Assembly (NCBI GenBank): GCA_031256725.1 | Contig: JAIRQE010000021.1 | Location: 180,001-212,000, forward strand | DNA: 32,000 nucleotides | DNA from: Propionibacteriaceae bacterium | Lineage (GTDB): Bacteria > Actinomycetota > Actinomycetes > Propionibacteriales > Propionibacteriaceae | Reading direction: 5' to 3' | Shown: in pieces, positions 1-32,000 of the stretch | Position numbering within the stretch: position 1 is the first letter of the stretch | Layout: every line of letters starts with the position of its first letter | Notes under the pieces: model-generated | The model's input: the letters and a program-made list of their open reading frames with translations, nothing else | Database searches by the model: none | What the model was told of the DNA's origin: nothing | Translations under genes and position numbers: made by a program

Positions 1-25
1 ACTCCCTCATTGGAATTGTCTCTTG

Positions 26-817
26 TCAGGATACTGCTTGCCAGCCTTGTAGCCGTGAAATTCCCGTGGCAGCCGATTGTACTGCTACAGCCATAAGATC
101 GAGGCGGATGGTTGAAGCGGGGCCTGAGACCGAGACTGCGCCAAGGACCCTCTTCTTCTCGCCGAAGATGGGAGCGCCGATGCAGCTTATACCAACCGAG
201 TGTTCTTGGCGGGAGAAGGCAACACCGGTTTGGCGAACCTTTGCCAACTCGTGGCGAAGTTGCTCCTCATCAATGATGGAATGGGGGGTGAGGCGGGGAA
301 GACCCCTGGCAAGGATTGCATCAGTGATCTCGGGGGGAGAGAAAGCCAAGATGGCTTTTCCTGCGCCAGTGACCGAGGCTGGTAGGCGTCCTCCTGGTCG
401 TGTCCACCTTTGGGCAAGGACTGTGGGACGAATCCGATCCAGGAAAACAACGTCGTGATGATCCAGAACGGCAAGGTGGGTTGCTTGGCGGGTGGCGAGG
501 GCGAGATCGGACAAGAAGGGGGAGGCTGATTCACACAACCCACGTTGGTACTGTGCTTGGCTGCCGAGTTCCATAACCTTGGATCCAAGTCTGTAATGTC
601 CATCTGGGGTTTGCTCTAGAGCGCCCAACTCCGTTAATTCGCCTACGAGTCGATACACCGTTGAGCGGGGGAAACCAACCCTTCGCGCTAGCTCTGCTGC
701 GGAGAGTTCCTTGTCTCTGGATTGGAAGGATGAGAGTACAGCAAGCGCGCGCGCTATGCCGCTTATCCCCGCTGACTCTTCGCTAGTCATGCGATGATGA
801 TAGCATTTGTGAACCAT
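26..817 (-). CDS. IclR-family transcriptional regulator
   Basis: 263-aa ORF. N-terminal winged-HTH segment 'LSAAELARRVGFPRSTVYRLVGELTELGAL' is followed by an IclR-type effector domain ('GISCIGAPIF...LGAVSVSGP'). An alternative ATG lies at 790, and no clear RBS precedes either start. Confidence 0.85.
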   Translation of the reverse strand: MVHKCYHHRMTSEESAGISGIARALAVLSSFQSRDKELSAAELARRVGFPRSTVYRLVGELTELGALEQTPDGHYRLGSKVMELGSQAQYQRGLCESASPFLSDLALATRQATHLAVLDHHDVVFLDRIRPTVLAQRWTRPGGRLPASVTGAGKAILAFSPPEITDAILARGLPRLTPHSIIDEEQLRHELAKVRQTGVAFSRQEHSVGISCIGAPIFGEKKRVLGAVSVSGPASTIRLDLMAVAVQSAATGISRLQGWQAVS

Positions 818-1015
818 GAAGGACGCTTCGCCACACGAAATTCCGAAAATTTCAGGGCATTATCTCAAAAAATGGAACAACTGGCCGTTGTCTAGTAGCT
901 ATCGATTATCAGTGTCGGGGGATGTACTCGTGACACTGCCACCCAATCGGCGTGTCAGGAATCGCTTTCGGTGTCACTGGATACGTCCTCCCCGACACAC
1001 TCCACCCACAAGGTT

Positions 1016-1603
1016 CTACGAGTTCCGTGGTTCGATCAATGGTGGTGAAGCCACTGGTAATTGATTGTGAGCGAAGGAGTACCCCTGGGCGCTGCCAAAG
1101 ACAACAGGATTTGTACTAGATCCCTTGATTGAATAGGCCCACTGACCCTCAGCGTTCTCAATCCAATAGGTCCAATAGGCCGCTGCAGGTGGGGTATTGA
1201 CACAGACTTCGGTATAAGAGTCCTGTCCAGGAATGGGGATCACTTGATCAACAGTGGGGTACCCGTTCAAGCGACAAATGAAATGGGGGGAGTTCGACGG
1301 TTCGAGAACAGTGATACCGAGGGCGTTGAGGGCATCAAGACCAGTCGCACCCTCATGAAGGTTGTAAGCGCACCCGATGGTCGGGTCTGGGCCCAGGTCA
1401 CCGTAATCCACGATGACCGTGACAGCATTGTGGTCCTCTGACGTGCAATATCCTGACTTTCCAGCCCCGGATGGTGGTGGGGCGACGCAGGAATTCAGCA
1501 AGGGGAGTACCACTGTGATCACCAGGGCAAGACCCCATCTCGCGGGAGTAGGTTGTTCGCGAGGGGTACAGCCCGTGGACCCAGGACCCGACCGGGGAGC
1601 CAC
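1016..1603 (-). CDS. DUF4430-like (transcobalamin beta-domain-like) putative lipoprotein
   Basis: The C-terminal ~120 aa ('VTVIVDYGDLG...GATGLDALNALG...YWTYWIENAEGQWAYSIKGSS...GSAQGYSF') fit the DUF4430 pattern. The hydrophobic segment 'WGLALVITVVLPLLNSC' looks like a signal peptide with a lipobox. I place the start at the in-frame GTG at 1603, which overlaps the upstream TAG by 1 nt (TAGTG); the longest ORF runs to 1684 but would overlap the upstream gene by 82 nt. Confidence 0.7.
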   Translation of the reverse strand: MAPRSGPGSTGCTPREQPTPARWGLALVITVVLPLLNSCVAPPPSGAGKSGYCTSEDHNAVTVIVDYGDLGPDPTIGCAYNLHEGATGLDALNALGITVLEPSNSPHFICRLNGYPTVDQVIPIPGQDSYTEVCVNTPPAAAYWTYWIENAEGQWAYSIKGSSTNPVVFGSAQGYSFAHNQLPVASPPLIEPRNS

Positions 1604-2796
1604 TACTTCCGCCTGGATGCTAGGACTCTCCAGACGATGATGGCTAGGGATAGCAAGACGATCCCGCCAACAACTCCCAACCAAATGGGTACAGCAATTC
1701 CCGTGGCTTGGGTGGGTGGCTCAGAGGTACTCTCACACATAGGTCCAGGTACATCGACGACAAGGGTGGGTACAGTGGTATCAGCCACTGGAATGAATCC
1801 GATCAGTCCGAAGATGCCTTGGGCGCCAGCCTGGAAGAGTCCAACCTGAATGTCAAGGGAGTATGGGTTCGTAGAAGTGGATTCAAAGGTGGCAGTATCC
1901 AAGGCCATGGCTCCAGCAAGGTCAGATCCTGCCTCGCAATCAAAGATGAGAGAGGTAAGGAAACTCTTGGCCTTCTCCAGGGATTCGGTGTAGTCCTGAC
2001 CGAAATAAGTCAGAGCAGCAACAGCAAGACCTGTTGTGTTGGCATTTGGGCCCGACCATGGGGAAACAAAACCACCAGTGGAATCCTGGATAGTTGTCAG
2101 ATAGGCAGCTGACGAGGCCAGATCATCCAAGTCAACGCCAGCAGCCCTCAGAGCAATGATTGCCAAAGCAGTCGAATCAGGGTCCGCATCATCGCAAGAG
2201 CCCGGGCCGGAGAAACCATATCCTCCAAGACCAGGAGAAGTCGTATCAACACAGGGCTGTTCAAGGAGCCAGTCGATGGTTGCCTGGGGTACTCCATCCT
2301 CGGAGGTCAACAGAGCCAGGATCGCGAAAGCCTGTCCATAAGCCGAGGGCATCTCTGAGATGGATCCATCGGAGTTGATCGCTGAGGTGAGATCAGCATA
2401 GAGGTCACGGGTCCCATTCTCGGTAGCGTGGTTGCGGGGATCCAATCCGGTGGCATCCTGGGCAAGAATCATCAGAGCAATGGCTGTCGCCTTGGCCCCG
2501 ATCTGCTCAGGACCCGAGATGAAGTCCTCTCCACTGGCTGCCATAGCTTCAGCGGAGGCCACGATCTGGTCGCCAGCGACCCCAGTACCTTTGAGTCCGA
2601 GGATGGCATAGGTGGTACTTGCGTAATCAACGGTTCCTGTTTGTCCCAAAGCCAGATCATTGGTGACAGCTAGGGATCGAGCCAACCAGCCAGCAAGATC
2701 ATGGGATTGATCCTCGGATGCCTGAGCAGGTACCACTGGGGCCAGGATGACAAAAAGGGCAAGAACGCCAACAATAAGGCGCTTAAAATAATGCAC
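1603..2796 (-). CDS. Secreted prenyltransferase/terpene-cyclase-like (alpha/alpha toroid) repeat protein with C-terminal membrane or cell-wall anchor
   Basis: 397 aa with a GTG start. Signal peptide 'MHYFKRLIVGVLALFVILAPVVPAQA'. Repeated helical-hairpin motifs ('AYGQAFAILAL', 'DSTALAIIAL', 'NTTGLAVAAL') are typical of prenyltransferase/squalene-oxidase repeats. The C-terminus 'PTQATGIAVPIWLGVVGGIVLLSLAIIVWRVLASRRK' is a hydrophobic helix plus basic tail, like a sortase sorting signal but without a canonical LPXTG. Confidence 0.75.
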   Translation of the reverse strand: MHYFKRLIVGVLALFVILAPVVPAQASEDQSHDLAGWLARSLAVTNDLALGQTGTVDYASTTYAILGLKGTGVAGDQIVASAEAMAASGEDFISGPEQIGAKATAIALMILAQDATGLDPRNHATENGTRDLYADLTSAINSDGSISEMPSAYGQAFAILALLTSEDGVPQATIDWLLEQPCVDTTSPGLGGYGFSGPGSCDDADPDSTALAIIALRAAGVDLDDLASSAAYLTTIQDSTGGFVSPWSGPNANTTGLAVAALTYFGQDYTESLEKAKSFLTSLIFDCEAGSDLAGAMALDTATFESTSTNPYSLDIQVGLFQAGAQGIFGLIGFIPVADTTVPTLVVDVPGPMCESTSEPPTQATGIAVPIWLGVVGGIVLLSLAIIVWRVLASRRK

Positions 2797-2859
2797 GGAT
2801 GTGCCTTTCTATGAGCGATCCATAGGGAGTCATCCGTGTAGTACGGCAGATCCCTCGTA

Positions 2860-2985
2860 GACCTCGACGGGGAGCCGCTCTGATGTGGGTTCTCGGACTC
2901 ATCGAGAAAACTCGATCTACCGTTGCGGGTCAGTACCGGGTTTGGACCGGTTTCCCCCACGAAGCGAATATGTGGTTGTTGGGGC
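2860..2985 (-). promoter_or_regulatory. Cobalamin (B12) riboswitch in the leader of the 2796..1016 operon
   Basis: The minus strand from 2960 to 2885 reads GUGGGGGAAACCGGUCCAAACCCGGUACUGACCCGCAACGGUAGAUCGAGUUUUCUCGAUGAGUCCGAGAACCCAC. This matches the conserved cobalamin riboswitch core (GGGAA..GGU..AA.CC...CUGaCCCGCAACGGUA), followed by a short hairpin and a B12-box-like AGUCCGAGAACC. CCCAC can pair back to GUGGG. The outer boundaries are approximate. Confidence 0.75.
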
Positions 2986-3075
2986 AAGCCTACAGGGGTC
3001 GGTTCGTTTTTATCGAATCACACGAGGCTGCTTGAATCCTTCATCAAAAACGTTGGACCCGGATAAGATGATCTC

Positions 3076-4446
3076 GTGAACGGTAAAGATCAAGCGGTTG
3101 CCAAAATGCGAAGTGCAGGTGTGAGCCCCACTGCAATATCCATTTTCATGCACAATTGGGATCAGCTTGCATTGGGGGCCACTGGTCTAATTCCCGAGAG
3201 TACGATTTCCCCGCTGACGAGTCCAGATGTACTTGATGACCTCAAGGAGACCTCCGAGGATCGCGAGGCCTTGGCCCGCACTGTGATCATCAAACTCAAT
3301 GGGGGATTGGGTACCTCGATGGGCCTCAGCAAGGCAAAAAGTCTCCTGCCTGTCAGTGATGGGTTGAGCTTCCTGGACATCATGGTGAGACAGGTTCTAT
3401 GGACGAGACGCACATATGATGTACGCCTGCCCCTGCTCTTCCTGCACTCCTTCAACACTCAAGATGACGTACTGAGAGCACTCGAAGCCTATCCCGAACT
3501 CAAGGTGGGCGACCTGCCCTTAGACATGATGCAATCGGAGGAACCCAAGCTGCTTCAGAGTGACCTCACACCTGTTGAGTGGCCTGCCAATCCGCATCTG
3601 GAATGGTGTCCCCCCGGTCACGGTGACCTCTATCCCACGATGTTGGATTCCGGGATCTTGGATGCGCTGATTGATGAGGGGTTCCGCTATGCCTTGGTGT
3701 CGAACGCCGACAACCTTGGAGCTGAACCTTCAGCAACCCTTGCTGGGTGGTTCGCCCGTTCGGAGGCACCCTTTGCAACCGAGGTGACCCCACGTACCCC
3801 CATGGATGTTAAGGGCGGACACATCGCGGTACGTAAGGCCGATGGGCGGTTGATCCTGCGCGAGTCTGCTCAGACACCCCCCGATGAGATGAAGTACTTC
3901 ACTGATGCGGCCATTCACCCCCATGCCCACTGCAATACTTTGTGGTTTGATCTGGTGGGGTTGCGGGCCAAGTTGGCTGAGACCTCAGGGGTCTTGGGTT
4001 TGCCGCTCATCCGCAACTCGAAGACTGTTGATCCTGGGGATCCTAGTTCTCCTGCTGTTTATCAAATTGAAGCGGCCATGGGCGCTGCCATTGAGTCCTT
4101 TGAGGGTGCCATGGCAGTGGTGGTACCACGGTCACGATTCCTCCCTGTGAAGACCACCAATGAGTTGACTCTCCTTCGATCTGATGTCTTCTGGATGGGT
4201 GAGGATTACGTGCCGCGGGCCCAGGTTTCCCCTCTGCCAGTGGTCAATCTCGCCAAGATCTATTCCACGATCACCACCTTCGAGGAGCGTATCCCACATC
4301 CGCTTTCCCTGGGTCAGGCTCGCAGCCTCACAGTTCTCGGTGATTGGTTCTTCGGCAAAGACGTACGAATCGTAGGTGACGTCGTACTAGGTGAAGAAGG
4401 CGGTACGATCCCAGATGGGACAGTACTGGGACCGGTTCGTTTTTGA
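3076..4446 (+). CDS. UTP--glucose-1-phosphate uridylyltransferase, UDPGP (eukaryote-like) family
   Basis: 456 aa with a GTG start. It carries the UDPGP signature 'IIKLNGGLGTSMGLSKAKSLL' and downstream 'SNADNLGA', at a length typical of actinobacterial UDP-sugar pyrophosphorylases. Confidence 0.85.
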   Translation: MNGKDQAVAKMRSAGVSPTAISIFMHNWDQLALGATGLIPESTISPLTSPDVLDDLKETSEDREALARTVIIKLNGGLGTSMGLSKAKSLLPVSDGLSFLDIMVRQVLWTRRTYDVRLPLLFLHSFNTQDDVLRALEAYPELKVGDLPLDMMQSEEPKLLQSDLTPVEWPANPHLEWCPPGHGDLYPTMLDSGILDALIDEGFRYALVSNADNLGAEPSATLAGWFARSEAPFATEVTPRTPMDVKGGHIAVRKADGRLILRESAQTPPDEMKYFTDAAIHPHAHCNTLWFDLVGLRAKLAETSGVLGLPLIRNSKTVDPGDPSSPAVYQIEAAMGAAIESFEGAMAVVVPRSRFLPVKTTNELTLLRSDVFWMGEDYVPRAQVSPLPVVNLAKIYSTITTFEERIPHPLSLGQARSLTVLGDWFFGKDVRIVGDVVLGEEGGTIPDGTVLGPVRF

Positions 4447-4807
4447 CACATTTTCGTGTCAGCGGGACAGGTCATTTTCGGTTTTCAGTGATTCCATTTT
4501 GTGCCTCCCAGTACTCTTCGTCATCTCAGTCAATCCTTCAGTGCGGTCATCCTGTAGTATCCGAGTCATCCTGCGTGGAGTTGCAGGATTCAGATCGTAC
4601 AGTTTCAATCATGTTCAACTGCACAAAAGCCCCGCCTGTTTTATGGCTGATTCCAAGTTGTGGAGTTGTGCCTCCTTTTCCATACGCTGAGGCTTCCAGT
4701 ACACAACTTTGGACTGGGGAAGTGTCACGAGGGTGGAATTGTGAAGTTGTGTACACATGTCCCAGCGGCAAGTACTCTTAGTCAATTATGTGGAGGACCT
4801 ATGGGAT

Positions 4808-4836
4808 ACTGATGTCGTACCACTGATGTCGTACCA
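4808..4836 (+). repeat. Perfect 14-bp tandem direct repeat (ACTGATGTCGTACC x2) just upstream of the 4853 start codon
   Basis: Read directly: 4808-4821 equals 4822-4835, with one further matching base at 4836. It lies 17-45 nt upstream of the ATG of the small wHTH gene. Confidence 0.9.
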
Positions 4837-4852
4837 ACGAAAGGACAATGAT

Positions 4853-5029
4853 ATGGCTACGAAGGAAGACGTACTAGCAGCATTTGCAGCGAGCGATGTA
4901 CCACTGAAGGCAGGTCAGGTTGCCGAATCTCTTGGAGTCGAAAAGAAACTTGTCGATAAAGCGATAAAAGAACTTAAGGCAGAGGGAAAGATCATCTCTC
5001 CCAAGAACTGCTTCTACCAAGCTGCCTGA
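4853..5029 (+). CDS. Small (58 aa) winged-helix DNA-binding protein
   Basis: ATG at 4853 is preceded by AAAGGA 8 nt upstream. The sequence 'MATKEDVLAAFAASDVPLKAGQVAESLGVEKKLVDKAIKELKAEGKIISPKNCFYQAA' has the helix-turn-helix-wing layout of small MarR-like wHTH proteins. The 90-aa longest ORF (from 4757) has an implausible N-terminus. Confidence 0.6.
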   Translation: MATKEDVLAAFAASDVPLKAGQVAESLGVEKKLVDKAIKELKAEGKIISPKNCFYQAA

Positions 5030-5042
5030 TAGGACGGTGCCA

Positions 5043-5071
5043 GCGTTGTCAGAGGTACCTCGTGACAACGC
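5043..5071. terminator. Hairpin between convergent genes (candidate bidirectional terminator)
   Basis: GCGTTGTCA (5043-5051) pairs perfectly with TGACAACGC (5063-5071). The 11-nt loop contains the palindrome GAGGTACCTC. There is no clear U-tract on either side, so the confidence is modest. Confidence 0.4.
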
Positions 5072-5160
5072 AGCGCACCCAACCTTTGTACTTATCCCGA
5101 TTCTGAATATTCGAAAAAGAGCTCCCAGGGTCTGCTCCGTGGCGCTATCTGACTCAGTGC

Positions 5161-6831
5161 TCACAGCCCCGGTCTTTTTCCGATCATGTACGTCACGGGC
5201 TTGATGGATGCGAAGAAGTCATTCCCCTTATTATCGACAACAATGAAAGCGGGGAAGTCCTCGACTTCGATGCGCCAGATGGCTTCCATCCCTAGTTCTG
5301 GGTACTCCAAAACCTCGACCTTTTTGATGCAATCCTGGGCCAAACGTGCAGCCGGACCACCGACAGAGCCGAGGTAGAACCCGCCATGGGCTTTGCAGGC
5401 GTCGGTAACCTGCTGGGTACGATTCCCCTTCGCGACCATGACCATGGAGCCACCGGCGGCCTGGAATTGTTCAACGTAGGCATCCATGCGACCGGCTGTT
5501 GTCGGGCCGAAGGAACCGGAGGGCATCCCCTCGGGGGTCTTGGCTGGGCCAGCGTAATAGACGGGGTGATCCTGGAGGTACTCCGGCATCGGCTTACCCG
5601 AATCCAGAAGCTCTTTGATCTTGGCGTGGGCAATATCCCGGGCCACAACCATAGGGCCTGTCAAGGACAAACGGGTACGAACAGGATATTTCGAGAGTTC
5701 GGACAGTATCTGGGACATGGGCTTTGTGAGGTCAACTTTCACCACATCGCCGCCGAGTTCCGCCTCATCAACATCAGGAAGGAATCGACCAGGATCGGTC
5801 TCCAATTCCTCAATGAAAACGCCCTCGGGAGTGATCTTGCCGAGGCACTGGCGATCAGCCGAACAGGAGACCGAGATCGCCACGGGTACAGATGCCCCAT
5901 GGCGCGGCAGACGAATCACGCGTACATCATGGCAGAAGTACTTCCCACCAAACTGTGCCCCAATCCCAATGGTGCGGGTCATCTCCAAGACCATCTGCTC
6001 CATCTCAAGGTCACGGAAACCATGACCGGCAACCGTCCCAGAAGTCGGCAGGTTGTCGAGATACTTGGCTGAGGCGTACTTGGCGGTCTTCAAGGCGTAT
6101 TCAGCGGAGGTACCACCCACAACGATTGCCAAGTGATAGGGCGGGCATGCGGAGGTACCAATAGCAGTGATCTTCTGCTGGAGGAAAGTCATCAGGGACT
6201 CCTCGTTGAGGAGGGCCTTCGTCTCCTGGAAGAGGTAGCTCTTGTTGGCCGAGCCGCCACCCTTAGCCATGAACAGGAACTTGTAGGACATCCCATGTGT
6301 GGGTTCGGTGTCAGCATAGAGTTCGATCTGCGCTGGAAGGTTCGTACCTGTGTTGACTTCCTCAAACATGGTCAATGGCGCATTTTGGGAGTACCTCAGG
6401 TTGAGGTTCTTGTACGCGTTGTACACACCCAAGGACAAGGATCGCTCATCGGGGTCTTGGCCCGTACTCAAAACTCTGGAACCGCGCTTACCCATGATGA
6501 CAGCCGTACCTGTGTCCTGACACATCGGAAGTACCCCAGCAGCAGAGATAACAGCATTCTTGAGCAGATCATAGGCGACAAACTTGTCGTTATTGGAGGC
6601 CTCAGGATCATCAAGGATTGAACTCAACTGTGTGAGGTGGGCTGAGCGAAGATAGAAGGCAATGTCGTGAAAAGCAGTCTCAGCCAAGAGTGTGAGTGCC
6701 GAGGGATCCACCTCAAGGAAACTGCGACCGTCGGCAGCTTGTACCAAATGTACCCCCTCAGAGGTCAGTTTGCGGTAGACCGTAGTATCAGCAGAAGTCG
6801 GAAGCATATCGCTATATGAAAACTCGGGCAT
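5161..6831 (-). CDS. Class I (Fe-S dependent) fumarate hydratase, fused alpha/beta form
   Basis: 556 aa. N-terminus '[11 protein letters not shown]...VYRKLT...', then '[15 protein letters not shown]' and a C-terminal 'GPTTAGRMD...' region typical of FumA/FumB-type hydrolyases. RBS GAAAGGA lies 5 nt before the ATG at 6831. Confidence 0.9.
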
Positions 6832-7053
6832 GGCCGTCCTTTCAGCTCTCAGCGCAGGACAGGGGAGATGGATGCAACCCCCACTGCGGTTGTTTGCATT
6901 CTCCCATATCCCCCTGGGGTCTGGGTAGTCTCAGGTACCGAAGTAGGTCATGGAAGAGGGCGCGTTGGTGACCTGTACTAAGGGTGATAGGTGGGTGGGG
7001 AAGCCCTCAGTTTCCCCTGAGTTCTTTCGTTATCGTTCGCGAATGGGGATTCT

Positions 7054-8379
7054 TTGTCAGTGTTCTATGGCACACTAATCTGTATGGCTTTTGCTCGGAT
7101 GGATGAACTACCCCCTGAAGAAATCCAACAACCAACTAGTGGTTCTTCGCTCATGCCCCGCGGGCTGACAATGCTCTTGGGGCTCATGGCGGTTTTCCTT
7201 GCTGCTCAAGGGATTAAGCCCATCAATTCAACTGTCGCGGCTGCTTTTATGGCGCTCAATGTTGTGATTGTGGTCTTCCCGATCCAGAGATTCCTGGCTA
7301 GGTACATTCCGCGGTTTCTTGCATCAGTCAGTGCCGGAATCGTAGCCATTGGTGTCTTGGGTGGAATGATCTGGTCGATGGGATGGACCATCACCCGCTT
7401 GGTCGCAGAACTCCCGAAGTATTCTGAACAATTCAATGCGATGATCTCCAAGATTGTTGCGTGGGCAAACATAGTCGCCGAGAGGTATGGAGCTGAATAC
7501 GATCTCATCTTGCAGGGAATCCTTGATCAGATTAAGTCATTGAGTCTTTCGACTATCATCTCTCCCCTGACTGGTATCGCCCAGGGTGTGTCTAGTTTCG
7601 TGGGCATCCTTCTGATGATTGGTATGGTTCTGATCTTCATGATCATCGACTCGGTCGGCTTCTCTGAGAGGATGCTTCGCCTCGGGGAACGTCACAACCC
7701 TGTACTTGCGTGGGGTCTGTCCTCCTTCGCCAAGGGCACTCGCAAGTATTGGACTGTCACCACCGTTTTCGGTCTGTTTGTCGCCATCTGTAACTTCATT
7801 TTGCTCATGGTGTTGAATGTGCCCATGGCTGGGGTTTGGGCCCTATTCTCCTTCGTCACCAACTACATCCCCAATGTCGGTTTCATTATCGGTTTGGTTC
7901 CCCCAGTCATCATGGCTCTTCTGGCTGCTGATCCGCTCACAGCCCTGTGGGTTGTCGTCGGCTACTGTGTCTTCAACATCGTTATCCAAACCTTCATTCA
8001 ACCAAAGGTTTCGGGTGACGCCGTTGGGATCACCCCTACTATTGCAATCCTTTCCCTGCTGTTTTGGGCGTACGTACTGGGTCCCCTGGGCGCCATCCTC
8101 GCCATCCCAGCAACCCTGCTCGTGAAGACACTCTTTATCGACATTGATCCTAGAAATCGATGGCTCAATGTCCTTATCGCTTCAAATCCACGAACCTCCG
8201 ATCAGGACCCTATACGCCTGTCGAAGATTCTGGCGCGTACAAAGAGGATTCGTAAACTCACCGCGAAGGTACACAGCCCCGGTGTCACCGCTGAGGAAGC
8301 TGAAGCTGCCCAACGTGAAATCGATTCTCTATCCGAGGAGGAACCCAAGCCTTCGGACGAGTCCGGTAAAAGCAAATAA
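7054..8379 (+). CDS. AI-2E family transporter (PerM/UPF0118)
   Basis: 441-aa polytopic membrane protein with the characteristic C-terminal core 'FIQPKVSGDAVGITPTIAILSLLFWAYVLGPLGAILAIPATLLVKTLF'. The start is ambiguous among TTG 7054, GTG 7060, ATG 7084 and ATG 7099. Confidence 0.85.
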   Translation: MSVFYGTLICMAFARMDELPPEEIQQPTSGSSLMPRGLTMLLGLMAVFLAAQGIKPINSTVAAAFMALNVVIVVFPIQRFLARYIPRFLASVSAGIVAIGVLGGMIWSMGWTITRLVAELPKYSEQFNAMISKIVAWANIVAERYGAEYDLILQGILDQIKSLSLSTIISPLTGIAQGVSSFVGILLMIGMVLIFMIIDSVGFSERMLRLGERHNPVLAWGLSSFAKGTRKYWTVTTVFGLFVAICNFILLMVLNVPMAGVWALFSFVTNYIPNVGFIIGLVPPVIMALLAADPLTALWVVVGYCVFNIVIQTFIQPKVSGDAVGITPTIAILSLLFWAYVLGPLGAILAIPATLLVKTLFIDIDPRNRWLNVLIASNPRTSDQDPIRLSKILARTKRIRKLTAKVHSPGVTAEEAEAAQREIDSLSEEEPKPSDESGKSK

Positions 8380-8398
8380 CCCGCGTACACTGTCACGA

Positions 8399-9310
8399 GT
8401 GAAGGGTAAGGATTCCAAAGGGTTAGCAGCTGCACTGTTAGCCTATGGGCTATGGGGATTCTTCCCACTGTACTTCTATCTTTTGGGTCGCTCTGATGCA
8501 GTCGAAATTGTCGCCCATCGCATCTGGTGGACCTTCGCCTTCTGCGTCATTGGTGTGACTCTCATTGGCGCCTGGGGAAAGGTACGCCAGGTATTTCGCA
8601 GCCCCCGCTTGGTCGGGATACTTCTTGTGTCCGGTCTGCTTGTCAGCGCCAATTGGCTGGTCTACATCTTCTCAGTACTCACTAATCACGTTGTCGACGG
8701 AGCCCTAGGCTATTTCATCAACCCCCTGATCACAGTCCTCTTGGCTGTGATCTTCCTCAAAGAGAAGGTACGTCCCGTCCAAGCAGTAGCACTCGGAATC
8801 GGCCTGATCGCTGTCATCGTTCTCGTCGTCGGCTTGGGTCATCTTCCTTGGATTGGGTTGGTCTTGGCCTTAACCTTCGGCTTCTACTCCCTGGTCAAAT
8901 CCAAGGTCGGAGACCGAGTCTCTCCCTTCATTGGTCTAGGAATCGAGACTCTTGCGTTGGCCCCCATCTCGCTTGGCTTCATCCTCTTCCTTGAGTTCAT
9001 CCGCCAGGGGACCCTCACAACTGTGAGTTGGCCGTACGCTTTGCTCTTGGTGGGTACAGGCCTGGTGACAGGCATCCCCTTGCTTCTCTTCGCTGTCGGT
9101 GCTGCCCGGTTATCCCTGGTCACCCTGGCTTTCATTCAGTACCTTGCTCCCATCGGTCAATTCCTTGTGGGAGTACTCGTCTTTCACGAGGAGATGCCAC
9201 CTGTGCGTTGGATTGGGTTCGTCCTGATTTGGTTGGCCTTGGTGGTACTCAGTTGGGATATGGTACGTCGGGCCCGTACCTCAAAAGGTGCGGAACTAGA
9301 ACCAGGGTAA
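8399..9310 (+). CDS. rarD: EamA/RarD family transporter
   Basis: The N-terminus 'VKGKDSKGLAAALLAYGLWGFFPLYFYLL' matches the RarD motif, with 10 predicted TM segments in ~303 aa. I use the GTG at 8399 because the 388-aa longest ORF overlaps the upstream gene and its first 85 aa look non-coding. Confidence 0.8.
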   Translation: MKGKDSKGLAAALLAYGLWGFFPLYFYLLGRSDAVEIVAHRIWWTFAFCVIGVTLIGAWGKVRQVFRSPRLVGILLVSGLLVSANWLVYIFSVLTNHVVDGALGYFINPLITVLLAVIFLKEKVRPVQAVALGIGLIAVIVLVVGLGHLPWIGLVLALTFGFYSLVKSKVGDRVSPFIGLGIETLALAPISLGFILFLEFIRQGTLTTVSWPYALLLVGTGLVTGIPLLLFAVGAARLSLVTLAFIQYLAPIGQFLVGVLVFHEEMPPVRWIGFVLIWLALVVLSWDMVRRARTSKGAELEPG

Positions 9311-9335
9311 TATCTTGTTTTTCGGAAGGTTGTCG

Positions 9336-9520
9336 TGCTTGCTTAGGATAGGTACGCAACCATGGTTGGTGGCGGTCAGCACGGGAACGTGTCCAGATCT
9401 CCAACTGGGTACCACCAAGGCCAACCAAATCAGGACGAGTCAACGGTTGGACAAGCTATGCCCGTGTCTTTGGGCTCTGTACATCAGTCAACGGGGTGCT
9501 ACGCCCCCGTATCGAAGGAA
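9336..9520 (+). promoter_or_regulatory. M-box (ykoK-type) Mg2+ riboswitch-like leader upstream of corA
   Basis: Three blocks occur in the same order as in the Bacillus subtilis mgtE M-box, compared with that sequence as I recall it. They are CUUGCUUAGGAUAGGUA (vs CUUCGUUAGGUGAGGCU), GUGUCCAGAUCUCCAACUGGGUAC (vs AUGUCCAAAGACGCUAAUGGGUCAAC) and GGUGCUACGCCCCCGUAUCGAAGG (vs AGUGCUAAAGCUCUACGAUUGAAGC). The P1 pairing is imperfect by eye. Confidence 0.5.
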
Positions 9521-9556
9521 AGATCAGCCCTTGATGTAGGGTATCTGTGGAGGTGG

Positions 9557-10504
9557 ATGATGCAAACAATCTTTATGTCTCATGAGTCTGGGACACTCAC
9601 ACAGGTCGACGAGATCCGAGAAGACTGCTGGGTTTCATTGATTGATCCCACACAGGAGGAGCTTGCAGCAGTTGCGACTGAATGTGGGGTCGATGTCGTT
9701 GATCTCAGCGCTGCCTTGGATGTTGAGGAGCATTCCCGTGTGAGCCGAGAAAATGGGTGCGTACTTATCCTGGTTGATGCGCCTACAACCGAAGTCGAGG
9801 AGCATGGATCCCATCACATTACGATCCCCATAGGCATTCTGATCGCCGAGAAAGTCATCATCACGGTTTCCTTGAGGAAGGTACCTGTGCTTGCTGAAAT
9901 GGAGTCGGGTGTGGTGCGCGACATTAACACCTCCATGAAGACTCGATTCACCCTGCAACTGCTCATGCGTACGGCCAGGTCCTATCTCATGGCACTCAAA
10001 GACATCGAGAAGACCATCCACAAACAGGAGGCCAACCTTCGAGTTTCTACTCGTAATGAAGCCCTCATGCATATGTTGACTCTAGAGAAATCACTGGTGT
10101 ACATCAGTACCTCCTTGGTCTCAAATCAGCAGGTTTTGGAGAGATTAATGCGTACCTCCACTGTGCCGAAGTACCCCGAGGATGATGACCTCCTCGAAGA
10201 TACGATGATCGAAAACGAACAGGCCATGGAGATGGCCAGCATCTATTCGGGCATCCTGTCGGGAACCATGGATGCTTACGCCTCGGTCATCGCCAACAAC
10301 CAGAACGCCATCATGAAGACCCTGGCCCTGATCACTATCGTGCTTTCAATTCCCACGATGATCTTCAGTGCATATGGAATGAATGTTGACCTCAACGGAA
10401 TGCCCATGGCCCTATCGGTCTACGGTTTCATCGCAGTGATCGGTATCGCCTTCGTCATCGCCCTGATCGTGATGTTCATCTTCGTACGCAAGAAGTGGTT
10501 CTGA
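9557..10504 (+). CDS. corA: CorA-family magnesium/cobalt transporter
   Basis: GMN motif 'AYGMNV' followed by two C-terminal TM helices. It is ~315 aa from the ATG at 9557/9560, with GGAGG at 9549-9553. The upstream 65 codons of the longest ORF overlap the structured leader. Confidence 0.85.
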   Translation: MMQTIFMSHESGTLTQVDEIREDCWVSLIDPTQEELAAVATECGVDVVDLSAALDVEEHSRVSRENGCVLILVDAPTTEVEEHGSHHITIPIGILIAEKVIITVSLRKVPVLAEMESGVVRDINTSMKTRFTLQLLMRTARSYLMALKDIEKTIHKQEANLRVSTRNEALMHMLTLEKSLVYISTSLVSNQQVLERLMRTSTVPKYPEDDDLLEDTMIENEQAMEMASIYSGILSGTMDAYASVIANNQNAIMKTLALITIVLSIPTMIFSAYGMNVDLNGMPMALSVYGFIAVIGIAFVIALIVMFIFVRKKWF

Positions 10505-10849
10505 GGGCCGGCTTTGTTTACGGGGTCAGTTCGCTTTTGAGTTGCTCGGCTTGATTGGCTGCGAAGCCACCTGCAACAATGATCGAGTCAAGTGTGGCGA
10601 TAGTATCCAGAGGATCACCGCCGGCCCGAAGAATCCTGATGGCCTCAAGCTGCTTGTCTTGGGCGCGGTGGGTACGGGCAGCCTCACCATTGACCAAAGT
10701 ACGACAGGTTGGTAGAAGCCCGGGAGTTGGATAATCGATCCAGCGAGCATTTCGGATGAAGGGTTCAGTTTTGCGTACCCGAAACGAAGAGTCGTTCCCC
10801 GATAGATCACGACAAGATCGATATGCTGAAGTTCACGGATGGAGGAGTC

Positions 10850-11302
10850 ATGACCGAAGAGTTCACAGTACCCAACTGGGATGAGTACTTCCTGGGAATA
10901 GCCCAAGCAGTCTCAGCGAGAGCCAAGTGTCGCCGCCGCAAGGTGGGGGTCGTACTCACTGTGGACCGCCGGATCATTGCCACAGGGTACAACGGCGCCC
11001 CTCCTGGTGAACCCGACTGTCTGGAAGGTGCTTGCCCCCGTGGACTTCTCGACTATTCGGTCGTACCCGGCTTGGGTGACTATGACCGCCCTGGTACTCC
11101 CGGCTTCTGCATCGCCATCCACGCCGAAGTCAACGCTTTGTTGTTTGCTACCCGCGATACCAAGGGAGCCACCGCGTACATCACCGATCCCCCATGTCCG
11201 GGTTGCCGCAAATCCCTGGCTGCCGCCGGTATCGAAAGGGCCGTATGGCCAGGAGGAGAACTGGACCACCAGGGCCTCACCAACTGGGAGATCCAGCTTT
11301 AA
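10850..11302 (+). CDS. Deoxycytidylate (dCMP) deaminase / CMP-dCMP-type zinc deaminase
   Basis: Zinc-binding motifs 'HAEVNAL' and 'PCPGCRKSLAAAGI', with N-terminus 'WDEYFLGIAQAVSARAKC'. The ATG at 10850 is preceded by GGAGGAG. Confidence 0.85.
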   Translation: MTEEFTVPNWDEYFLGIAQAVSARAKCRRRKVGVVLTVDRRIIATGYNGAPPGEPDCLEGACPRGLLDYSVVPGLGDYDRPGTPGFCIAIHAEVNALLFATRDTKGATAYITDPPCPGCRKSLAAAGIERAVWPGGELDHQGLTNWEIQL

Positions 11303-11568
11303 ATCTTGCTCTCTACTCACGAGGGTTCAGATGAGTGTACGCGGAGGGTGGGATACCTTGGTCTGGCAGTGCCATCTCTAATCTACAATGCGATATTTCC
11401 GATAGGGATTGTTACTAAGATAGTGCTATTGAGTACTGACTTCGACCGATAAGATATCACAACATTACGCTGTAGGCGTATGGTGGTTGATTTGGTGTGG
11501 CTGGTGGTGACCACTGTGGTCTGTGCTGCTGTGCCGGTTCCTTGAGTAGTGAATCGGAAGAAATCAAG

Positions 11569-12126
11569 TTAGGGCAGAATCTCTCGCCTGCGGGTACGTA
11601 ACCAGACGGATTCACTGGAGGCGGTGAAAACCCTGGACGAGGTGGTACTTCGCTGAGCTTGGCGTAGTTCTTCAGCCAATGCGGCGGTCTGTTCTTGGAG
11701 GCGTTCAACCTCAGCGCGCAGGGTAAGGATGTGGCGTACACCAACCAGATTGATGCCCTCATCTTGGGTGAGGTACTGTACTAGTCGAAGCTTCTCAACA
11801 TCACGGATGGAGTAGCGTCTTCCCTTGCCAGAGGTACGTTTGGGGGTTACCAAACCCAGCCGATCATAGGTACGTAAAGTCTGGGGATGCATCCCAGCTA
11901 AGCGAGCAGCGGTCGAGATCAGGAACAGGGGAGCATCAGCATCGAAACGCTGGGGGAGTCGTCCTCCAGTTTTTTTTCGTGAATGCGGTCTCGGAGGCTT
12001 CATCCCTTGGGCGTCCACGATCATGTCAACCCCATCTTCCATATCGCTTTGGATCTCTGGATCCCACGACTGCGCGCGAGATGACGGGGGTGGAGTCGTT
12101 CGGGATGATGGAGGTACCTCACTCAT
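11569..12126 (-). CDS. hspR: Heat-shock transcriptional repressor HspR (MerR family)
   Basis: MerR-type HTH 'ISTAARLAGMHPQTLRTYDRLGLVTPKRTSGKGRRYSIRDVEKLRLVQYL'. It is the last gene of the dnaK operon, and its ATG overlaps the dnaJ stop (TGATG). Confidence 0.9.
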   Translation of the reverse strand: MSEVPPSSRTTPPPSSRAQSWDPEIQSDMEDGVDMIVDAQGMKPPRPHSRKKTGGRLPQRFDADAPLFLISTAARLAGMHPQTLRTYDRLGLVTPKRTSGKGRRYSIRDVEKLRLVQYLTQDEGINLVGVRHILTLRAEVERLQEQTAALAEELRQAQRSTTSSRVFTASSESVWLRTRRREILP

Positions 12127-13262
12127 CAGGCACCGTTCCTCAGATTGGCCCGCGGGTTGCCTTCACCAGCCAAAGCTTCGTAGGCTCGCAGGGCATCCTG
12201 GGCCTCGGGGGAGAGGTGTTCGGGGACCTGTACTTGCACGGTGACCAAGAGATCGGTTCGGCCCGACTTAAGCTCGATGCCCTTGCCCTTGGCCCGGAAT
12301 GTACGACCGGACTTCGTTCCAGCGGGGATCTTCAACCGTACCTGTCCACCATCTAGAGTTGGCACCCCGATCTCGGCTCCCAGGGCAGCTTCCACATAGG
12401 TCACGGGTACGGTGATCGCGAGGTGGTCGCCTTGGCGGGTGAAGAGTGCGTCGGCGGTCACATGGACTACGACATAGAGGTCACCTGCGGGCCCACCCGA
12501 AGCGCCGGGGGTACCTTTTCCTTTGATACGGATTCTTTGGTTATCGACCACGCCCGCAGGGATTCGAACTTGGATGGTACGGTTGGAGCGGCCTTGGCCA
12601 GTACCAGCGCAGGTGGGGCATGGGTCGTCGATCGTGAGCCCGCGGCCATGGCAGGAGGAGCAGGGTTCGGAGACAGCGAATCCGCCGGATTGGCGAGCGG
12701 TCATTCCGGAGCCCTGGCAGGTGGGGCAGGCCTTGGGGGAGGTACCCGCTTTCGCACCTGTACCGCGGCAGGATTCGCAGGCCGTGTCGGAACTGAGCCG
12801 CACCGAGATCTGTGCACCATGGGCGGCATCACGGAAACCAATGGTGACTTCGGTTTCCACATCGCCACCGCGTCGGGGGCCACGCTGTTGGGCTCCACCT
12901 CCGAAGAGACCTCCAAAAAGATCGCCCAACCCAGACGCTCCGCCTCCGCCACCAGAGAAGATGTCCTCGAAACTCATGGATGGTCCACGACCCCCACCCC
13001 CGCCTCCGCCGGGGAACCGGAACCCGGAACCGAACAGCGAGCGGGCCTGGTCGTACTCTGCTCTCTTTTTTGGATCAGAGAGTACGTCGTTGGCCTCGGT
13101 CACCTCTTTGAAGCGGCGTTCGGCTTGGGGGTCCTTGTTCTGGTCGGGGTGGTACTGGCGTGCGAGTTTGCGGAAGGCCTTTTTAATCTGGTCATCCGTG
13201 GCATCCTTTTTTAGGCCGAGGACTGCGTAATAGTCCTTCTCAAGCCAGTCTTTTTGACTCAT
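12126..13262 (-). CDS. dnaJ: Molecular chaperone DnaJ (type I)
   Basis: J domain '[31 protein letters not shown]', a Gly/Phe-rich linker, and four CxxCxGxG zinc-finger repeats ([32 protein letters not shown]). I prefer the ATG at 13262, which has AGAAGG 6 nt upstream; a GTG at 13265 is also possible. Confidence 0.93.
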
Positions 13263-13294
13263 CACTCACCTTCTTCTAGGTGCTTGTATTTAGC

Positions 13295-13423
13295 GTGTCA
13301 AGGGACGTATCTTGTGACACCGCTTGTCGTACAGCGTTTTCACCACCGGCGGTTTTGTGGAGACCGGCGGTTTTGTGGAGGTACATCCTGACCCCCGGTG
13401 CCACGAGATACGTCCCCTGACAC
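13295..13423 (-). repeat. Intercistronic grpE-dnaJ element: 26-nt inverted-repeat arms (13295-13320 / 13398-13423) enclosing a perfect 2 x 18-bp tandem repeat (13345-13380)
   Basis: Read directly. GTGTCAAGGGACGTATCTTGTGACAC versus GTGCCACGAGATACGTCCCCTGACAC gives 23/26 complementary positions. The unit ACCGGCGGTTTTGTGGAG occurs twice in tandem between the arms. Confidence 0.9.
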
Positions 13424-13436
13424 CCCTGATACGCAC

Positions 13437-14201
13437 TTAGACTGCTTCGCCTGCGGTTTCGCCAGGGGCCACAGGAGTCGCAGACTCGTCAGCATCAGCA
13501 ACACCGACACGAGCCGGGCGTACCACCCTCTCGCCGATTTTGTACCCACGTTGGAAGATCTGGGCAACCGACTCGACTGGGTATCCAGGCTTGTCAATAC
13601 GCATAAGAGCCTCATGAACATGGGGATCGAACTCGTCGCCCTCTTCACCGAAAGACTCCAGGCCGTACTTGGATGCAACCTTGCTAACCTCCTCGGACAG
13701 CATGGCAGCGCCACCAGTCAACTCGTCGTGTGCCTTGGCTGCATCGATTCCGTCCAACATCGGGAGCAAATCGACCAACACGGCTTCGATCCCGCGCTGG
13801 CGGGCCTGATCGCGGTCACGATCAACTCGACGCTTGTAGTTGACGTACTCGGCTTGGAGTCGTTGGAGGTCGGTGGTACGTTCCTCCAGCAGCTCTTCAA
13901 CCGTCTTTTCGGTTTCTGGATTCTGCGACTGCGCGCAGGATGACGGGGAGGGGTCGCAGGATGTTGGGGAAGAGTCTTCACAGGGCGAAGACCCTCCACA
14001 ACATGAAGAGCCCTTGTCCTTGATGGAGGAATTTCCGTGACCCCCACAACATGACGAAGAAGTCTCTGCTTCCCCGCAACATCCGTCTGGGATCTCATTC
14101 AGTTCGGGGCTGTCCTTGGGTACCTCCTGATCGGAGGCACCCAAGCCAGTTACGAGATTTTCTAGGTCCTCGTCCCAATTGTGGTCTTGTGTGTCAGCCA
14201 T
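13437..14201 (-). CDS. grpE: Nucleotide exchange factor GrpE, with Cys-rich N-terminal insertion
   Basis: GrpE core 'LQRLQAEYVNYKRRVDRDRDQARQRGIEAVLVDLLPMLDGID...GYKIGERVVRPARVGV'. It sits between dnaK and dnaJ, with its ATG 3 nt after the dnaK stop. Confidence 0.9.
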   Translation of the reverse strand: MADTQDHNWDEDLENLVTGLGASDQEVPKDSPELNEIPDGCCGEAETSSSCCGGHGNSSIKDKGSSCCGGSSPCEDSSPTSCDPSPSSCAQSQNPETEKTVEELLEERTTDLQRLQAEYVNYKRRVDRDRDQARQRGIEAVLVDLLPMLDGIDAAKAHDELTGGAAMLSEEVSKVASKYGLESFGEEGDEFDPHVHEALMRIDKPGYPVESVAQIFQRGYKIGERVVRPARVGVADADESATPVAPGETAGEAV

Positions 14202-14204
14202 GTC

Positions 14205-16034
14205 TTACTTGTCTTCGTCAATGATCTCGGCGTCCACAACGTCATCACCATCAGGGCCAGCCTCACCATCAGAACCGGCTTCGGCGTCACGAGCCTGAGC
14301 TGCAGCATACACAGCCTGACCCATGGCAGCGGCCTTGGTGTTCAGATCCTCCATAGCGGCCTTGATTTCCTCATCGTTGTCCGCACCCTCAAGGGCGGTC
14401 TTGAGTACAGCCACAGCCTCCTTGACAGGGGTCTTCACCTCGTCGGAGAGGATCTCATCGTGCTCATCAAGGAGCTTCTCGGTCGAGAAGGCCAACCCAT
14501 CAGCAGTGTTGCGCAACTCCACGGATTCGCGGCGCTTCTTGTCCTCAGCAGCATGGGCCTCAGCATCAGCCATCATCTTGTCGATCTCATCCTTGTTCAA
14601 GGCCGAGCCACCAGTCACAGTCATGGACTGCTCCTTGCCGGTTGCCAGATCCTTGGCAGAAACGTGGACGATGCCATTAGCGTCAATGTCGAACCCAACC
14701 TCAATCTGTGGTACCCCACGAGGGGCGGGCATGATCCCTGTCAACTCGAAGTTACCCAAAGACTTGTTGTCGCGGGCCATTTCGCGTTCACCTTGGTACA
14801 CCTGGATCATCACGGAAGGCTGATTGTCATCAGCGGTGGTGAAAATCTCGGAACGCTTGGTTGGGATGGTGGTGTTGCGCTCAATGATGCGCGTCATCAC
14901 GCCACCCTTGGTCTCAATCCCGAGGCTCAGTGGCGTCACGTCGAGCAGGAGAACATCCTTCACCTCGCCTTTCAGTACACCAGCCTGCAAAGCGGCACCC
15001 AGAGCCACAACCTCATCGGGGTTCACTCCCTTGTGGGGATCCTTTCCAGCGAGTTCCTTCACAAGGTCCGCGACGGCGGGCATACGGGTGGAACCACCGA
15101 CGAGGATCACCTCGTCGATCTGCCCCACAGAGGTCTTCGCATCAGCGATCACCGCGTTGAAGGGTGCACGACAGCGATCCAGAAGATCCTGGGTCATACG
15201 CTGGAATTCGGCGCGAGTCAGCTTCGCCTCAAGGTGGAGGGGACCGTCAGCCCCAGCCGTGATGTACGGAAGGTTGATCTGGGTTTCCATCGCGGAGCTG
15301 AGCTCGATCTTGGCGCGCTCGGCTGCCTCCTGGAGGCGCTGGCGAGCCATCTTGTCCTTGGACAGGTCGATACCGTTCGAGTTCTTGAACTCTTTGACCA
15401 TCCAGTCGACGATCCGCTGATCCCAGTCGTCACCGCCGAGACGGTTGTCACCCTTGGTTGCCTTCACCTCGAAGACACCATCAGAGATCTCTAACAGCGA
15501 GACGTCGAATGTACCTCCACCAAGGTCGAACACGAGAACAGTCTGTTCCTTGTCGCCCTTGTCGAGGCCATAAGCCAGGGCAGCAGCAGTGGGCTCATTG
15601 ATGATGCGGTCAACGGTCAAGCCAGCGATCTCACCGGCCTCTTTGGTTGCCTGACGTTCCGCATCGGAGAAGTACGCGGGCACTGTAATAACAGCGTTGG
15701 TTACGGCTTCTCCAAGGTGAGCCTCTGCGTCCCTCTTCAGTTTCTGGAGTACAAACGCAGAAATCTGTTGGGGCTTATAGGTCTTGTCGTCAATATCGAC
15801 GCTCCAGTCCGTACCCATGTGGCGCTTGACTGAGCGGATCGTACGGTCAACGTTGGTGACAGCCTGCCTCTTGGCGACCTCACCGACGAGAACCTCCCCG
15901 CCTTTAGCGAATGCGACAACCGACGGTGTCGTGCGAGCACCTTCGGCGTTTCCGATAACCGTGGGTTCGCCACCTTCCAGAACTGCGACAACTGAGTTGG
16001 TGGTACCGAGGTCGATGCCTACTGCACGAGCCAT
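14205..16034 (-). CDS. dnaK: Molecular chaperone DnaK (Hsp70)
   Basis: '[22 protein letters not shown]...', '[10 protein letters not shown]' and '[11 protein letters not shown]' match. The start is the ATG at 16034, preceded by GGAGGA. The longest ORF (to 16106) would add 24 non-conserved residues and run into the operator. Confidence 0.95.
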
Positions 16035-16087
16035 TATTTCCTCCATAAAGTCTTTGCGATGCGCACCCCAGTGGTACGCGCCAAGAG

Positions 16088-16147
16088 TTGAGTCTACTAG
16101 ACTCATGTATTAGAAGTCAATGAGAGTTGAGTTGGGTACGCTCAACT
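16088..16147 (-). promoter_or_regulatory. dnaK promoter with two HAIR (HspR-associated inverted repeat) operators
   Basis: HAIR1 is TTGAGT-N7-ACTCA (16088-16105). HAIR2 is TTGAGT-N7-GCTCAA (16127-16145), extended as AGTTGAG-N9-CTCAACT. The consensus is CTTGAGT-N7-ACTCAAG. On the minus strand, TTGACT (-35, 16120-16115) and TAGACT (-10, 16096-16091) are spaced 18 nt apart, and HAIR1 overlaps the -10. Confidence 0.8.
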
Positions 16148-16540
16148 TTGAAGTACAGGCGAGGGATCTGCCAGATAACAGGTGGAACCGTTAAAATGAA
16201 CCACCAAGGTGGAAGAACCCTATTTAGCATTATTGCTATCTGTTTGGAGCCATCTCAACCACCTCCTACGCGATACTCTTTTGGAAAACAGGTCTCATTG
16301 CTTCAACCCTGCTCAACGCCTACCTCATACCCCCACCCTCGACGCACCAGCAACAACGGTGACTCATTTGTGAGGGAAAACCTCTCCACTACTTCGCAAG
16401 TTTTTGAGGTGAGCCGAGTGCGGCAGAGATTATCCTGACCAGATCGTTGGGATCAGTAGGATTTCCTATACCGTACTTAGTTCAGAAGACAATGTAAGGA
16501 ACTATTGGAGTGGTTTTCAAGCAACAGTCGCCTTCATGGG

Positions 16541-17152
16541 TCACCGTTGTGCAGACTTGGGAAGCCTAAGCCCTTCAATCCCCAACTCCAGGTCGGCTAG
16601 TTTACGGATGATGGCCGCATCCCCACGTTGCCAGGCACCCATGGGGTCGGGGGTGATCTTGACTAACTCGTGCATGGGAGCGTGGGCGATGGCCCGCAGG
16701 GCAAACAATTCGGGGCTGGTCTCGGCAGGGAGGAGTTTCTGTCCGGCGGTGGCTTCGCGTACGAAAGAAAACCTCCAGGGGAACCACTTCCAGATATAGG
16801 CCACAACCGGTACCACCACCACGATGATGCCCAAAACCAGGGCAGTGGTGTGTACCAAAGAAATCAGCTGCTCGACCGAGATCACGAGGGCCCCGAGGGC
16901 GATATCGAGGGAATTGAAGGGTGTCGCCAAAACTGGACCCACGAGGGGCAGTCCTGCGACCGAATCTGCTGCGGTGGCCATGGAACCGGAGACATTGGCG
17001 GCTGTCTCCTGTGCCATCTCGGCGGGTTTAGCGAACAGGAGTACGAACTCGCGTACCTTCACACCTAGGAAAATCCATAGGGCGATCCAAAGAATGAGAC
17101 CCAGATCAGAGAGAATCTGGGGGACTATCTTGTTTGTTTTCGCGTAGAGCAT
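16541..17152 (-). CDS. Hypothetical integral membrane protein
   Basis: 203-aa ORF with an ATG start and three or four hydrophobic segments ('LGLILWIALWIFLG', 'TALVLGIIVVVVPVVAYIW'), followed by a soluble C-terminal region. I recognise no family. Confidence 0.6.
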   Translation of the reverse strand: MLYAKTNKIVPQILSDLGLILWIALWIFLGVKVREFVLLFAKPAEMAQETAANVSGSMATAADSVAGLPLVGPVLATPFNSLDIALGALVISVEQLISLVHTTALVLGIIVVVVPVVAYIWKWFPWRFSFVREATAGQKLLPAETSPELFALRAIAHAPMHELVKITPDPMGAWQRGDAAIIRKLADLELGIEGLRLPKSAQR

Positions 17153-17337
17153 GAAACCATTCTCACACGAAATGAATCAGAATTTGGGATGAATTCCCGC
17201 CCTCACGGCTATGGTTTTCTCACACAGTGGATGGGTTTGGCGATTTACTGGAACCATGTGGGGTACCTCCGCTAGCCTAGAGACACATCCACACTGAACT
17301 ATGTGGTTTATGTGGTTCCCATGAGAAAGGACGACGA

Positions 17338-18843
17338 ATGTCGCGTATCCGTTCCCCCAAGTTCCAAGCCAAGGTTATGAGCGCCGCCGATGCTGCCGGT
17401 TTCATTAAGAATGGCGACAACGTAGGCGTTGCTGGCTTTACCGGAGCTGGCTATCCCAAGGTGTTGCCTGGTGCGATTGCAGATCGGATCAATGATGCTA
17501 AGGCCAAGGGTGAAGAGTTCCGTATCGGGCTGTTCACTGGCGCCTCGACTGCTCCCGAGCTTGACGGAGTACTAGGCGAGACCGGTGGTATTAGCTACCG
17601 TACTCCCTATCAATCAGAGCCCGCCATGCGTAATGCCATTAACGCTGGTATCACTGATTATGTTGACCCCCATCTTTCCCATACGTCTGCTCAGGTACGC
17701 CAGGGCTTTTTGGGCCCTATGGGTGCCGCCATCGTTGAGGTGACCGCGATCACAGAGGACGGCGAATTGATTCCGTCGAGCTCTGTGGGTGCCTCCAATG
17801 TTTATCTTGATTGTGCTGAGCGAGTGATCATTGAGGTCAACTCTTGGCAGTCCGAAGACCTCGAAGGTATGCACGATATCTACTACGGTACTCAGCTGCC
17901 TCCGAACAATGTACCCATCCCGATCCTGAAGCCGGGTGACCGCATCGGTCAGGCTCATTTCCGTGTAGATCCCGACAAGGTGGTCGCAGTGGTTGAGACT
18001 GATGCTCCCGACCGTAATACCCCCTTCAAGCCTCTTGATGAGGATTCGAAGGCCATTGCCGGTTACTTCATCGACTTCTTGAAGAATGAGGTGAAGCAGG
18101 GCCGTATCCCCAAGAGTTTGCTGCCTTTGCAGTCCGGTGTGGGTAACATCGCTAATGCTGTGTTGTCTGGCTTGCTTCACTCCGATCTGGAGAATCTGAC
18201 CTCCTACACCGAGGTTATCCAGGATGGTATGGTCGACCTGATCGACTCGGGCAAGCTCACGGTTGCATCCGCGACAGCCTTCTCGCTGTCACCAGAATAC
18301 GCCGAGAAGATGAATGCGAATGCGGCTCATTACCGCAAGTCAATCGTACTTCGCCCCCAGGAGATCTCGAACAACCCTGAGCCGATTCGTCGCCTCGGTG
18401 TCATCTCCTGCAATGGTTTAATCGAAGCCGACATCTTCGGCAACGTGAACTCCACCCACATCATGGGCTCCAAGATGATGAACGGTATCGGTGGGTCCGG
18501 CGACTTCACCCGCAACGCTTTCATCTCCTGCTTCGTGACCCCATCTGTGGCCAAGGGTGGAGACATCTCCTGCATCGTACCGATGGTTAGCCACCACGAT
18601 CACACCGAACATGATGTGATGGTTGTTGTCACCGAGCAGGGTCTTGCTGATCTGCGTCGTCTCGCCCCCCGCAAGAGGGCCCGTGCAATCATCGAGAACT
18701 GCGCCCATCCGGATTACAAGCCCATGCTGCTCGACTACCTTGAGCGCGCCGAGAGGACCACATCCCTGCACACCCCGCAGGACATGTCTGAGGCTCTCAG
18801 CTGGCATGCACGCTTCCTTCAGACGGGTACGATGAAGGTCTAA
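17338..18843 (+). CDS. Acetyl-CoA hydrolase/transferase family enzyme (succinate/acetate CoA-transferase type)
   Basis: 501 aa. 'GFTGAGYPK', 'LQSGVGNIANAV' and 'MNGIGGSGDFTRNA' are characteristic of the Cat1/AarC/ScpC CoA-transferase family. RBS GAAAGGA lies upstream of the ATG. Confidence 0.85.
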   Translation: MSRIRSPKFQAKVMSAADAAGFIKNGDNVGVAGFTGAGYPKVLPGAIADRINDAKAKGEEFRIGLFTGASTAPELDGVLGETGGISYRTPYQSEPAMRNAINAGITDYVDPHLSHTSAQVRQGFLGPMGAAIVEVTAITEDGELIPSSSVGASNVYLDCAERVIIEVNSWQSEDLEGMHDIYYGTQLPPNNVPIPILKPGDRIGQAHFRVDPDKVVAVVETDAPDRNTPFKPLDEDSKAIAGYFIDFLKNEVKQGRIPKSLLPLQSGVGNIANAVLSGLLHSDLENLTSYTEVIQDGMVDLIDSGKLTVASATAFSLSPEYAEKMNANAAHYRKSIVLRPQEISNNPEPIRRLGVISCNGLIEADIFGNVNSTHIMGSKMMNGIGGSGDFTRNAFISCFVTPSVAKGGDISCIVPMVSHHDHTEHDVMVVVTEQGLADLRRLAPRKRARAIIENCAHPDYKPMLLDYLERAERTTSLHTPQDMSEALSWHARFLQTGTMKV

Positions 18844-19662
18844 ATGACATCTGAGTTCGCACGCGGTACCCACAGCGGGGGATTCCCCCCAACGGCCACC
18901 AGTGAAGAAGTTCACGGTGACCCTGTGGGTACCGCGTCGTCTCTTTTTCTCAAGAAGCAAACAGTCGACGAGGTACCAGTTGAGGTTCTACCTGTTCCTG
19001 AGATGACAGGTGAGGTCGCCAGGGTAGATGAGCTAGCCCCTGGAGGAGATCCCAAGGAACCGGTCACTGAGGTGGCTCCCGTCATCCCACCTCCCGAGAT
19101 TGAAACCCTGCCGCCCCTAGACCCCGATTCCGAGATAGGGTACACGCGGAGCAAGCGTACGGGCGAGCCTAAGCACCCCGGTATTGTGGCTGTTGCATCG
19201 GCCTTGTGCTGGGCTTCCATCCCGGTCACCATCGTCGCTTATGCCCGCTGGTGGTGGCAGGCAGCAACCGTTGACGGACTTCATGAGAGCGCCCAGCTGT
19301 TGTCTTGGGTTCAGCCTGACCCAGTTTCTGCACCAGCGATCATCCTGGTGGTACTCATCTCCCTGATTGCAGTACTCATGGTGGCTGCTGGAGGTACCGC
19401 TGGCTATAACATCTGGACTGGTCAACCCTGGATCCGTGTCGGTGTACTTGTGTGCTTGGCCGTGACGGGCTTGTCCTTCCTTCTCAATTGGTGGTTCACT
19501 GCTGCGATGATCCCGCTAGCATTGGGGGCCTTATTATTGTGGTTCCCCCAAGTCAGGGGTTTCCTCACCGATATGAAAACCCACCAATCCATTCCCCTAG
19601 TGGAGACCCCAACTGAGTCTGTACGCTATGGCCCGCAGCCGTTGATTGGTGAACGAGGCTAA
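18844..19662 (+). CDS. Hypothetical membrane protein with Pro/Glu/Val-rich N-terminal region
   Basis: The ATG directly abuts the upstream TAA (TAAATG). The N-terminal ~110 aa are low complexity, followed by about four TM helices ('GIVAVASALCWASIPVTIVAY', 'AIILVVLISLIAVLMVAAGG', and others). No family recognised. Confidence 0.55.
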   Translation: MTSEFARGTHSGGFPPTATSEEVHGDPVGTASSLFLKKQTVDEVPVEVLPVPEMTGEVARVDELAPGGDPKEPVTEVAPVIPPPEIETLPPLDPDSEIGYTRSKRTGEPKHPGIVAVASALCWASIPVTIVAYARWWWQAATVDGLHESAQLLSWVQPDPVSAPAIILVVLISLIAVLMVAAGGTAGYNIWTGQPWIRVGVLVCLAVTGLSFLLNWWFTAAMIPLALGALLLWFPQVRGFLTDMKTHQSIPLVETPTESVRYGPQPLIGERG

Positions 19663-19720
19663 GCGGACCACGGAATATTCACTGGCAAGAATCCGTTGTA
19701 GTGGTATTAGGAGTACCACT

Positions 19721-20800
19721 ATGCAATTCGGAGTCTTTTCTGTTGCGGATGTTACTCGTGACCCGGTGACCGGGATCACTCCCTCGCCTACTCAAAGGAT
19801 CGAGGAGTTGATTCTCATTGCCCGGATCGCTGAGGAGGTCGGTCTGGATGTTTTTGCTGTTTCTGAACATCATGATCCCCATTTCATCTGCTCATCTCCA
19901 ACAATATTTCTTGCCGCAGTAGCGGCTCAGACTTCACGGATCATCCTGTCGACCGCAGTCACCCTCATCACCGCAAATGACCCCGTACGCATCGCTGAAG
20001 AGTACGCCCTCCTCCAACATATCTGTCATGGCCGTTCCGACCTGATGGTGAGTCCAGGAAATACTCTGCCTGTACATTCGTGGAAGTCCTATGAGGCCCG
20101 CACATCAATGGACATGGTTATCGAGAACTATTATCTTCTCACCCGTCTGTGGCGTGAGGAGGGGATCGAGTGGGATGGGAGCTTCCACACCCCACTGATT
20201 GACTTCACATCGACTCCGCGCCCCTACAACAAGGCCCCATTCGTCTGGCATAATGCAACCCGCTTCCCAGGGATCGCTGACCAGGCTGCCTTCTATGGGG
20301 ATGGATTCTTCGTCAACAACCTTGGTACCCCTCCTTATGAGGAAGCGCAACTGGTGGCACACTATCGGAATTCTTTCGAGAGGTACGGTCATGGTCGAGC
20401 CGATCAAGCCATCGTCGGTTTGGGTGGACAGGTCTTTATCGCACAGAACTCCCAGGACGCCTACACATCCTTTCGCCCCTATTTTGAGGGGTCCGTCCTC
20501 TACGGGATGACCCTGGACGAGGCTGTGGCCCGTACCTCTTTGGCTGTGGGGTCTGTACAGCAGGTGGTCGAGAAACTCCTGACCACTCGGGAACTCTATG
20601 GTGATTATCAGCGCCAACTCTTCTGGATCGACCCGGGAGGTCTACCATTGTGGACGGTACTCGAACAGCTAGAGCTTCTAGGATCAGCAGTGGTACCCAT
20701 CTTGAAAAGCGAATTCGATAGGTACCGCCCCCGGGTTCTCCCTCCAATCCTCCTGCTTATGGGCGGTAACCCTGGGAGCTATCACAACTTCGGAGTATAA
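19721..20800 (+). CDS. LLM-class (luciferase-like) flavin-dependent oxidoreductase
   Basis: 'MQFGVFSVADVTRDP...RIEELILIARIAEEVGLDVFAVSEHH' is the typical LLM N-terminus. The ATG at 19721 has AGGAG upstream. The last ~7 codons and the stop lie inside repeat copy A. Confidence 0.8.
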   Translation: MQFGVFSVADVTRDPVTGITPSPTQRIEELILIARIAEEVGLDVFAVSEHHDPHFICSSPTIFLAAVAAQTSRIILSTAVTLITANDPVRIAEEYALLQHICHGRSDLMVSPGNTLPVHSWKSYEARTSMDMVIENYYLLTRLWREEGIEWDGSFHTPLIDFTSTPRPYNKAPFVWHNATRFPGIADQAAFYGDGFFVNNLGTPPYEEAQLVAHYRNSFERYGHGRADQAIVGLGGQVFIAQNSQDAYTSFRPYFEGSVLYGMTLDEAVARTSLAVGSVQQVVEKLLTTRELYGDYQRQLFWIDPGGLPLWTVLEQLELLGSAVVPILKSEFDRYRPRVLPPILLLMGGNPGSYHNFGV

Positions 20801-20934
20801 GTACTGGTACTAATCCGTCACGCATATTGGGGAATGTGAACTTGTACCCAAATCCGGCGTCAAAATCTTGACACAACTCCACAATCGGGAACCAGAGGTA
20901 CTGCATCACGTCAGAGTTGCGAAGTTTGGGAGGT
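20781..20934 (+). repeat. Dispersed/MITE-like repeat, copy A (~154 bp)
   Basis: Reverse-complement match to 22385-22548. The core 20823-20910 is 88/88 identical to the reverse complement of 22399-22486, and the flanks are similar with a few mismatches and a ~24-bp indel. Confidence 0.9.
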
Positions 20935-20985
20935 GGTCTTGCTTCTGGGTCCCTCTGCGTAGATTGGAATAAGAGGACTTGTAGA

Positions 20986-22317
20986 TCACCCAGCTGTGCT
21001 ACGTAGGAGGTGCTCTTGGAAGACCTGTCCACGATGGAGGGAGTCGAGGTCGACCCATTCATCAGGGCCGTGGATCGTGGGGCGTTGCTCACTGCTCAGT
21101 TTGAGGGGCGAGAAGCGGTACACAGCATCAGCAAAGTCAGCGAAATGTCGGGAATCCGTGGCTGCGCTCATCACATAGGGTGCGGTGACGACCCCAGGAT
21201 AGCTGGCATCCACGGCGGCACGGATGGCAGCGAATTGGGGGTTGTCGATGGGGGATTCCGCGCAGGGATTCGAGCTATCGATGATGGTGATCGTGACTCC
21301 AGGATCAGCAATACGCCGTTTGATTAGGGATAATGTCGAATCCACGGTTCGACCCACTGCGATGCGTACATTCAGGATGGCGGACGCATTTGTGGGCAAG
21401 TGGTCCGAGGTCGTACCTGCTTCAATCTGGGTGGGGGCGACTGTTGTGGCCGCCAGTGAGGCTGCGTGTCCACCGAGGCGGGCGAAGAATTGTGCCGCAG
21501 TGAAGGGTACCCGTGCGAGCATGGAATACAGGGGCCTGGCACTACCACTCGCGTGAGGGGCCAAGGCGGCGATCATGGCTGGTACTGCGGAAGGCAGCCG
21601 TGCAGGGAAGGTACGCGAGGTAACCCGGGCCACGGCTCCACCGATCCGGGCAATAGGGGTACGACGCGAAGGCGCAAAGATCTGACCCGGATGACCCTCG
21701 CAGGTCAGCTTGATGGTCATCACACCCTTCTCGCCAACACCCACCATCGCAGCCTGAGCATTCACCTTGGGCAGGGGTGCATCCACCACGGCTCCACCCT
21801 CATCAAGAACCAGATAGGGTCGGATTCCGCGATCCCGTAGGGTCTCAGCCATCGTCGCAGCGGCATCCCCACGAGTCTCCTCATTGCCACCAAAGCATAG
21901 GTATATATCCCTCTCAGGTGTGAAACCTCGTGTAAGAAGGGACTCCACAGCTTCACAAATCGCGACCAGGCAACCCTTGTCATCAAAGGCACCACGGCCC
22001 CACACCCGATCATCAGCGATCATCCCCGAGAAGGGAGGATGGGTCCATGCGTCGGGGTTCACAACGGGGGCCACATCAAAGTGGGCCATGAGTACCACAG
22101 GGGTCTTAGCTAGCGCTGGGTTCTCCCCCTTCCAGTGGTACAGCAACCCCACATCGGTCACCCTCTCACACTCCAAATGGGTGTGCATCAAGGGATAAAG
22201 CAGACGCAGGGTTTCAATGAAACGCTCAAAGGGTCCAATACCAGTGGACCCCATTAATGCAGATACTGTCGGGATCTGGACGAGTTGGGACAGTCGCTCG
22301 GCCGAGTTTCTAGGCAT
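20986..22317 (-). CDS. M20-family metallopeptidase (carboxypeptidase/dipeptidase-like)
   Basis: 443 aa. 'VVLMAHFDVAPV...WTHPPFSG...DDRVWGRGAFDDKG' and 'GGNEE' are M20 metal-ligand and catalytic motifs. Confidence 0.85.
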   Translation of the reverse strand: MPRNSAERLSQLVQIPTVSALMGSTGIGPFERFIETLRLLYPLMHTHLECERVTDVGLLYHWKGENPALAKTPVVLMAHFDVAPVVNPDAWTHPPFSGMIADDRVWGRGAFDDKGCLVAICEAVESLLTRGFTPERDIYLCFGGNEETRGDAAATMAETLRDRGIRPYLVLDEGGAVVDAPLPKVNAQAAMVGVGEKGVMTIKLTCEGHPGQIFAPSRRTPIARIGGAVARVTSRTFPARLPSAVPAMIAALAPHASGSARPLYSMLARVPFTAAQFFARLGGHAASLAATTVAPTQIEAGTTSDHLPTNASAILNVRIAVGRTVDSTLSLIKRRIADPGVTITIIDSSNPCAESPIDNPQFAAIRAAVDASYPGVVTAPYVMSAATDSRHFADFADAVYRFSPLKLSSEQRPTIHGPDEWVDLDSLHRGQVFQEHLLRSTAG

Positions 22318-22384
22318 GGGGTTAGATTACACCCGCAACAAGGGTGCGTGGAGAATGGGTCGTTTTCGGTACCTCATGACATTG

Positions 22385-22548
22385 CTTCGCAACTTTGGCG
22401 TGATGCAGTACCTCTGGTTCCCGATTGTGGAGTTGTGTCAAGATTTTGACGCCGGATTTGGGTACAAGTTCACATTCCCCAATATGAGCGACGGATTAGT
22501 AGAAGTATTGCGAAGTTATGACAACCAGTACTACTGCGAAGTTGTGAT
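22385..22548 (-). repeat. Dispersed/MITE-like repeat, copy B (~164 bp), inverted relative to copy A
   Basis: See copy A. It contains short internal inverted motifs CTTCGCAA (22385-22392) and TTGCGAAG (22518-22525), and a second GCGAAGTT at 22536-22543. Confidence 0.9.
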
Positions 22549-22714
22549 GGAGAAAAGATGCAGGGCGATGTACAAGTCATACCATGGTAGGAGGCACCCC
22601 CTGAATTCTGGGGATCAGGGGGTGGGTGGTACCCACCATGGAAATCCTGAGTTCTCCCTGAAGGGTACTGTTTTCCCTTGAGGAATGGTGTTTTTCCGTC
22701 CTAGGGTCGTAAAC

Positions 22715-23482
22715 ATGACAAACACACAATCGATAAACCAAACTATTGGACAAGGTGCTGACGTGATCTCGGCGGCACATCTGGTCAAGATCTACGGGGA
22801 GGGTGATACCCAGGTACGAGCGTTGGATCGAGTCAATGCCGGATTCAAAAAGGGTACCTTCACCGCAATCATGGGGCCATCGGGTTCAGGGAAGTCGACC
22901 CTCATGCATTGCCTCGCGGGACTTGACCGGGCAACATCCGGGCAGATCCTCCTAGGTGGTTCACACTTGGAGGGAATGGATGACAATGCGCTCACCACCC
23001 TTCGACGTGATCATGTGGGGTTTATCTTTCAATCCTTCAACCTTCTCCCAACCCACACTGCGAAGGAGAATATCCTGTTGCCGCTCGAATTGGCTGGCCG
23101 TAAGGTTGACAAGGTTTTCATGGCGAGCCTCGTCAAATCGCTTGGACTGACTGGGCGTTTGGGGCATCGTCCCTCCCAGTTGTCTGGGGGCGAACAGCAA
23201 AGGGTTGCAGTGGTACGCGCACTCGTTGGTCGTCCAGCGGTTGTTTTCGCGGATGAACCCACGGGAGCCCTCGACACCCGCAACTCTCATCACCTGTTGT
23301 CCTATCTTCGATCAGCTAGTCGTACCGAGGGTCAAACCATCATCATGGTCACCCACGACACCAAGGCTGCCTCCTATGTTGATCGCGCGCTGATCCTCTC
23401 CGATGGACAGATCCGTGAGGATATCCCTTCGCCTACAGAGGATTCGGTCATCACTGCAATGCGTTTTGCTGGAGGTGAGTAA
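22715..23482 (+). CDS. ABC transporter ATP-binding protein (MacB/BceA-like)
   Basis: Walker A 'GPSGSGKST', signature 'LSGGEQQRVAVVRAL', Walker B 'VVFADEPTGALD', H-loop 'MVTHD'. The start is either ATG 22715 or ATG 22685, and neither has a strong RBS. Confidence 0.9.
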   Translation: MTNTQSINQTIGQGADVISAAHLVKIYGEGDTQVRALDRVNAGFKKGTFTAIMGPSGSGKSTLMHCLAGLDRATSGQILLGGSHLEGMDDNALTTLRRDHVGFIFQSFNLLPTHTAKENILLPLELAGRKVDKVFMASLVKSLGLTGRLGHRPSQLSGGEQQRVAVVRALVGRPAVVFADEPTGALDTRNSHHLLSYLRSASRTEGQTIIMVTHDTKAASYVDRALILSDGQIREDIPSPTEDSVITAMRFAGGE

Positions 23483-23484
23483 TC

Positions 23485-25413
23485 GTGTCCAGACTGCCCA
23501 TGCTGAGAGTGGCGCTCAAAGAGATGAGGTACCACCCGGCTCGCTATCTCGCCACAGTGATCTCTATTGCGATCTCTGTGGGTTTCCTGGCGGCTGCATC
23601 AATCATTTCTGCAACCGAATCCCAAGCGAAGACCTTCCAAGCAGTCGATGTTGGCGGGATGGATGCCTCGTCAGTTATTCTGTGGGTCTTCGCTGGGATT
23701 GCAATGGTGACGGGGTTGATCACCATCTCGAACACTTTCACGATCCTATTAGAGCAACGTCGACGTCAGATCGGACTCCTACGCTCGATTGGTACCTCAA
23801 CCACCCAGATTCGTAGATCTATCTGGTTGGAGGCCGGATTCCTTGGGTTCGTTGGTAGCCTGCTCGGCATCGGTTTAGCCTTTGGGTTGTCAGCCATCTT
23901 GGCGATCTACACAGGAGCTATCAAGCATGGACTAGCTGTGCCCTATGCTGCCATCAACATCGCCTTCGCCTTGGGAGTGGTCATCACGATGGTTGCTGCC
24001 ATTGCTCCCTCCCACCGGGCCACACGGGTACCTCCCCTGGAAGCCTTACGTCCAACCTCGACTGTACTCAAGATCACACAGGGTTCTATTGCACGGGCAG
24101 CGATATGTACCCTTCTTGTGGTTGTGGGGATGGCGGGAGCACTGTACTCCCTGACGTTAACAAAGAATGCCTTGTCGGTTGCAATTCTGTCTGCCATGGC
24201 TATTGCTTTGGGAGTACTGTTTGGGGCGAGATTCTATGTACCCTCCATGCTGAAGGCTGCCGGGTGGCTTGTTCACCGTATTGGGCCGACCACCTCAACG
24301 GCGGCCAAAAACCTCATGCGCAACCCTGCGCGTACTGCTGCAACATCGACGGCACTCATGTTGGCTGTGGGGCTGATCATCACCCTTCAGGTGGGCACAG
24401 CATCGATGGGTGCCACAGTCGCTGGGGTCTTGGATTCCGAATACCCAGTGGAGCTCTTTGTGGAGGCCCACATAGACCCCGAGGGAGCTATGAGTCTGTC
24501 GAAGAATACGGTGTCGCGTCTGAGTCAGGTGTCCGGAATTGCTTCCGCGGAACCGATCGAATGCCGTTCTATTGAAGAGCTCACAGATAGGCAGTATCCA
24601 AGACTTAATCGGGTGTGTGAGTACACCCCTCAACTGGCTCAGCTCTCGCCAGGGTTGCCCGACTCTATCGGTGATCAGGAGATTCTGGTCAACGAGTACG
24701 CACGCTCATCGATTACTGAATCAGCGATCACTTTGGCTGCCAAAACTGGGTTGGTACTTGTGGAGCCTCAGGCCTCCAAGGCAGCCATGGGTAATTATGC
24801 CTTCGTTTCCCCAGCAACCTATGTTGCCTTGGCTGGTGAATCCAATAGGGCTTCCTTGGTTTTCATGAGCCTTGCAGATTCGAAGAATCTTGCCACAGTA
24901 GCCAAAGAACTCGCCGAGATCCTGAAGCAGAACAATACCCCTGGGGATCTTGCGGGGGCGGCCTACCAGAAGTCGGTATTGAACACAGCAACGAATGTCA
25001 TCCTCGGTGTTGTGACCGTACTGATGGGGGTTGCGATCGTCATTGCGCTCATTGGGGTTGGGAACACGCTGATGCTGTCGGTGCTTGAACGTACCCGTGA
25101 CAATGCGACCCTTCGAGCCTTGGGATTCAAACGTGGACAGCTTAGGGTAATGCTCTTCATCGAGTCCATGATGTTGTCCCTTGTCGCAGTCATTATTGGG
25201 GCTGGATTCGGAGTTTTCTTCGGGTATTTAGGCACTCGGGCAATCTCCAGTATGTTCACCTTTGGTGTTCAGCTTCCAGTACATATCGCCCTCAACTGGG
25301 ATTACACCCTCGCACTAATTGGGGCGATAGTGGTGGCTGCTGGGTTGGCTTCCGTCCTGCCGGGCAGATGCGCGGCAAAAGCCAGTCCGGTCGCCTCCCT
25401 CGCCGAGGCCTAA
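23485..25413 (+). CDS. FtsX-family ABC permease with BceB-like architecture (10 TM, large extracytoplasmic domain between TM7 and TM8)
   Basis: 642 aa, with a GTG start 3 nt after the ATPase stop and GGAGGTGAG upstream. It has two FtsX-type modules ('LEQRRRQIGLLRSIGTSTTQI', 'LERTRDNATLRALGFKRGQL'). By hand-assigned hydrophobic segments, a ~190-aa hydrophilic block lies between TM7 and TM8. Confidence 0.85.
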   Translation: MSRLPMLRVALKEMRYHPARYLATVISIAISVGFLAAASIISATESQAKTFQAVDVGGMDASSVILWVFAGIAMVTGLITISNTFTILLEQRRRQIGLLRSIGTSTTQIRRSIWLEAGFLGFVGSLLGIGLAFGLSAILAIYTGAIKHGLAVPYAAINIAFALGVVITMVAAIAPSHRATRVPPLEALRPTSTVLKITQGSIARAAICTLLVVVGMAGALYSLTLTKNALSVAILSAMAIALGVLFGARFYVPSMLKAAGWLVHRIGPTTSTAAKNLMRNPARTAATSTALMLAVGLIITLQVGTASMGATVAGVLDSEYPVELFVEAHIDPEGAMSLSKNTVSRLSQVSGIASAEPIECRSIEELTDRQYPRLNRVCEYTPQLAQLSPGLPDSIGDQEILVNEYARSSITESAITLAAKTGLVLVEPQASKAAMGNYAFVSPATYVALAGESNRASLVFMSLADSKNLATVAKELAEILKQNNTPGDLAGAAYQKSVLNTATNVILGVVTVLMGVAIVIALIGVGNTLMLSVLERTRDNATLRALGFKRGQLRVMLFIESMMLSLVAVIIGAGFGVFFGYLGTRAISSMFTFGVQLPVHIALNWDYTLALIGAIVVAAGLASVLPGRCAAKASPVASLAEA

Positions 25414-25511
25414 ACAGACCTCGGCGTAGGCTTTGTTACCTTGTGCCTTCCTCGGAAGAGTTGCTTGTGACAGGATGATCACAGGTACCCTTCCAGGGAA
25501 GGCACGAGGTT

Positions 25512-26030
25512 ATGGGAACACAAATCGCGGTCAACACGGCGGTGAGTGCCCTTGAAACGGCACTTGTTATGGAAAACCATCAGAAGATGGTGTACGCCAT
25601 AGCGGTCACGCATACACGCAATCGTGTGGATGCCGAAGATGTGTTCCAGGAGGTTTTCCTCACCTATCACCGCAAACAACCGGTGTGTGAAAATGAGGAG
25701 CATCGCAAAGCATGGCTCATCAGAACAACCCTCAACATTGCTCGCCGATATACGAGTTCTTCATGGAGTACCCGCGTGGTACCTGTGGAAACAGTTGAGT
25801 GTGGTCAGACCTACCGTTTCGATAATGATGAGTACGACGAACTCTTCCAAGCCTTGAGTGCTCTTCCTGAGAATTACCGTACGGTCATCTATCTGTTCTA
25901 TTTCGAGGATCTGTCTATCGCGCAGATCTCGGATGTCCTAGAGATCGAACCTGGGGCAATCAAGATGAGGCTCTCCCGTGGACGAACCATGCTACGGGAA
26001 GCCATGGTTAAGGAGGATGCACATGTCTGA
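25512..26030 (+). CDS. ECF-type RNA polymerase sigma-70 family factor
   Basis: 172 aa. Region 2 is 'AEDVFQEVFLTYHRK...HRKAWLIRTTLNIARRY' and region 4 is 'LPENYRTVIYLFYFEDLSIAQISDVLEIEPGAIKMRLSRGRTMLRE'. Confidence 0.85.
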   Translation: MGTQIAVNTAVSALETALVMENHQKMVYAIAVTHTRNRVDAEDVFQEVFLTYHRKQPVCENEEHRKAWLIRTTLNIARRYTSSSWSTRVVPVETVECGQTYRFDNDEYDELFQALSALPENYRTVIYLFYFEDLSIAQISDVLEIEPGAIKMRLSRGRTMLREAMVKEDAHV

Positions 26031-28629
26031 CGAGTTCACGGAAAAAATCCATGGGATGAGGGAGTCTTTGACTCCACCACCTGAGTTGATTTCTCGTGTG
26101 ATGGCTGCCCTGGAGGATCAAGGGCAGCATCATATGGTATCACCTAAGGCTGAAACCTCTTCCACGCCAACGAAGGTGGTCAAGAACCGCAAGCCCTCAG
26201 CGAAACCGAAAACACGCAGGAAGGGCAGGCTCAGTATCCTTGTCGGTGGGGCGACCTCAGTCGTACTAGCCGCACTCATGATGGTACCAATGCCAAGCGG
26301 ATTCCAGGGGTATTGGGATACCAAGGCAGGGGCCTATGTCGAGATCTATAGAGCGATTTCTTCAGTACTAGCGCCCAGGGCTGTCTACACATCCGATGTG
26401 GTCTTCGGCACAGAAGCAATTTCTGAGGAAGCACCAGTTCCTGGGGCTGCTGTGCCTTCAGCAGCGAACGATACGGGCGTTACTGAGAGTACGAATACGA
26501 CGTCGGGTATGCCTGAGTCTGAGGCTGGAGCCTCAGGAACCAATACCCAGGTTGAAGGAATCGATGAGGGTGACATCGTCAAGACTGATGGGGCCAACCT
26601 CTATATCTCCCGGGATTATGGGATCGTTGTGGTTTCTGGTGAGGGAGCCCAATCACGACAATTATCCAAGATTAACCTCAAGGAGCCTGAGACCTCCTTT
26701 GTAGCAGAGATGATGATCACTGGTGAGACTCTTGTCATCTTGGTTCAAGACTATGGTCAACCAGGGTGCTACGCATGTGAGTTTTCGTACGACAGATTGA
26801 AGGCTGTCTTCTACGACATCTCAGATCCGGTGAATCCTAGGTACATCTCGGAGATCACCCAGTCAGGGAATTATGTGACCTCACGCTTGAGTGATGGGGT
26901 AATGTACCTTGTCAGCAACTATTACGTCTACAACGACATTGTTGCTGAGGATCCTTCGACCTATGTACCTATAGTCGATAAGGGAGATGGTCCCACCCCT
27001 ATCCCTGCAGGCGATGTCACGATTCTGTCGTGGGTCAATGCCCCGAGCTATACGGTGGTGACTGCCCTTGACGTGGACAACGCCACAGTCATGAGTGAAC
27101 AATCAATTCTGGGTCAAGCCGATAACGTCTACATGAGCCACGAGAACCTCTACCTGGGGTCTCTAGGGTGGCCGCAGTACGATTCCTACACGGGGAAGCA
27201 GTTGCCCTGGGATGAGGATATGCAGATTCCTGGGTACGACAATCATGGGGGGCAACGTAGTGTCATCGTGAAGATGAGCTTGGGTCAGGGCCACCTCGTG
27301 GTGAAGGAGTCTGGTCTTGTTCCTGGATACTTGCTCAGCCAATTCTCTCTCGACGAGTCGGACGGGTACCTTCGTATAGTGACCACCTGGGAGGACACCA
27401 GCAACGGCAGGTGGGTCCCTGCCGCAGCACTGTGGATCTTGGATTCTTCCATGAAGATGGTGGGATCAATACCCCAATTGGTCACCAATGAGACCGTACG
27501 CTCGGTCAGGTTCGCTGGGCCAGTGGGCTATGTTGTCACCTTCGAACAGGTTGACCCACTGTTCACCATAGACCTGTCGAACCCGCGTGATCCCAGGGTA
27601 CAAAGTGCCCTAAAGATCCCGGGATTCTCCTCGTATCTTCATCCTTTCGGTGACGGGTTGCTCCTAGGAATCGGATCCGATGGTGATGAATCCGGCCTCA
27701 ATGGTGGACTCAAGTTGTCGATGTTCGACGTCTCAGATCCCTACGATGTTTCAGAGGTCGCCGTCACAAAGATTGAGGCCAGCGACACAGAGGTTTCCCG
27801 TACCCATAAGGCTGCCTATGTGGACCTACGTCGAGGTACGATCGGATTCCCCACTGTGACCTGGCCCCCCCTAGGGGAGCCAGTGATTGAGGCACCCCCA
27901 GTCGAGCCCACCGAGGTACCCACGGTAGAACCGACTGAGCCCGCAGGTCTCGTCATGCCCGACATGACTGGTTTTTCCGAGAGTGCGACGGCCACCAAAT
28001 TCTTGGCGGGAGGATTCTCCCTGGATTCGATCAGATGGGTCCTCGAGGATTCCCTACACACTCCAGGTTCAGTCATAAGAACTGATCCTGAGCCAGGAAC
28101 ACCCGTAGCCGCAGACACCATAATCACTGTGTATCTTGCAGAGATTGTCCTCAACGTTGGTGAGGACAGATTCGATCCCCCAAGTCTCATCGGACTTTCA
28201 CATGAGCAAGCCGAGCAGATTCTCACGGATGAGGGATTCACGATTGAGTACGTTACGGTCCCCAATCAGGCCCCAGCGGGGGAGTGGCTTGGTACAACAT
28301 GTGAAAGGCGTAAAGAAGGCGTCTGCCAGTTCTACATCTCCGAAGGGCCCCTCTCCACGGACCCAGACCCCGCCACCTCAAGGGCCACTGCAGTACCACT
28401 GCTCGATGAACTACCCTCCACTATAGAAAGGGAGATCTGGAATTACCGGATCTTCACCTGGGATGGTGCACAGTTCACCCCCACCGCCCAGATGACTCTA
28501 GATGGGGACCATTGGAACTACGCCCGAGGAGTACGGATCGCCGACTTCTTCTACATAGCCACTTCAAACAGTGTCCAAGTCTACGAAATGGATGGGTACA
28601 CCGAACTAGCCAAAGTGGTACTCAGTTAG
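26023..28629 (+). CDS. Putative anti-sigma factor fused to an extracytoplasmic beta-propeller domain (PF09826-like) with two inserted PASTA-like modules
   Basis: The ATG at 26023 has AAGGAGG 6 nt upstream and overlaps the sigma gene stop (ATGTCTGA). A short cytoplasmic N-terminus is followed by one TM ('LSILVGGATSVVLAALMMVPMP'). 'TNTQVEGIDEGDIVKTDGANLYI' is the hallmark start of the Beta_propel family. The PASTA-like segments are at 27949-28143 and 28168-28350. Confidence 0.7.
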   Translation: MSDEFTEKIHGMRESLTPPPELISRVMAALEDQGQHHMVSPKAETSSTPTKVVKNRKPSAKPKTRRKGRLSILVGGATSVVLAALMMVPMPSGFQGYWDTKAGAYVEIYRAISSVLAPRAVYTSDVVFGTEAISEEAPVPGAAVPSAANDTGVTESTNTTSGMPESEAGASGTNTQVEGIDEGDIVKTDGANLYISRDYGIVVVSGEGAQSRQLSKINLKEPETSFVAEMMITGETLVILVQDYGQPGCYACEFSYDRLKAVFYDISDPVNPRYISEITQSGNYVTSRLSDGVMYLVSNYYVYNDIVAEDPSTYVPIVDKGDGPTPIPAGDVTILSWVNAPSYTVVTALDVDNATVMSEQSILGQADNVYMSHENLYLGSLGWPQYDSYTGKQLPWDEDMQIPGYDNHGGQRSVIVKMSLGQGHLVVKESGLVPGYLLSQFSLDESDGYLRIVTTWEDTSNGRWVPAAALWILDSSMKMVGSIPQLVTNETVRSVRFAGPVGYVVTFEQVDPLFTIDLSNPRDPRVQSALKIPGFSSYLHPFGDGLLLGIGSDGDESGLNGGLKLSMFDVSDPYDVSEVAVTKIEASDTEVSRTHKAAYVDLRRGTIGFPTVTWPPLGEPVIEAPPVEPTEVPTVEPTEPAGLVMPDMTGFSESATATKFLAGGFSLDSIRWVLEDSLHTPGSVIRTDPEPGTPVAADTIITVYLAEIVLNVGEDRFDPPSLIGLSHEQAEQILTDEGFTIEYVTVPNQAPAGEWLGTTCERRKEGVCQFYISEGPLSTDPDPATSRATAVPLLDELPSTIEREIWNYRIFTWDGAQFTPTAQMTLDGDHWNYARGVRIADFFYIATSNSVQVYEMDGYTELAKVVLS

Positions 28630-28741
28630 CCCATCAGTGTGGGTCTTGGGAAGCGCCCCCTTGGCCCACAAGATCGTCATGATGACGGTCTGCTGATGAG
28701 TCACCTGCCTCTCCGGCACCAACCATAGATATACACCGATA

Positions 28742-28761
28742 ATCAATAGAAATGTATTGAT
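28742..28761. promoter_or_regulatory. 20-bp palindrome ATCAATA-N6-TATTGAT in an AT-rich promoter region (candidate operator for the YozG-type regulator)
   Basis: Perfect 7-bp inverted arms, read directly, lie 31 nt upstream of the DUF2975 gene ATG. Any operator function is an inference. Confidence 0.35.
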
Positions 28762-28791
28762 AAACGATAAATTCATGGTAAGGTAGTACTC

Positions 28792-29265
28792 ATGGCTGAA
28801 GGATCATGGTGGACTGCGCGTAAGTCCGCAACTCTGTCTATCGTTGTTGCTTGGATGGGACTGGTGATAGGAATTGTACTCATTCCCATGCTGATTCCAG
28901 TGTTAAAGATGATCAGGGTAGAGGGAACCATTTTCGATGATGAGTTTATCCTTCGCGCTGCGGGCCCTTTATATGCCTGTCTAGCTTTCGGAATCGCAGC
29001 AGTTGTCATCCTACTGCGACTATTGGGAGATATCCGTCGTGAAGAGGTTTTCACTCAGGCGAATGTACGACGCCTACGACTGATCTCCTATTGCGGGTTC
29101 GCAATCATGGTGTCCAGCGTATTGGGTGCCATTCTCGCTGTACCTCGTCCCTTTTTCATCATCTTGGGTCTCATCGCAGGGTTCCTGGGTTTGCTGATGC
29201 GCGTTGTGAAGAACGTGATTGATGCAGCTCGGTTGCTTAAAGAAGACGCCGACTACACGATCTGA
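28792..29265 (+). CDS. DUF2975-family membrane protein
   Basis: 157 aa with four TM segments. The conserved 'EEVFTQANVRRLRLISYCGF' motif and the C-terminal 'LKEDADYTI' tail fit DUF2975, and it sits in the usual position upstream of a YozG-type HTH gene. Confidence 0.75.
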   Translation: MAEGSWWTARKSATLSIVVAWMGLVIGIVLIPMLIPVLKMIRVEGTIFDDEFILRAAGPLYACLAFGIAAVVILLRLLGDIRREEVFTQANVRRLRLISYCGFAIMVSSVLGAILAVPRPFFIILGLIAGFLGLLMRVVKNVIDAARLLKEDADYTI

Positions 29266-29274
29266 GAGGGAATC

Positions 29275-29493
29275 ATGTCAATCAATCTCAATCTCGACGT
29301 CGTCATGGCGAAGAGACGTATCCCTGCAGGGGAGCTTGCCCATCGCGTTGGCATAACCCCAGCCAATCTTTCCATCCTCAAGAATAATAAGGCCAAGGCT
29401 ATTCGCTTCTCCACCTTGGAGGCCTTGTGCCGCGAACTCGAATGCCAGCCGGGTGACCTGCTGGAGTACATTGAAGGAGATGACCGTGACTAA
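29275..29493 (+). CDS. YozG-type (Cro/C1, XRE superfamily) helix-turn-helix transcriptional regulator
   Basis: 72 aa. 'NLDVVMAKRRIPAGELAHRVGITPANLSILKNNKAKAIRFSTLEALCRELECQPGDLLEY' is the classic YozG/HTH_26 pattern. Confidence 0.85.
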   Translation: MSINLNLDVVMAKRRIPAGELAHRVGITPANLSILKNNKAKAIRFSTLEALCRELECQPGDLLEYIEGDDRD

Positions 29494-31156
29494 ACCTATC
29501 GCCCCACCTCAGTCCATGGATGCACCTCAGCCCATGGGCATACCTCAGCCCATGAACGCGCATCAACCTCCACCACCGAGTTTTTATGTCTACGAATCAC
29601 AATCTAAGAAGGTCTATCCGGTTGACGCAGCGGAAACGGTACTTGCTCTCGTCGTTGTCATGCTTGGTTTTCTTTTCTGGAATTGGTTCATTCCTCGATC
29701 GGGAGACTGGGCAGTAGCGGGGTCTTCAGCGGATCTTGAGTATGGTGGCTTTTACCCAGATTACTATCCAGGCATCGCGATAACCCTCTTCTTTGTTTTG
29801 GCCCTCGCAACCTCGCTGATCTACTTCCAAGCACGTAAAGTCACCCTCTCACAAGGGGGAATGATCGGCGCAGGGATTGTCTTCCTCTCAGCCCTTCCTT
29901 TCGCAATCTATTCTGCGACCCCTCTGCACTTCTTCGCGATCATCTTCACTTTGGGGCTGTACGTACTGTGGCACGCCTACGCCGCCAACACAGCTATCGC
30001 CAAGTTCCCGGGTGTTCTCACAAGTGCTGATTTGCTCAACCAGACCTTGGTCGTACCCTTCTCCAACATGGGTGCCTGGTTTGCGGGCCTGCGTTCTTTT
30101 GGCCACAAAGGAAAGGGTACCAACCAGGTCATCGCCGCCATCGTGGGGATCATTATCGCAGTCCCCATCTTCGCCATCATCATCGCCTTGCTGGCTTCAG
30201 CCGACGCACAATTCAGCACATGGATTGAGGGGATCGGCGTGTACTTTGAAAACCTGAAGGTGGGGAGGTATGTCCTATGCCTGACCTTCGGGTTCCCTGT
30301 GGGGTTCTATATCTTCGCTCTGCTGTACGGGAATGCTCGTCGCATGGGTACCGAAACCATGACGCCAAAGTCGCTGTTGAGTACTGCTCAAAATGCGCGC
30401 AAGGTGAGTATTGTGGCCGTGGGTACTCCTGTGGCCATCTTGGTGCTAATCTATGGTGTCTTTCTTGCGGCAGTGGTCTCCAATCTCCATAAGACGATGA
30501 CGACAGTCCATAGCCCCGATTTCACCTACGCTGAGTTTGCTCGTCGCGGGTTCTTTGAGTTGGCTGTTGTTGCTGGGATCAATCTCGTGATTCTGGGGTT
30601 CATCTACTTGTTCTGTCAGCGCAAACCTGGGCCTTATCCGGTCTTCTTGAGGGTACTGGGATCAACGATGTCGGCTCTGACCTTGGTGATGGTCGTACTG
30701 TCGATCACGAAAATGCTGATGTATTGGGAGCAGTACGGCCTGACTCGCTTGCGTGTGTACACGATGTGGTTCATGTGTGTGATGTTTGTGGTCTTTGCAC
30801 TGCTTCTCGTGTGGCATCTGCGTCGCTTCAAGGTGGGTACCGCCATTGTGATGGTGATGGGTCTGTCGTTCCTTGGGTTGACATGGGCTAACGTGGACTC
30901 CATTATCGCTAATCACAATGTGGATAGGTACCTCAGTGGTCAGGTGGAGACTATCGATGTGGACTATCTGGGGGAGGATCTCTCGGATGCGGCTGTACCG
31001 GCTTTAATCAGGTTGAGTGAGGATCGTCGTGTTCAGGCTCAAGCCAATAGGGCCCTAGCCATTCGCAGAAGTGAGGGTACCAACATGCTTCCGGCAGGTG
31101 ATGCTCCGTGGACAGCTTGGTCCTGGGAGTCTCATCGGGCACATCAGCTTCTGTAG
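29480..31156 (+). CDS. Large polytopic membrane protein, DUF4153/DUF4173-like
   Basis: About 558 aa with a Pro-rich N-terminus, at least 10 hydrophobic segments and a C-terminal 'NHNVDRYLSG...IDVDYLGEDLSDAAVPALIRL' motif. The start is ATG 29480 or GTG 29486 and overlaps the end of the HTH gene. Confidence 0.7.
   Translation: MTVTKPIAPPQSMDAPQPMGIPQPMNAHQPPPPSFYVYESQSKKVYPVDAAETVLALVVVMLGFLFWNWFIPRSGDWAVAGSSADLEYGGFYPDYYPGIAITLFFVLALATSLIYFQARKVTLSQGGMIGAGIVFLSALPFAIYSATPLHFFAIIFTLGLYVLWHAYAANTAIAKFPGVLTSADLLNQTLVVPFSNMGAWFAGLRSFGHKGKGTNQVIAAIVGIIIAVPIFAIIIALLASADAQFSTWIEGIGVYFENLKVGRYVLCLTFGFPVGFYIFALLYGNARRMGTETMTPKSLLSTAQNARKVSIVAVGTPVAILVLIYGVFLAAVVSNLHKTMTTVHSPDFTYAEFARRGFFELAVVAGINLVILGFIYLFCQRKPGPYPVFLRVLGSTMSALTLVMVVLSITKMLMYWEQYGLTRLRVYTMWFMCVMFVVFALLLVWHLRRFKVGTAIVMVMGLSFLGLTWANVDSIIANHNVDRYLSGQVETIDVDYLGEDLSDAAVPALIRLSEDRRVQAQANRALAIRRSEGTNMLPAGDAPWTAWSWESHRAHQLL
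29506..29559 (+). repeat. 3 x 18-bp imperfect tandem repeat inside the CDS (encodes PQ[SP]M repeats)
   Basis: ACCTCAG[T/C]CCATG recurs at 29506, 29524 and 29542, giving the peptide 'PPQSMDAPQPMGIPQPMNA'. Confidence 0.85.
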
Positions 31157-31280
31157 TGACCTGATAGACTTGTCCTTGGTCCCCCGTACGGCGGTACCTC
31201 CCCCAACCCCTCCAGGGCCGGAAGGCAGCAAAGGTAAGGGAGCTCTACTGGGTGTACGGGGGGCTCTTCTGTTTTCAGGG

Positions 31281-31312
31281 AGAGTCCGAAAATTTCAGAG
31301 AGAGTCCGAAAA
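31281..31312 (+). repeat. Direct repeat AGAGTCCGAAAA x2 with 20-bp periodicity
   Basis: 31281-31292 equals 31301-31312, read directly, within the 440-bp intergenic region upstream of the last gene. Confidence 0.85.
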
Positions 31313-31598
31313 CCTCCTACAAACAATAGAGCTTGCTAGAAAGCGCCCTAGTAGCGCGGGCTTCCGTTCATGAACTGGAAACGTTACCGGAATTATGTTC
31401 ACGCTCACACTTTTCTGGATTTTTTTGAAACCCCTTTCCACAAGGGAAGATAGTAAATTCAGGTCATTTTGCCGTCTGTGATCCTTAGAATTGTCAGTTG
31501 CTTAAGTTCCCCAAAAGCGTAGAGTTATCGACGAAATCATAATAGTTGTGGGTCCCGAGAAAGGGCGCGCAACACAATCGAAGGTTTGGGGGGACGAA

Positions 31599-32000
31599 AT
31601 GTCCACACTGCGGAAAAGTGCCTACGGGCTCGTTGCTGTTGTACTTGCAGCACTTCTTTCACTCTCACTAGTACCTAACGCCCAAGCGGTCGACGGTATT
31701 CCCGTCGCCTTTCCGCTAGGTTCACAGCAGATCTATATCAGCCAAGGTTATGGTGGTGCAAACAACAACGCGTACACGCGGTGGTACACAGCTCAGATGA
31801 ATGCGAATGGGTCCGCGGACCTCGTGCCCGTCTCAAGCGACATGACCATTGATACCCAGATGATCAATGCCCATGGGTACTCTGAACGCGACATGATGAT
31901 CTATGGCATCGGACTTTCGAATTCCGCAGCAACCACGGGTGCTGGTACACGAGAACTCGTTCGAGTTGGGCTCAGTGCAGATGGTACACAGATCGTCACC
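31599..32000 (+). CDS. Secreted protein, N-terminal fragment (continues past the window end)
   Basis: It is absent from the ORF track because no stop lies in the window. The frame from ATG 31599 stays open for 134 codons. Signal peptide 'MSTLRKSAYGLVAVVLAALLSLSLVPNAQA|VDG', with a G-rich RBS-like stretch GGGGGGA upstream. Confidence 0.65.
   Translation, partial: MSTLRKSAYGLVAVVLAALLSLSLVPNAQAVDGIPVAFPLGSQQIYISQGYGGANNNAYTRWYTAQMNANGSADLVPVSSDMTIDTQMINAHGYSERDMMIYGIGLSNSAATTGAGTRELVRVGLSADGTQIVT

Follow-up and report, generated by a model that had tools for sequence, protein, structure and literature searches.

In penicillin-binding proteins and Ser/Thr kinases, PASTA domains are known to act as the part that senses the cell wall. 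On the side of the ECF sigma factors, the RsiV/SigV pair senses lysozyme and RsgI/SigI provides a further single-pass anti-sigma factor with a ligand-binding ectodomain; the operon logic of both pairs is autoregulation in response to envelope-related signals, and anti-sigma ectodomains are well known for domain shuffling. In the PASTA kinases, the PASTA domains direct localisation and make contact with lipid II or with fragments of peptidoglycan (PMC3145798, PMC13147305); PknB needs these domains for its localisation and binds specific muropeptides (PMC3145798), and the localisation of StkP and PknB is discussed together in PMC13147305. The PASTA domain of PonA2, on the other hand, binds neither muropeptides nor beta-lactams (PMC6151718). 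In M. tuberculosis, a disturbance of PknB-PASTA/lipid II has been proposed to activate the ECF sigma factor SigE through phosphorylation of RseA (PMC10027907), an indirect coupling in which the kinase phosphorylates a soluble anti-sigma factor and ClpC1P2 then degrades it.

Here we describe a locus in which two PASTA modules sit in the ectodomain of the partner of an ECF sigma factor. The window, that is, the whole stretch of DNA analysed (32 kb), had been predicted to hold an ECF sigma gene coupled through an 8-nt overlap to the gene of a single-pass partner with a short cytoplasmic N terminus, one transmembrane helix and an external Beta_propel domain. Every element of this layout was confirmed at the coordinates listed in Table 1, and the overlap reads ATGTCTGA.

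Table 1. Features of the sigma/partner operon; aa numbering refers to the 868-aa partner protein.
Feature	Coordinates	Strand	Remarks
Putative ECF-type autoregulatory promoter	25434..25462	+	TGTTACCTT-N14-GAGTT; presumed function
Conserved element GTGACAGGATGATCAC	25467..25482	+	directly 3' of the promoter blocks; possible operator or 5'-UTR element
ECF (group 4) sigma factor gene	25512..26030	+	172 aa; Sigma70_r2 and Sigma70_r4_2
Partner gene, single-pass membrane protein, putative anti-sigma factor	26023..28629	+	868 aa; 8-nt overlap with the sigma gene
Cytoplasmic N-terminal two-helix motif, aa 3-33	26029..26121	+	proposed sigma-binding part
Transmembrane helix, aa 68-91	26224..26295	+	preceded by a Lys/Arg-rich stretch
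Beta_propel, N-terminal and main part, aa 171-612	26533..27858	+	PF09826, E=2.4e-125
Opening linker, Pro/Glu/Thr-rich, aa 613-643	27859..27951	+	no counterpart in homologues; disordered in model
PASTA module 1, aa 644-706	27952..28140	+	Pfam PF03793
PASTA module 2, aa ~718-775	28174..28347	+	divergent; Cys760 and Cys768 flank a hairpin
Closing linker, aa 776-802	28348..28428	+	no counterpart in homologues; low model confidence
Beta_propel, C-terminal strands, aa 803-868	28429..28626	+	weak match of the last ~65 aa to profile positions 442-493 of 495

The sigma factor belongs to the ECF group (group 4), as it is small, consists of regions sigma2 and sigma4 only (Sigma70_r2, E=1.6e-9; Sigma70_r4_2, E=1.8e-14, Pfam) and matches the ECF superfamily model (TIGR02937, sigma70-ECF, 72.5 bits against a cut-off of 42.9, NCBIfam). 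It did not reach any named ECF equivalog or subfamily (SigV, SigW, SigE and others), all of these NCBIfam models staying far under their cut-offs, with PRK09415 scoring best at 94 bits against 198. For the partner, the mechanical open reading frame begins earlier, at GTG 25978; we placed the start at ATG 26023 because the homologues all begin with 'M[SPN]D..F', and a GGAGG lies 7 nt 5' of this ATG.

Gene order was compared in the related loci L002, L003/L004, L005, L006, L007, L009, L010 and L023, and in all of them (nine loci, eight homologues) an ECF sigma gene lies directly 5' of the partner homologue. The 8-nt overlap recurs in six homologues (L002, L003/L004, L005, L007, L010 and L023, by coordinates or by sequence), while the genes of L009 overlap and those of L006 are separated by a gap of about 100 nt. 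The sigma factor of the window is 63% identical to those of L010 and L002 and 48-54% identical to those from Bifidobacteriaceae and Coriobacteriales; with 48-63% identity inside Actinomycetota, the sigma factors of the examined loci are, by this measure, orthologous. The paired loci come from Propionibacteriaceae, Bifidobacteriaceae, Coriobacteriales and one Bacillota-like genome, and as judged from these sequences the sigma/TM-propeller pair is widespread in Actinomycetota and Bacillota.

A two-block promoter motif, which can also be written TGTTACC-N17-GAGTT, precedes the sigma gene at a matching position in six loci. Both blocks are found at equal spacing 5' of the sigma gene in L002, L003, L009, L010 and L023, and variants of the blocks occupy this place in L006 and L007. 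Within the 32-kb window the motif has a single match, a number to be read against the roughly one match per 64 kb that is expected by chance for the motif alone, so that the case for a promoter is solely one of positional conservation. The element GTGACAGGATGATCAC is near-identical in the window, L010, L002 and L009.

The partner was also examined for the properties of a membrane-bound ECF anti-sigma factor. Adjacent to an ECF sigma gene, it contains a single hydrophobic segment (aa 68-91, the sole Kyte-Doolittle peak above 1.6), and since 10 Lys or Arg residues lie in the 25 residues ahead of it (aa 45-69), an N-in, C-out topology is predicted, which is the orientation expected of such factors. 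Its N terminus carries a motif, M.D.(I)F..M..QM.P...L..RL, that is kept across the partner homologues, and the AlphaFold model places helices at residues 3-16 and 20-33 (pLDDT 77-91). Class II anti-sigma factors have a short two-helix domain, and the partner may carry one of this kind. The identity of the partner as an anti-sigma factor, as originally predicted, thus draws on gene order, topology and the conserved 30-aa N-terminal motif, which together make it the most likely assignment; it found no counterpart among known families, as no Pfam anti-sigma family (class I zf-HC2/RsrA-like or other) matched among 17 homologues, and a profile of the N terminus run against the PDB picked up none of the solved anti-sigma structures, its matches being helices of apolipoproteins that are spurious. 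The NCBIfam model 'antisigma' matched the partner weakly (E=3e-4, 20.9 bits, cut-off 100). A weak NCBIfam match to CU044_5270 was seen as well.

The ectodomain is a beta-propeller by both profile and fold. PF09826 scores 419.6 bits in total (cut-off 22.4), and the match is split by an insertion: aa 171-612 cover profile positions 2-431 of 495, and the remainder of the profile resumes at the C-terminal strands. These strands align with the C termini of all homologues, with Y808, F818, R835 and Y844 conserved, and are modelled by AlphaFold at 805-866 with pLDDT 85-98. In the model this domain consists of beta structure only, and pLDDT exceeds 90 over most of aa 170-613 and 805-866. Foldseek returned only generic beta-propellers at 11% identity or less, with DDB1, tetrathionate hydrolase and DPP-IV among the best PDB matches.

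The PASTA pair is a true insertion of about 190 residues in a propeller loop near the C-terminal end, ahead of the last propeller strands, just as had been predicted. Between 'GTIGFPTVTW' and 'IWNYRIFTW' the loop measures 194 aa in the partner, compared with 2-35 aa (median 7) among 109 homologues. The segment at 27949-28350 scores with the PASTA profile, and its model has the PASTA fold, both outcomes favouring the original prediction. The first module alone reaches 37.9 bits against the PF03793 cut-off of 23.2, covering profile positions 2-63 of 64 (46.9 bits for the whole partner), and is modelled as beta-alpha-beta-beta-beta with pLDDT 84-96; as a single domain it superimposes on the PASTA domains of StkP and PknB with an rmsd of 1.3-1.4 A and TM scores of 0.82-0.90 (Foldseek). 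The claim that there are two modules is borne out in a more qualified way for the second. By Pfam alone this module stays under the threshold (18.1 bits against 23.2, profile positions 4-38 only), but it aligns over its full length with the second repeat of 43 tandem-PASTA segments, from which it differs by a 4-residue deletion in the 'sPxxG' loop; it is modelled as alpha-beta-beta-beta with pLDDT 65-85; and Foldseek alignments of about 143 columns to tandem PASTA structures cover both modules. The insert model as a whole (mean pLDDT 82) shows one helix on a three-stranded sheet in the manner of PASTA domains, and its best 30 PDB matches in Foldseek are all PASTA structures, although the model leans to this fold because its alignment was made of PASTA segments. 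A phmmer search with the insert alone gave 612 matches at E<=1e-3 among 1.84 billion representatives; the local alignments of PASTA relatives span the second module too, and all of the ten best matches proved to be PASTA proteins in a Pfam scan. By these comparisons, the PASTA pattern in the insert is not due to chance.

Searches for relatives bear on how unusual this combination is. In two of them PF03793 was absent from the other 119 of the best 120 Beta_propel relatives, leaving the partner as the sole carrier among them, and the propeller was absent from all of the 149 closest PASTA relatives. A literature search found no paper on the sigma/TM-propeller pair or on its combination with PASTA, in keeping with the prediction that the architecture had not been described. 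A second, diverged copy does exist in another metagenome-assembled genome (MAG): L010, from the Propionibacteriaceae MAG Nt197P3bin38, carries two PASTA modules at the same loop site, and both carriers have the Cys pair in module 2. The two proteins are 35% identical overall, 50% in the propeller and 56% in the N-terminal segment, and a tree made with the propeller columns alone groups them as sisters in 78 of 100 bootstraps. Because the second MAG has the same insertion site and the propellers are sisters, the insert is real and inherited. Conservation is lowest in the PASTA modules, with only 23-30% identity between the carriers, as would be expected either of an exposed module that evolves fast or of weak constraint. 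The GC content of the insert is 0.567 against 0.527, with no clear compositional anomaly. The identical 868-aa protein (P0001) is listed by NCBI/JGI under the title 'MAG: beta-propeller domain-containing protein [Propionibacteriaceae bacterium]' and also appears in run SRR14710887, on a separate Logan assembly. The insert is thus rare, yet not unique, with two uncultured Propionibacteriaceae genomes carrying it in these searches. In L023, a low-complexity insertion of about 130 aa occupies a different propeller loop.

We hypothesize that the locus is an autoregulated ECF operon with a membrane-bound anti-sigma partner, in which an inherited PASTA pair serves as an accessory wall-contact module, and we give this reading an even chance of being correct. 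By analogy with other ECF pairs, the N-terminal helices of the partner would hold the sigma factor at the membrane, and its release would follow when the ectodomain perceives an event at the envelope, probably via regulated proteolysis of the partner; the released sigma factor would then transcribe from the promoter before its own operon. The tandem PASTA would have been inserted into a normally short surface loop in the common ancestor with Nt197P3bin38. There it would contact peptidoglycan or a lipid-linked precursor as an accessory to the propeller, placing or tuning that sensor where the wall is synthesised. We favour such a wall-contact or localisation role because the rest of the partner family works without PASTA, and with more than 100 homologues doing so, the pair would be an add-on and not the core or primary sensor.

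A more central role for the PASTA pair is conceivable, though we consider it unlikely: as the primary sensor, the pair would bind lipid II or muropeptides, and a change in binding, or its loss, would directly control sigma release, forming a kinase-free route from wall damage to transcription. Such a role would suit modules that are genuine and extracytoplasmic and have stayed in frame in two lineages with propellers at 50% identity; it would also agree with the muropeptide binding of the PknB PASTA domains (PMC3145798), and the PknB/SigE proposal for M. tuberculosis offers a precedent for PASTA-to-ECF logic (PMC10027907). However, the more than 100 propeller relatives without PASTA imply a different ancestral sensor, no part of the partner is less conserved than the modules, the second module has no conserved P-x-x-G loop, and not every PASTA domain binds muropeptides, as PonA2 shows (PMC6151718). 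In describing the partner as a wall-damage sensor, the original prediction therefore went further than the evidence carries.

It is more doubtful still that the 868-aa protein has no anti-sigma function and is a co-transcribed envelope protein (an enzyme, an adhesin or a structural protein) under the control of a sigma factor that is itself regulated elsewhere. The failure of Pfam and of the PDB profile search to detect a recognised anti-sigma domain is compatible with this, as are a structured cytoplasmic part of only about 30 residues and a family annotation that says only 'secreted protein with C-terminal beta-propeller domain'. Yet the two genes are adjacent across phyla, with a start/stop overlap in most examined loci, and the N-terminal motif is as well conserved as the propeller (56% compared with 50%), a degree of conservation for which a simple membrane anchor would have no need. 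ECF anti-sigma factors typically have this N-in single-pass topology, and the weak NCBIfam matches to 'antisigma' and CU044_5270 point the same way.

Less probable again is a neutral or decaying PASTA pair, a tolerated loop expansion that serves as a spacer at most, with neither a ligand nor a role in localisation. The low identity of the insert between carriers and the degenerate second module would be expected of such a sequence, and the insertion in L023 indicates that propeller loops accept insertions; on the other side, in two lineages that have diverged, both modules still have an intact frame and a PASTA core able to fold, both lineages retain the Cys pair of module 2, and even between functional PASTA repeats the identity is typically no more than 20-30%. 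An assembly or binning artefact, in which a PASTA fragment was joined chimerically into a propeller gene, is suggested only by the sequence being known from metagenome assemblies alone and has a negligible chance of being true, given an identical protein on a MAG contig of 240 kb and on a Logan assembly of 23 kb made separately, the same architecture and site at 35% overall identity in an independent MAG from another sample, and an in-frame insert with propeller strands on either side.

With PASTA modules in the ectodomain of an ECF sigma partner, this domain would have been recruited to a second major signalling system, and the PASTA-bearing and PASTA-less orthologues would allow a natural comparison of the sensor with and without it. 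As the two carriers are known only from MAGs of uncultured organisms, any test will need heterologous reconstruction. Were the kinase-free route true, the partner would rank as the first anti-sigma factor with PASTA domains and would open a functional way into a large family of sigma/beta-propeller signalling pairs. The broader point may weigh more: the pair itself is common, including in the gut lineages Bifidobacteriaceae and Coriobacteriales, and we found no published characterisation of it.

Set against the described systems, the locus takes features from several. Like the PASTA kinases (PknB of M. tuberculosis, PrkC of B. subtilis and S. aureus, StkP of S. pneumoniae), whose PASTA domains are the closest structural matches of the insert, the partner is predicted to be single-pass with an N-terminal cytoplasmic output and external tandem PASTA; it differs in having no kinase domain but a two-helix cytoplasmic part of about 30 aa adjoining an ECF sigma factor, and in having only two PASTA modules, which are grafted into a propeller loop and do not form the ectodomain by themselves. 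With RsiP/SigP, which responds to beta-lactams via PbpP, it shares the order of an ECF sigma gene followed by an N-in partner with a large external sensor (PMC8092216, PMC8844934). RsiV/SigV and RsgI/SigI have this order too, and in the present locus, as in all three, autoregulation and envelope-related signals are predicted. An ectodomain of PF09826 propeller and PASTA is found in none of RsiV, RsiP and RsgI, and unlike theirs the partner's N terminus matches no class I anti-sigma family; proteolysis is assumed here. In the PknB-RseA-SigE circuit the activity of an ECF sigma factor follows PASTA/lipid II status through an indirect coupling (PMC10027907), whereas here PASTA and the putative anti-sigma part lie in one polypeptide. 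Also close are the PASTA-less pairs (for example P0002-P0120, L002-L009 and L023), which have the same sigma orthologue group, 8-nt overlap, N-terminal motif, membrane helix and propeller, and in Actinomycetota the same promoter motif, and which carry a loop of 2-35 aa in place of the 194-aa PASTA insertion.

The sigma gene and its partner come from the chromosome of an uncultured member of the Propionibacteriaceae; the stretch is an ordinary one that also carries the dnaK/dnaJ region, fumarase, transporters, and the SRP RNA. The sigma protein scored above the cut-off of TIGR02937 (NCBIfam) and reached none of the named equivalog models searched. A GGAGG stands 7 nt upstream of the partner ATG, and the 8-nt overlap of the two genes noticed in the original prediction was confirmed. 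The partner is found as an identical 868-aa protein in NCBI/JGI (MAG protein) and on a separate Logan assembly. Its only hydrophobic segment spans aa 68-91 and follows 10 Lys/Arg residues, which predicts an N-in, C-out orientation; Pfam matched the partner to Beta_propel (E=2.4e-125) and to PASTA (46.9 bits). In the full-length AlphaFold model, the propeller was predicted at pLDDT >90, together with two N-terminal helices (3-16 and 20-33). Foldseek of this model returned generic propellers only, hence no functional lead, and PDB sequence searches with the partner protein, a family profile, and an N-terminal profile revealed no propeller or anti-sigma relatives. Apolipoprotein A-I helices, the sole PDB matches of the N-terminal profile, were judged spurious.

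Features of the sigma/propeller locus, its surroundings in the window, and related loci
Feature	Position	Strand	Remarks
ORF, 397 aa	1603-2796	-	no Pfam match at thresholds used
ORF, 203 aa	16541-17152	-	no Pfam match at thresholds used
ORF, 272 aa	18844-19662	+	no Pfam match at thresholds used
Luciferase-like monooxygenase	19646-20800	+	
ABC ATPase and 642-aa permease	22685-25413	+	two FtsX domains in permease (BceAB/MacB-like)
Two-block motif, putative promoter	25434-25462	+	single occurrence within the window
GTGACAGGATGATCAC element	25467-25482	+	5 nt after putative -10 block; follows two-block motif in closest four loci
ECF sigma factor, 172 aa	25512-26030	+	Sigma70_r2 and r4_2 (Pfam)
Partner, 868 aa	26023 (ATG)-28629	+	sigma stop overlaps partner ATG by 8 nt (ATGTCTGA)
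Insert in partner	PASTA1 aa 644-706; PASTA2 aa ~718-775		order: Pro-rich linker, PASTA1, short connector, PASTA2, second linker
DUF2975 membrane protein, small HTH_26 (Cro/C1-type) regulator, DUF4153 membrane protein	28792-31156	+	directly downstream of partner gene
Bacterial small SRP RNA	31175-31271	+	Rfam RF00169, 63.9 bits
Luciferase-like monooxygenase of second carrier	L010:1268-2341		59% identical to that of the window
Second PASTA-bearing protein	L010:3001-5718 (WRIJ01000004.1 / Ga0082212_10000073)		905 aa, 35% identical to partner full-length
Homologue in MAG Nt197P3bin90 (Propionibacteriaceae)	L023:2506-4983		825 aa

When the partner was aligned first to 16 and later to 110 homologues, the Beta_propel domain was found to be split between the conserved strands 'GTIGFPTVTW' (end aa 612) and 'IWNYRIFTW' (start near aa 805), where the loop measures 194 aa; in 109 homologues its median length is 7 aa, and it ranges from 2 to 35. 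Profile scoring favored the proposal that this region holds PASTA: tested alone against PF03793 (cut-off 23.2), PASTA1 gave 37.9 bits and PASTA2 gave 18.1 bits over the first half of the profile only. With the insert as query, an exhaustive phmmer search among 1.84 billion representatives retrieved 612 proteins at E<=1e-3, and a word-indexed search of proteins gave one weak match, which was uninformative. The best ten phmmer matches, when scanned with Pfam, were all PASTA proteins (nine multi-PASTA proteins and one PASTA kinase, 26-36% identity), and many of the phmmer alignments continued from PASTA1 into PASTA2. Compared with 43 tandem-PASTA segments, PASTA2 aligned to the second repeat over its full length and lacked only 4 residues of the 'sPxxG' loop. 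By sequence, then, the sigma factor, the propeller, and PASTA1 belong to the ECF sigma, Beta_propel, and PASTA families, and PASTA2 is assigned by indirect evidence only.

As the alignment did not extend over the insert, pLDDT of this part was <50 in the full-length model. As a second approach, aa 636-780 were modeled on a dedicated PASTA alignment, giving a pLDDT of 82, with module 1 predicted as beta-alpha-beta-beta-beta and module 2 as alpha-beta-beta-beta. The 30 best PDB matches of this model were without exception PASTA domains (PknB, PrkC, StkP, PBP2x, PBP1, and PonA2), with single-domain rmsd of 1.3-1.4 A. The predicted fold thus agrees with the PASTA assignment; since the model leans on a PASTA alignment, we take it as supporting rather than independent evidence.

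Among the best 120 relatives from two large searches, PF03793 was carried by the partner alone, the 149 nearest PASTA relatives all lacked a propeller, and a third profile search added no carriers. A scan of GTDB species genomes revealed a second carrier (L010) in the MAG Propionibacteriaceae Nt197P3bin38, whose protein matched Beta_propel and PASTA (41.4 bits, two stretches). Its insert occupies the identical site and has two modules, with a Cys pair in module 2 in both carriers; the L010 inter-PASTA linker has an additional Cys pair (PVPCGHPTQDSNPRDCGP). The L010 ECF sigma factor is 63% identical to that of the window, and its gene likewise overlaps that of the PASTA protein by 8 nt. The monooxygenase genes listed for both PASTA genomes lie a short way upstream of sigma, and this remnant of synteny supports the view that the loci are orthologous. 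A metagenome scan with a C-terminal alignment recovered only the L010 source contig. The L010 protein was missing from the results of full-length and profile queries of a 5.8-billion-cluster protein collection, though its contig is in GTDB and JGI, so that absence from the collection is not evidence of absence.

In a neighbor-joining tree built on propeller columns only, the two carriers formed a sister pair (78 of 100 bootstraps) whose next neighbor was a PASTA-less protein; the other Propionibacteriaceae homologues (L009, L011, and L023) had no PASTA. Because L010 shares the site and the modules, the carriers are sisters, and these other homologues lack the domain, we conclude that the insert is real and was acquired once. 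It was kept in frame in both carriers while the propeller diverged (50% identity in the propeller, 23-30% in the insert). Recent horizontal acquisition was rejected, as there was no compositional signal and the sister lineage has the insert too. In the L023 homologue a different loop of the propeller is expanded by ~130 aa of low-complexity sequence rich in Pro/Thr/Glu/Ala, so the loops of the Beta_propel partner evidently tolerate large insertions.

An ECF sigma gene stood directly upstream in all related loci examined (nine loci with eight different homologues, from Propionibacteriaceae, Bifidobacteriaceae, Coriobacteriales, and one 3.25-Mb Bacillota-like genome), with the 8-nt overlap in 6 of the 8 homologues. 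The sigma factors share 48-63% identity within Actinomycetota, and the partners have the N-terminal motif M.D.(I)F..M..QM.P...L..RL in common. The region in front of the sigma gene holds a two-block motif, TGTTACCTT-N14-rAGTT, which is present at a conserved position in six loci. Positive autoregulation is typical of ECF operons, and we infer that the motif fits such control here. The GTGACAGGATGATCAC element differs little between the window, L010, L002, and L009. It shows partial dyad symmetry (GTGA...TCAC) and could be an operator or leader element.

The ABC ATPase and permease genes end 99 nt upstream of sigma on the same strand, and in L003/L004, L005, and L007, too, the pair has ABC transporter genes as neighbors; a functional link to the sigma pair, or membership in its regulon, is possible. 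Within the window, the putative sigma promoter motif does not recur in front of the transporter genes, and no regulon promoter other than that of sigma was found; downstream of the propeller gene there is no clear terminator.

Judged by architecture and conserved coupling, the two genes are best read as a sigma/anti-sigma pair, as originally predicted; the partner matched none of the curated anti-sigma families and could be assigned to no defined anti-sigma domain class, and its NCBIfam 'antisigma' match was far below the cut-off. We hypothesize that the short N-terminal helices of the partner hold sigma until an envelope event, perceived on the outer side, frees it. Since the family signals without PASTA, the PASTA pair would be an accessory wall-contact or localization module, by analogy with the part that PASTA plays in localizing PknB and StkP (PMC3145798, PMC13147305). 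The original prediction went further and had sigma controlled by PASTA through the sensing of muropeptides or lipid II. We regard this as unlikely: the indirect PknB-RseA-SigE circuit offers a conceptual precedent (PMC10027907), but not all PASTA domains bind muropeptides (PonA2; PMC6151718), and conservation within the partner is lowest in these modules.

The view that the domain combination is undescribed stood up, as neither the sigma/Beta_propel pair nor a PASTA-bearing anti-sigma factor turned up in the literature searched, and propeller and PASTA are absent from the main text of the ECF reclassification paper. As a domain graft the insert is rare and neat, but shuffling of domains is common on anti-sigma ectodomains, the function is a predicted one, and both carriers are uncultured. 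The locus would work like RsiV, RsiP, and RsgI, ECF pairs with ligand-binding ectodomains, with the partner having borrowed the sensor module of the PASTA kinases.
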